A stretch of 64,000 bases of DNA from Narcine bancroftii (taxonomy: Eukaryota). The translations under genes were made by a program, and so were the position numbers. Positions 1-64,000 of this stretch are shown piece by piece (position 1 is the stretch's first letter; every line of letters begins with the position of its first letter). Below the pieces are notes generated by a model that saw nothing but the letters and a program-made list of their open reading frames with translations, made no database searches and was not told where the DNA came from. The stretch lies in contig NC_091473.1 in NCBI RefSeq assembly GCF_036971445.1, forward strand, positions 236,716,001-236,780,000, written 5' to 3'.

Positions 1-340
1 AACCGGTCAAAATGCTCTCCAAAGTACACCTATAGAAATTTGCAAGAGTCTTTGGTGACATACCAAATCTCAAACTCCTCATGAAGAATAGCTGCTAAGA
101 AGCCTTCTTCATGATTGCATCAGCATGGAGGCCCCAGGACAGATCCTCAGAGATGTTGACACCCAGGAATTTGAAGTTCTTAACCCTTTCCTCTGCTGAC
201 CCCTTGATGAGGACTGGTTTATGTTCTCCTGATTCCCATCTCCTGAGGACCACAATAAGCTCTTTAGTTTTGCTAAGGTAGTAGTGACACCTCTAAACTA
301 GCTGATTTTTCTCCTTCCTCTATGCTTCCTCATGGCCGAC
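1..340 (-). mobile_element. Rex1/Babar-like LINE RT fragment
   Basis: Reverse complement matches the plus-strand copy at 750-1100 (aacttcaaattcctgggtgtcaacatctctgaggatctgtcctgg). Confidence 0.75.
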
Positions 341-423
341 AATTTCAATTCAGAAGAATTTTATTGGTGTAATCCAAGGTTTTGTTTTGCTGATATTCAC
401 AGAAATTAACATACAGTACTTAC

Positions 424-484
424 CATTAAATTAGGGTTTTGCATAAATAAGAATTCCTGAGTACTGAGTACACTATCAGCCAAC
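424..484 (-). other. Candidate internal exon of the minus-strand transcript
   Basis: tatcccAG|GTTGGC...TTAATG|GTAAGT; one frame is open (LADSVLSTQEFLFMQNPNLM). Confidence 0.3.
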
Positions 485-729
485 CTGGGATAGCTATCAC
501 AGGCAGAAACTATGAATCAAAATAAATTATCAGGTAAATATCTTACTAACCCAGGATACTGCAGGATTTTGTATTTTACCAGTGTTAGGAGAAAAGTGAG
601 TGCCAGTCGCAGTATTTTGAAGAAAAAACGTTTACATATAGATAATTACCTCATATTATGCAATCAACACACTGCTAAGCACTTTACTTGTTACAAAAAC
701 ATCAGGATCTAATTTCTCTGGCCAAAGTC

Positions 730-1523
730 ATTACAATGTATTGAGGAATTGAGCAACAGCAATGAAGAAGCATACAGGAGGGAGATAGATCAGCTCTTTG
801 AGTGGTGTCATATCAACAACCTTGTGCTCAACGTTAGCAAAACCAAGGAGATCATTGTGAGCTTCAGGAGGGAGTCAGGGGAACACGACACAATCCTCAT
901 CAAGGGCTCAGTAGTGAAGAGAGTCAAGAACTACAAATTCCTGGGTGTCAACATCTCTGAGGATCTGTCCTGGTGCCTCCATGTTGGTGCAATCATGAAG
1001 AAGGCTCACCAGTAGCTATACTTTGTGAAGTATTTGAGGAGATTTGGTATGTCACCGAAGACTCTCGTAAACATCTACAGGTCTAGCATGGAGAGCATTT
1101 TGTCTGGTATGGAGGTGCCAAATCTCAGGAGGGTTATTTACTCAGCCTGCGACATCACAGGCACCAGACTTCACTCCATCGAGGACATCTACATGAGACA
1201 GTGTCTTCATAAAGCAGCCTCTATGCTTAAAACCCATCTGCCACCCAGGCCACGATCTCTTCCCTCTGCTACCATCTGGAAGGAGTAACAGGAGCCTAAA
1301 GTTGAGCACTCAGTGCCACAGGGACCGCTTCTTCCCCACTGCCATCAGATTCATGAATGATCAATGAACCAAAGACACGGCCTTACTTTATGTGCAGTAC
1401 TTCTTTTATTTTTTCATATATATTAGTGTTGTAAGATGGTTCATAATATGAATGTTTGCCCTGTGATGCTGCCACAAAACACCAAATTTCATGACTTGTT
1501 CATGACAATTGATTCTGATTCTG
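730..1523 (+). mobile_element. Rex1/Babar-like LINE, 3' part, degenerate
   Basis: ORFs 749-1015 (EEAYRREIDQLFEWCHINNLVLNVSKTKEIIV...KFLGVNISEDLSW) and 1025-1288 encode an RT C-terminus; ends in an (ATTCTG)n tail. Confidence 0.85.
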
Positions 1524-1594
1524 AGCTGGACAACCTTGGGAACTTGCTCTCCTGTTTAAATTGCCAGTGACTCGAGATACAACTTGTAAAGGAG

Positions 1595-1903
1595 TGAAAC
1601 ACACAAGTCTGCCGATGCTGAGATTGTAGCAAAGAGCACACAGAGAAGCTGGAGGAACTCAGCCGGTCTCGCAGCAGTCATAGAAGGTAAAGCTTTATTA
1701 CTGACGCTTCAGGCCGGAGCCCTGCTTCAAGGTATAAGCAAAAAGCAGGCAGGCATGTTAATTAAAGACACGAGAGAAAGGAGAAGAATGGGAGGGGATG
1801 AGTCAAGACCAACAGCCAAAAGGTTTTAAATGGATATAAAGGTTCAAATTTACTATAGCTCTATGCAAGGAGTCAAGGGAAAAGGTGTGGGGGGGGGGGG
1901 GGG

Positions 1904-1957
<54 letters not shown>

Positions 1958-2820
1958 TAAAAGGAAGGAAATGGGGAAGAAAGGGGCTTCTAAATGTAAA
2001 CTGGAGAGTCAATATTAATGCTATCCACATGGTGGTTACCCAGATGGAAGATGAGGTGTTGTTCCTCCAATTTGTTGAGTCCTCAGTCTGGCAGTGCATG
2101 AAACCATGAACAGACATGTCAGCAAGGGAATGGAATGGGGAATCGTGCTGTTATGGTGGGCAATATGCTCAATGAAGCAAACTTCCAGTCTGAACCCAGT
2201 CTATCCAATGTAGAGGAGATCACAGAGGGAGCACAAAATGCAGTAGATAACCCTTGCAGATTCACGAGTAAAATGTTGCTTTACTTGAGAGGACTGTTTG
2301 GGGCCCTGAATGGTAGTGAAGGAGGAGAAGTGGACACAAGTGGAGCAACTCCTACAGTCACGGGGGTAGATGCCAAGGAGACGATTACTGGGGAAGGAGG
2401 AGTGGACAAGGGAGTCATGGAGAGTGGTATCTGTGGAAGGCAGAGAGAGAAGGAGCAGGAAATATGGTGGGATCACTTAATAGGTAGTGGAAATGGTGGA
2501 GGAGGACATGTTGGACACAGAGGCTAGTGGGGTAGTAGGTGAGGACAAAGAGAATTCCTGTTATTTTTGCATGTGGGGGTTGATGGAGCCAAAGCAGATG
2601 TACAAGTATTAAAGGATATGCAAATGAGAGCCAAGTTGATGGTGGTAGAGGGAAAGCCACATTGTTTGAAGGAGGTCATTCTTCCCCCTTTCTTTCTCAT
2701 CTTTAATTAAGATGCATGCTTGCTTTTTTTCTTATACCTTGAAGTTAGGGCTCAGGCCCAAAATGTCGGGAATATATATTTAACTGCAAGACTGGCTGAG
2801 TTCCACCTTGATTTCTGTAA
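1595..2820 (-). mobile_element. Penelope-like element remnant with GIY-YIG endonuclease and an inverted terminal copy
   Basis: Minus ORFs read IQGPKQSSQVKQHFTRESARVIYCILCSLCDLLYIG and MSVHGFMHCQTE. Segment 2680-2820 is an inverted copy of 1640-1800, as is typical of PLE pseudo-LTRs. Confidence 0.75.
1889..1955. repeat. poly-G plus (GA)n microsatellite
   Basis: Directly visible. Confidence 0.97.
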
Positions 2821-3099
2821 GGATCGAGTCACCCTAGTTTCCTACCCCTTGGAATTTTACAAAGATACACTCTGGTTTCTTCCTCTTTGTTTGAATAATT
2901 CAGTTTGATGTTTAGTTTTTCTGTTTGATATTAACTTCTGATTCCCTCGTGCTTTTAATTTAAATTCTCTCTCCAAATTTAAACTCTGCCTTTTCATGTT
3001 CCTCTAATCTGTTCACACCCTTCACCCCACCCTAACCCTCCTCTGCCCCTGCTTTAAATTGATCTATAATAACTAAGTTAAACCCATATTTGCCAAGTT

Positions 3100-3470
3100 A
3101 AATGATAATAAAAAATTTTAAAAACAAAACAAAAACCTAAAAAAAACTACATCTAATCTACCCCCTCCCTCTAATTAAGGTTACCTAAAAGGAAATTGTA
3201 CATTCAATGGCGACCACCATATCCAGACATCAGATGGAGAATCTCCAGAGCATTCAAAAATACTGTACTACCTATCATAATAAAATTCTATGACTGGACC
3301 TACTTCTTTATAAATTGAAACTTTCTATCTTTAATGTTGTCTGTTTTCTCCAAATTTAAATAAGACACCACATCATATATCCATTGTGTATGGGTAGGTG
3401 AAGAATCATCTTTCCATTTTAATAAAATTGCTCATCTGGCTATAAACTTCTGGGTCAAGAGAAAAACCAA
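3100..3470 (-). mobile_element. L1-like LINE 3' fragment
   Basis: Minus strand reads approximately ARAILLKWKDDSSPTHTQWIYDVVSYLNLEK, homologous to ORF 36449-36742. Confidence 0.55.
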
Positions 3471-3499
3471 ACCAAAAATTACATAAATCTAAATCAGTA

Positions 3500-4159
3500 A
3501 TTTCGGAAAGGTGCTTTAGGTGTGGTGTGGAGATTGGGACCCTTTATCCATTCAAAGGTGAGATCCTTCTGAGAGGACCTGGGGACATTCTGAAAAAAAT
3601 TACAAAGGTGGATTTTCCACAGGATCCAGAATTGTACCTTCTGGGAAATATTATGGACATGAGTTTTAAACTGTACAGATCCCAACTAAACAGTATACGA
3701 TGGAATATGGAAATGCAGAGTTGTATTCCCCTGGAGAAAAGCACATATAATTTAAGGAGGAAATATGATACATTTGTTAGTGTGTGGCAACCCTATCTGC
3801 AACACATTGGTACGCAGATATAATTATAAAGGAAACACAACAATCTGTGGCAGTAGTGAAATTATTGAGATCAATGAAGTGGGTCATGGCGCAGATGATG
3901 TGCTCTTCTATTTTGTTCCTTATCTTTTCTTATTTTGGGTTTCTTTGGGTTTTTCTTAAGTTCCGTTAAGGGTTTGTGAGTTTACCAATATTTGGTTCTT
4001 TTTATTTGTTTAATTTATATAACATTTTCTTTGTTTTATTAGGATATTGGAGGGAGGTTAAAAATAGACTCTGTATGTAATATTGTTGAAAGAGATTGTG
4101 TTGTTTGTTTGGATTTGTATGAGTCCTTGAAAATCAAAAATAAAATATTCAGAAAAAAG
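3500..4159 (+). mobile_element. L1/Tx1-like LINE 3' end
   Basis: ORF 3527-3823 (PQDPELYLLG...WNMEMQSCIPLEKSTYNLRRKYDTFVSVWQPYL) is an ORF2 C-terminus, followed by a T-rich 3' UTR, AATAAA and an A-rich tail ~4140-4159. Confidence 0.75.
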
Positions 4160-4164
4160 AGTTG

Positions 4165-4705
4165 ACAGATCATGTTACAATTCTGCACATTTCTAGTGAG
4201 ACCACACTTAGAATATTTTGTTCAATTTTGGTCATTTCATTACAGGAAGGGTGTGGAAGCTTTAGAGAGGGTGCAGAGGAGATTTACGTGGATGTTGCCT
4301 GGATTGGGAAACAAGTCTTATAAGCAAGGTTGGCAGAGCTAGGACTTTTCTCTTTGGAGCAAAGAAGGACAAAAGGAGACATAATAGAGGTCTACAAGAT
4401 TGTGAGAAGCATAGATAAGGTGGAGTGCCAGTGTCTTTTTCCCAAGGCAGGAATTGCAAACACCAGAGAACATCTGAACAAAGTGACAGGAGGTATGTTT
4501 AAGGCTAAGTTTTTACTCAGGGTGCCTTGAATGCCTTGGCGGGGATGATGGTGAGATAAAACATTAGGAACATTTAAGAGTTTCTTAGGCAGGATTAAAG
4601 AAAAAGGAGGTTATGAGGTAGGAAAGATTTAGTTTTTTTTGGTAGGAATATATAGGTCGGCATAACATCAAAGGGCCTGTACTCTCTTATAATGTTCTTT
4701 GATCT
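4165..4705 (+). mobile_element. CR1 LINE 3' part
   Basis: VRPHLEYFVQFW...LERVQRRFT...ELGLFSLEQRRTKGDIIEVYKI motifs. Confidence 0.85.
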
Positions 4706-5769
4706 AAAGTTACTGTTATCCTTTTGCAGGAATTTTATATATAGTTAGATACTTACTGAATTGCATCAGTGTCTAGTGCAATATTCTAAGCAGAAAACAT
4801 GCATTGTGTCTCTCAGCAGCACATACCATATACTTTGAAAGAAAAAGTGATGTCAGACACAGATTTGAGTCAAAGTGTATTTAAGGAACAGAACTCAGGG
4901 AAAATGAGATCTAACAATCATGAGGAACATTTGACTGGTCGGCAACTACCTCTTTTATCTGTTTATTTCAATGATCTTGTCAGATTCAATAATGTCAAAA
5001 AAAGATTTTAAGTATTCATTAGAGGACATCATTTAGAAGAATGGCTTATCTCTAAGCTAAGTTGACAATGCTTCTTCTACTAGGGCTAGTTTCTCGATAG
5101 CCAGTTATTTTGCCTCCTTCAGCAATGCAATCTGAGAATTATATAAAATGTAATTATATTGGGTGCTTTGCCAAATTCGGGCAAATTTCTCTCCAGTGCT
5201 CCAAAAGATTAGTTTCAAAATAAAAATAATCTACAAAACTTTTGCTTTATTGAGAAGTTTCTGCACATGTATCACACTAGTCCTTGATGCAGATTATTGA
5301 CGTACAAACATGTAATCCGGTCTGTCCTAAAAATAAGCAGTACCCATAAGGAACTGGAATGCATGAGAAACTAGTGTGGATTTTCAAAGAGCTACTGCCA
5401 TCAAATAATTTTCCAGAAGCACTCAAAATTGTTTTACAATGCAAAATACCTTTTCAGGACTTTATAACCAGCAAATTACTTGATGAACATCACTCTTAAA
5501 GGGAAGTTAAGTGATTTACTGAAGAATGGACAAAATGATTAGAAATTTGTTTTGTACCACCACCTGCTGAGGAGAATGAATAACTGCATTGTTACAGAAA
5601 TCTAATTAAACATCCTCAATGTTCTCGTATCGGCTCTCACCTGATATGCTGGGTATCACTTCAGCAAAGCCAGTAGATTGGCCAGTTCTTTCATGCAGTA
5701 TGATTGGGCAGTTTTAGGAAATCGGGTTGTGTGGGGGTGATCCAAGAGATGGCAATTAATGAAACTTAC

Positions 5770-5816
5770 CTGAGTTGAGTCTCTATCCATCATAAAACAC
5801 AGTGGGTTCAGGAGTC
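5770..5816 (-). other. Candidate internal exon of the minus-strand transcript
   Basis: ttttgtgtattgttctgtaatacAG|GACTCC...ACTCAG|GTAAGT, good acceptor and perfect donor. Confidence 0.35.
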
Positions 5817-6220
5817 CTGTATTACAGAACAATACACAAAAGTCCTGGAGAAACTCGGTAGGTCACACTCTTCAGCACTTTTGTGTATTGTCTACAGGCT
5901 TTCCTGGTTATGTCTTCGTAACAAGATGTACTGATTTCTCTGGATGGGAAATAACATCTTTTGAAGCAAATTTGAAGGAGTTTTTTTGGGATGTGCAAGG
6001 AAGATTCACAGCAGAAAGTGTTCTGCCTAATTTCCATTAGCTCGATTCAATCTGTATATGGTCATAATTCCACAGCATTACATTCCACAAAACATTACAG
6101 ACCTTCATATCTAATCCCTTACTTACAATATGAAAATAGCCTACTTAGGCATATTACTCAATCCTAGCAGGGATTAATGTTAAATGCTTTGTTTGAGGAC
6201 CTGCCTAGCTGCAGAACACA

Positions 6221-6509
6221 CCCTCATTTGTAAGCTAATAAAAGCATTAGTTCTCCCTCCAGTCGTGAGAGCTTTTATTCGCGCTACTATTTTATTAGCT
6301 TATAAGTGAGGGTAGGGTCTCACAGTAGTCTTCAGAATGGTTCTGGGTTTAAGCAGGAAACCAGGGTTATATGTGAGCAGAAGGGGGCAGAGCTAGGAGG
6401 CGGGGGCAGAGCTAGGAGGCGGGGTCAGAGCTAGGAGGCGGGGGCAGAGCTAGGAGGCGGGGTCAGCCATCAGCACAACACACTACCAGTGAATCCCCAG
6501 TTCACTGCA
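6221..6509 (-). mobile_element. Rearranged solo-LTR-like element with an internal 19-bp GC-box tandem repeat
   Basis: Minus strand starts TGCAGTG and contains ~4.4 x GGGG(G/T)CAGAGCTAGGAGGC (6383-6466 on plus), TATAA and AATAAA. The terminal piece ending CGCGCTAC is on the plus strand (6221-6287). Confidence 0.55.
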
Positions 6510-6988
6510 GTAAGCAAGAGTCATGAGCTCCATAAAGGGAAAATGAAGCAGTTGGATAAGGAAGCTAGAGGAGACAAAGAGATGGGTTTTCTGCCATAGG
6601 ATTGGCACTTGCCTTGGCAGAATCCATTTATCAAGCATGTGTTGCACAGACTCAATTTATAGATGGTTTGTCAATGGACAGGCATGGACAAATATACTAT
6701 AAGTATATACTTGAAAGTAGCATACAAACATTTGCAATTAGATCAAATATGCTGGCCATACATTTCCACATCATGTGTATGGAAAGTCATGGACTTTGAG
6801 CACCTAATGCACAATCTTCAATTTTCTGTTTTATTTTTCATTGAATTGAATCAGTCAGCAAACAAAAAAATTAAGGCACTATGGAAACCAATTTCTACAT
6901 GTAAATGTTAATACAAATACTGTGGCACTTACATATTGACAGACAAACACTGTCATAAACTGTGAAAACCAAACATTGGACAGAACAT

Positions 6989-7610
6989 TGTAGTATGGAT
7001 TATTGAGGGTCGTGTGACCCCCCTCCATCTGGAACTTGGTGGGGATGTGGATTGCAGAGGGCCATGTCACCTCTCCATCTGGAACCCAATTGGAAGTCAT
7101 CTCACCTGCTAATCAAGGTCAAGCCTCGTCCACAGGTCAGCACACACCTGGCCATTGACCCCTTTAATTGTCTCATCGATAGCTGGGCCAGGCTCTCCAG
7201 CTAATGGCAATACAAGGCCCACCACATATGAGCCATCTTCCTCTTTCTCTTCTGCGATGAACCCGAGCTCCACTCCAGGTTGGGGATGCTGGAGGATCAT
7301 TAGTAAGGTGTGCACATAAAGAGGGTTGGGAGCTGTAGTATCATATGCTTCGTGTCCCTAGTTTAGTTAGATGAGAGCCATGGCTGCCAGGAATATCAAT
7401 GGATGGCGGATAACCTATGTTGTAACTTGATTGTGAGGCCTTCTACCTGCAAGTGATTGCGAGTGTAACATTTAAACTGGCAAGTATGTGTGTGTCTTTT
7501 ACTCGTGCTGCGACTCCCCTACACATGTAAATTAAAAAACTACTGTTCAATCAGCTGCATTCAGACTCATTACCCTTGGGACCCATCAAACTGGTTTCAC
7601 ACACACAACA
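6989..7610 (+). mobile_element. Probable solo LTR
   Basis: TGTAGT...ACAACA termini, ATTAAA near the 3' end, flanks AACAT/AAAAT (imperfect TSD). Confidence 0.55.
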
Positions 7611-8719
7611 AAAATTAGATCTATTAGATCTCATAGCTGGATATATTTCCTAAGAATTAATTGTCCATTGTCCATTTTGTTAAAGAAATGGTGTTGGAAA
7701 ATGTGAAAAGCTGATTGGATCGATAAAACAGGAGCCAGCTCAAATTCTGAGAATTATCAGTTTAATGTTGATTGTAAGAAAGTTAATGAAATCCTTCAAT
7801 ATTTCATATATTTATTTGAAATGAAAGGAAAATCATGTCTGATTTGTTTATTTCAAAATATACCAGGCTGTGGGTCAATTGGCTGTAACTGGGTGGCTTG
7901 GGCTTGAGGGCCAAAAGGGCCTGTTGCAATGCTCAATGAAAAAAAAATTAGATTTGCTGATTAATATTTTAGTTATTAATCCCCATTGCTTTAGGCTTAC
8001 CTGACTTATTTATAGTAATGGGATCATTAACATTTCTATTGCCAAAACAAATTCAAATTATTAGGGACTGGTTGTAACTTAAATGTGCTTTTTATCTAGT
8101 TAAATTGTTAGAAGCATCTAGAAATGGCCAAAGTTTCTTTAAAATGTAGGTCCCATATTTTCGAAGCACATGGACTGAGTTGGGTGTGGATGTTACCGGG
8201 ACAATGAATAGGAGACAGTTTCTGCAACGTTGTAGATTAAGGGTTCATAAACTTAGTGGCAATCAATTAGAGTGGAGAGTTTGCAAAATGGACATGTTCT
8301 CACTTGAAAAGAAATGACTACACTTGAAATTGTGAAAAAAAAATTAGACATTGCAGTCCTGGACAGGCTGTTTCACTTTGTTCAGTGCAACAGAACATGG
8401 CACGGCCTGTGCTTGAAGAGATAAAACTAATTTTCTGAAAAAAAAATTGAAAGGTATTTTAACAACAGGGATGAACTGCATAAACTGTAATAAGTGTTAA
8501 AATCTTTAAAATAAGAAACTTGTGCAACTTTGAACCCAGTTTAACTGTGGCGAGTTTGCATTGGACACCTAGTTCATGCTCAAAAGGTAACTCCACTCCT
8601 GTGGATTGAAAAACTAGAGACCTGGGGGATGATGGTTCCAGAAACTTCCAATCAGAAGGAACCACAGAACCACTATATCTAAAGTGAATTATTTGTCAGC
8701 AGTTTGTGAGCAAGGAAGA

Positions 8720-9740
8720 GATCAACCTCAGCTACTCTCCATGATCCTCTTTGTCAAGTCTTCATCCTCCCAATTCAAACTTCAACTCACAATCTTGCCC
8801 ACCCTCTTCCCCATAATCATCTGCTCCTATCCTTGTAATCAACTATTCTAAAGGTCAGGGCATTGTGGTCATAATTGCCAAAGTGCTTGCCCACCGAGAG
8901 GTCAGTCACCTGACCAGGATCATTGCCCAGTATTAGATCTAGCATGGCTTCCCTTCTGGTCAGACTCTCCACATCCTGCATCAGGAATCCTTTTTGGATA
9001 ACTACTAACAAATTTTGCTCCATTTAAACCTTTTGCACTGTGGAGGTGCCCATTAATATTAGGGAAGTTGAGATCACCTAAGACAATAAACCTAATATTT
9101 TATACCTTTCCAAAATCAGCCATTTATCTGTTCCTATACTATAGTAAGTCCTATCGTATAATTCCAATTGAGTGATTGCTGATTCAGTAGATCAGTGGTT
9201 CTCAACCTTTTTCTTTCCTCCCATACCACTTTAAGTAATCCCTATGCCATCGGTGCTCTGTGATTAGTAAGGGATTGCTTAAGGTGGGATGTAAGTGGGA
9301 AGGGAAGGTTGGGAATCACTGCTCTAGACCCAATTGTTACTGAAATATTTTGCTTGATAAAAATTGTCATTGGTCCATTTCCTTTGGAGTTATGAAACCG
9401 TGCACATATCGAGTCAATTAGGTGTGATTAAAACAGTGGCTTTCAAACTTTATCTTTCCACCCACATATATCCTTAAGCAATCCCTTACTAATCACAGAA
9501 CAGCTATGGCATAGGGAATGCTTAAAGTGGCATGTGAGTGGAAAGATATAGGTTGAGAACCACTGGAGTAGATGATACTATCTGTAGCTGTAATAATATC
9601 CCTGATTAGTAATGCCACTTCTCCCACTTTTTTACCATTTTGAAACGTCTAAACCCTGAACATCAACCAGCCAATCCTGTCCTTGTAAGAGTGAAGACTC
9701 TGTAATTGCTACATTTTAGTTCCATTTGCTGATCATGATT
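8720..9740 (-). mobile_element. CR1 LINE endonuclease-region fragment interrupted by a MITE
   Basis: ORF 8817-9023 (LTRREAMLDLILGNDPGQV...HFGNYDHNALTF) is the C-terminus of an APE endonuclease. Confidence 0.75.
9193..9565. mobile_element. Composite hAT (Charlie-like) MITE
   Basis: TIRs CAGTGGTTCTCAACC / GGTTGAGAACCACTG, 8-bp TSD CAGTAGAT/GAGTAGAT, and an internal second TIR pair. Confidence 0.9.
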
Positions 9741-10588
9741 GTATTTGTTGCAAACTAATTAATAGACATGAATTCTCATGTTAGTCTTCAAGTGTATTAG
9801 CTTTGAATCAAACATGACTAACTCAAGGAGGACGAGGTGGACCATGTGTGTTTTATTTTTATTTAGAAATTTCTATGTCAGGTGAATAAAAGGCTTTTAC
9901 AATGTTTCTTGGATATCCCAATGGGAAATTATAAATCTGACCTCACACATGCATGCACTTATTTTTCATCTCAAGCCCAAATTGTCTCCTAGAATCAGTC
10001 TCACATTGTCAAGGTTATACTTTTGCTTTGTTCTAATTTACACCGGGAATCGATTTGCCTTTACTTAAAATGTAAGTGCAAATTGCAGGCTGCAATTATA
10101 GCCGTTCTATTCCCTGCCTAAAATCCATGTCAATCACAGTGTTATTTCACGACATTTCTAAATTGATTACATTTTGGATTTGCCAGCCTTTAGAAAGCAA
10201 AGTAATGAACTGGGTGGATTATTTAAGATTCAGCGTTTACAAAAACACAACAGATATTTCATGAGATTAGTAAAATTGTCCAAAAGCACATTTATGACCT
10301 TAACAATGTAATTGTATGGTACAGTGAAATTACTTCTAGAATGAGGGGATTTATTTGTAGCCATTGTATTGCTACATCTTTTTAATTGTACTTTTGCCTT
10401 ATACAATGGATAGTTTAAAGAGAGCAAAACATTGGTAAGTATTGATCAATGAAACACTTTCTCTTTACATTTACATTCAAGAGTGCTACAAAAAAAAAAT
10501 CAGAATATAAACTCGTCAATATTTAATTCACATCTTTTTAGTTTCACCTAATGAGGATTAGAGTTGTTCAGGCAAAATTTAGAACCAG

Positions 10589-10715
10589 TTATCTTTGTGA
10601 GGTTTTTCAGTTGGTTGTTTTTCCAGACTCTTTTGTGTAGTCTTCCAAAGGCACTATTTGCCTTGGCGAGTCTGTTGTCTATCTCGTTGTTGATCCTTGC
10701 ATCCAATGAAATGGT
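10589..10715 (-). mobile_element. RTE/BovB-like internal fragment
   Basis: Reverse complement of ~20010-20136 (TISSDARIDNEIDNRLAKANSAFGRLHKRVW region). Confidence 0.85.
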
Positions 10716-12229
10716 TAAGTTAAATTAAAGCCCCTCTAACTGACAAAGCCCTAAAATTATAAGAAGCAAAGCATTGCAAAAGCCAGAAACATGAAATCAA
10801 ATTTATTTTAAAAAAGCCCAAAAAGTTAATCAGCCAGGACATGAAAATAAGCATTTTGCTCTCAGAGCTAATGATAGTTCCTGAGGAAGTGTTACATGGT
10901 AGAAATGAGTAAATAAGAAGCTATTTCCATTGATATTAATATTGCTAAACAGGGGAAATTGATTTGAGGTCATTGATGAGGTGAAAATTGTGAAACTAGT
11001 TGGGGAATATGTTCTAAAATGGAAAGGAGCAACTGATGCAAGGATAGATCATTCAAACAGATGGTGAAGTTCGGATGGGCCAAAAGGATCTCTTCACATC
11101 TGCAGCCTTCTACATCTCCATGACACCATTTCTATTTCTCCACTGGTGTTATGTGATTTGATGAGTTTGCTTGGTATTATCAATATATCAAGTTTAAATG
11201 TATCCCTACTACTGGCCTTATAATGGAGGGAAAGTCACGAAAAAACAGCTGAAGTCAGTTTGGCCGAGGAACCTCTTCAGTGATGTGTTTGGATTGGGAT
11301 GACTGGCTTCTGATAACCACAATAATCATTACATATGACATCAGCCATTTACTCTTTTCATATTGATGCTCATTTACTCTGATGTATTAGCAGAGATCTT
11401 CAAGTATCCTGCAGGTGAAATGCTGCATTGATGTAAAAATCAGTCACACACTCTTTCACTTGAATTCTGTTTTTTGGTTCATATTTCAGTCATGGCTCCA
11501 ATGACCTGTGAAACAGTGGTCCTGGCAAAATTTAAATGGAACGATGACATAATGGAACACTTAAAAAGAGATAAACCAAAATATGAAGCACGGGTCCTTT
11601 TATATTACTGCCAAGATATGGTCAAATACTATAGTTTGTGTCTGTTTTGGCTAGTACTAACATCTGACATTGTGGGTGTCACAGAGGGCAAACTACTTGA
11701 ATGCCATTATTTTATAGGATGCTTTGTTCATGGCAGGTCGTCATTCTGGGATTTTTTTTCTGTTTTTATTTTTATTTTGCAGTAGTAATTTGATGCAACT
11801 GTTTGCTTACTAAAACATTGTAGTGGGCAGTTAGAGGCAACCATATTGTGATGGTTCTGGAGTAACATATGTTAGATTTCCTTCCCGAAAAAAAATTGGG
11901 AATCCAGATGTTTTTATGATCATCTACATTCATGGGAATGATTACCATGTGAATTTTTCAATTACAGTTTTATCATTAACCAACTTGCACTGGTGGAAAA
12001 TAAATAAACTCAAGGTGCAAAGACAGATAATGTGGCACAATTGTTAAGGTGGTTAATGGAATAGTTCTGTTTGCTTTCGTTTATGGTTGCAGTTATCTTA
12101 CACAACATAAACCTTTATTCATTATCTACAATGCAAAGAGAACAGCAATATTGTGGATATATTATTGAACTAGTAATCCAAAAGTGTTGCTTAATAATCA
12201 TGGGCAGTTTTGCTCTGACCTCATCAGTA

Positions 12230-12775
12230 ACAGGAATCTCCCAGTGGCCACAATTCCAATTTAGCACCCCATTCTCATGCTGACATGGCTATCCATGGCC
12301 TCATGTACTGTCAGCCCAAGACCACCCATAAATTGGAAGAGCAACACCTAATTTTCCACCTGGGCACTCTTCAACCGGATGGCATTAATATAGACTTCTC
12401 TATTTCTGCTAGACTACTCCTCATTCTCCCTCTCTTCCTCATCACTGACTTTTTTTTTCCTCTAGCTCTCCATCCCCTTCCCTCTCCATTAACAGAGCCA
12501 TCCTTTCTCCCAACCCCCACCCCCTATTTCCTGGCATCCCCTCCCTCCCTTAACCACCTATTACCTCCAGCCTGTTGGATTGTGCTCCTTCCTCACCAGG
12601 TTGTTCAGGTGCCTGCCTACATTTTGTCATACCTTGATGAAGCCCTCAAGTGCAAAATGTTGGTTATATACCTTTATTTTTGCTCTATAAAGTGCACTCT
12701 ATGACCTGCTGAGTTTCTCCAGCATTGTGCTGTAATTTCAATCACAGTGTCTGCAGACTTCTGTGCTTTACTCCA
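12230..12775 (+). mobile_element. Penelope-like element 3' part (end of GIY-YIG domain plus pseudo-LTR)
   Basis: ORF 12285: MAIHGLMYCQPKTTHKLEEQHLIFHLGTLQPDGINIDFS, then a pyrimidine-rich UTR and a terminus with TTGATGA...AAAATGTTGG. Confidence 0.8.
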
Positions 12776-12907
12776 ATTAACACTTTTTGCCTGTTGGCCT
12801 TTACTCCCCTCCTCCCAATCATTCTTGCCTGCATTTTCCTCCCACCTTGAGGAAGGGCTCAGGCCTGAAATATCAATATATCTTTACCTCCTCTGGTCAC
12901 TGAGAGA

Positions 12908-13784
12908 TGTTGGAATATAGGGGTTAATTAATCATATAAAATATGTAGAATATATGCTTATGTACTATTCAGTTTGTATACATGAATCCAGTACTATGTA
13001 ACAATTTAATATTTATCTCATGGTGAAGGGAAAGAGTAATGTAAGTAAGGGGCAGCCACAGTATGTAGCAAAGTTGGCTGGGCTGATTACAGTAGGTTTA
13101 GAATTGCCTGCTCCCAAAATACAAAAGAGAGAATAGGTAGGAAACAATTTAGTAGGAATGTTAAGGCAAAAGGAGGTGTTGATGAGCACAGGACACGATG
13201 GCCAGACAAGAACAAAGAGAATCCTGACAGAGACTGTCAGAAACAAAGAGAATGGAATAACTCAGTAAGAAGGCAGAAGGAGGTGTTGAGTAGAACAGAA
13301 GAACATGGCCAAATGAGAACAAAGAAATAATTAGAAATATCTGGGTATGAATTTGATTTCTGATCAAAACAACAGGATATTCTAGCCTTGAGGATTAAGA
13401 TGGGAGCTCTACACTCCAGATATCTGCAGAGCATGAAATTACTTGTGATAAATCTTATGCAAGAAATCTAGCAAAGAAAGCCAACTTTTGTTCTGTATGA
13501 TAATGAGATCTAGCAAAGGAAGCCAACTTTTGTTCTGTATGATAAGGTTGAGCTATATAAACTGTAGAGACTGGACAGTAGAGGTCAGTCTTGGGGAATA
13601 GCTCACTGTGCAGGTGACCTATGACCTAACGACTGAACCAGAGCTCTGTTAACCTTATTCTTGGGCTGTGTAATAAACTGATTGTTGAACCGAATATCTT
13701 CTCCTATCACTTCATTCAACGAGCATGCTGGACTCAGACGACATATAGACTAAATTGAGGGTAGGGTAAAGCCAGAGTCCGACA
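12908..13784 (+). mobile_element. Solo LTR (Gypsy-like), 877 bp, inserted in a PLE terminus
   Basis: TGTTGGA...TCCGACA inverted ends, 4-bp TSD GAGA (12904-12907/13785-13788), TATATAAA ~13555, AATAAA ~13672, ~37-bp internal direct repeat at 13467-13544; the host repeat resumes on both sides. Confidence 0.85.
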
Positions 13785-13927
13785 GAGACCAGCTAAGTTC
13801 CTCCAACATTTCTGTATTTTTATTAATCTACAGCTACATCCCACGTCCAGAATTGTTGCCTATCCATCGAAATAAATCGAGTGCATTTTTCAACAATGGT
13901 TTGTATGTCAATTTCTTATATACTTAC

Positions 13928-13991
13928 CTGTTCATGATCTGATAAATGGCCATGGCTCAAGATGGCAAAAAGAATAAGCAACAGGGTTTAT
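13928..13991 (-). other. Candidate internal exon of the minus-strand transcript
   Basis: cacAG|ATAAAC...GCCATGGCC...GAACAG|GTAAGTA in non-repeat DNA. Perfect donor and strong-Kozak ATG (MAIYQIMN), but weak pyrimidine tract. Confidence 0.35.
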
Positions 13992-14941
13992 CTGTGAGCA
14001 ATTACGGTAATTATATTGAGCAAATATTTTTCTCATCTATTACAGAGTGACAACATGTATTCCAGTCTAACAGTGATAAGGATCAGGTTTCCCATCAGTC
14101 AGTCTCTTCATATGATCAACATGTATTGTTAGACAGTTGTGTAATGACTGTAATCGCATTAGCTCATTACATCATTCCAGTACATCTGTTCGAGTCAAAG
14201 GATGCACAAATACACTGGAGATATGTTAATTGGTCGTGACAGTGAAAGACATCACCATGGTTCATTCATAAACTGCAAAAGTCTCACAAGCCATTGTGTT
14301 TCTGGATAAAACTGTACAAATATTCAGTCATTAGACATGCAATAATAAATCTTACAATAAAATAAATCAATTTTAACATTCTTCTCATTTTCACTCCTGA
14401 ATGAAATGGAAAAAAAAGGAAGTGAAGTCAAAATATGAAACATCCATAATCTTGCTTGTAGGTTTGCAGATTAAATAACAAAGTTTTTATTTTTGTTAAC
14501 TAGTATGGCTATACCTCCTGCTTTTGAATTATAGGATGCTGCCATTACTTGTCCTACAAGACACTCTTTAGTTTGTTATGTTCCACTTCAATTAGATGCG
14601 TTTCCTGCACAAATGCTACATCTATTTTTTCCTCCTTCAATAAATTTAGTAGCTTCTTCCTTTTAATTTGGTTATGTATTCCATTAATGTTTATAGTCAT
14701 GTCATTCAACATGGACTGAATTTTTTCAAGGGTTTAATCACATTTGTAATGAGTGGGTTGAAATATATTTTGAAAACTTTGATAGATGATTTCGCTGTAA
14801 GAAGGAAATGGGAACAACATTACATGCAACTTGGGCATGTACGAAAGTAAATACGATTTGAGAAGAATTAAATCAGATAATAAATAAAATTACAAAAAAT
14901 AACATACCAAAAAAATCGGAGATATTTCTTTTAAGTAACAT

Positions 14942-15268
14942 TCTTTTTCTTTTCTTTGGCTTGGCTTCGCGGACGAAGGTTTATGGAGGGGTATGTCCAT
15001 GTCTGCTGCAGGCTCGTTGGTGACTGACAAGTCACAGGCAGGCACAGTTGCAGCGGATGCAAGGGAAAATTGGTTGGTTGGGGTTGGGTGTTGGGTTTTT
15101 CCTCCTTTGTCTTTTGTCAGTGAGGTGGGGTCTGCGGTCTTCTTCAAAGGAGGTTGTTCCCCGCCGAACTGTGAGGCGCCAAGATGCACGGTTGGAGGCG
15201 ATATCAGCCCACTGGCGGTGGTCAATGTGGCAGGCACCAAGAGATTTCTTTAAACAGTCCTTGTACCA
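14942..15268 (-). mobile_element. RTE/BovB-like LINE 3' end (subfamily B), 5'-truncated
   Basis: Matches the 3' end of the 19679-20786 copy, has a (GAAA)n tail and shares diagnostic bases with 48734-49482. Confidence 0.92.
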
Positions 15269-15269
15269 T

Positions 15270-15830
15270 CGTCGGCAAAGAGTAGTTCACGGACATAAGA
15301 AATAGAGAATTAGGCCTCAAATTGGACAAAGTGCAAAAAAATTCATTATGATAGCTTTAGCGATATCAAAAAAAATGTATAATGTCAACTTGGAAAATGG
15401 AAGAGAGCATGAGTATTCAGCAATGGTACGTGGAAATGAATAACTGTATTCCATTGGAAAAAAATAACATAATTAAAAAAATAAAGTCACAATGTTTGAA
15501 CAAATTTGGGAACCATACATGGAACATATCAGAGAGTTTGCCTACGACCTCCATCCCCTAAAATGAGAATGAAAATGACTAGATTCAGTGTGTAATAAAG
15601 AGATGACTAATTTTTCTGTTTATTTTCCTTTGTGTGAAAATATTGTTTTATGGTTTTATTGTATTGTGTATGTTGAATATTTATGGGTTTTGGAGGGGGG
15701 TGTGTAGAGGGGAGGGAGGGAAAGGGGGAGAAAAGACCACTGTGTAAACTTAATGAGATACCTCTGTACATATTTTGGTTGATATGGTTCACAGTGTGAA
15801 AAATAAAAATTATATTAAAAAAAAGAAAAA
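15270..15830 (+). mobile_element. L1-like LINE 3' end
   Basis: WYVEMNNCIPLEK...MFEQIWEPYMEHI motif, G-rich UTR, AATAAA and poly-A. Confidence 0.7.
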
Positions 15831-15954
15831 ATGCAGTTAGTTTGCTTGAGAAGCCCTTTATAAATTAACATTTAAATGTTTTCATTTAAAATGATGAAGG
15901 ATAGGGTTCACAGGAATTAAAATTTGAAATAAAAACAAATAAATGCTAAATGTA

Positions 15955-16157
15955 GTCATCTAGCACATAACAGGCCCTTCTGGCCCTTGAGCTTATGCTG
16001 CCCCAATTACACCAAATTCTCCTACAACCCAAATACAGTTTTGGAAGGTGGGAGGAAACAGGAGCACTGGGAAGAAACCCACGCAGACATGGGGAGAATG
16101 TAAAAGCTCCTTATAGATGGCACTGGATTTTAACCCGGATCGCTGGCATGGTAACAG
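15955..16157 (-). mobile_element. tRNA-derived HE1/V-SINE-like element (5' part eroded)
   Basis: Reverse complement matches the V-SINE core ggagtttgtacattctccccatgtctgcgtgggtttc. Confidence 0.75.
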
Positions 16158-16654
16158 TCAAATATTAAGAATGAAGCATAATTTATTAAACGTAAGGAAT
16201 TTAAAACAAAGGTTAGAAAAGCATCTTTGTATAAATATTGAGACAATAGATTTCATATTGAGAATTAATAAAGTATAAACTATTATGTTCAAGATTACAT
16301 TGAAGAAATGACTGAAGGAAAATGGGTTAAAGGGAACAAACAGCTTTGTGATGGCGTAATGGTAATATTCCGAGCCAGACAAGGGAACTCAAAGAAATAA
16401 ATTTATATTGAATTAATATTGAAGAAGTTCAGTTAATTATTTAAACCTTTAATGAAATGTTTTTGCAATCATACATTTCAAATGTAGCTGTTGAATCTAC
16501 TTAAAATCTGGGTATGAAAAGTAAAAAAAAAACGACCAAAGAAAAGGAAGGCAAGATTGTTCTTTGGTTACTAAACAACAGGAATTATGTCATTTAAAAT
16601 GTTCAGAAGAGATTAAGTTAGCAGCATAGCTTCTAAGCCGATTATTCTTCCACT

Positions 16655-16909
16655 TATTTATTTATTTTTATTTAGACATACAGCGTGATAACTGGTCCTT
16701 CTGGCTGATGAGCCCGTGCTGACCAACTACACCCAATTACCCTACAATTAATCTATGTTTGAAAAGTCAGGGGAAACAGAGCACCCAGAGGAAACCCATG
16801 CAGGTCACGGGGAGAACGTACTAACTTCTTGCAGAAAGAGCTGGATTCAAATCCTGGTTACTGGCTCTGTAACATGGTTGTGCTAACCGCTACACGATCC
16901 ATGCTGCCC
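16655..16909 (-). mobile_element. tRNA-derived HE1/V-SINE-like element
   Basis: GGGCAGCATGG head with A/B-box remnants, V-SINE core, CR1-like tail and (TAAA)n. Confidence 0.8.
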
Positions 16910-17369
16910 TTGGGTCAACATTGAGAGTAATGGAATTATGGACATTATGGTAAAATCTGAGTCGTATAAAAAAATTAAATGGCTCAAATGTAGAAACCAT
17001 AAATAGTGAAAAATTATACTTGGAGAATTCACATGAAGGGTAACACTAAGCTAGGATAGGAAAAGAAGATAGTGAGGGAGGTAAAAATAAAGGTCAAGGG
17101 AGGAAGGTGGCATGAGACGTACAAAGTAATGAGTCTGAAGGCATGGTAAAAGAGATGGAAGATGCAGATGCTTTAAAACTTGAGCAAACAATTAACTGCT
17201 GGAGGAACTCAACATGTAACACAGGATCCATGGGTAGAAAAACACTTCAGGACAAGAATCTCGACTCAAAACGCTACCCATAGATGCTACCTGACCTGCT
17301 GAGTTCCTCCAGCTTCTCTTTTTTTTTGGGTGGTGAAGAAGACAAATGAAATTCTGACATTCTTTTCAA

Positions 17370-17925
17370 GAACAATGTTGAGTCTTTGGAAGGCACTGGT
17401 AAGACCTCATGAGCCGTATTGAGCCCCTCGTTTAAGAAAGGATGCGCTGATGTGAGAGAGAGTTCAGAGGAAGTTCACAAGGATGATTCTGTAAATGAAA
17501 ACTTTTATGAGGACAATTTGGCAGGCCTTGGCCTGTACTCATTGGAATTTAGGAGAATGAGGGGGTTTCTCATTGAAACATTTCAAATGTGGGAAGTCAT
17601 GGACAAATATAGAAAAGTTGTTTCCCATGGTGGGAGAGCCTCAGACAAGAGGGTACAACTCCAGGATTGGGCATCAACTTTGAACAGAGATTTGGAGAAA
17701 TTTCTTTAGCAAGAGTGTGAAGAATTAATGGAGTTTGTTGCCACAGGCGATATTGAAGGCTAAGTAATGTGGGTGCACTTAAAGGAGATTTTGATAAATT
17801 CTTAATTAGCCAGGGCATCACAGGTTATGGGGAGAAGGCTGGAGAAGTGGGGCTGAGTGGAAAAATGAATTAGCTCATGATTGATTGTCGAGACAGATTG
17901 AATAGCCTATTTCTGCTCCTTTGCC
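17370..17925 (+). mobile_element. CR1 LINE 3' part
   Basis: YEDNLAGLGLYSLEFRRMRG motif and CR1-type 3' UTR. Confidence 0.8.
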
Positions 17926-18089
17926 AAGTTAAGTCATCTTTATCAATCATACCCCATGTTTGCACGGTAAAGAAGAGATAGCTGTTTGCACGGTAAAGAA
18001 GAGATAGCGTTTCTCCAGGACCATGGAGCATATTTACATCAATATAAATTAAAGTTAAACACATTGAAATATTACAGATATTAAGATGT

Positions 18090-18826
18090 ATACAGTAGAA
18101 GTCCAGGGTCCACTATCCACATACGTTCTGAGAATCCAGGAGCCTAATGACTTGGGGGGAAAAACTGTTGCCCCATCTGGATGTAAGGACCTATATGCTA
18201 CGGTTCCTCCTACCAGATGGCAGAAGGAAGAACAGTTTACATGAGGGATGTGTGGAGTCCTTCACAATATTTACTGCCTTTTACCTGCATCAAGTGTTGT
18301 AGATGTCCTTCATGGTAGGAAGAGCCCCCAATGATCTTTTCCATTGACTTAACTATTTTCTGGAGGGTCTTGCGGTCTGAGTAGGTACAGCATCCAAACC
18401 AGGTGGTGAAGCAGTTGCACAGGATTCTCAATACATCTTCTGTAGAATGTAGTGAGGCTGGAGGTTGGGAGATGAACTTTCCTCAGCCTTTAAAGGAAGT
18501 AAAGGCTATGTGTTAAGGGACCAGGTGAGATTCTCGGCTAAGTGCACTCCAAGAATTTGGCTAAGTGCACTCCAAGAACTTGATTCTCTTGATTGAGCCA
18601 TCAAAGATCAATGGAGTGTGGTTCCCCCAGGCCCTCCTGAAATCAACAACCATCTCTTTTGATTTATTAATGTTCAGATACAAGTTGTTGGCTCTGCACC
18701 AGTCTGTTAGCAACTGTACCTCATCTCTGTACGCTGACTCCTCATTATTACCAATAAGGCCCACCACAGTCACTTCATCAGCAAACTTGATGATATGGTT
18801 CGAGCTGTGTTTAGCTGCACAGTCTT
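18090..18826 (-). mobile_element. Rex1/Babar-like LINE RT fragment
   Basis: IIKFADEVTVVGLIGNNEESAYRDEVQLLTDWCRANNLYLNINKSKEMVVDFRR. Confidence 0.85.
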
Positions 18827-19111
18827 AACATCTTGTGGTTTATTTGAGCTACTGAAGCAACTTGGTGGGTCAAGCAACATCTGTGAAGAAAATGGACAAT
18901 CAAAATCCTTCCTCTGGACTGGTAGACATTGCTCACAGGGCTGAATTTTTTTTTTGTTCTTTCTGCCCTAGTTCAGATTTCAAACATGTGCAGTATTTTG
19001 TTTGTTGTTATGGACCATGGACTGACCTTTTGGACTGTATTTTTGGATTGGCTTACTTGACCAGGCTTTTTATAAATATATCTGTATATTTACTATTAGT
19101 AAATATAGTAG

Positions 19112-19680
19112 TTTCATGGCTTGGTTCAGCATCATGCTGAAGAAGATTGAAAAGAGGGTTGGTGCCAGAACACAGCCTTGCTTCACGCCATTGTTAATGG
19201 AGAAGGGTTCAGAGAGCTCATTGCTGTATCTGACCCGATCTTGTTGGTTTTCGTGCAGTTGGATAATCATGTTGAGGAACTTTGGGGGACATCCGATGCG
19301 CTCTAGTATTTGCCAAAGCCCTTTCCTGCTCACGGTGTCGAAGGCTTTGGTGAGGTCAACAAAGGTGATGTAGAGTCCTTCGTTTTGTTCTCTGCATTTT
19401 TCTTGGAGCTGTCTGAGGGCAAAGACCATGTCAATAGTTCCTCTGATTGCGCGAAAGCCGCACTGTGATTCTGGGAGAATATTCTCGGCGACACTAGGTA
19501 TTATTCTATTTAGTAGAATCCTAGCGAAGATTTTGCCTGCAATGGAGAGCAACGTGATTCCCCTGTAGTTTGAGCAGTCTGATTTCTCGCCTTTGTTTTT
19601 GTACAGGGTGATGATGGTGGCATCACGAAGATCCTGAGGCAGTTTACCTTGGTCCCAACAAAGCTTGAAAAACTCATGCA
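19112..19680 (-). pseudogene. RTE ORF2 reverse transcriptase N-terminal half (inverted segment)
   Basis: LPQDLRDATIITLYKNKGEKSDCSNYRGITLLSIAGKIFARILLNR...ESQCGFR...FVDLTKAFDTV...GVKQGCVLAPTLF, with no stops. Confidence 0.92.
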
Positions 19681-20786
19681 ACAATGAAGACGCTGTTTAC
19701 ATCCGGTACCGCACGGATGGCAGTCTCTTCAATCTGAGGCGCCTGCAAGCTCACACCAAGACACAAGAGAAACTTGTCCGTGAACTACTCTTTGCAGACA
19801 ATGCCGCTTTAGTTGCCCATTCAGAGCCAGCTCTTCAGCGCTTGACGTCCTGCTTTGCGGAAACTGCCAAAATGTTTGGCCTGGAAGTCAGCCTGAAGAA
19901 AACTGAGGTCCTCCATCAGCCAGCTCCCCACCATGATTACCAGCCCCCCCACATCTCCATCGGGCACACAAAACTCAAAACGGTCAACCAGTTTACCTAT
20001 CTCGGCTGCACCATTTCATCAGATGCAAGGATCGACAATGAGATAGACAACAGACTCGCCAAGGCAAATAGCGCCTTTGGAAGACTACACAAAAGAGTCT
20101 GGAAAAACAACCAACTGAAAAACCTCACAAAGATAAGCGTATACAGAGCCGTTGTCATACCCACACTCCTGTTCGGCTCCGAATCATGGGTCCTCTACCG
20201 GCACCACCTACGGCTCCTAGAACGCTTCCACCAGCGTTGTCTCCGCTCCATCCTCAACATCCATTGGAGCGCTTACATCCCTAACGTCGAAGTACTCGAG
20301 ATGGCAGAGGTCGACAGCATCGAGTCCACGCTGCTGAAGATCCAGCTGCGCTGGATGGGTCACGTCTCCAGAATGGAGGACCATCACCTTCCCAAGATCG
20401 TGTTATATGGCGAGCTCTCCACTGGCCACCGTGACAGAGGTGCACCAAAGAAAAGGTACAAGGACTGCCTAAAGAAATCTCTTGGTGCCTGCCACATTGA
20501 CCACCGCCAGTGGGCTGATAACGCCTCAAACCGTGCATCTTGGCGCCTCACAGTTTGGCGGGCAGGAACCTCCTTTGAAGAAGACCGCAGAGCCCACCTC
20601 ACTGACAAAAGGCAAAGGAGGAAAAACCCAACACCCAACCCCAACCAACCAATTTTCCCCTGCAACCGCTCCAATCGTGTCTGCCTGTCCCGCATCGGAC
20701 TTGTCAGCCACAAACGAGCCTGCAGCTGACGTGGACTTTTTACCCCCTCCATAAATCTTCGTCCGCGAAGCCAAGCCAAAGATAAG
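19114..20786 (+). mobile_element. RTE/BovB-like LINE with 5' inversion
   Basis: 11-bp TSD ATATAGTAGTT (19103-19113/20787-20797); 19114-19680 is antisense RT and 19679-20786 is sense RT-to-3' end. Confidence 0.95.
19679..20729 (+). pseudogene. RTE ORF2 RT C-terminal half to stop codon (5'-truncated; catalytic motif reads FADN)
   Basis: YRTDGSLFNLRRL...LLFADNAALVAHS...FTYLG...QLRWMGHVSRM...C-terminal Cys/His motif; open frame. Confidence 0.92.
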
Positions 20787-21003
20787 ATATAGTAGTTATT
20801 AATAAATATAGTTAAAATTTAACCCTTTTGTATTCTGGTGGTTTGGAGCATAATAAAGAGGGGGATCGTCCAAAGGTACAAACAAATTTGTTAGCTTCAA
20901 TTGATTAGTGATCAATCGGTTGAGTCTGAATCAAGCTGTAGCATAGTAATTGGTGGAATTCCAGTCTGGTCTTGGAAATTCCTTTGATAAAAATAACTAA
21001 AAG

Positions 21004-21007
<4 letters not shown>

Positions 21008-21046
<39 letters not shown>

Positions 21047-21049
21047 GTG
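21008..21049. repeat. (GT)n microsatellite
   Basis: Directly visible. Confidence 0.97.
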
Positions 21050-22699
21050 AAATCAACAGCAACAAACCAGCAGCCACGGATATAGAGAGATCTCTTTGAG
21101 AATTTTAAAAAGGCTAAAAAAAAGCACAAGTTTGTGACTATTGCCAACAAATTTACAATTGCTTCAGTAGAACAAGTGAGAAAGGTGGAGATTGGGAGGA
21201 AAATTGCAAAATACTACAGGAAACAGGAAATTTTGACAAATATTGTTAGAACAATTTCCCAAGAGTAAATTTTCTGAGAAAGTACAGTTGGAATTAAAGA
21301 GATTAAAAATGGAACAGGAGGAATGAGAAATAGAAGCAGAGGAGAAACATGATCCATTGGTCTTTTTGGGTAAAATTAAAAATAAGAATAGAGGCTTTTT
21401 AAATTGGAGTTTAATTTTACAAGAGTATGATTTGATGATAACATACATAAGGTGAAAGGACAATGTGATAGCCAATTGTCTGTCCAGATGCTAACCTTTG
21501 TAAATTAAATTACTTACTGTGTGCGTTTGCTTTATATTTTGGTTGTGACACTTTAATTAATTACTAACATTTTGTTCTTGCAGACCAACATTTTCTTTGT
21601 GGTTGGGAGGAGTTATGGACTTTTGGACTGTGAACTGTCACTTTAAAGGATGAATTTCTACTGAGAATTGTGTAACATTGATTGTGGCACAGTTCAGTGC
21701 TGGTTTGCCAAGGTCGAGCTATGCAGATAATAAGAGAGGAATGCATTAATTGCTGAGGAGGAGGAGATGATCCCGATTGCTGAGGCAGAGAAAGAGAGAG
21801 AGTTCAGTGGAGCAGCCAGGAGAATACACAGAGACAGAGTTGAGAACAGTTCTGGCTGACTGAATATGAGTGTGACAAAAAGGTCTCTTTGAGGCTGCAG
21901 TTTCAGAAGGAAATTGTGGAAAGCTGTGTGAAAGGCACAGGCTTCATAAGTGTGGTGATTAAAAAAAAAACCTTGAAGAAACCTGCAAAGGATTTGTAAG
22001 TTTATTGCCAAGCAACATCAGTCATTTCTCTCTCTCTCCAGCGTTCATTCTACACTCATTTTGTTATCAATTGAAGAACTGAACTTGGACATTGAACTAT
22101 GAGAGTGAATTCTGTGGACTGTATTTTTGGACTGACTTACTTGACTGGACTGACCTAGGGTTTTGGGGGATGTTTCCTTTTGTTCTTGAATATTGGAGAT
22201 CGACTGTAATGGTCTGGTGTATCCCCCCCACCACATACACTTTATTTATAAAAAATATTTGTATATTTACTATTAAAGGCATATAGTGGGGTTAATTTGG
22301 GCAAGATATATTGTGAAGTTATTAATGAATATAGTTAAAATTTAACCCTTTTGTATTCACAAGATCACAAGCCCATCCAGTCTGCTCCGCGAATCCACCC
22401 TGAGCTAAACTGTTCTCGCTTCCAGTTCCAATTTCCTGCCTTTTCCCCAAATCCCTTGACCTGTCAAATTCCACCCCCGCCCCCCCCACCCAACTTTAAA
22501 CTCCCTCCACAGCTGTATGTGCCAACAAATTCTTGTTGGGTTGGGGGCACATGTCTCAAGACCAGCTACTTTTCCCACACTTTTCCATTTTAAGACTTTG
22601 CATTTGTAGTACAAATTATTATAAATAGCATCCCTTCAAGGGGGGGGGGGGGGCTGTCTTGATCACCAAGGATGATCATGTCCAGTCTCACTGAGCATC

Positions 22700-23335
22700 C
22701 TGAGTTGGTCACTAGGCAACAGTAAGCGAGCACCGCAATCATCGATCGACGCTGCCGGGTGGACTGGTTCGATTACTTCGCCTGGGTGTGTTTACCTCAG
22801 GACGCGCGAGCTGGATGATGAGCGTGTGATTTGAAGCGAGAGGAGGCGCAGAGGGCCTGGGTCGTCGACGATGACAAACGGTAATTGCTCCAACCTCCCC
22901 GTCCACGGGGGTCCCTCGGCCGGCGTGGGCTCGGACGCCTCAGCGAGGCCGGGCTTGAGGACGTGGCCATTCGGGAGAGTTAGGCCTCGGCAGTGAGGAG
23001 CTGGCAGATTGGAGGGCGGGGCGGGTGGGGTGCAGCGAGCTGAGCCGCCGGCTCTCCGACCCCGGGTCGTGCTTGGCAGAGGCGCGGTCGCGACCGTCGG
23101 TCTCGGGTGTTGGTGGGGCCGGGAAACCAAATTGAAGGGCTGCGTGACGGCGGTTGAGTGGCAGCTGTCTCGACCAATCAACAAGCGGCCTGCTTCAACC
23201 CGGTCCTCTTGGACCAATGGCTGAGCCCACGGCTGGGAGGGCGGTGTCAATTTGCAATGTCCCTTTCATCGCACCTTTGCAAGAGAGAACTGCTTGAAAT
23301 CAATTTGGGAAAGGCAAAGGGAGAGATTGGATGCA
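22700..23335. promoter_or_regulatory. CpG-island promoter (probably drives a minus-strand transcript, possibly bidirectional)
   Basis: Clearest GC-rich, CpG-retaining non-repeat stretch in the window. It contains CCAAT boxes (GACCAATCA ~23172, GACCAATGG ~23212, GATTGG ~23007 and ~23325), tandem GC boxes GGGCGGGGCGGG ~23014, a TGACG half-CRE ~23145, an RFX X-box-like GTCACTAGGCAAC ~22708-22720 and a minus-strand donor GAG|GTAAAC at 22796/22795. Confidence 0.8.
22796..22990 (-). other. Candidate first exon of a minus-strand transcript (5' boundary unknown), carrying a 57-aa ORF at 22970-22797
   Basis: Lies in the CpG island and ends at donor CTGAG|GTAAAC. The ATG at 22970 gives MATSSSPASLRRPSPRR...HHPARAS*, stopping 1 nt before the donor. 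No recognisable homology. Confidence 0.4.
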
Positions 23336-23379
23336 AGCCTTGACCAAATAAATACTTGCATTGGGTTTGGTTTAAAAAA

Positions 23380-24818
23380 AAACAATGCTGGAGAAACTTA
23401 GCAGGTCGAACAGTAACTTAGCAGGTCGAACAGTAACTTAGCAGGTCGAACAGTAACTTAGCAGGTCGAACAGTAACTTAGCAGGTCGAACAGTAACTTA
23501 GCAGGTCGAACAGTAACTTAGCAGGTCGAACAGTAACTTAGCAGGTCGAACAGTAACTTAGCAGGTCGAACAGTAACTTAGCAGGTCGAACAGTAACTTA
23601 GCAGGTCGAACAGTAACTTAGCAGGTCGAACAGTAACTTAGCAGGTCGAACAGTAACTTAGCAGGTCGAACAGTAACTTAGCAGGTCGAACAGTAACTTA
23701 GCAGGTCGAACAGTAACTTAGCAGGTCGAACAGTAACTTAGCAGGTCGAACAGTAACTTAGCAGGTCGAACAGTAACTTAGCAGGTCGAACAGTAACTTA
23801 GCAGGTCGAACAGTAACTTAGCAGGTCGAACAGTAACTTAGCAGGTCGAACAGTAACTTAGCAGGTCGAACAGTAACTTAGCAGGTCGAACAGTAACTTA
23901 GCAGGTCGAACAGTAACTTAGCAGGTCGAACAGTAACTTAGCAGGTCGAACAGTAACTTAGCAGGTCGAACAGTAACTTAGCAGGTCGAACAGTAACTTA
24001 GCAGGTCGAACAGTAACTTAGCAGGTCGAACAGTAACTTAGCAGGTCGAACAGTAACTTAGCAGGTCGAACAGTAACTTAGCAGGTCGAACAGTAACTTA
24101 GCAGGTCGAACAGTAACTTAGCAGGTCGAACAGTAACTTAGCAGGTCGAACAGTAACTTAGCAGGTCGAACAGTAACTTAGCAGGTCGAACAGTAACTTA
24201 GCAGGTCGAACAGTAACTTAGCAGGTCGAACAGTAACTTAGCAGGTCGAACAGTAACTTAGCAGGTCGAACAGTAACTTAGCAGGTCGAACAGTAACTTA
24301 GCAGGTCGAACAGTAACTTAGCAGGTCGAACAGTAACTTAGCAGGTCGAACAGTAACTTAGCAGGTCGAACAGTAACTTAGCAGGTCGAACAGTAACTTA
24401 GCAGGTCGAACAGTAACTTAGCAGGTCGAACAGTAACTTAGCAGGTCGAACAGTAACTTAGCAGGTCGAACAGTAACTTAGCAGGTCGAACAGTAACTTA
24501 GCAGGTCGAACAGTAACTTAGCAGGTCGAACAGTAACTTAGCAGGTCGAACAGTAACTTAGCAGGTCGAACAGTAACTTAGCAGGTCGAACAGTAACTTA
24601 GCAGGTCGAACAGTAACTTAGCAGGTCGAACAGTAACTTAGCAGGTCGAACAGTAACTTAGCAGGTCGAACAGTAACTTAGCAGGTCGAACAGTAACTTA
24701 GCAGGTCGAACAGTAACTTAGCAGGTCGAACAGTAACTTAGCAGGTCGAACAGTGTACTTTATTCTGCAAAGATGAAGATACATAACCAACGTTTGGGGC
24801 TTGAGCCCTTCATCAAGT
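23380..24818 (-). mobile_element. Penelope-like element terminus (pseudo-LTR) hosting the minisatellite
   Basis: Collapsing the array to one unit gives acaatgctggagaaacttagcaggtcgaacagtgtacttt...aaccaacgtttggggcttgagcccttcatcaag. This is the reverse complement of the terminus attached to the GIY-YIG remnant at 12630-12730. Confidence 0.8.
23395..24754. repeat. Perfect minisatellite, 68 copies of AACTTAGCAGGTCGAACAGT (20 bp)
   Basis: 1360 bp; every unit is identical on inspection, with no spacers. Confidence 0.99.
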
Positions 24819-25969
24819 TAGAAACACAAAACATTGTATTGCCAGTGACATACTATGGTGGTACAGGAGTCATCCACTTGCCTCCTTGACAAGATCAGAA
24901 CAGCATGTTGATACTGACTGGCTTTTCATCCTTCATCTTCAGATGCAGAAACTGCAGCTGTTGATAACCTGGATAAAAAGAATTTGACCCGGAACATCAA
25001 CAATTTCTCGTTTCTCCCCCACTCCGATGTTAAGTTCTTTTTTTAAAAAAAACCTTGAGAATCTAACTTCTTGGAACAAGCTGCATTAAATCGATCTGCT
25101 CTGGTCAGATAAATCAAAGTAGCTCGCTCATCCCTCAAGAAATAACATGCCACAAATAATTTTAATCGTATTGCATTGGTTCATAACAGTAATTGGGCTT
25201 TATGATGGTCATGGAACATCAGGATTTTGACTTGTTCTAACAAAAAAATAAAACTATGCATATTGATTCAATGTTCACATGTTATAACACTCGTTTCATC
25301 CTTTATTTGTTTTCATTCGTTTTTTTTTCTGTTATAGATTTGATCATTGTAACATTAAACTGGTGAAATATTGCTTTTAAAATTTATCCTTGATCTGGAC
25401 GTAGTTGGTTTTATTGATCCTTCCCTGTCTAATGCAAAACTTGGTAGCAAGTTTAGAAAGCTTAAATCCATAACTTTCAAGGTACAGATAAGCAATTGTA
25501 ATAATGTTGCACTGCTTCTCAGATCTTGATTGAACTTTTAAGAAGATTCATTAGAGGACCAAAATGTAACCAAATTTAAGTTAACTGCTAACTCGTCAAC
25601 TGTAGACACATTCAGGTTTTCCAGTATTTTTATTCATTCAAAACCATAAACCATCAAATTATCTACATTCACGTCAATGTTAAAGCAAGGAAAAAGTAGT
25701 CTTTTATGATGGAAATTACACTGGTGACGTTGCAACAAGAACAACTGACTCATTTAGATCAGTGCATTTTGTGGCCTTCAAATACACTTACATTTATGCC
25801 GAAAAGTATCCTATTGTATTGAAATATGATAAAACTGTCCTGAACTTGAGCAACAGCCACAAGAAATTTGTAAATGAGCTGTATTACAGATGCTAGAAGT
25901 TACTGCCCCACTATTCATGATCTTGTTTTACCACAATCTAGCAAATGCATTCAATTAAAACAAAACTTT

Positions 25970-26490
25970 TATATAACCATATAACAATTTAGCACAGAAC
26001 ACCTTCCCCTACCCAGTCCCATTGACCAGTTCCTGGCCCATAACCCTCCACAACTCTCTCGTCCATATACCTATCCAACGTTTCCTTAAATATTAAAATT
26101 GAACCCCCATCTTCCACTTTCGCCAGAAACTCATTCCACACTCCCACCACCCTCTGAGTGAAGAAATTCCCCCTCATGTTTCCCCTAAATTTTTCCCCCT
26201 TCAATCTCAATCCATAAAACCATATAACGATTTACGGAGCGGAAACAGGCCATGTTGGCCTTTTCGAGTCCGCACCGGTTCACTGATTTTGTGCGCCCTC
26301 TTCAGGCATTGGTCCCGGTAATGTCTTCTTGTTTGAATCTCCCCCACTCTCAATGGAAAAAGCCTGTCCACATTGACTCTATCTGTCCCCTTCACAATTT
26401 TAAATACCTCTATCAAATCACCCCCCAATCTTCCATGTTCCAGGGAATAAAGTCCCAGCCTGCTCAACCTTTCCCTGTAACTCAAACCCT
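25970..26490 (-). mobile_element. CR1 LINE 3' end with (GGTTATAT)-type tail, interrupted at 26216-26321
   Basis: SYRERLSRLGLYSLE...GDLIEVFKI and RGNFFTQRVVGVWN motifs. Confidence 0.88.
26216..26321 (-). mobile_element. Short chimeric retroposon (Rex1-like piece plus CR1-like 3' tail), copy 1
   Basis: Close reverse complement of 60113-60212; CpG-rich; inserted inside a CR1. Confidence 0.75.
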
Positions 26491-27149
26491 ATCTCACTTT
26501 TGGGAATGTACTATTCAAATAATTGAGTCGTCACTGGCTTTTTTTAAACAAAATATTTATGTATTCAAAGAAAATGAATAAACTGGGAAGAGGTTCAAAT
26601 ATTCACAGTCAGTATGTTGTACAGTTGTCATTTATTCAATATTTGAAAGCACCACTTACTCAATCCTCTTTACCACATTGTGTAGAGAGATGAGGTGAAT
26701 GTGGCATTCCACATTGGCCATTGTTCATCTTTTAGGCTGAAAAGATTAATTGGCAAGACATTTTAAAATGGAGTCCAACTTTAATATTGCATTGTCATTG
26801 ACCAGTGTGCTAGCTCCTACCATAATGCGCAATGCTGAGCCTTTCTGAACAAGGGCTGTTTCCAGCCCACAGAAGGTCTTTGTCAGCTGTTTGACCCCAA
26901 GCTTGCCAGTTGTCAAACCCACTGTTCAAATTGAATGTTTATGAATGCTAAAATTACTTGGGCACTTTTTTTTCAAAACTACTACAATAAAATCTTGCAA
27001 AGATTAAATATTTCATTATGTTAAATAAATAAATAAAGAGACTGGTTTCAACTTGTTGCAAAAGCAATTATTTCTCCTCGTTCATTTTATTATATGTGTT
27101 GGCCTTGCAGCAGATGTATCCTGCATGGACTTTGGGAACAGATTCCCCA

Positions 27150-28240
27150 AGTGAAACATGATAGGCTGCAGATGCTGTGATTATAGTAAACACATCGAAA
27201 TGCTAGAGGAACTCAGCCAGTCTTTTCAGCATTTAAAGGAGTCAAAGATAGATTGCCGACATTTTAGGCCTGAGCCCTTCATCAAAGAAAAGGCAGAAGC
27301 AGAGTGTATCAGAAAGTCTCAGAATTCAAACAATGGGGGAGGAATCTAGACCAACAAAAGGTGTTAATTGAATATGATAAGGGACGAGTACGTAAGAATT
27401 TATCAGGCCTGTGCAAAAGAAGACAGAGAAAGGAGAGATGACAGGGGAAGAAGGGGTTGGGAGTGGGGTTTAACGAAAGCCAAAGAAGTTGATATTAATA
27501 AGGAAATGGGATGGAGAGCGGAAATGGGAGGTCATTGGAGATCCACACTATTGTGACAGATGGAGCCGAGTTCCTCAACAAAGCGATCTCCCAGTCTGCA
27601 TCTAGTCTCTTCGATGTAGAGGAAACCACAGCGGAGCTCTGGATGCAATAGATGACCCCTGCAGATACACAAGTGAAAAATGTTGCTTCACTTGGAAGGA
27701 CTGTTTTGAGCCCCAAATGGTACTGAGGAAGGAGGTGTGGGCACAGGGGTAGGTCCCAAGGGGACGATTGGTGGGGAAGGAGAAGTAGATAAAGGAGTCA
27801 TGGAGGGAGAGGTCCCTTTGGAAGGTGGAGGGGAAGGACAGGGGAATATGTGACTAGCGGTGGGATCATGTAGCGGGTGGCAGAAATTGTGGAGGAGGAT
27901 GTGTTGGATGCAGAGGCTAATGGGATGTTAAGTGAGGACAAGGGGAATCCTGTCCTTGTGTGTGGGGGCGGAGGGGGCCAAGGAAGATGTGCGGGTAATG
28001 GAGGATATGTGGGTGGGTGCCGAGATGATGGTGGTAGAGGGAAAGCCACATTGTTTAAAGAAGGACATCTCTGACGATCTGGCATGGAAATCCTCATTCT
28101 GGGTGCGGATGCAATGGAGACAGAGGAAATGAGAAAATGGAATGGAATCCTTATAGGGGGCAGGATGGAAAGAGGTGTAGTTAAGTAGCTGTGGGTTGAT
28201 TTTTAGAAGATGCCTGTTGAGAATTTGTCTCCATGATGAG
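27150..28240 (-). mobile_element. Penelope-like element remnant
   Basis: HPAPYKDSIPFSHFLCLHCI..., RIPLVLT, FTCVSAGVIYCIQ (end of RT and GIY-YIG), plus terminus at 27150-27290. Confidence 0.8.
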
Positions 28241-28299
28241 ATCATACATGGAATATTGTGTGCAATTCTAGTCACCTAGCTATTATAAATAGGTAATTA

Positions 28300-28730
28300 A
28301 GCTCAAAGGAGTGCAAAAAGATTTGTAAGGATGTAATTAGAACTAGAAAACTTAAGTTACGAGAGGCTGGATAGGTTGGGACTTTTTCCCTGGGGCATTG
28401 GAGGCATAAATAAGGTAAACGGTCACAGAATTTCCCCTGGGCCAGGAAGTCCAAAACGAGAGGGCGTAGATTTAAGGTGAAAGATTTAAATGTACATGAT
28501 GGGCAGCATTTTCCACTTGGGCAGTGGTGGGTTTGTGGAATGAGCTGCTAAAGGAAGTGGTAGAGGTGGGTACAATGGCAAAACTTAAAAGCCATTTAGA
28601 CAAGTATATGGATGGGAACGTTAGGGGATTATGGGCCAAATGCATGTAAATAGGACCAACTCATTGAAATAGGTCAGAATATTTGAGTTGGGCCAAAGGG
28701 CCTCTTTCTATGCTATATGGCTCTGTGACT
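28300..28730 (+). mobile_element. CR1 LINE 3' part
   Basis: RLDRLGLFSL..., VVGLWNELLKEVVE, CR1-type tail. Confidence 0.75.
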
Positions 28731-29884
28731 CAAGCTATATAACCAAATCCTTCAATCCTAATAAGCAAGATTTATAACATCCTTGATATAATGAACAAGA
28801 ACCCTTGGCATTCATATAATTTGTTCATAAATTGCAAAAATTTAGTGCAAAGTTCAGTGCATTGACAGTTTCATTCTCGTGAATCATCTCTGCACCTTTT
28901 CCAGCTTAATAAATCCTTCTAATAGCTGAGGACCAAAAATGCACACAATATTCTATATGTGGCCTCACCAACATTTGATGAACCCAATTTGTTCAGGTCA
29001 AAGCCTCAAACATCTAAATATTTCTCTTTGTGCATCTGATGAATTGACACATTTATTTGTAATTTCAGTTTCCTTTAATTTTGAAGCAGACTTGCTTGGC
29101 CTACTTAACTAAAATATTCTTCCATGTGCTTCTTTTTTGGGTTGTCATTAATAAATGATAATTCATCAACATAAAATAAGGATGATAGAATTCTTTGTGG
29201 GTTCATTATTTAAATAGCTTTTTCTCTTAGCACTGTTGAGTGATGTAATACAAAAGCAGACTGCTTGTGCCTGAAAATTTGTAGTATAATTCGTACAGAT
29301 TTTTATAACTATCAAATATGTCTTAAATGTGTCTGATTTTCTTTTAATGAAGTTTCTCATGTTTTACAGTATATTCTTTCGATGGGCTCCTGGTATTTGG
29401 TTTGCTCTTTATATGCACCTGTGCATACTTAAAGAAAGTTCCACGGCTGAATAAATGGTTACTTTCCGAAAAGAAAGGGGTTTGGGGTGTATTTTACAAA
29501 GGTAAACAGAGTGATGAAGATCAAGATTCAATTTATTGTCATTTAATAAAACAGTGTCATTTTATACAAAATTGCTTTTGCCTGCTGTAAGACAGACAGA
29601 TTCGCTATCGGTAGAAATTGTCGGAAGTGCCTCTTATAATCAGAGAAAGAAAGCCAAAAGAGAGTCCTACCACCACCCCCCCCCCCCCCCCAGAGTCCCG
29701 AGTGTCTGTAGTTTCACCTCCAACACTTCTGCAGCCACACAGTGTCCAGTCCAAACCATTGGCAACCTGAGGTCCAGATCTGAACCTTCGACACAATCAG
29801 GAGCCCTTCAGTGCCTTCGGCACCCCTTGCATCTCAGAATGCATGTAGTGAAACACGAAAGTAGGCAGGTGCCATGACTGTATT

Positions 29885-30072
29885 AAAAGCACAGAAATGC
29901 CGGAGGAACTCAGCAGGTAGCATCTGTAGGAGATAAAGATATATAACCGAGATTTCAGGCCGGAGCACTTCTTGAAAAAGAGCTCAGGTCTGAAACATCG
30001 GTTATATATCTTTACCTTCTATGGATGCTGTAAGACCAGCTGTGTTTCTCCAGCATTTCTGTGGCTTTACTA
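29885..30072. mobile_element. Palindromic element made of two inverted PLE termini
   Basis: Left and right halves are imperfect reverse complements (cacagaaatg...aaagatatataaccga / tcggttatatatcttt...catttctgtg). Confidence 0.7.
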
Positions 30073-30509
30073 AACTGATTTATGTATTAGATTTGATTAA
30101 CCACATTGCATATCAAGTTGGTAATGAATATGGTAAAATATTGACCATATCAAAAATTATAAAGCAAATATGACATTCTTGCTAAGGTCTGTATTGAATG
30201 AAAAATATTTAAGCATTTGACAAATCCCTTTTGCACAATAAGGAAATAATGTATTTTAAATTATATTATTTTTAAATAAAATAAACTGTTGAGATTTGAT
30301 TATCCTTTTGTTCAGCAATATTGTTTTCCCTGACTTTGGATCATCTGTTGTTCTTAGTCAAGATACAGAGCGGTTAACTCAAGCTGGTATTACCCTGTGC
30401 AGTCATTAGACTTATGCACAAAGTTAACTGCCACACCAAATGATGACATACCAAATCTGGTCTTTATCTCTCCCATTGTGAATCAAGTTCTCATCATTCC
30501 TGGAACATA

Positions 30510-30732
30510 GGATGGCACAGTTAGTGTTGTGGTTAGCAGCTGGAACAGCAACAGTAATGTGGGTTCAAATCTAGTGCTGTCTGTAAGGAATTTGTACATT
30601 CTCCCCGAGTCTGCGTGGATTTCCTTTGGGGACTCTAGTTTCTTCCCACCCCTCAAAATATACTGGGGTTGTAGGTCAATTGGGTGGCCTGGGCTCATGG
30701 GCAGGAAGGTGCTGTATGTTTAAATTTAAAAA
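30510..30732 (+). mobile_element. tRNA-derived HE1/V-SINE-like element
   Basis: GGATGGCACAG head, GGTTCAAATC B-box, V-SINE core. Confidence 0.8.
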
Positions 30733-31639
30733 TTAATCTTTGAAATGTTCCTGAATAAGATTGCAGTTTATTTAAATTTCCAGTCTTTGTAAACAGTAGA
30801 AAATAGTTAACATTGCATGAATTACTAAATGAAACTTTGTTTCCTTACAGCTGCAGTTATAGGAACAAGGCTTCATGTACCAGTGGCACTGTCATGCCTT
30901 GTCACAGGTGTTTATGTTTTATTTATTAAATGACACCCACAGTCCAAAGTTGACCATGACTCTGAGAGGAACAATATATTTTCAAGATCACTCAATAAGG
31001 ATTAAGATCAGAAAATGTTTTCCTTCTGTAGAAGAACAGAACATTCTGCCAATTACTCTCTTGTGGAGATGCTTGTCAGGAATACAGGCCAATGGGAAAC
31101 TTATAGTCTGATTGAATGTGTCTCTAAATTCCATGATGAGGGGAAACATCGAAACTTCCACGTCACTTAAAAGAAACATTGTGATGGACTAGTCAGATAA
31201 TTAAAGAAGATGTTTGATTATTACAGTTGTAAAGGAAGTATTTATGTAGTTTGGTAACCTTGTTAAAATATTTTAATTGAAGCATCTGATGCATTCTAAA
31301 TTTAATAAGTTACAAGTTTTCATGTTTAATTAAAAGTTGGTTTTGACTTCTTTTGTCTAAAATAATGAGATTTTTGTACCTTGGTGCAGTTGACTGTTCG
31401 CTTCTGTCTTCCTAAAATTATATGTATTATAGGTTAATAATAAAAATAATTATGTATTCATAATTTAGTGTTGTAAAGCTTCAAAATGGGAAATAAAGGG
31501 AATATAATTTTATTTTTAATAGTCCATTGAAATCTAATTCACATTATAGCCAAAGGAACTTTACCCAACCCATCTATAATTGGTTAATTAGTTGGACCGA
31601 ATACTGGAAGTTAAAGTAGTGATTTTCTGAATAAGCTTC

Positions 31640-32185
31640 CTGTTCCTTCTTTTATATTGGTGTTTCATGGAAAATGTTAACTGTAGTTGAGGCATTATAA
31701 TTTTCCTATCACATACTTTTTTAATATAACCTATTTTTGTGATTTCCTGTCATATTTTAAGTCTACTTCACACCAACAAAACCAGGAAGTGCAGCCTGTT
31801 AAAAATTCATTTTCGGCCTTTGCACTTTGCTGATCTTGGCACAGTCATTGTCGAACATGGTGAAAGGTTTCATCAGGACATTGCGACCATGGAAGAGTGG
31901 TATCAAGGTAACTAGAATCCATCATTGCTGCCCGACTATTGTTAGAAAGTACAAACTAAAATCAACGGCAAAACATTTCTAGGTCAGTTGAACTAAGGCA
32001 ATGTGTCTGCATCATTATTTGATTTAACATGCTAAATTCAATAAAAGTTAATTTAATGTTACTCCACTTTCCTATGAGATACAGCAAATCTGAAATTATC
32101 TTTAGGTTCAGCTTGAAGTTGCCTAACATGATCTGCAATTTTTGTTTCCAGAAGCAAACTTTTTCAAAAAATTTGTTGTCCCGCA
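31640..32185 (+). mobile_element. Chapaev3 (CMC) DNA transposon deletion derivative retaining the transposase C-terminus
   Basis: 31830-31945 encodes DLGTVIVEHGERFHQDIATMEEWYQGN*NPSLLPDYC (EHGERFHQ motif); subterminal sequence is shared with 60242-61024; left boundary uncertain. Confidence 0.7.
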
Positions 32186-32712
32186 TAATTGCCCAGAGAA
32201 CAGAGTGTGTAGTGTTTGTTTGTTCAACATTTGCAGGATACAAGATTGATTTAACTGGAGTTCATTATAATTTCACCCAAACATCAGTGCTAATGCAACT
32301 TTTACAAAATTGGTCTGGGCATTTTGGTCATGCAGCAAGTTTGGAACTGCCCCTTCAACTCTTATCATCCAAGAATAGAACTCCCTCATTGAAAGAATTA
32401 TTAATTGTAATCAAGTAATTACAAAAAAAAGAAACAAAACCTGCTAAGATCACCCACAGTGGGGAAGTTACGGTTTATAGTTATTTATATATCGAACCGA
32501 GTATCTGCCAGCCTCCACTTGAAATGTAAGAAAATTTGGAAATGCTTTTTCGGTCTTTCAAAGGTTATAGACACAATTAAAAATACTTCTACATAGTCTG
32601 ATCTAGCATCCCTACCTTCAGAATAGATTCAGACTCCAGAGCGCACAGTTGATAATGTGGTAAATGTTTGCATTCTATACTGACTGATCTAATTCCCATT
32701 ACCCAGAATTCC

Positions 32713-32906
32713 CAGTAAAATCCCCATTACCCAGAATTCAAGCAACCAGCAAAAGAAATTGCAGAAAAAAGACAAAAATACAAAAGTTTAAAATTAGCAC
32801 CCCCTAGTGGTTTGTTTGCCAGTCTACACAATCTCAAGCAACCAGGAAATATACTTATCCACCATCTACCAATTCCTGAAGGTGCTGGATAATGGGGGAT
32901 TTAGTG
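32713..32906. mobile_element. Tc1/mariner-Tigger-like MITE
   Basis: CAGTAAAATCCCCATTA(C)CCAG ... CTGGATAATGGGGGATTTAGTG imperfect TIRs. Confidence 0.6.
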
Positions 32907-33056
32907 AACTTCTGGAAGGCCTTTCACGTAGCTGATGTGAGGGTGATCCTTTAAGCTGCAACAGATTTCTCAGTGGAGCCAAAACACAGCAGTTGCACAC
33001 TTGCAGTTTTCAATGAGACTATGGACACTTGGCAATTTCAGTTAGAAGAGTGTTTG

Positions 33057-33506
33057 GATCCAGCTGCGCTGGATGGGTCACGTCTCCAGAATGGAGGACC
33101 ATCGCCTTCCCAAGATCGTATTATATGGCGAGCTCTCCACTGGCCACCGTGACAGAGGTGCACCAAAGAAAAGGTACAAGGACTGCCTAAAGAAATCTCT
33201 TGGTGCCTGCCACATTGACCACCGCCAGTGGGCTGATAACGCCTCAAACCGTGCATCTTGGCGCCTCACAGTTTGGCGGGCAGCAGCCTCCTTTGAAGAA
33301 GACCGCAGAGCCCACCTCACTGACAAAAGGCAAAGGAGGAAAAACCCAACACCCAACCCCAACCAACCAATTTTCCCTTGCAACCGCTGCAGTCGTGTCT
33401 GCCTGTCCCGCATCGGACTGGTCAGCCACAAACGAGCCTGCAGCTGACGTGGACTTTTTACCCCCTCCATAAATCTTCGTCCGCGAAGCCAAGCCAAAGA
33501 AAGAAA
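33057..33506 (+). mobile_element. RTE/BovB-like LINE 3' end (subfamily A)
   Basis: Near-identical to 20339-20782; ORF 33073-33447; (GAAA)n tail. Confidence 0.95.
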
Positions 33507-34214
33507 TTATAGCACCAGTGACCTTGGCTCAAATCAGTCACCATTTGTAAGTGGGTTTCTTCTGGGTGGTCTGGTTTTCTCCCACGTTCTAAAGATGTTA
33601 CTGGGTTGATAGGTTAATCGGTCACATAGCAGCATGTGCATGGGGTGGAAGGACCTGTTACCATGTTGAATCCTAAAAAAAATTAAAACTTCTGCCTCAA
33701 GGTAGGAAAACACAGATTACTTAATTTGGTGATATGTTTTTCAATAAGGGAATAAAATTGGTTATAGCATTACATACATTGATGATTTAGCACATTGAAA
33801 TTATATTTAAACTGGTTGAAAGGGCAGAACTAAAACTTGAAACTCCTCGTTACATACTTTCTAATGAAAGTGAGGGATCAGCCATATTAAAGAATGGGTT
33901 TGAGAATAAGGACCATGAAATAACCTTAAATAGATTGTGCTCTTAAGTGTACATGATAGACTGAGGTGGATAGAAATTAGAAATGTATTTACAAATTTAT
34001 TCATGTAAAAGCACAAGGCCAATAGTTATGGGTGATTTTGATTATCCTAGTATTAGTTGGGACAGTCAATGCAGAGTGGAGCTGAGCTGCTAAATTGCAG
34101 AGGTGAACTTTTTTTTAAATGGTGTGTAGGTGGCCCTAGTGGATTCAGTTTTGGAGAATGAAGATGGGCTCATGAGTAAAAACCTTTTCATGGCAGTGAT
34201 CATAATTATCCTAA

Positions 34215-35290
34215 ATAAGAACATAGGAAATAGGAGCAGAAGCAGACCATTTAACCCATCAAGGTTGCTCTTCCATTCAATAATGGCTGATGTCGCCATC
34301 ACCCACCAGTTTTCAATAACCCTTAATTCCGCTACTGTTCACAAATTTATCCCTCTGAGTCTTAAATACATTTAACGAGGGTAACTGTACCTTTGGGCAG
34401 GGAATTCTATGGATACATTACTCTCTGGAAGAAGTAATTCCTTTTCATCTGCCTTAGATCAACTTGAGGCAACGTTTCCGAGTTCTAGTCTCACCTACCA
34501 ATGAAAGCAATCCATTTTTATCTCATCCATTTCTTTTATAATTTTATTTGTTTCTCTGGAATTTCCTCCAACCCCCTCCATTTTTCTAAACTGCAGTCAA
34601 TATAGTCCCAGGCTATTCAGTCTTTCATAAGCTAATCCGTTAATTTCTGTAACCAACCTTGTGAATCTTCTCTGCATTGTCTCCAAAACTAGTATATCCT
34701 TTTTCAGGTAAGGAGACTAGAATTGCAAATAGTACCACAGGTGACCTCTACCTGTCCCCTGTCATGTTTCAAAACCTCCATGCTCTTCAATTCCCCAGCA
34801 AACTAACCTTTTGTGATTCTTGTGCAAGCACTCCAAGATATCTCAGCATAATAACATTATGCAATTTTCACCATTTTAATAATCCTTTTTTTACTTCCAA
34901 AGTGGATGTTCATATTTACCAATATTCTCCATCTGCCAAACTCTTGACCTCTCATTTAACCTATCTGCATCTCTCTGCAGACACTCTGTGTCCTCTACAC
35001 ATTTTGCTTTTTTACTCAATTTCATGCCTTCAGCAAGCTTAAGTTTAGGCATCCTGCACTTGGTCCACTCCAAATCATTTATGAATAATGTGAGCATGTG
35101 TTGGTCCAACACTAATTTTTGTAGCAGCCCGCTAACCAGATTGCCAACCTGAGAAACAGACATTTATCTCAACTCTCTGCCTTCCATTAGTTAACTTATC
35201 CTCTATTCATTACTAATGCATTACCCCCAACTCCATCAATTCTAATCTTGTGCATAAGTATTTTATGTAGCACCTCATTGAACATCTGGA
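34215..35290 (-). mobile_element. CR1 LINE, degenerate RT-to-3' end
   Basis: LFINDLE...KL...EDTECLQRDADRLNE..WQM motif; tail ~34215. Confidence 0.75.
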
Positions 35291-36149
35291 ATGTAAACCG
35301 TTCTTTTCTCCAGCTGATGCTGCTCAGCCCATTGAGTTCCTCCAGCAGATTATTTTTTCTCCAGATTTCACCATCTGAATTCTCTTACATGTCTAGATTG
35401 ACATCATTGCTAAGACTAAAACTGTACCCATGAGGAATAATTGGGCATGCTGGGGATTTTTTTTAATTGATGAGGAGAGACAATGTGAATAAAATTATGA
35501 GAGGTGTTGAAAGCATAAAGGGTGGTCTTGATTTTTGGCTAAAGATGCCAAATGCTTATAGATTTAAATTAATTGGGAGAATGATTAGAGGTGATGTCCA
35601 GAGCAATGATGCCCATTCAGGACATTCAAATTATGGACAGCTTTGCTGAATAAGAAGGGAGCAACTATTTTATTCACTGGGATATGTACAGAGACAATAG
35701 ATTTTAAAAAGATATGCAAATAATGAGGAAAGAAAAATACTTTCATATAAAGGAATTTTAAGTAGAGCAGTTTCTTCACCTGGAAGGGGAAGGGGAGGTG
35801 GGGGGATGGGAGGAATCTTCAGAATTTTCGTAAAACTGGATGGGTATCTTAAATTTGGAGATAAATAGCATATTGAATGCCCAGGGGATAAGGGAATATT
35901 GGAAGTGAACCACACTTCCCAGGTTTCAAGTTGCAATGTAAAGTTTGTAATAGGTGACCGATGATTGTATCGAACGATGAACTCTGCCTAAGAAGTTAAA
36001 GAGCCATTTTTTCCAGTTCTTTGCCATTGCTGAGAATGCTAATGGTAATCAGGATCATTGAAACCAATATAAGATTTGTTCTGTGAAAAAGATTTTCATG
36101 AAAGGTTATCTATGATGCTTAGAAAACTACTATAGGACATGTTTAGTTT

Positions 36150-37230
36150 TTCTTTTTCAATATTTTTACTGACATTAAAATTGAAATTCCACTTTGGAAA
36201 ATACAGCGTACATAAGGATACATAAAAGTAAAAAATTGAGAAAAAATACATACATTAAATTTAAATCATAGCATTACATCCAAGGAATCCCACATTCTCA
36301 AATGACAGATATTATACTAATATTTTATTATTTAAAAAAAAATAAACCCACTACCAAGAAAGAAGTTGTTTGGCAAAAAGAGGAAAGAAGAATTTCTTAT
36401 CAAAGTAATAAATACCTTATTAGTCAACACTTCTAAATTCATATCAAATCAAAGATTATGGAAATAATTCAAAAAGGAACCCCACAGTGTTTGAAAATTT
36501 AAATTTACGTCAGACATTGAGCATCTAATCTTCTCTAAATTTAAACATGACAGAATGACATGTAACCATTGATCATGAGTAGGCGGAACAACGTCCTTCC
36601 AACTGAGCACCACTGCCCGCCTAGCCATAAGTGAAGCAAAAGCTAATACATGCACATCAGATGCCATTAAGATTATGCCACTGTCCCCAACAATACCAAT
36701 CAAAGCAGTTAAAGCCGTGGTTCTCAATCTTTTTCTTTCCACTCACATACCCTGTGATTAATAAGGGATTGCTTAAGGAGGTATGTGGGTGGAAAGGAAA
36801 AGTTTGAAAACTACTGTTTTAATCATACCTAATTGACTTGTTAGGTGCACAGTTACATAACTCCAAAGGAAATAGGCCAATGACAATTTTTCTCAAGCAA
36901 AATATTTCAGTCTAGAGCAGTGATTCTCAACCTTTCCTTCCCACTGATATATCACGTTAAGCAATGCTTTCGAATCACAGAGCACCAATGACATATGGAT
37001 TGCTTAAAGTGGTAAGTGAGTGGAAAGAAAAGAGTTGAGAACCACTGAGTTAAAGGATTAGGCTTAAAGTTAATTTTAAAAAGTACAGAGGAGGCTTGAA
37101 ATGTTTAGTTTTTAAAGAATAATGTAACAATTGGATGGCATTTATAAGTGCAAGGGAGGAAAAAATAAAGGATGGAACCTTTGACTACGTCAGTAAATAT
37201 TCAGTAATTCCAAATAAAGGTAGAGCTACA
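36150..37230 (-). mobile_element. L1-like LINE 3' end interrupted by a hAT MITE
   Basis: LAFASLMARRAVVLSWKDVVPPTHDQWL...LNLEKIR...FQTLWGSFLNYF; T-rich tail ~36145-36160 on plus. Confidence 0.75.
36715..37047. mobile_element. Composite hAT MITE, second copy in opposite orientation to 9193-9565
   Basis: TIRs CCGTGGTTCTCAA / TTGAGAACCACTG; perfect 8-bp TSD AGTTAAAG (36707-36714/37048-37055). Confidence 0.9.
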
Positions 37231-37820
37231 ACCAAAAATCGCAGTGATATATTGTTCAATGTTCTGTTCCCATGATTCTGATTTTATGGATGAAATGGGT
37301 TAAAATGCTAGATCATTCATTGTTCTTTTATTGTAATATTATCAACATACGATATGTGTGGTCACTTTCTCTGAGTACCTAGGAATGCAGGTTTTCTAAT
37401 ACATTCTATGCTTGCAGCATTCCATCATGTTCACAGCTCAAACCAAAGATATAGGGAAAAAAGAAATTTTGTCAGTATCTATTCATCCACTTCCATTTAA
37501 CTAGGAATAACTTGGCTACCATACTAAAGCAACAGAATATGCAGAGATGCATACAAATTGATACCAAATACTCAGTAATGCCAATGGGAATTTAAAGCAT
37601 TTGGTGTGTGGGAGTTCTTTTGAAGTTGAGCCATTTAATTGGAAAAGAGCACAAAGAGGTAATATTTGAAGTATTCGTATCCAAGACATGTACAATACTT
37701 GCACTGCATAGAAAGGGAAATCTATGATTCAATACTAATTTCTTTCATTTTGATCTGTGATTCTGAAATATTTATTTGCTGATTTTTTCATGTATTTAAA
37801 TAAAATGTTATATCCTTTAA

Positions 37821-38052
37821 CTGTGGACAGTTTGGCGGGCAGCAACCTCCTTTGAAGAAGACCGCAGAGCCCACCTCACTGACAAAAGGCAAAGGAGGAA
37901 AAACCCAACACCCAACCCCAACCAACCAACCAATTTTCCCCTGCAACCGTGTCTGCCTGTCCCGCATCGGACTTGTCAGCCACAAACGAGCCTGCAGCTG
38001 ACGTGGACATTTACCCCCTCCATAAATCTTCGTCCGCGAAGCCAAGCCAAAG
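37821..38052 (+). mobile_element. RTE/BovB-like LINE 3' end
   Basis: Matches the family 3' end; TSD ATATCCTTTAA (37810-37820/38053-38063). Confidence 0.92.
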
Positions 38053-38374
38053 ATATCCTTTAAATAGCAACGGCACAACCTATGGGATGGTTCAACTAGT
38101 TCATATTAACATAATTGTCATCTGAAGCCATGATTCAAAATTCTGTTATGTAAACAACTCCCATTTAAAATCAAAATGTTATTGCTAAATAATGCATCAG
38201 GAAAAGACCCCAAATTAATTACCACATGCCTATGCCTCCATCACCAGTACTATTATGTTTTTATCCCATACTACTCACTTCGAAAGTGCAAATGTCAATG
38301 CATCTTTCAGAGTATGGTAAACCCTGGTGAACAGGTGTGTGTTGTTTATTGGGCTTTTGATCTCTGAAGACGGT

Positions 38375-38910
38375 AATGTTGATGATAGTTTATTGTCATA
38401 CACATAGGTACAAGGTACAAATGCACTGAAATCCTTCTTGCTTGCTGCAACTAAATTGGTATGTAAAATATACTAATAATAAGTATAAATTAAATTATAA
38501 TGAGAGAAAAAGGTAATAAATCTAAAAGGACAGATAAATATTCACAGCTGCCATTGTTGCAAAAAAAGAAAAAGTGCTGACAGATCTTGGAGTACTGTTG
38601 TAGTTAAAGTAGCCACAGGGAACAGGGAAATAAAAATATTCTTGATCCTAATGGTGTTGAACTTCGATGTTCTATATCTTCTGCCTGAAGCCAGCAGCGA
38701 GAAGAGAACGTGACCAAGGTGATGAGGATCCTTTATGGCTACTTTAATTAGGCACATGAATGTCTTCAATGGATGGGTTGTCAGTGCTAGACTTGACTAG
38801 GTTTTCCAACTTCTGCATTCATGCGCACTATAGAGTTTCCAAACCAGGCTGTGATGCAACCAGTCATTATACATTACACAGAAAACTTATCAAAGTTTGA
38901 TAGAGCATTC
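38375..38910 (-). mobile_element. Rex1/Babar-like LINE 3' fragment, old
   Basis: IKDPHHLGHVLFSLLASGRRYR motif (ORF 38542-38769). Confidence 0.7.
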
Positions 38911-39034
38911 AAAGATGGTAGAGTATCAATACAAAAGCAAACTTCTCTATTGGGTACTTTGCCAACATATGTGCAACAATGCACTTGTTTCAGTGTGTGC
39001 ATATGGATATATGGCATTTTATAATAAATACTCG

Positions 39035-39496
39035 ATGATTACTTGGTGCCGGTGCAGTACAACTGCTCAGCAAAAAGAGGTGGAAGGCACTCCTACTATC
39101 CAATAGCCTACAGGTCACCTTTTGGCAAGGTGTAGTACCTGTTTAGCCTCCCAATCATGGTCACATGAAGCCATGGATTGCAGATAGTTGATGGCTTTTA
39201 CAAGCAGATTCTACAAATTGGAATTTATGGTTGTAAAACTAAAAATGCTGTGCTGAACAATGGCCAGGTTACCCATCCAGTATGGAATACTGCAACTGAA
39301 GAATGCAATGGGAAACGACTTCAGTATTTTTGCCTTATATAATCATGAATTCAACATCAACTACGGTCTCAGCTCAAAGATGGAGCCTTCATCGAAGGAG
39401 AACAGGAAGGCAACAACTACAAATCGGAGGGTCAAAGATCGTGACAAATGGAGAGATATGATCGCCCATGTCGAACAGCAAGGCACCTGAATGAAT
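39035..39496 (+). mobile_element. Bipartite (internally deleted) RTE-derived non-autonomous element
   Basis: RTE 5'-UTR/Bov-A-like motif GAAGAATGCAATGGGAAACGACTTCAGTATTTTTGCC ~39298 joined to the RTE ORF2 end DRDKWRDMIAHVEQQGT* and a (TGAA)n tail; TSD TAAATACT(C/T)G. Confidence 0.65.
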
Positions 39497-39984
39497 TAAA
39501 TACTTGCATTATATTGGTGTCTTATATTGAAAACTGTCCCAGTCCCAATATACTTCATCTAATCACAAAAAAACTGAATTGAAGAAGATATGAAAAATAA
39601 ATATGAGAATTTTTCAAATTATGGAAGGCTTAGGGTGAACCTGTTTTCTCTGGTACATGAATCAGAAATCAAAAGTTACAGATTTAAATGCAAATTTGGA
39701 TTAATTTCACAGATTTCATATTACTGAGACACACACACACTGATGGACACTGGCATCATACAAACTAGCAAAGGCATTTGGATATGTATTTAATGAGAGC
39801 CAATTTATAAAATGACATTAGCGTTTTAAACATTGCTGTATAGCCTGCATTGTGTCCTAAGATTTCAAGATTCTTTTCACACAGACATAATGGGTGTATG
39901 TATGATGACTGCCTGCAATGTCTTAAGAAATATTTTATATCCTTAAGCTGTTCTCATCACGTTATCATAAGGTGATTGAATATA

Positions 39985-40295
39985 TCACCAATTGCTATCT
40001 GTCTCACACCCTTCCTCCAGTTCCCCTGCCTCTACCCTTCCTTCACCTATTTTTCCAGCTCTTTGCCCCATCTCCCATCTCCTCTCAGCTCCCTTCTCTC
40101 CTTTCCCCTTCTCCTACTTGTATCCACAAATCACCTTCTAGCCTCTGCTCCTCCCCTTCTCCTCACTCCCCCCCCCATCTTATTTGTGCATCAGCACACC
40201 TGAAGAAGGGCTGAGGCTAGAAATGTCAACTGCCTCTTGCTTTCCATGAATGCTTCATGATCTATTGAGCTTCTCCAGCACTTCTATGTAATGCT
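39985..40295 (+). mobile_element. Penelope-like element terminus
   Basis: Pyrimidine-rich UTR, then CCTGAAGAAGGGCTGAGGCTAGAAATGTC and ttgagcttctccagca. Confidence 0.65.
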
Positions 40296-40619
40296 TTCAT
40301 TGCAAAGGCCTCTGCTCATCTTTAATCCAAAGTACCTCTCCAGGACGATACTGAGAGAGCACTTGACTATTGGAAATTGCTGCCCTTGAACTGTTATAGG
40401 CATAAAAATCCCATGGCATTATTTTAAACTGCAATAAAGTTACTCCCTTATCACTAAATCTGCGCAAGTAAAATGGAAAACCTGAATTTTTTTTTTGTGT
40501 TACAAATAAGTGACACTGCTTTTAGGTTTGGAGTCAAAATGGCATTAAGGTCTGCAAGGGCTGAACTTTCCCTTGGAATCAGGAAAACAAAGCATGGGTA
40601 CACACAGAGAATCCACAGA

Positions 40620-41100
40620 TACCTGTGTGACCACAGGGTATTCAAACAATAACTGACTATAAGTCAACGTTGAGGGTCAACAACAATGATGCCTCACTTC
40701 CTGGTAGGTTGAATACCTTCAACACATAGTTTGATGAGAAAAACACGGTGACACCAAAGAAAGCCTCATCCCCCCCACCCCCCCCCCCCGAAGAACAGGC
40801 ACCCTGCATCACTGCAGCTAAGGTGAAAATCCTATCCAGGGTGAACCAACACAATAGAGTAGGTCCAGATAACATACCTGATCAGGTGCTGAAGACCTGT
40901 GTGGACCAGCTGATGGACATCTATAACATCTCACTACAATAGTCTAGCGTCCTGCAGGTTTCAAGGCAGCCACAATCATCGCGGTGCCCAAGAAAGTGAC
41001 GGTAACCTGGCTAAATAAATACTATTCAGTGGCAATGGTGTCCACAACCATGGCACTTTGAGCAGCTTGTGATGGAAAGGATCACAAAACACACCTGGTC
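40620..41100 (+). mobile_element. Rex1/Babar-like LINE fragment (pre-RT)
   Basis: RVNQHNRVGPDNIPDQVLKTCVDQLMDIYNISLQ. Confidence 0.75.
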
Positions 41101-42049
41101 CTGTTCCAGTTTGTCTAATGTCCAAATTGATCCACATGTTATGTACATGACAGCAGTGATAAAAATGAGCCCAGACCATGTAATATTTAAAATAATATTT
41201 TTAATTATTAAGCCACAATTATATAACACCTAATCTAATTTTAACTAACTTTAATTATTTATATACAATTATCTAACATAAACGTTAACTATGTGCGAAT
41301 ATATGTGTGTGTGTGGAATATCCCATGCCACTACAGCTCAAGGTTCCATTTTCGGAAGGCAGTTCAAAGTTCAGTTTCAGAAATTCTGTGGTGACATGTG
41401 GGCTTGAAATTGATGCGACACGCAGGTTTTAGATGATTGAGACACACAGGCCTTAGATGAATGCGACATGCAGATTTTAAGATGGGTGAGACATTCAAGG
41501 TTTTAAGTGGATGCAACATGCAGGTTTTAAGATGGGTGAGACACACAGGCCTTAAGATGAAGTCAACAGTTCCTGTAGTGGGTAAAAGAGACTGGGATGA
41601 GAGAATGGTGATTACTCACGACCCCCTTGCTGAGGTGCTTCAGAGAAATGTCCTTTGAAGATGACTGCCTTCTTCTACAGTTAGAACCCTTTTTTGTGGG
41701 TCGGTCGAGTAGAGTGCAGTACTTCTTCTGCAACTTTAAGACTCTTTTCATGGGTCATTCAAAGTGGTCTCTCATCCCTCTATCAGCCTCTTGAGCAAAA
41801 TGAATACTGTCTTTTCAAAAAGCTGGTCACATGGTCTCAGCCCCTGGCTTCTCTAGGGTTGCCCCCCTTCACTTTGCAAATGTATCAACTTTTTTGGAGC
41901 ATGCTGTCTTCGAAACCTGCTGCTGTTCAGTCACTTTCCGAATCCTGCAGGCTTTTGCTAAATCTATTCTCTTAAAGTGACAGTCCCACACAATAAAATG
42001 AAATGGAAAATAGGAGAACATCACACACAGATGAAGCAATAGCAACCCT

Positions 42050-43560
42050 CCACTGCCCTGACCCACCTAGAGTTGTACACCAGGCTGTTTGACATTGACT
42101 TCAGCTTGGCATTTAACATGATCATACTTTAGAGGATGGTGGATAAACTGCCATTACTGAAATTCAATACCCATCTCTCCAACAGAATTCTGGACATTTT
42201 GACAGAAAGACCACAGTCTGCCAGGGTTGGCAGTAAAATCTTAACCCCAACACACTGAGCACTGGTACACTTCATCCCATTACTGATCATGCTGACCGCC
42301 ACTGATTCAGGACTGCACTTCCAGATTGAGCACCAAGAAAATGATCAAATTTGCAGATGATACAACAGTAGCTGGCCTCGTCAGCATCAATGATGTGTTG
42401 CATTACAGAGAGGATATTGAAATGTTTGTAAAATGGCGGAGAACAACAATTTGAGTCTCAACATGGACAAGACAAAGGAGATGATTGTGGACTTCAAGAG
42501 GATGAAGGTCAACCATTCTCCTCTACATATCAATAGTTTCATTGTAGAAAGGGAGCACAAAGTTGCTTGGTGTTCACACTGTATATGGGACGACCTATCC
42601 TGGACTCACCACACTTCCTCACTAGCAAGGAAGGCATCTACATTTTCTAAGGAGGCTGAGACCACTGGCTCCCACCTTGACAACATTTTACAAGAGCACA
42701 ATTGAGAGGGTCCTATCTGGTTACATCATTGTGTGGTATGTTCACTGCAAAGCATGAGACTAGAAGTCCATATAGAGAATTAAAACAGCCAAGAGAATCA
42801 CTAGAAGTAAAACTGGGTGCTCACTTTCTTCTATAGATGTCATTTACTGGAAGTGCTGTCTAATGAATTTTAGAAGATCCTTTCCATCCAGCGCACAGTT
42901 TCTTCAACCCACTACCATCAAAAAGAAGGTACGTTCCGTGGAGTCCACTTATCTAGTGACCTATGTGGACACTCAACATCTCCTCACTTGTCAGGAAGAC
43001 ACAGAGCAACTGCACTTCCTGAGAAGACTGAAGCGGGCAAGAATACCAGCCACCATTATGTCAACCTTCTATAGGAGCTCTATCGAGAGCGTCCTGGCCG
43101 ACTGCATCACAGCGCTGCAGAGAAATGGATAGGAGGTTGATCTACAGGATCATAAGAATGGCAGAACGGATCACTGGAGTCTCCCTCCCACCACATTGAC
43201 GTGATCTACTGGGATTGTTGTCTGAAGAGGGCACATAAAATCAGAGGACCCCTTCCGCCCTGCATACAGCATCTTTCAGCTGCTCCTGTCAGGTATAAGA
43301 TTCAGGAGTATCAGAGCCAGAACCACCAGGCTGAGGAACAGCTTTTTCCCATGGGCAGTGAGAATGCAGAACGACCAAAGGAACTGCTCACACTAACCAT
43401 ATGAAACTCCCATTTGAACTAAGCAATATTTATTTATTTATTTTTAAGGATTAAAAATACATGTCCTGCATATGTATTACTTGTCTGTATGTGTGTTACG
43501 AGGGCTGGAGATCACTGTTTCGTTGGGTTGTGCTTGTACAATAAACTGACTTGACTTGAC
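42050..43560 (+). mobile_element. Nested Rex1/Babar-like LINEs (older RT copy with a younger copy at ~42935-43560)
   Basis: LFDIDFSLAFN, IKFADDTTVAG, LNMDKTKEMIVDF, LHFLRRLKRA...FYRSSIESVL; (ACTTG)n tail at 43545-43560; the older copy resumes at 43561. Confidence 0.8.
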
Positions 43561-43710
43561 AGGAGCATCAAAATAAGGATTGGCAGTCTGAAGAATAGCT
43601 TTTTCCAAAAGACTGTGAGACTGATGTACAGTATCCTGTAATTGTAACAATCATCCCAAATATTCGTATTTATCTATATTTGATTGTTTATGTGATTTTT
43701 ATGTACTATG

Positions 43711-44620
43711 ACCTCCTAGCGAAGATTTTGCTTGCAATCTGAGGTCCTCCATCAGCCAGCTCCCCACCATGACTACCAGCCCCCCACATCTCCATCGGGC
43801 ACACAAAACTCAAAACGGTCAACCAGTTTACCTATCTCGGCTGCACCATTTCATCAGATGCAAGGATCGACAATGAGATAGACAACAGACTCGCCAAGGC
43901 AAATAGCGCCTTTGGAAGACTACACAAAAGAGTCTGGAAAAACAACCAACTGAAAAACCTCACAAAGATAAGCGTTTACAGAGCCGTTGTCATACCCACA
44001 CTCCTGTTCGGCTCCGAATCATGGGTCCTCTACCGGCATCACCTACGGCTCCTAGAACGCTTCCACCAGCGTTGTCTCCGCTCCATCCTCAACATCCATT
44101 GGAGCGCTTTCATCCCTAACGTCGAAGTACTCGAGATGGCAGAGGTCGACAGCATCGAGTCCACGCTGCTGAAGATCCAGCTGCGCTGGGTGGGTCACGT
44201 CTCCAGAATGGAGGACCATCGCCTTCCCAAGATCGTGTTATTATGGCGAGCTCTCCACTGGCCACCATGACAGAGGTGCACCAAAGAAAAGGTACAAGGA
44301 CTGCCTAAAAAAATCTCTTGGTGCCTGCCACATTGACCACCGCCAGTGGGCTGATATCGCCTCAAACCGTGCATCTTGGCGCCTCACAGTTTGGCGGGCA
44401 GCAACCTCCTTTGAAGAAGACTGCAGAGCCCACCTCACTGACAAAAGGCAAAGGAGGAAAAACCCAACACCCAACCCCAACCAACCAATTTTCCCCTGCA
44501 GCCGCTGCAACCGTGTCTGCCTGTCCCGCATCGGACTTGTCAGCCACAAACGAGCCTGCAGCTGACGTGGACTTTTACCCCCTCCATAAATCTTCGTCCG
44601 CGAAGCCAAGCCAAAGAAAG
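43711..44620 (+). mobile_element. RTE/BovB-like LINE (subfamily A) with a short inverted 5' segment
   Basis: 10-bp TSD ATGTACTATG (43701-43710/44621-44630); 43714-43738 is antisense ORF2, then sense from CTGAGGTCC to the (GAAA)n tail. Confidence 0.93.
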
Positions 44621-44904
44621 ATGTACTATGCATTGCGTGCTTTCGTGCGTGCACCATGGTCTGGAGAGCTGCTGTTTTGTTGGGTTGTATATGTACAATC
44701 AGATGATAATAAACTTGAACTACATTTCAAGAATACTTCAATGGCCATAAAGTACTTTGGGGTACCCTAATGCTATGCAAGATGCAATGGGTGAATTATT
44801 CATTTTATCCATTATTTAGTAGAGAAGGTATATGCCTACATTTTACTTTATGTTAAAGTTTGATATTTGACATAAACATTAGGAAAGGTTTTCAGTATTC
44901 AAAA

Positions 44905-45828
44905 GATCACAAGATAAATGCCATTCAGCCCATCAGATCTGCTCCATAACTCCAACCTGAGTTAAACCGTTCTCACATCAAGTTCCAAATTCTGGCCTTT
45001 TCCCTATATCCCTTGATACCCTGACTAATTAGATACCTATCATTCTCCTCCTTCAACTCCCCCAATGATCGGGCAACAAATTTCACAAATCCACGACTCT
45101 CAGGCTAAAGAAATTTCTCCTCATCTCTGTTTTGAAAGGGTACCTTCTAATTCTAAGACTCTGCCCTCTTGTCCTGGATTCACCAACCAAGAGTAACATT
45201 TTATTCACATCTACTCTGTCCAATCTTTACAGCATTCAAAATGTTTCTACAAGATCCCCACTCATTCTTCTATACTCCAATGAATACAGTCCAAAACCCA
45301 ATAAATGTTTCTCATTTGTTAGCCCTTGCATTCCAGGAATCATCCTGGTAAATATTTTCTGTACTCTCTCCAATATCATTTTATCTCTTCTAACATAAGG
45401 GGCCCAAAATTGCACACAGTATTTCATATGAGGTCTCACTAGTGCCCCCATAAAGCCTCATCAACACCTCCTTATTCTTGTACACTATTCCTCTTGAAAT
45501 GAATGCCAACATAGCATTCACTTTCCTTACTGCTGATCCAACCTAGTGGTTAACCTTTAAGTTATCCTGCACAATGACCCCAAAGTCCCTTTGCACTTCC
45601 AAATTTTGAGTTTTCTCCCCATCCAAATAATAATCTGCCTGTTTATTTCCTCTTCCAAAATGTACAACCATACATTTCTCAACATTGTATCTCATCTGCC
45701 ATTCCAAGTTTCTCTGAAACCTTTCAGTTTCTTCAACACTCCTTGTCCACCACTTATCTTGGTGTCATCTGCAAACTTAGCCACAAGACCATTCAATCCA
45801 TTGTCTAAATCATCAATATACATTGTAA
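44905..45828 (-). mobile_element. CR1 LINE RT-to-3' end
   Basis: KFADDTKI, LVRPHMKYCVQFWAPY, LERVQKIFTRMIPG, GLYSLEYRRMSGDLVETF. Confidence 0.88.
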
Positions 45829-48733
45829 TATTCACAGAGACAAATCCTTCAAGAACCAACATTTGATGCAAATAGCTTTTGGATAGAAATTCCCAGTGGC
45901 AGAGAAAATGCTGGCTTCTTAGTGAATTTGGACATAAACAAATAATCTTCCCAAACTAAAAGTCCATGCTAATACAGCCTTTTCACATAGAGGAAGCAAT
46001 TTGAAACCCGTTGATCAGGTTTTGTTAACTTTCCTGTTTGGAATGTGCTCCTCCCAGACTAGTTCATTGTATCAATTTTTCCAGCACATTTTTTTTTAAA
46101 TTTTGTTTTACCAGCAACTTATTAGTCATGCATTCCCTGAAATTTTAATTGTGGTTCTTTATTAGACATGCAGAATATTTAATGGAATCTTTTTATGATT
46201 ATTATCCGCAATCTACCCTCACAATTAAAAAAAACTGTAACTATGCATGATTACAAAAGAAAAAATAATGCTAGAAATTCTCAGTGAGCTGGGCAATATT
46301 GGCAGAGAGTCAATGTGCTTTTAGTGGAAGCTTTTACATTTGCTGGTCGTCTGAAGAGGAGCATAAATATAAAGGTGTTTAAAAATCTGCTTAAGTATTT
46401 GTTTACTAGACAAATTAGTAATGTGAAATTACCAATTCTACCACTTTAGAACAAAGGAAGTATATATTTAATTCACGGTACTGTTAGATAAGAATAGTTC
46501 ATGTGTAAATGTTTTGGACACTTTAGTAAAAATGTCAAGTACTTGAAATGGAGTAACATCCAGACACCCCCTTTTAACACAGCAATCACATTTAATTGGT
46601 ATGTGAATAACCCGTGTTTAAAGCCAGCTTGGGTCGTTCACACTGAACCAAGAAAAGCTGGGTCAATGTGACCTTCTACATAGGAACCCGGAATCCTAGT
46701 ACAAAAGGAAGCGCGACCTGCAGCATTCCAGCATTGGCGTCCCGGGAAGGCGGGTAAGGTTTTTACACAGGAGCCAATGCATTTTGCATCGGCTCTGATA
46801 CTACCTAACTTGGCGTGCAATTACCAGGATGAAAATGACTCACAGCCCCATCCTGTGTTCATTGTGTTGACATAGGTAAGTGAAGTGGTTAATTCCCATC
46901 ACTTAAGGACAGTGTAAAAGGTGCAAATGTTTAAATGTTACATTAAATGATCTTATCATTTTTTAAAAAAACTATCATCCAGACACCCACTTGGAAATGC
47001 AGAAAGCATTTGCACCCTCATATGGTGTATCGCCAAAGTACTGAGTATTGTCATGGCAAAAACGGCCGCGAGTTAGCTTTATATATTGCCTTGCCTATTA
47101 GTGTAGATGCCAGGATCTTGTTCAAATTTTCTGATACAACTATATTTACGATTAAAGCTGTCTCATCAAAACATGATCATCGTCCCAGGCCTTTCCTTAA
47201 AAGTATGTTATTTTTTGTAATCTACTTAAATTCAGAATGATGAAAAAATCTATTCAAATGTGCCACCTTTAACGGTAAATGTAGCACATCCAAAACTTTT
47301 TAAACTATTATTGCATAACAATTGTTCACTCCTCCATTGTGATATTGAATGTTTTACTATTTTTATCTGGCTGCCAAGTGTCTGAGAGGTGTCACAGGAT
47401 TATTATTGCAGGTGAGCTGAGATTGATTTTCATTCACTGTTGACACAAAATTTCTATTATAACATTTCACGTATTAAAAATTATATGTGGCATAATCATA
47501 AAATTTTGTTAAAAGAATATTTGAGACCTTGATAAAAAAGAAAAAAAGACTTGTTAATTACATTTTTACTCCAACCAATGAGGTACAATTTTTTAAAAAT
47601 ATATAGATTTTTGTAATATGTTAAGATTAGTAATTTATGCTTTGAAGTTCATTCCCTCATTTATAATTATATATTATCTACATATATAAATGACCTGACC
47701 TAGGACAAACACATTGATGTGATGGTCAAGAACGCACACAAATGCCTCTACTTTCTTGGAAGACGAATGAAGTTCAGCATAACCCCCAAATCTCTCAACA
47801 AACACTGGAAACACATATAGACAGCAGAATAAGTGACAACCCCTCCCCCCCCCCCACCAACTCATCCAGCACCATGGGCGTCTGCTTGCATTCACTCGGC
47901 GCTGTGGAGATGCCAAGCCCTTGTCGATGAGAGGGGAGGCGCAATGCCAGCAACTGCCAGGTCACACATGTACAGGCTGAGCTTGGCGATCATGGTCCAG
48001 GTCTCAGGCAGGAAGCAAGGGGTGGCTGCAATGTGACCAACACACACACAATGGCCCTCGGCCCCTCCATAACCAGCAGCACACCGAGGTGCAGCACTCC
48101 GAGCCATCCCCAGCATGAATCATCTGGGAGCCCTGGGTGCTGGTGGGCCCGGGCTGCTGAGCAAATCAACAGGCAAGAAAAATGAAAACACTCTCCTCGG
48201 AGTAAATCTCAAAAGTCTGCATTAAACAATGCTGGAGAAACTCAGCACAGCAGGTTAAAACAGTGAGCAAAGGTATTGGGCGGGTGAGGCAAAGACAGTG
48301 GTGCCCAAGTCATGTGCCATGGCTGCCATACCCTAGATACTCCTATGCTTGAAAGGAAATTTTAGAACGAATGCTAATGTTTAATGGTATAATTCACAAG
48401 AATTCAGAAGGCAAGATGACGGTATATCTACCTGTTATCAAAGTAATGATTTGCTGTGAAAACCAATCGTCATTCACAGAATAGCACTGAATCCCTTTTT
48501 CTTTTATCCTATTATGAAGAAAAAATTATGGATATGCTAGCACTTGCCCTACATTTAAAAGGTGGCAGTTATGATACTTTCTTTAATGCATGACATTTTC
48601 CATATTCATGGAAGCTAGAATTAAAAGAGAGTGGAAAAGGGCAAATCCAAATATGAATGAACTTATTGGACAGAATAAACAATCCAAAGGTATGAATTTG
48701 TAACTGTAGGCTTGTACTTGGCTCAGCTATATT

Positions 48734-49482
48734 CTTTCTTTTCTTTGGCTTGGCTTTGCGGACGAAGATTTATGGAGGGGTATGTCCATGTCTGCTGCAG
48801 GCTCGTTGGTGACTGACAAGTCCGACGCAGGACAGGCAGGCATGGTTGCAGCGGTTGCAATGGAAAATTGGTTGGTTGGGGTTGGGTGTTGGGTTTTTCC
48901 TCTTTGTCTTTTCAGTGAGGTGGGCTCTGCGGTCTTCTTCAAAGGAGGTTGCTGCCCGCCGAACTGTGAGGCACCAAGATGCACGGTTGGAGGCGATATC
49001 AGCCCACTGGCGGTGGTCAATGTGGCAGACACCAAGAGATTTCTTTAAACAGTCCTTGTACCTCTTCTTTGGTGCACCTATGTCTCAGTGGCCAGTGGAG
49101 AGGTCGCCATAGAACACGATCTTGGGAAGGCGATAGTCCTCCATTCTGGAGACGTGACCCACCCAGCGCAGTTGGGTCTTCAGCAGCATGGATTCGATGC
49201 TTGCAGACTCTGCCAGCTCGAGTACTTAGATGTTGGTGATGAAGTCATTCCAATGAATGTTGAGGATGGAGCGGAGACAGCGCTGATGGAAGCGTTCTAG
49301 GAGCCGTAGATGATGCCGGTAGAGGACCCATGATTCGGAGCCGAACAGGAGCATGGGTATGACAACGGCTCTGTACATGCTGATCTTTGCATGTTTCTTC
49401 AGGTGGTTGTTTTTCCAGACTCTTTTGTGTAGTCTTCCAAAGACGCTATTTGCCTTGGCGAGTCTGTTGTCTATCTCTTTGT
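48734..49482 (-). mobile_element. RTE/BovB-like LINE 3' part (subfamily B)
   Basis: Homologous to but diverged from subfamily A; flanks TATATT/TATATT. Confidence 0.92.
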
Positions 49483-49805
49483 TATATTAACACCGATGAA
49501 AAAAACAAATGTGCAAAAGTGCAAATTTTCAATATATGCAATATCACTCAGATCCTTATTCAATTGAAACGAGAGGGGTCAGAGCCTGGAGGAGGAAACC
49601 AGGGGGATCAGGACTTGCAGAGGTGGAGATAGATTGGATCCCTGAGGATTGAGAAGTAAGAGGAGGGAATTGGGAGAAGTGAGTCATTCAAGCTTTGTGA
49701 GCTGAGATTTGGGGTTTGGGTTAATGGGAGAAACAAAGGAGTGCAAGAAATTAATTGGTGATTCAGCCTTAGCCAAGATTTCAATTCCTGGCTGAGACTT
49801 GTTCA

Positions 49806-50530
49806 TTTTTCTTTGGCTTGGCTTCGCGGACGAAGATTTATGGAGGGGGTAAAAAGTCCACGTCAGCTGCAGGCTCGTTTGTGGCTGACAAGTCCAACGC
49901 GGGACAGGCAGACACGATTGCAGCGGTTGCAAGGGAAAATTGGTTGGTTGGGGTTGGGTGTTGGGTTTTTCCTCCTTTGCCTTTTGTCAGTGAGGTGGGC
50001 TCTGCGGTCTTCTTCAAAGGAGGTTGCTGCCCGCCAAACTGTGAGGCGCCAAGATGCACGGTTTGAGGCGATATCAGCCCACTGGCGGTGGTCAATGTGG
50101 CAGGCACCAAGAGATTTCTTTAGGCAGTCCTTGTACCTTTTCTTTGGTGCACCTCTGTCACGGTGGCCAGTGGAGAGCTCGCCATATAACACGATCTTGG
50201 GAAGGCGATGGTCCTCCATTCTGGAGACGTGACCCATCCAGCGCAGCTGGATCTTCAGCAGCGTGGACTCGATGCTGTCGACCTCTGCCATCTCGAGTAC
50301 TTCGACGTTAGGGGTTTAAGCGCTCCAATGGATGTTGAGGATGGAGCGGAGACAACGCTGGTGGAAGCGTTCCAGGAGCCGTAGGTGGTGCCGGTAGAGG
50401 ACCCAAGATTCGAAGCCGAACAGGAGTGTGGGTATGACAACGGCTCTGTATACGCTTATCTTTGTGAGGTTTTTCAGTTGGTTGTTTTTCCAGACTCTTT
50501 TGTGTAGTCTTCCAAAGGCGCTATTTGCCT
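49806..50530 (-). mobile_element. RTE/BovB-like LINE 3' part (subfamily A)
   Basis: ORF 49863-50291 is essentially identical to the C-terminus of 19665-20729. Confidence 0.95.
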
Positions 50531-51479
50531 ACTCCTTTAAACTGCATAGCTACAGGTCAAGCAGGCTCTGTTAAAAATTGCTTGCAAGGTGAGAAACTAA
50601 CAGTTATCTATTTTTCAGGGAATGATGTCAGGTTCAGAAAACACAACAGTGGTGCATATTATGTGTGAATGGATGTTACAATTAAATTTTCAAAATGGCA
50701 TCTTGACTCAATTATTCATATTATATTTCATTCTGGAGAAAGGATGATTTTCATAAACATAGTTATGAAAAGCTCCAGATATTTGATTGTATTATCAAGA
50801 CCATACACCTATTTTAAAACAATATTTGGTACTCATACTGAAAATGCTGACATTAATGTTCTCGCCCAGAATGGAAGTAATGGGATACTTCTCACATCAG
50901 GCACTGTTCAGTGACCGGAATTGACTTTAAGTACATAATTGCATATAACTATCCTCTGTTCATCTGGTCATTCAATTTAACTGGAGAAATCATTTTATTT
51001 TACAATTCTCCTCCTCTCATTCAATTCACATCCAACCCCTTATCATTTTCCCATCTATACATTTCAATTACATTGCCAACCTTCATTAAAATGTAAGATA
51101 AGGTCAATTTCGTTTTATTGTATTTATGTTTTAAAATTATTTTATCACAAATTATTACTTACTTGTGTTTTTATTTACTTAATCCATTTATCTCACACTT
51201 GGCTCCCAAACATAAGTGAAAGGAGCAGAGGGTAGAGATGATGGTTAAACACAAGATCCAGTATGGGCACGACACAATGTGGCCCAATGTGGCACAGGTG
51301 CTTTGTTGGGCCATTTGTGTATTTTCTGCATCTTTGCTCTCAGCCTCTCCTCTCCTCGATGGAGTAAGGATAGAGGTCTTCCCTTTCTCTCCCCAACCCC
51401 AATTATTGCATTTATCAGATCATTCTTCATAATTTCTTTTCCCTTTATAAAGATTTAAACTCTAGTCACACCTTTCTCT

Positions 51480-51750
51480 TTCAACATTCCAGGACAGGCC
51501 TATGTAGCAACTCCATGGTTCAATCTTCCACCTCAACAACCTCTTCCCCTTTACTATACTTTCTCATACAACTTAAGAAGATGCAACATCTGTTTTCTTT
51601 CCTTACTTCTTTCTGCCATCCAGGAACCTAAACAGTCCTTTCAGATGACACAGTGAATAACTTGCACTTAATCCAATGTAGAGTTTTACATTCAGTGCTC
51701 ACAATATGATCTCTCCTACTCTGAAGAAACCAAACCAAGATTGGGTGACA
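51480..51750 (+). mobile_element. Penelope-like GIY-YIG fragment, old
   Basis: AIQEPKQSFQM...YIQCSQYDLSY.EETKPRLGD motif. Confidence 0.6.
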
Positions 51751-51830
51751 GACCTTTCTGAGACAGGTGTTGATCTGTTGCAGAACCATCTCTCAAAGTA
51801 AGTGCCACTGGTTAATAGTCATTGAGGCAG

Positions 51831-52427
51831 GTGCTGGCTGCTCAGTTATTCATAATTTATATTGATGATCGATCAGGGAAGGAGCAGCTAAATTTGCTGT
51901 TGATGGAAATAAAGATGGAAAAATCTGAAAAGTGATATACAGTAATTAGGTTAAACGAATCTGGCAGAGGGTAGTGGTTCTCAACTCACATATGCCGCAG
52001 GTGCTCTGTGGTTAGTAAGGGATTACTTAAAGTGGTATGTGAGTGGAAAGATAAAGGTTGAGAACTCCTGGCAGAGGGAGTATAATGTGTGAAAATGTGA
52101 GGTTAACCTTCTTATAAAGAAGAATGAAAACCAAGTTATTAATTAATCATAGTGAGATCAGGTGTTCCTAATATGTGAACCATGAAAAGTTAGCATGCAG
52201 GTATAGAAAGTTAATGAATTATTGGCCTATGTTGCAAGTGACAAAGTATAAAGTAGGGAAGTTTTGATGTGTTTACAGGGTGATGATAATACCTCACCTG
52301 TACTGCATAAATACTGCACAGTCTGCTGGAAGAACTCAATGGGTCACATAGTATCAGTCGGAGAAAAAGAATGGTTGACATTTAGTGCTGGAGCCTTCAT
52401 CGAGTCCTGGAAATGCAAAGAGAAACC
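51831..52427 (+). repeat. Left arm of a ~600-bp inverted duplication
   Basis: Reverse complement of 54740-55335 with only a handful of differences. Confidence 0.95.
51972..52070. mobile_element. Single-unit hAT mini-MITE (99 bp), mirrored at ~55096-55194
   Basis: TAGTGGTTCTCAAC...GGTTGAGAACTCCTG; perfect 8-bp TSD GCAGAGGG. Confidence 0.85.
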
Positions 52428-52749
52428 TTCTTGAGTAGGATAGCAAATGTCTTTTTGAAGCAGGTGGGGTCCTCAGACTATAGCAGTGAGAAGTTGAAAA
52501 TTTATGCAAAAACTCCAGTATGATTTAAAGATAAAGCAAGCCACGCATAACATCTGGGCTAGGTGCTTTCCAAGGATTCACCTTCGTAAAGAAACTGAGT
52601 GCACAAATTTGCCAGGGGCTGTGGGGGCTCTTGAGGGTTTTCTCTTTGAAGTGAGCATGGAGCTCATCCAGGTTGAGATATATCGCAATTTCACCTTATA
52701 GCATGAACTGTCATGTAAGCCCTGCCACAGTGGCTACATGTCCATCTGA

Positions 52750-53050
52750 GACACTAGCTTGATCCAGAATTATATCTGGTTATATCTGCACATCTCCAAA
52801 TCACCTGATCTGAATGCCACATATCTGATCTAAAACAGTTTGTGGGTCTCTTCATTCATCCATGGCTTCTGGTTAGGATAAACCAAGAGAGACTATGTAG
52901 AAGTGGTCGACAGTGTTCAGCCCCCTGATGTCACAGGAGGTATGCTGGTGGTAGTTTGGGTGTACCTTCTTTAACATGGCCTGATTGAAGTTCCAGCCGT
53001 GACTGAGAAAGCATTGGGATAGGATGCTCCATATGATGTTTATTGATCAT
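52750..53050 (-). mobile_element. Rex1/Babar-like LINE linker fragment
   Basis: Minus strand reads NQKPWMNEETHKLF*IRYVAFRSGD. Confidence 0.55.
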
Positions 53051-54134
53051 GGCATGCTCATCCTCTAGCACTATCTTAATGGCTGATATACCAGATGGAT
53101 GAATTCAAAATGTTTCTTCAGTAATTTTTTTATTGTAATCTTTTGTTGTGCTGTCCCAATTTAAAAAAAATACTCCCAAAGAATTTCTTTTGAAAGTGAG
53201 ATATGCTGAGAGAGGTTATTTGGTTCACTCTCATTCATCCACTGAAACAAATCTGTTTTGCAGCCTGATCCCTTGAAATACCTGTCAAACAATAGTCTGC
53301 TTTGTTAAATTTCAAAAGGAAGGTGAGCTTTCCTAATGCACACGCTCACACACCAACTTTTTATTATTTGGACAAACCATTACAGCACGAGGTCAGCAGT
53401 ACAAGTAAACCCACAATCCAATGATGCTAACAATTAACAAATGTCCAGATTAAATAAAAGGTAAGGAAAATCCTCATACTCCATCTCAGTGAGAGAGCCA
53501 TTTAGAATTACAAACCACTCCAGTGCTGGCCTCATGAACTTAAAACCTTTGATGTATAAACATCTCTGCAGCAGATGCATTGAAAATTTATTGCTTAATA
53601 AATGGTTGATGCTGCTACAGTTATATGATGGGTGATGACAGCTGAAGGTTTTTCTGATACACCCCAACCCCTCCATGGAAGTAGTAATATAGAATATCTA
53701 TTCCTTCCTTCTCTGTAATAGGAAAAAAAAAGATATTCTGTTATAGGTCTTTAGATGTTAGGTCATTGTTTAAACTCGAGAACACATTACATAATTTATA
53801 AAACTGACTCTAGGATAACAATTGGATGGATCTTTTCATTTAGCTACTAGCAAAAGGATTAATTTTGTTCACATCAAGCTCATTTCCTCCTTCAAAGGAA
53901 ATTATTGTATGACATCCATAGGGAATAAATATTTTTTGATTCTTGTGGAAAGCCATTGATAATTATGTGGAGTGTTTTAGTTACTTGGAAAGAATACAGA
54001 AAACCCCCCAAAAAAAGATGAAATGTAAGGTGCAGGAGTAAGTCAATTGCCCCCTCATACCTGCTTTGCCATTTCAGTAAAGGTCACGTCCGATCCAATC
54101 TTGGCTACACATTCCTCTTTTCTCCTCAATTCAA

Positions 54135-54670
54135 ACAGAAAGCAAGGAGTCAGAATGCAGGATGAAGACTGAGAATCTGGTTTGGTGGTCCCAGAACAAT
54201 CTTGCTCTCAAGGAGCATTTTTGGAAGGGGAGGACTAGGGACCTTGTATGCATTGACAGGATGGTGGTGAAGTGCACTGGTACCTTCCAAGTTCCTGGGA
54301 GTCCACATATTGGAAGACCTCTCTTGTGTGCATCATGGCACACAAATGCTTCTACTTTCTAATAAATATGAAGAGATTTGGTATATTGTCAAATACTCTA
54401 ACAAACGGTGTACCGTGGAAAGTAACTGTAAATGTGCGGCACAGCTTTTGTTGATTCAAGTGCTCAGGAAAGCAGACATAGCCAGGTCCATCACTGGCTA
54501 TACCTCCCATCCATTTAAGATGTCTATGTGAGGTGCTATTTCCAGAAGGTAAATAATCATTCTGGTCACAACTTCTTCTCAATGCCACCTTCATAAAGTA
54601 TAGAAGCTTGAAGTCCACCACCTCTAGGTTCAATAACATTTTAGTTCCAATGGCTGTCAGATTCTTCCAC
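54135..54670 (+). mobile_element. Rex1/Babar-like LINE fragment, old
   Basis: ENLVWWSQNNLAL..., FKFLGVHI-like sequence, degraded. Confidence 0.55.
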
Positions 54671-54739
54671 TGAGAAATCTCTTCAAGGCATGTTGACTCT
54701 GAAGAAGGTATTTGATAGACGTTCTGTGGCCTCCTCACT

Positions 54740-55335
54740 GGTTTCTCTTTGCATTTCCAGTCTTGATGAAGGCTCCAGCACTAAATGTCGACCATTCTTT
54801 TTCTCCCACTGATGCTATGTGACCCATTGAGTTCTTCCAGCAGACTGTGCAGTATCTATGCAGTACAGGTGAGGTATTATCATCACCCTGTAAACACATC
54901 AAAACTTCCCTACTTTATACTTTGTCACTTGCAACATAGGCCAATAATTCATTAACTTTCTATACCTGCATGCTAACTTTTCATGGTTCACATATTAGGA
55001 ACACCTGATCTCACTATGATTAATTAATAACTTGGTTTTCATTCTTCTTTATAAGAAGGTTAACCTCACATTTTCACACATTATACTCCCTCTGCCAGGA
55101 GTTCTCAACCTTTATCTTTCCACTCACATACCACTTTAAGTAATCCCTTACTAACCACAGAGCACCTGCGGCATATGTGAGTTGAGAACCACTACCCTCT
55201 GCCAGACTCGTTTAACCTAATTACTGTATATCACTTTTCAGATTTTTCCATCTTTATTTCCATCAACAGCAAATTTAGCTGCTCCTTCCCTGATCGATCA
55301 TCAATATAAATTATGAATAACTGAACAGCCAGCAC
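54740..55335 (-). repeat. Right arm of the ~600-bp inverted duplication
   Basis: Reverse complement of 51831-52427. Confidence 0.95.
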
Positions 55336-55551
55336 TGACTGGGAGGGGTTTCTCACAAAGTAGCATTTGCCAATCTAAAAATTATCCATTTAACCAGATT
55401 CTCTCTTTCTGTATACAATTCTCAATATCATGCACTCATATCTTGAATTGTAACTTTTATGTGGCACTTTATTGATGTATTTGAGAAATCTAATCCTAAG
55501 ATCCACTAATTCTCCATGAAAATATTTGTTTACTGCATTGTCCATGAAAAT

Positions 55552-55775
55552 GGGCAGCATGGCTGGTGTAGTGGTTAGCGCAATGCCATTACAGTGGCAG
55601 TGACCTAGGTTTGAATCTGGCGCTGTCTGTAAGGAGTTTGTACATTCTCCCTGAGTCTGCATGAGTTTCCTCCGGATGCTCCTATTTTTTTCCCACCATC
55701 TAAATGTGGGTGTAATTGGGTGGCACAGGTTTAAATGACTGGAATCAGCTTCTACCGTACTGTATATTTTTAAAA
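55552..55775 (+). mobile_element. tRNA-derived HE1/V-SINE-like element
   Basis: GGGCAGCATGG head, A/B-box remnants, V-SINE core. Confidence 0.8.
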
Positions 55776-56102
55776 AAATTAACATTTAAAATATTTGTCA
55801 AACATATTTTCTATTTTATGAAACAATATTAATTTTGCTTCTTTCATTTTTTTCCAACTATCTACCATTGCCTCCTTAATAATGGATTCCAGTATTTCCC
55901 TAATGATCAATTGCAAATGCTAGTTAGCCTTATTTCTGGCTTTCTGTCTCCCTCATTTCTTAAAGAAAGATGTTATATAGTTACAGTTTGCAAATCCTTT
56001 GAGATGATCCAGAATCCTGTGCAGAATTCTCATCAAAATAAAACAAGTCATTTTCCATTTTATTAATTTAAATATTAACCTGAAGAGGAAAACAAACATG
56101 CT

Positions 56103-56233
56103 AATTTCCCTTGCAACCGCTGCAACCGTGTCTGCCTGTCCCGAATCGGACTTGTCAGCCACAAACGAGCCTGCAGCTGATGTGGACATTATCCCTCCAT
56201 AAATCTTCGTCCGCGAAGCCAAGCCAAAGAAAG
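56103..56233 (+). mobile_element. RTE/BovB-like LINE extreme 3' end
   Basis: ccataaatcttcgtccgcgaagccaagccaaagaaag terminus. Confidence 0.9.
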
Positions 56234-56769
56234 TAATAGAATGTGATGTAAATTTTTTTTTAAACTATTTCTATTAAGAGAAATTAAATGGGATTACTGT
56301 GCTCAAATGAGCAACCTACAAATAAGTAAAGAGGGAGGATTACATTATATGAAAGTACACATTAATTAATATAAAAATTATTCTTTCAATAAAACTCAGA
56401 ATAAAAAAAAAGAGCCAGAAATTAATCTCTGCTGTTCTTGAACAAAGGCCAGGGAATGATTGCTCTATCAGAATGGTATATTACATCTTCAGATTTCATT
56501 GCATTTGAACTGGTGAACTGTGGAGTTCTATTTTTCATCGCCAGTCAACTTAGTGAGAAAAGGGCTCAAAGTTAAGGCTACCACGTTATTGGCAGCTTTC
56601 CCATTCAAGTCTAGAATGGGAAAAAGTGAAGTATGACAAATGGGAGAATGTGTGAATGAGATGGGAGCCATCAGGAGGTTCAATGACTGGAATGGAAGAG
56701 GATGATTGCAATGATGAGGAGGAGAATGGACTCATTTAATAAAAACACAATTTCTATTGAGCTCAAAGC

Positions 56770-57420
56770 TGTACAGCACAGAAGTGGGTCTTTTGGCCCA
56801 ACTTGTTCATGTTGATCACAATGGGTATCTATGCTAATCCCATTTTCTTGCATTCGGCCTGTATCCCTCTACACCTTTCCTTTCAAAGTTCATGTCCAAA
56901 TGCCTTTAAATATTGTAATTGGATCTGCCATCTACATCTACAAGAGGTAGTGTCTTAAGAAGGCAGCCTCTATCCTCAAGGACCTTCTCCACCCAGGCCA
57001 TGGCCTCATCACACTGCTACCATCGGGAAGGAGGTATAGGAGCCTGAAGATGAATACAAGGACAGCTTCTTCTCCTCTGCCATCATATTTCTGAATTAAC
57101 AATGAACCACAGAAACTACCTCACCTTCTCTTCTTTTGCACAAATTTACTTATTTTTAAATGTAATTTATCGCAATACAGGTATTTGCACTATAATGCAG
57201 ACATAAAACAACAAATTTTGTGACATGTTTATGACAACTAATTCTGATTCTGATACTACCTCTTCTGACAGCCTGCTCCAAATATCCACAGTCCTCTGTG
57301 CTAGATCTCCTTTAAAATGTCCCCTCTCACTTTAAACCTATGCCTCTAGATTTAGATTTCCCCATTGTAGGAAAACAAACATGACTCTATCTATATCCTT
57401 TATAATCTTGTAAATTTCTA
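56770..57420. mobile_element. CR1 3' end (minus) interrupted by a Rex1/Babar 3' end (plus, ~56928-57254)
   Basis: Rex segment matches 1185-1523 including the (ATTCTG)n tail; CR1 sequence continues on both sides. Confidence 0.7.
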
Positions 57421-58469
57421 TGACTATCTTTGAAATACCAGTTGACCAATGTCTAACACATCAGTATAGTATTTATTCTCTATTTTAGCTAAAGCACTAA
57501 ATTGCTTAAGATACATGGCGTATAGGCTGCATTAAAATGGAAGACAAAAAGATGTATTCCAAGATCACCAACTGAAATCACAAGAGTTGGTTGAGGCAGT
57601 ATGTACAAATTCTTGCTCTCTTTGTCACTCCAGTAGGGAGTTACCTTATTAATTTTGCTTTTCCTTGAAGGTAAAATTTAATAATCAATGTTAGATTTGG
57701 GTTTTAAAATTATCAAGGTATTCATAGATTGTATTCGGTTATAAGCCCTGTGTTGATTAAACCTTTGGGTTTCATACGCCCAGATGCAGTTTAAAATCTC
57801 AGTATTGATTAGAAATGCTAAACATTTTTAAAATCTATGGATAGCTGCAGCCAAATTAAAATAAGGGTTTCTTGTTCCCACTGGGAATAATTTGTTTCAC
57901 ATCTAATTTAGTTTTTTCTTGTTACTATGGGAAGTAATAGTTTGAATTCTGCAAAATCCCTTTCACTTTCAAAATATTTTTGGCTTTTACTTTCCCTTGA
58001 GACAAAATTAGAAATTAATCTTTCACTTTGGAGAGAAATAGTATTGTGAGGGAAGCAGCCTACTGTGGGAGGAGAAGTAGCTATCTTGTAATTGAACACC
58101 TTCTGATTTATGACACTCAACATTTAATTTTTTTTCTCTGGACATTTTCAGCTAAAATCAAAATATTACTGCAACTAATAAACTAGCAGCTGGGTCAGAA
58201 CCAGAAACTGCAAATAAAACTAAAATAAGATTGGAAGATTGGACTAACAAAAACAATTGAAGTCTAAAATTGATTAAAGCCCACTTTACCATTGGAGTTA
58301 TAGGCAGGGTAGAACACCCTATCAGCACATATCTGAGTTGATCCTGTCCCAAATTTCGGAGATGGTTTATTTAATAGTCAAGGCCTTGTTTTCCAGAAGA
58401 GTCATTAATTTACCATCCTCATTAATTTACCATCCTCAGTTCCATGCAACCATTTACAGCTGTGTTATG

Positions 58470-58664
58470 TACAGCACAAGGACAGCTTCTTCCCCACTGC
58501 CATCAGATTCCTGAATAACAAATGAACGAAGGAGACTGTCTTCCTTATTGTGCATTATTATTTTAAATGTGTTTGTAGTAATGTTGTAAGATGGTGAAAA
58601 TATGAATGTGTTCAAGGTGCTGCTGTAAAACCCCAAACTTCATGACAATAAATTCTGATTCTGA
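58470..58664 (+). mobile_element. Rex1/Babar-like 3' end
   Basis: Matches 1315-1523; (ATTCTG)n tail. Confidence 0.75.
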
Positions 58665-58704
58665 CACCATTGTCCTGTTCAGTTGAATCAATATGCGTAT
58701 TAAC

Positions 58705-58947
58705 TGTGGTGATACACCACTGTATGCTGTTACTATGTCACTGGCAATACATGCCTATGTATGCTGGCCTGCCTTTCCTCTGTAACTCTTCCCTCTGGAA
58801 TTCCATAATAAAGGCAGTTATGCCCAAGGCCCTCACTCGGTATGAGTCCTGGAATCAGGCCAGAACAGGAGCATCTGTCCAGTCTTATGGTAATAAAAGC
58901 CTGTCGTTCTACAACTACAGACTTTTGGTGTAATTGAGAGTGTATCA
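58705..58947 (+). mobile_element. Short solo LTR (243 bp)
   Basis: TG...CA ends, perfect 5-bp TSD TTAAC (58700-58704/58948-58952), AATAAA ~58892. Confidence 0.78.
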
Positions 58948-60112
58948 TTAACTAAGGAAGGTTTGGCATTTGTAAACATATTCTCCCCTTTCCCCTCCCC
59001 CCACCCCGTCCTTTTCGTTCAGGCTTCAGGTGTCTGCCTGATTTTCAGCCCTTCTGAAGAAGGGCTCGGGCCTGAAAACTTTGACTGCCTTTTGCTTTCT
59101 TTGGATTTTGCGTGACCAACCGAGTTTCTCTAGCACTCATGATCCCAGGGTATAATAGATCACCTTCAAAATCTAGAATCTCTGAACAGGAAGGACTTTC
59201 ACTGACACTCATTCATGCACAAGAACTATTCAAATTTCTGCAGGTTTCCATAGTGACAGTAATGAGACTTTAATTCAGCAACATTGACCTTTCTCTCCTT
59301 TTTTTTACAAATCTAACAAGCATCAGCGAGTGACTTCTCAAGGATCTGTGACCCCCATCAACATCTCCCCAATTTGGTTGAGTTTGTCCTTCCATAAGAC
59401 ACACACAATGGCGTAATTCAGAACCATGGTTTTATGGAATGCACTGTGAGCTTAATTCAATTATCATGATCAATGCATGGCTCTCCACAACATGGCCCAA
59501 ACACTGTATGCTCTGTCACTGTATTGTTCAGCGTATTGCACAGCTGGAGAATGCAATGGGCACGGAAGTTGGAAAAGGAACAGGCAAAGCATCTGCTAAT
59601 GAGGAAGAAACAAAAGGGATTGACTATCAGAAATAGGAACATTTATTAGGATGATCCTGTGAGACTAGAGGCATAATAAGCATTATTTGGACCTTAAGGC
59701 TGTTGTACATTTATTTATGCCTCATCATCTCTTGCTGACTCTTCCTGGCCATCATTTCTGCCAGAAATATTGTCAATGATTCTCTGGAAAGATGCCAATA
59801 TATTAAATACATCCATTTCCTCAGTTTTAATGTTTTCTAACTCTCTATAGCCTCCTCTGTAACTGCTGCATTAACATCAAATTAGTCACATCCACTGGCG
59901 TGCTACAAGACTATGAATTTATTATTCACATACATGTTCATACCCCAGCCACAATTTTTAATCATCCAAAATGCTTTAGATTTGGATGCATTTTCCTCCA
60001 ACGTTGGGGCCTCCTGCAATTAATTATTCTGATCCAAGATCGATTCAGCTCACAGCTTCCGTGTGTTTTTTTTTTCTTTCAATTCAGCCACTGAAGTTGG
60101 GGCCAAACCCAT

Positions 60113-60212
60113 CGGGATCATTGTCTGAAGAGGGCGCACAAAATCAGTGAACCGGCGCGGACTCGAAAGGCCAACATGGCCTGTTTCCGCTCCGTAAATG
60201 GTTATATGGTTA
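60113..60212 (+). mobile_element. Short chimeric retroposon (Rex1-like piece plus CR1-like 3' tail), copy 2
   Basis: cgggatcattgtctgaagagggcgcacaaaatca + gtgaaccggcgcggactcgaaaggccaacatggcctgtttccgctccgtaa + atggttatatggtta. Confidence 0.75.
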
Positions 60213-60241
60213 AGATTGTTCCTTGTGCTTTTCTACAATTA

Positions 60242-61024
60242 CACTGGGCAACGAAGATTTTGCCCAGTTTTTGGGTGTATTTTATGGACTTTGGGCTGCC
60301 GATCATGGAAATCATGGAAATCATGGAAATCACCTGGAAATGTTCCTATCGTGTGCCATTTGTTTTAGATATAACCTATTTTTGTGACTTTAAGTCTTTT
60401 TAATTACCCACAAAGCAAGCTGTTTTGGTCAGTCCAAGCATGCCTGGGCAGGCACTCAATGCAGGTGCTATGCAAATGTTGCCTTAGGTCTGGGCATGCT
60501 TGGTCAGGATAGATGCAGGCAGGCTATAAAAGCTGTTCACATATACAGATACTGTGCATTACATTGATTGTAGATTGAATGCAAGTTGTTCTTCAGGCAA
60601 TAGCACAGTGAGTGCACTTAACAATAGTATTATTGTTTTCAGGAAGAATCAATATAGCAGAGATTTCTCATCAATGTCGCAACAGCTACAATATATTCTG
60701 TTACAATTGTGTCAAAGACACAGCATGATTGCACTTATTAAGAAAGCCTACGAGCTCTACTTTGATTGTAAAGTTGGCGACAAACACAAACCCTGGGCTC
60801 CTCACATTTGTTGTGCAACATGTGCAGTCTACCCGAGAGCTTGGTGTCAGCATCATGATGCAACTAAACATGCTAAATTCAATAAAAGTTCATTTAAGTT
60901 TCCTCCAAATTCCTACGTGAACAGAAAATTTGAAATTATCTTTGTGGCCAGCTTGAAGTTTTCTATTATAATCACCATTTTTTTTCTCAGGAAGCAAATC
61001 TTTTTTTTTAATTGCTATCCAGTG
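60242..61024 (+). mobile_element. Chapaev3 (CMC) DNA transposon deletion derivative retaining the transposase N-terminus
   Basis: CACTGG...CCAGTG termini, 3-bp TTA TSD on both sides, and coding remnant LIKKAYELYFDCKVGDKHKPWAPHICCATC. Confidence 0.8.
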
Positions 61025-61948
61025 TTATTCTAAACTTAATCATATTATAAATAGTCCTTCTCAAGGGTTTGCCATGATCTCCTTATCTGCTTTTTAAACT
61101 GAACTCCAGGAAAAAAAATGCTACCAGCTACAAACACTAATGACATTGCAAATGTGTCTAACAGTAGTACTTTGGTGTGCTGATCTGAAATACTTGCACA
61201 ACATCCATTGTGAGGACAGTTATTTTTTTGCAATTTCCCATTTTGGAACTTAATTGTCTTTAAATTGCAAAGGTTTCAACATCTTTCCAATCCAACCACA
61301 TTGATTAGTGCTTGTAAAGCCTAGATATTACAGTTGATTCTCTCAAACAATTTAATATCCTAATAATTACAATGATGGGTTAAACTTGAGAAACTTAATT
61401 GGTTGTAGAGTGCATTAAGACACCAGGAGATCAAAAAAAGCATGATTTGACTTTCCAAATTTCTTGTACTACAAACATATTGAAATTAATTTGTGTTCAA
61501 TATTGTGTTAGGTTGCACAATACTGGTGCTACTGTATTCCTGTACAATCTGCACTGGCAATGTCTCATTCACGTATGTGCTTCATCAATCGCTTTCACCA
61601 CAGATCGAGAAAAAACATATGAGAAAACAAACCAAATATAAATAACGATTTAATTTCACTCATGTGGGCACATTTACTATCTGAATTCATCCTTGGTCAA
61701 TAATATCAAATCTGCAAAATAGAAGCGATTGTGCATTGCACTGCACCATTGAAACTCCTTCCATTAAATGCACCACACGCACACTGGGATGAATTTTAAA
61801 GCAAAGGACTAACCATGACGAATGCATCATTAAATTCCAAACGTTCAACTTATTGAATTTATATATATATATTCTTATATAATTCCTCATATCAATGTGA
61901 TATTTTGCTTTAAATAAAGCATTCACTAACATCCCACATTCTTCTTCT

Positions 61949-62186
61949 GGACGGCACAATTAGCGTAGCAGTTAGCACAATGCCTTTATAGCCATCGATT
62001 GGGATTTGGGTTCAAATCCTGCGCTGTCTATAGGAAGTTTGTACGTTCTCCCCATGTCTGCCTGGACTTTCCCCGGGGACTCCAGATTCCTCCAACTGCT
62101 CAAAACGGGTTAATTGGGTGCAAATTGGGCAGCACAGACTTGTGGGCCAAAATGGCCCATTACCCTGCTGTATGTCTAAATTTAAA
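61949..62186 (+). mobile_element. tRNA-derived HE1/V-SINE-like element
   Basis: GGACGGCAC head, GGTTCAAATCC B-box, V-SINE core, CR1-like tail. Confidence 0.82.
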
Positions 62187-62416
62187 ATGTAAACACTTAA
62201 ACCAAGATAATACATTGTCTCAATTTCATAGCATTCACTATTAGTCCCTTTTTTTTATTTCATCCATTTTACAGCTTCAAAGGAAAATCTTCTAGAACAT
62301 CAATGCTGAACATCCAGGTCCCACAAATTGCATGAGTGTGAATTATTTACTGTTAGATTAGTAAATGACTATTTTTTTTCATAATCTTCAAGAAAAAAAC
62401 ATGGAACATATATGTA

Positions 62417-62756
62417 GAGTAAAAATCCTAAAATCCGGACTGCTCAGGGATTGGGTCAGTTTGGACATTCCAGATTCTTGGACAGTACTTTCAAAATTCA
62501 AATTTAAGGAGAATAAACAGGTAAATTTTGATAGTTTATTAAAACATTTTTCATATAAAATACAAAAGTTACAAATATTTTTTTCCACCACTTCTGCATA
62601 GTCGCATATTGCTGTTTTGCACCTGTGGTGTTTACATGCACACACACAAAAGTTGCGAGTTTTTGTGAAGTCCAGATTCTCAGGTGGTCTGAATTTCAGG
62701 TGAGAGTTTTCAAGAAGTCCTGATCTGAGGGTGGTCCAGATTTCTGACTTTTACTG
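62417..62756. mobile_element. Tigger-like MITE
   Basis: TA|GAGTAAAAATCCTAAAATCCGGAC ... GTCCAGATTTCTGACTTTTACTG|TA. Confidence 0.6.
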
Positions 62757-62789
62757 TATTGCACAATAGCACAGAGCATAAATCAAGAT

Positions 62790-63125
62790 AGCACAGAAAC
62801 AGGCCATCAACCTATCATGTCTGCACCAACCATAGGCCAATCTAAACTAATAATGTCTGCCTGCATATCACCATTTATCTCTATTCCCAGCATGTTTTAT
62901 GTAACGTATCTAAATGAATCTTAAATGTTGCTATGATATCTGCTTCCACCACCTCCCCTAGCAACAAGTTCCAGGCATTTATCACTCTCTGTATACAAAA
63001 TTTTCTTCAGAGGTTTACTTTAAACTTTATCTCTGTCACTTTAAACCAATTTCTTCTTGCATTTGAAATTTACACCCTGGGGAAAAGACTCTTTGTCCTA
63101 TCAAAACACCTCATAGTTTTATACA
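62790..63125 (-). mobile_element. CR1 LINE 3' end
   Basis: CR1 3' ORF/UTR similarity (RVINAWNLL...FKIHLD on minus). Confidence 0.7.
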
Positions 63126-63983
63126 CAGTACAACTCCAATTATCTGAAATGGTTTTATGTCCAATAAACTTTTTTTTGGAGAACTGGTCATTTTTTTAAA
63201 AACAGCTCAGTAGCAACAAACAGCAAATTATTTGTATCAATGTTTAAACAGCAACAAATAATAAGGGTAGGCTTTTTAAGCATTAAAATAATGTTTAATC
63301 CTCACCAAAAAACGCTGGCCACCGCCGAGCACTGAGACAAACCCAACACTACCAGAAATCACCGAGATCTCCCAACCGCCACTGCCAATCCCCGACATGA
63401 ACCCACTACTGCCACTGATTCCTGGGAAGGCTTCCCAGGCTGGTGGAACACTCACTGGTGAGTCAGCGGGATCCTGTCTCCTTGGTCACTGGAGCTCCCA
63501 ATGCCAGAATCCCAACACCGGAGTCCCGACTCCGAATCCTCTCTTAGCCCTACTTCACACACACAACGGGGAAGTAGGCTGAGGGGAGGATTCGGAGTCA
63601 GCGTCCGGTGACCCAAGGAGGGAGGGAGGGAAAGGGATAGGAGGGGAGAGGAGGGAACGCCACTGAGCCCGTGGTCCCACTTCAGCACAGGAGGTCACTC
63701 TCCTTGATGATGCTGGGGCAAGGAATTCTTCCGACTGCTTGCAGCTGGGAGTAAGTGACACACAGTTCAAGAGGGAGAGTTGGAGAGAAAAGTTAATAGA
63801 GGAAGGTAAAGAAGAAATGGAAAGAGAGAGGGGAGGGAGTTATCTGAAACTAGGACAATCAGCATTTTAATTTCATGTCAAGTGATTTTTTTTTCATCCT
63901 GTGAGTTCAGTTTGGATCTGAAAAAAATTATGTATAAATGAGGATTTCAGAGAATCTGATCTTGTATAATCAGAATTGTACTG
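63126..63983. mobile_element. Tigger-like non-autonomous DNA transposon
   Basis: CAGTACAACTCCAATTA ... TAATCAGAATTGTACTG|TA imperfect TIRs. Confidence 0.6.
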
Positions 63984-64000
63984 TACTTCTGTATGATCAC

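Follow-up and report, generated by a model that had tools for sequence, protein, structure and literature searches.

The insertion at positions 19103-20797

The 64-kb stretch of Narcine bancroftii DNA that was analysed (the window) contains, at positions 19103-20797, a single dead insertion of a young RTE-type LINE with one open reading frame (ORF). The 5' part of the insertion, about a third of it, is inverted (Table 1). No gene of the host was recognized in the window. The element lies between two exact copies of the 11-mer ATATAGTAGTT, which are the only two in the window. Three additional matches with one mismatch are found elsewhere in the window, compared to a chance expectation of 1.13 at one mismatch or fewer. 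The reading LHEFF...NQAMK is on the minus strand, and NNEDAVY...HKRACS with the stop codon is on the plus strand. The antisense half matches positions 3-143 of the Pfam RVT_1 profile, and the sense half matches positions 147-205.

The two halves were aligned separately to unflipped sister copies. One of these, the full-length copy L034 (4276 nt, ~4.3 kb), serves as the reference. The left half is the reverse complement of reference positions 3164-2596 and the right half is the sense of positions 3170-4273, reaching the 3' end. This agrees with the initial annotation, which described one insertion within an 11-bp target site duplication (TSD), with antisense reverse transcriptase (RT) on the left and sense sequence on the right. 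The annotation also held that flipping the left part restores a nearly continuous ORF2 with a few nucleotides missing, and the number of reference bases absent between the halves is indeed 5. Both of the 2-nt microhomologies that it reported are present, TT being common to the TSD end and the inverted segment and CA to the two halves, but at a single locus it must be considered that about 15% of random junctions share at least 2 bases by chance.

Table 1. Features of the insertion and its target site (window positions unless a locus is named)
Feature	Position	Strand	Remarks
Left TSD	19103-19113	+	11 bp; last 2 bases shared with the inverted segment
Inverted 5' segment	19112-19680	-	569 bp, with the 2-nt overlaps at both ends counted; N-terminal RT part, from reference 2596-3164
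TT microhomology	19112-19113	.	TSD end/element; putative second priming site
Inversion junction	19679-19680	.	CA microhomology; 5 reference bases absent between the segments
Sense 3' segment	19679-20782	+	Reference 3170-4273; remaining RT, Cys/His-rich C-terminus, stop codon, short 3' UTR
Tail	20783-20786	+	Short, A/G-rich TAAG, a tail type (AAG/TAAG) shared by the family; not poly(A)
Right TSD	20787-20797	+	11 bp
Older repeat at the target site, and paralogues	19060-19113 and 20787-20835; 22240-22358; L132:1500-1620

The halves have a common origin by several measures. Each is 98-99% identical to the same young sister copies, and their divergence from the family majority is similar (6 of 569 positions in the inverted half and 5 of 1104 in the sense half, p = 0.2). 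The ranking of 29 long unflipped copies by identity agrees between the halves (Spearman 0.71), and no direct repeat of at least 6 nt private to one half was found when both halves were checked. The idea that the halves belong to different subfamilies, each with a TSD of its own, thus finds no support. Two independent insertions in opposite orientations at one site could be imagined in so dense a family, with 8 3'-anchored copies in the window. However, neither a 3' end nor a tail is present in the antisense half, which ends 5 nt short of the sense half. Together with the shared ranking and the lack of separate direct repeats, this makes two insertions improbable in the extreme.

The element and its family

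The reference contains one stop-to-stop frame of 1225 amino acids with Exo_endo_phos and RVT_1 domains, corresponding to an endonuclease of the apurinic type and an RT. A separate ORF1 is absent from it, and the sole other plus-strand frame of at least 200 amino acids is located within the 1225-residue frame. In the family, the 3' UTR is short and the tail is of the AAG/TAAG type instead of poly(A) (99 rows). The full-length 5' ends (L033, L034 and L250) consist of 3-6 tandem GC-rich units of 169 bp, followed by a variable 15-bp repeat coding for STSSP. The 169-bp units are presumably comparable to the monomer promoters of mouse L1. In the 72 copies with a TSD of 9-15 bp, A is the first base in 70, a count that the tail rule of the TSD caller may favour. 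T is found in 60 of these copies at position -1, in 50 at -12 and in 51 at -13.

The element fits the RTE clade by its architecture, comprising one ORF and a microsatellite tail, and by its TSD of ~11-12 bp and its target signature. A single endonuclease-RT frame, a short 3' UTR and an A-rich microsatellite tail are also found in RTE-1, BovB and AviRTE. The TSD of 9-14 bp, its start with A after T and the excess of T upstream resemble the insertion signature of animal RTE elements (PMC6007223), which includes a T excess ~10 nt upstream and for which a TSD peak of 10-12 bp is cited in PMC4245944. On the other hand, the tandem 5' units and the N-terminal STSSP repeat set the full-length copies apart from these RTE-clade LINEs, and no named RTE reference is among the protein and structure matches to the element. 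The matches in the Protein Data Bank are to L1 and R2 and are distant (E ~1e-19). The closest named proteins belong to marine invertebrate and teleost elements, namely those of Diadema (79% identity), Branchiostoma (74%), Penaeus (74%) and Oryzias (72%), and none is labelled BovB. The C-terminal half of P0001 (L034:1557-5234, minus strand) is 72-79% identical to these sea urchin, amphioxus, shrimp and medaka proteins. This level of identity suggests that the element may have been transferred horizontally among aquatic animals.

Target site and read evidence

The insertion is positioned inside an older repeat. In the paralogues of this repeat, the corresponding position has ~35-40 additional bases and a direct repeat that is imperfect. 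Because they differ at the insertion site, the TSD is not proven by an empty paralogous site.

Logan contigs from four runs were placed on positions 18300-21500. The depth of the read contigs in the flanks of the locus is 8-10. A 69-nt contig without mismatches and with a single-copy depth of 8.5 covers positions 19070-19138, spanning the left junction. It has 25 bases on the element side, which is under the 31-base rule, and its run may be that of the assembled sample. No contig spanning the inversion junction at 19679-19680 was present among the matches listed. A read joint between 19099 and 20793, with a depth of 22-25, may come either from an allele that lacks the insertion or from one of the older host repeat's paralogues. 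Another joint, between 19112 and 19679 and classified as 'opposite strands', turned out to be the ordinary unflipped form of the family.

An assembly artefact or a chimeric read would be favoured by the very high copy number of the family and by the lack of an inversion-junction contig among these matches. However, neither would be expected to give rise to the flanking TSD, the 5-nt gap and another 29 inversions with differing breakpoints on many contigs. The contig across the left junction would agree with this, though it enters the element by only 25 bases. The case against an artefact is built on the TSD and on the recurrence of the inversion in the family, and we regard this explanation as very unlikely.

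Inverted copies in the family

Three sources in the 3.3-Gb assembly supplied copies of the element: genome searches that used its 3' parts as queries, a search with the target sequence, and 990 kb of blind-chosen stretches, 100 kb of which adjoin the window. The genome searches supply the best 40 candidates each, and the sample therefore leans to young, long copies. It comprises 211 distinct copies, all of which extend to the 3' end. Thirty of these, including the target locus, are inverted; the other 181 consist of 173 truncated or full-length copies and 8 with a displaced piece on the same strand. Four copies ran off their locus. Gathering TSD-flanked copies and counting the inversions had been proposed as a check in the initial annotation, and applied to this sample it has added 29 inverted copies to the first.

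The frequency of inversion was estimated from 160 copies picked regardless of their 5' structure. This set excludes copies found with the target query only, those in the window, two copies that were the source of queries, and incidental copies in other fetched loci. It contains 21 inverted copies (13.1%, Wilson interval 8.7-19.2%), or about one in eight. The blind stretches alone gave 3 inverted copies out of 36 (95% range 3-22%). The proportion rises to 30% (18 of 60) for the structure-blind copies that have a TSD of at least 9 bp. Inversion is absent from the 31 copies with a sense part shorter than 575 nt, compared to 21 of 129 for the rest (p = 0.015).

L002 and L003 at first appeared to share the breakpoint of the target locus, but they are independent inversions with other breakpoints, the pieces of which had been joined by the search. 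The window contains a second inverted copy of the family, at 43701-44630 on the plus strand, with a 10-bp TSD and 3 extra bases. Its inverted piece is 18 nt long, derives from a position 636 nt upstream of where the sense part begins, and is followed by that sense part of 880 nt. An older copy (89%) on the minus strand, at 14950-15295, has at its 5' end a 29-nt same-strand piece from ~650 nt further upstream, which is an internal deletion or a template jump. At L305 (G000:C8:181463583-181467310), two very young copies (99.6-99.8%) are arranged 5'-to-5' within 3.7 kb.

Junctions and target site duplications

Of the 29 resolved inverted copies, 27 have a TSD of 9-14 bp. Two of these 27 TSDs are ambiguous, being located in (TA)n repeats; a single mismatch is found in two, and the start of one junction was corrected by hand. 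A TSD of at least 9 bp is present in 52 of 170 non-inverted copies and in 42 of 130 non-inverted copies matched for length (p = 9e-10 against the inverted copies), with a chance call rate of 7/600. Thus ~70% of the non-inverted copies in the whole family have no TSD of this length, suggesting that trimming is frequent, or that TSDs are short, where the 5' end is truncated.

Microhomology of at least 2 nt is found at 18 of 25 TSD junctions, the set from which two microsatellite copies, two copies with no TSD and one at an edge were dropped. The null expectation is 3.8 on average, with a maximum of 12 in 5000 simulations. The length of the microhomology at the TSD end peaks at 2-3 nt. At the inversion junction, 14 of 30 copies share at least 2 nt (null mean 4.5), a number that was reached in none of 5000 simulations. 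Extra bases replace the microhomology at 13 of the 30 inversion junctions, and extra bases are found at 2 of the 25 TSD junctions.

The two pieces of an inverted copy are usually close to each other in the reference. In 20 of 29 copies the starts of the inverted and sense pieces are no more than 30 nt apart (binomial p ~2e-29 against a random position), and in 15 (52%) no more than 20 nt. Ten of these 15 cases are overlaps of 1-19 nt with a median of 11.5 nt, as counted by hand. Gaps of 152-2391 nt separate the pieces in 6 of the 29 copies. The gaps in L030, L095, L110, L121 and L014 were set by chaining (indels and the variable 15-bp repeat). The inverted piece reaches upstream of the sense piece in 25 of the 29 copies, and in the other four (L022, L044, L090 and L127), where it is 16-52 nt long, it lies inside the span of the sense piece.

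An inverted copy might also arise by rearrangement of DNA, if a longer colinear copy were broken during or after insertion and its 5' part rejoined backwards by microhomology-mediated repair. Such an event would likewise leave a small gap and short microhomologies, and the extra bases at nearly half of the inversion junctions are of the kind left by end joining. However, the breakpoint would have to fall exactly at the edge of the TSD with the TSD remaining whole, as it does in 27 of 29 inverted copies, whereas less than a third of the non-inverted copies retain a TSD of at least 9 bp. Furthermore, the breakpoints have no inverted repeat beyond a few bases, and the two halves of the insertion are equally diverged. 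Rearrangement at the DNA level is therefore an unlikely origin of the insertion.

A different process is described for insertions of R2 made in human cells (PMC11371274). The first cDNA snaps back and is extended by copying itself, which joins antisense element sequence to the upstream target DNA, as observed here. This would account equally well for the four copies in which the inverted piece has a fold-back geometry. In the remaining 25 of 29 copies, the template of the inverted piece lies outside the first cDNA. At the target locus the 569-bp inverted piece is positioned wholly upstream of the sense piece, so that its template is missing from the first cDNA. Snap-back is refuted for this locus, and as an explanation of the insertion it is highly improbable.

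Probable twin priming

The model of twin priming, in which both nicks at the target serve as primers, is said to originate from Ostertag and Kazazian in 2001. As given in PMC2912911 and PMC4245944, it is probably the best reading of the insertion at the target locus, to judge from the junctions. The endonuclease of the element would nick the bottom strand, and reverse transcription would start at the AAG-type tail of the RNA. The top strand would be cut ~11 bp away before copying ends. The 3' end of the top strand (..TT) could then pair with an internal AA ~1.1 kb from the 3' end of the RNA and prime a second cDNA of ~570 nt. The first cDNA would halt 5 nt short of the second priming site, and the ends of the two cDNAs would be joined via CA. 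With both nicks used as primers, the overhang would be spared trimming, and inverted copies would keep their TSD much more often than truncated ones.

Several properties of the junctions agree with twin priming. The TSD runs into antisense element sequence on the top strand, and the top strand must therefore have been extended on a sense template. Since the position on the template is tied to the end of the other cDNA, we infer that both were copied from the same molecule, which is most simply the RNA. Microhomology peaking at 2-3 nt at the TSD end is as expected if the top-strand overhang paired with the RNA, and the near-constant presence of a whole TSD fits the use of both nicks as primers before trimming. 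The proposal of the initial annotation that this family undergoes twin priming is thus backed by the 29 further inverted copies and their matching junction statistics, the mechanism itself being deduced from the junctions.

Comparison with other LINEs

The order of TSD, inverted 5' part, sense 3' part and TSD, with microhomology at both junctions, is the same as in primate L1. [quoted passage not shown] The resulting share of 30.9%, for TSDs of at least 5 bp, is close to the 30% found in the RTE family for TSDs of at least 9 bp. Inverted L1 copies keep a long TSD (PMC4245944, PMC2912911). Long-read data on human L1 give 18-22% inverted copies, 46% of cDNA ends no more than 20 bp apart, compared to 52% in the Narcine family, and a median overlap of 12 bp (PMC12016303). 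The overlap is about as long as the TSD in both. The differences concern the element itself and its target. Unlike L1, the RTE family has one ORF and no separate ORF1, and ends in an AAG-type microsatellite instead of poly(A). Its TSD is 9-14 bp long compared to 14-16 bp in L1, its nick site is T|A with a run of T 12-13 nt upstream, and extra bases are common at its inversion junctions.

In cell assays, inversions were obtained only when human L1 was used in human cells, with the exception of one Nimb-2 insert, and were tied to a long overhang; 5' inversion was concluded to depend on L1 and host factors (PMC4245944). The exception, Nimb-2_DR in chicken DT40 cells, is also a non-L1 LINE with a TSD peak at ~12 bp and a 5' inversion, but it represents one event in cultured cells, compared to 30 natural genomic copies in the present family.

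No report of 5' inversions in RTE elements was found in literature searches; supplements might hold counts, and the absence of such reports is not established. Ichiyanagi and Okada reportedly described RTE junctions in 2008, and inverted retrocopies are said to be the subject of a 2009 MBE paper. The available portions of PMC6007223 and PMC4245944 do not mention inversions for the RTE clade, those of PMC13708176 and PMC13320814 report none, and in PMC5389967 twin priming is cited in the references only.

Significance

The insertion represents a known mechanism in a type of LINE for which no published account was found, and in this family the process is frequent and statistically similar to that of L1. 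The main element for which 5' inversion is documented is mammalian LINE-1. The finding broadens a known process and does not uncover a new mechanism. About 13% of copies are inverted, with L1-like junctions, in an element that has neither ORF1 nor poly(A), which points to the length of the overhang, and not to L1-specific parts, as the condition for inversion. Twin priming may then be a general outcome for any LINE that leaves a 3' overhang of at least ~10 nt, and not a trait of L1 or of mammals. In favour of this generalization, to which we give even chances, are the rate in the RTE family, which resembles that of human L1 (~30% of TSD-flanked copies), the same rule that the overlap equals the TSD, and an inversion in an L1-type family of the same host. 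If the generalization is true, ORF1p and a poly(A) tail are dispensable for twin priming.

The finding also bears on the gene-writing tools derived from RTE-1, the truncation frequencies of which PMC13708176 describes as undisclosed. If twin priming is as general as proposed, RTE-based tools would make flipped inserts at appreciable rates. The family constitutes a large natural data set on the cutting of the second strand and the joining of two cDNAs.

L1-type elements of the same genome

A 5.9-kb element with two ORFs, poly(A) and TSDs of 10-18 bp is also present in the genome. It is of the L1 type by architecture; its first ORF has no Pfam match. An abundant young derivative (L061:1-2336, L146-L175) has kept the first ORF and the 3' end but is missing most of ORF2. 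We take this derivative to resemble HAL1.

The 3' end of the derivative matched 30 loci. One of them, L162, is inverted; its gap measures 5 nt, its overlaps 3 nt and its TSD, determined by eye, ~16 bp. At the remaining 29 loci, 22 copies ran off the locus, 4 are truncated and uninverted, and 3 have only the 3' end in common with the derivative. Thus 5' inversion in this host goes beyond the RTE family, and the effects of the element and of the host are inseparable in these data. An L1-type copy in block C5:200.01 Mb was also considered as an inversion and rejected as unclear, since it has no TSD and more L1 5' sequence adjoins it.

The window also contains a perfect tandem array at positions 23395-24754, comprised of 68 copies of a 20-bp unit with 100% matches.

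Follow-up and report, generated by a model that had tools for sequence, protein, structure and literature searches.

A perfect 20-nt minisatellite in an old Penelope-like element fragment of Kish-B intron 1 and its probable late expansion

How did 68 identical copies of a 20-mer come to lie inside the end of a Penelope-like element (PLE), close to a CpG island of Narcine bancroftii, and do they matter to the neighbouring gene? PLEs are, through their reverse transcriptase (RT), the closest retroelement relatives of telomerase. The initial annotation of this locus offered two origins: reiterative, telomerase-like copying of a short template segment during insertion, or an ordinary later expansion of a variable-number tandem repeat (VNTR). 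All positions below are those of the window, the whole 64,000-nt stretch of DNA that was analysed; the array is intronic, and some 21 Mb separate it from the end of its 258-Mb contig.

The array and its place in Kish-B

Repeat analysis returned exactly 68.0 head-to-tail copies of one 20-mer, as first annotated, with 0 differences across 1,360 nt and a period that ends abruptly on both sides, not one base further. Such an array appeared 0 times in 100 shuffles, and its unit falls within the range of about 10–60 nt that defines a minisatellite. Its GC content is 45%, and its 5 CpG per 100 nt amount to half the density of the nearby island (9.5). A check of its coding potential found stops in all frames, and the predicted folding of four units is weak (-6.6 and -3.0 kcal/mol, values that carry no shuffle control). 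Two smaller minisatellites occur in the window, at 6383-6466 (19 nt x 4.4) and 41412-41568 (24-25 nt x 6). The array and the features around it are as follows.

22621..23300, no strand: CpG island covering the start of Kish-B, its first exon and the 5' portion of its first intron (GC 0.64, CpG observed/expected 0.95)
22767..22880, plus strand: Kish-B (TMEM167B) exon 1, with ATG at 22871 and GT donor at 22881 (X6 contig and reading frame)
23395..24754, no strand: minisatellite, 68.0 x 20 nt, one CpG per unit, unit identity 100% (repeat analysis and read-contig depth ratio)
24969..26659, minus strand: GT-AG intron of an antisense transcript (one X6 contig joins 24968 to 26660; one run, one study)
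29370..29501, plus strand: Kish-B exon 2 (PF06842, E 2.5e-13; top homologues named protein kish-B)
30851..30933, plus strand: Kish-B exon 3, coding part (reading frame)

The contig of run X6 spans 22767-22880 and then departs at the GT donor. Joined in frame, the three exons give a 74-aa protein whose top homologues come from cartilaginous fish. With exons at 22767-22880, at 29370-29501 and from 30851, the array must lie within the 6.5-kb intron 1 of Kish-B, 515 nt beyond the first donor. It had been described as standing directly beside a CpG-island promoter. The island and its proximity were borne out (the last island CpG, at 23270, is 125 nt before the array, which starts 95-125 nt past the island), but the array is downstream of the transcription start, not upstream of it. 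A putative RFX X-box-like site (22708-22720) precedes exon 1 by about 50 nt, and putative GC-box and CCAAT-like motifs occur in the intronic part of the island (23016-23027, 23175-23222). Elsewhere in the window, young RTE-type LINE copies mimic islands, being CpG-rich and 97-99% identical to a copy at genomic locus L113 (19070-20780, 33046-33506, 43736-44617 and 49810-50530).

X5 and X6, the two RNA-type runs in which the repeat also occurs, cover Kish-B exon 1 to high depth. Neither run covers 22902-23335, a gap given no weight here because it comes from one study and a filter can leave holes. In both runs contigs start at 24942, where there is a good plus-strand AG acceptor, and their depth is about a tenth of that of exon 1. 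The plus strand from 24943 onward is probably a cryptic or alternative Kish-B exon, and use of this acceptor would be predicted to yield a truncated Kish-B peptide of 37 aa, no junction having been seen. On the minus strand, the antisense transcript has an exon segment at 26660-26736, followed by an exon that runs from 24968 toward the array. This transcript has no long reading frame, a motif scan was blank, and Pfam matched 0 of 61 stop-free frames chosen by hand from the 988 that are 35 aa or longer.

The reality of the array was assessed from read-derived contigs, which stand in for spanning reads and whose depth is a rough measure and not a copy number. Contigs from four of the eight listed runs (X1, X5, X6 and X8) were compared with both array flanks. 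Runs X5-X7 are RNA by our guess, as no run is recorded as RNA, and X5 and X6 belong to one study. In X1, depth was 460 for a 50-nt cyclic repeat contig and only 6.8 and 6.5 for the two flanks, a ratio of 67.6-70.8; 68 units would predict 66.5. This run is possibly the assembly's own sample, and although the check does not rely on the assembler, it may rest on the same animal. The same cyclic unit was present in 4/4 runs compared (4 sample codes, 3 studies). Perfect arrays can be mis-sized and no spanning read was seen among the contigs, yet an assembly artefact, or a greatly over-assembled array, is hardly credible given the depth ratio of X1 and the unit common to all runs compared, and we rejected it. 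We conclude that the array is real DNA. The repeat/flank ratio of contig depth, which is not copy number, is 4-14 in X5 and X6 (other samples, RNA-type) and about 9 in the low-depth X8, a run labelled as another organism (B). The share of words in X8 was small and none of its contigs joined the array to a flank, which leaves its placement at the orthologous locus uncertain. These lower ratios hint, without proving it, at shorter alleles elsewhere.

The host fragment and the age of the expansion

Removal of 67 units leaves a 105-nt sequence that restores a PLE terminus, as the initial annotation had proposed: it is 80.8% identical over 99 nt to the copy at 12630-12728 (minus strand) and 87-91% identical to the 29 best genomic relatives examined. 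The repeated unit is thus colinear with a segment of the transposon and flanked by its remainder. Three features describe the host.

23376..24820, element sense minus: host fragment, end of a PLE, 105 nt when collapsed, without an ORF (alignment to relatives)
24759..24764, minus strand: AATAAA hexamer, candidate poly(A) signal, 4 nt before the array
24791..24817, minus strand: minimal hammerhead-like motif of the PLE end (by eye)

The family is abundant: across the 3.3 Gb of the genome, the core 21-mer of the PLE end is matched exactly 11,159 times. Its membership is drawn from locus L098, where RT frames, a GIY-YIG frame and, about 220 nt further downstream, a PLE end of 81% identity follow each other on the same strand. 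The RT domain there is clear (RVT_1, E 1.8e-23), and the GIY-YIG match is weak and below the Pfam cut-off (E 0.0027); the two longer homologues found (2/2) are RT proteins of 904 aa, one of them annotated with GIY-YIG. RT plus GIY-YIG is the layout of canonical PLEs according to the available text of PMC11167929. The PLE end was detected in 14/15 loci selected for their ORF. Judged by these alignments and domains, the host is the end of an abundant Penelope-like element, old, truncated and decayed. More PLE fragments occur in the window at 27160-28240, also in Kish-B intron 1, and at 29900-30060 in intron 2, where two ends form a head-to-head pair.

Minimal hammerheads (min-HHRs) have been described in PLE ends (PMC4209133, in the text available), and a hammerhead-like motif was visible by eye in 27/29 relatives; Rfam gave 0 matches at the gathering threshold. 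In the window, the conserved G of the GAAA box has changed to C at 24796, and for this reason the motif is likely inactive. The repeated 20-mer sits between the motif and the 3' end of the element. The AATAAA hexamer was flagged at the equivalent place in 3/29 relatives, a count from a regular expression that missed the place in several rows.

The age of the expansion can be compared with that of its host. The fragment differs from the family majority at 9/105 columns (8.6%), within a range of 2.9-14.3% among the 29 relatives, which are best BLAST hits and not a random sample. Were the units as old as the insertion, about 117 differences would be expected among them at this divergence; 0 were seen (P ~1e-53). 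The 95% bound on divergence within the array is 0.22%, or about 2.6% of that of the host. The contrast between 9/105 differences in the host and 0/1,360 in the array indicates that the expansion, or at least the last homogenisation, is recent and far younger than the insertion, in keeping with the very young array first annotated. Purity dates only this last event, and the first duplication could be as old as the insertion.

The retention of a CpG in every unit follows from the same youth, which suffices as an explanation. A 37-nt array of the same family keeps its CpG too, and neither of its ends has an island closer than 1.5 kb. The host's CpG is retained in only 2 of the first 100 family cores among the matches listed.

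Registers across the family and the origin of the array

If the RT had created the array, the same register might be found at independent loci, and such recurrence was looked for across the genome. The exact 20-nt dimer has 67/67 of its genomic matches inside the window array, and the core repeated at period 20 has these 67 matches plus one with an unrelated spacer, against 4 in a reversed control. The expected recurrence is thus missing for this register. Other copies of the PLE end are expanded, but in registers that differ (14, 37, 41 and 57 nt). The counts are lower bounds, as they hold among the matches listed and further loci exist; a 31-nt match on C27, apparently not in the element, was left out. 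The main arrays are listed here, the last three having the hammerhead-like segment as their unit and a purity of 92-95%.

C1:219.457 Mb onward (L102): 57-nt array, far end not located, 95% at left edge (99 of the first 100 matches listed, of 6,322)
C15:244.389-244.533+ Mb (L090): 41-nt array, at least 144 kb among the matches listed, far end not located, 85% at left edge
C9:187.100-187.118 Mb (L100/L101): 37-nt array, about 17 kb, 91%
C1:248.662-248.677 Mb (L105/L106): 14-nt array, about 14 kb, 76-80%
C5:166.86 Mb (L113): 13 x 42 nt
C9:174.97 Mb (L116): 11 x 36 nt
C213:75 kb (L118): 29 x 34 nt

Two-copy duplications of 14, 22 and 42 nt also occur in PLE-end copies, and the matches listed contain about 19 duplications or arrays derived from this one end, the smallest with 2 copies and the largest spanning over 100 kb. 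One 14-nt register is found at three loci (C1:248.66 Mb, L105; C1:256.98 Mb, L107; C8:170.75 Mb, L108); a 4-nt direct repeat flanks it, and slippage by DNA polymerase and by RT would fit equally. In a control segment of the same element, the part with the hammerhead, duplications with periods of 19-42 nt accounted for 32 matches at 9 loci. Such expansions are therefore background, and since core and control segments are both duplicated, duplication extends along the whole end in varied registers. The idea that the 3'-terminal segment is a special hotspot was not supported (control 9 loci, core at least 6 among the matches listed, of 720).

These data bear unequally on the possible origins. Within an old PLE fragment of Kish-B intron 1, this perfect 20-nt minisatellite in all likelihood arose by local duplication and expanded recently, through slippage or recombination, long after insertion. 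That is the later VNTR expansion which the initial annotation gave as its second option, and it agrees with a purity that postdates insertion, with a dimer confined to one locus and with the varied registers elsewhere. A truncated PLE end would have inserted long ago and then decayed by about 9%. An in situ duplication of one 20-nt segment would have followed, perhaps aided by a 4-nt near-repeat at a spacing of 21 nt, which is the nearest approach to a realignment overlap at the ends of the unit, where the exact overlap is 0 nt; since exact microhomology is absent at this register, simple slippage does not explain the first duplication. The dimer would then have reached 68 units in the final few percent of the time that the fragment has existed; replication slippage, unequal exchange and conversion could each have driven this growth, and the data do not distinguish among them. 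A search for the SSXRD family, bearing on PRDM9 status, was blank in this genome and likewise in control genomes, a result that carries no information. The number of units probably differs between animals, and the array is probably neutral. A counter-point to late expansion comes from the available text of PMC3389668, which suggests that retrotransposition may help to start such repeats.

The insertion itself could have contributed in two ways. Telomerase realignment needs a short repeat at both ends of the template. A PLE RT that copied a 20-nt template segment 68 times in this fashion would be favoured by the position of the unit, about 19 nt from the element 3' end and near the presumed target-primed start. 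This origin is nonetheless highly improbable, as it failed the three tests run: there is no realignment repeat at the unit ends, the register is unique despite 11,159 core matches, and the pure repeats are not as old as an insertion whose host is 8.6% diverged. Nor does the available text of PMC11167929 report reiteration by the purified PLE protein, for which it describes internal initiation and a tail of 30-40 nt. An RT that slipped only once at insertion would instead have left a two-unit seed, later expanded and homogenised at the DNA level into 68 pure units. The purity of the array cannot date the first duplication, one 14-nt register does recur at three loci, and the starts of human transposon-derived repeats have been linked to young, active elements (PMC3389668, in the text available). 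Against such a seed, the 20-nt register does not recur, no degenerate edge unit left from an old dimer is seen, and the direct repeat around the 14-nt register serves DNA slippage equally well, which leaves it a slim chance.

Local duplication followed by recent expansion also has precedents. In humans, 23% of mini- and satellites are transposon-derived, most of them at a single locus and grown by local duplication (PMC3389668, available text). The array resembles those minisatellites in its single locus, in its internal retroelement piece with element flanks on both sides and in its growth by local duplication, but it descends from a PLE end, in the genome of a cartilaginous fish, and its 68 units at 100% are far above the mean of 2.3-2.4 units given there for Alu-derived repeats. 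Reptile satellites derived from SINEs retain intact element flanks (Vassetzky et al. 2023, PMC10702118, available text). As in those squamate satellites, many independent arrays of one abundant short repeat are found in varied registers, there from 2 to about 1000 units, and the terminal units run on into the parent element; here, the parent is a PLE end and not a SINE, the unit is 20 nt and the locus intronic. With the pseudo-LTRs of PLEs (Cervera and de la Pena 2014, PMC4209133, available text), the host shares a min-HHR-like motif and a truncated end standing alone, as most genomic copies do. Unlike in that system, the repeated 20-mer is outside the ribozyme motif and a core base is changed, so this is not a retrozyme array. 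With telomerase and the Poseidon PLE RT (PMC11167929, available text), the locus shares a related RT family and a perfect head-to-tail short repeat; it differs from telomerase repeat addition in having no alignment overlap, no recurrent register, an array much younger than its insertion and an internal chromosomal site. By its sequence features, the array belongs to the transposon-derived minisatellites known in human and squamates. PLE-derived minisatellites in cartilaginous fish were absent from the titles and abstract openings searched, a search outside which most subscription journals lie and which does not imply that they are unpublished.

Possible role at Kish-B and significance

Selection could also have kept or enlarged the array as a tuner of Kish-B, by affecting methylation at the island edge, splicing to the cryptic acceptor (24943) or antisense termination. 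The island is indeed 95-125 nt away, both X5 and X6 have contigs that start at a good acceptor at 24942, and the antisense exon and the AATAAA hexamer both abut the array; in humans, thousands of VNTRs, and often those near promoters, are associated with the expression or methylation of their surroundings (bioRxiv 10.1101/2020.12.16.423078, available text). However, exon 1 is deep in both RNA-type runs carrying the repeat, the array is recent and apparently variable, and none of the 7 other arrays of at least 10 copies is beside a true island. Within 1.5 kb of these (2 checked on one side only; a small sample), the only CpG-rich patch, at L113, is a young RTE copy. A preference of such arrays for CpG islands was rejected, with 0/7 large arrays against 1/41 control loci passing the island filter, and the position of the array looks incidental in this sample. 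Selection for tuning is very unlikely on this evidence.

Taken as a late, local expansion, this single locus matters little in itself, although it is well suited as a population marker and might be used to relate allele length to Kish-B expression. A telomerase-like origin, if borne out, would have given in vivo evidence of repeat addition by telomerase's closest retroelement relative. The wider interest is in the family, as the roughly 19 listed duplications and arrays of one PLE end form a natural series for the origin of satellites from transposon ends. There is an outside chance of a bolder picture, in which the array is a regulatory repeat of strongly variable length (68 units here, about 10 in certain other animals) set on an antisense poly(A) signal given by the PLE, with a cryptic Kish-B acceptor 190 nt downstream of the array. 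Its unit number would then tune Kish-B output, and it would at the same time be the youngest of many satellites seeded by one hammerhead-bearing PLE end. If this were true, the series would run from dimers to arrays of more than 100 kb, and the birth of a satellite could be followed stage by stage.
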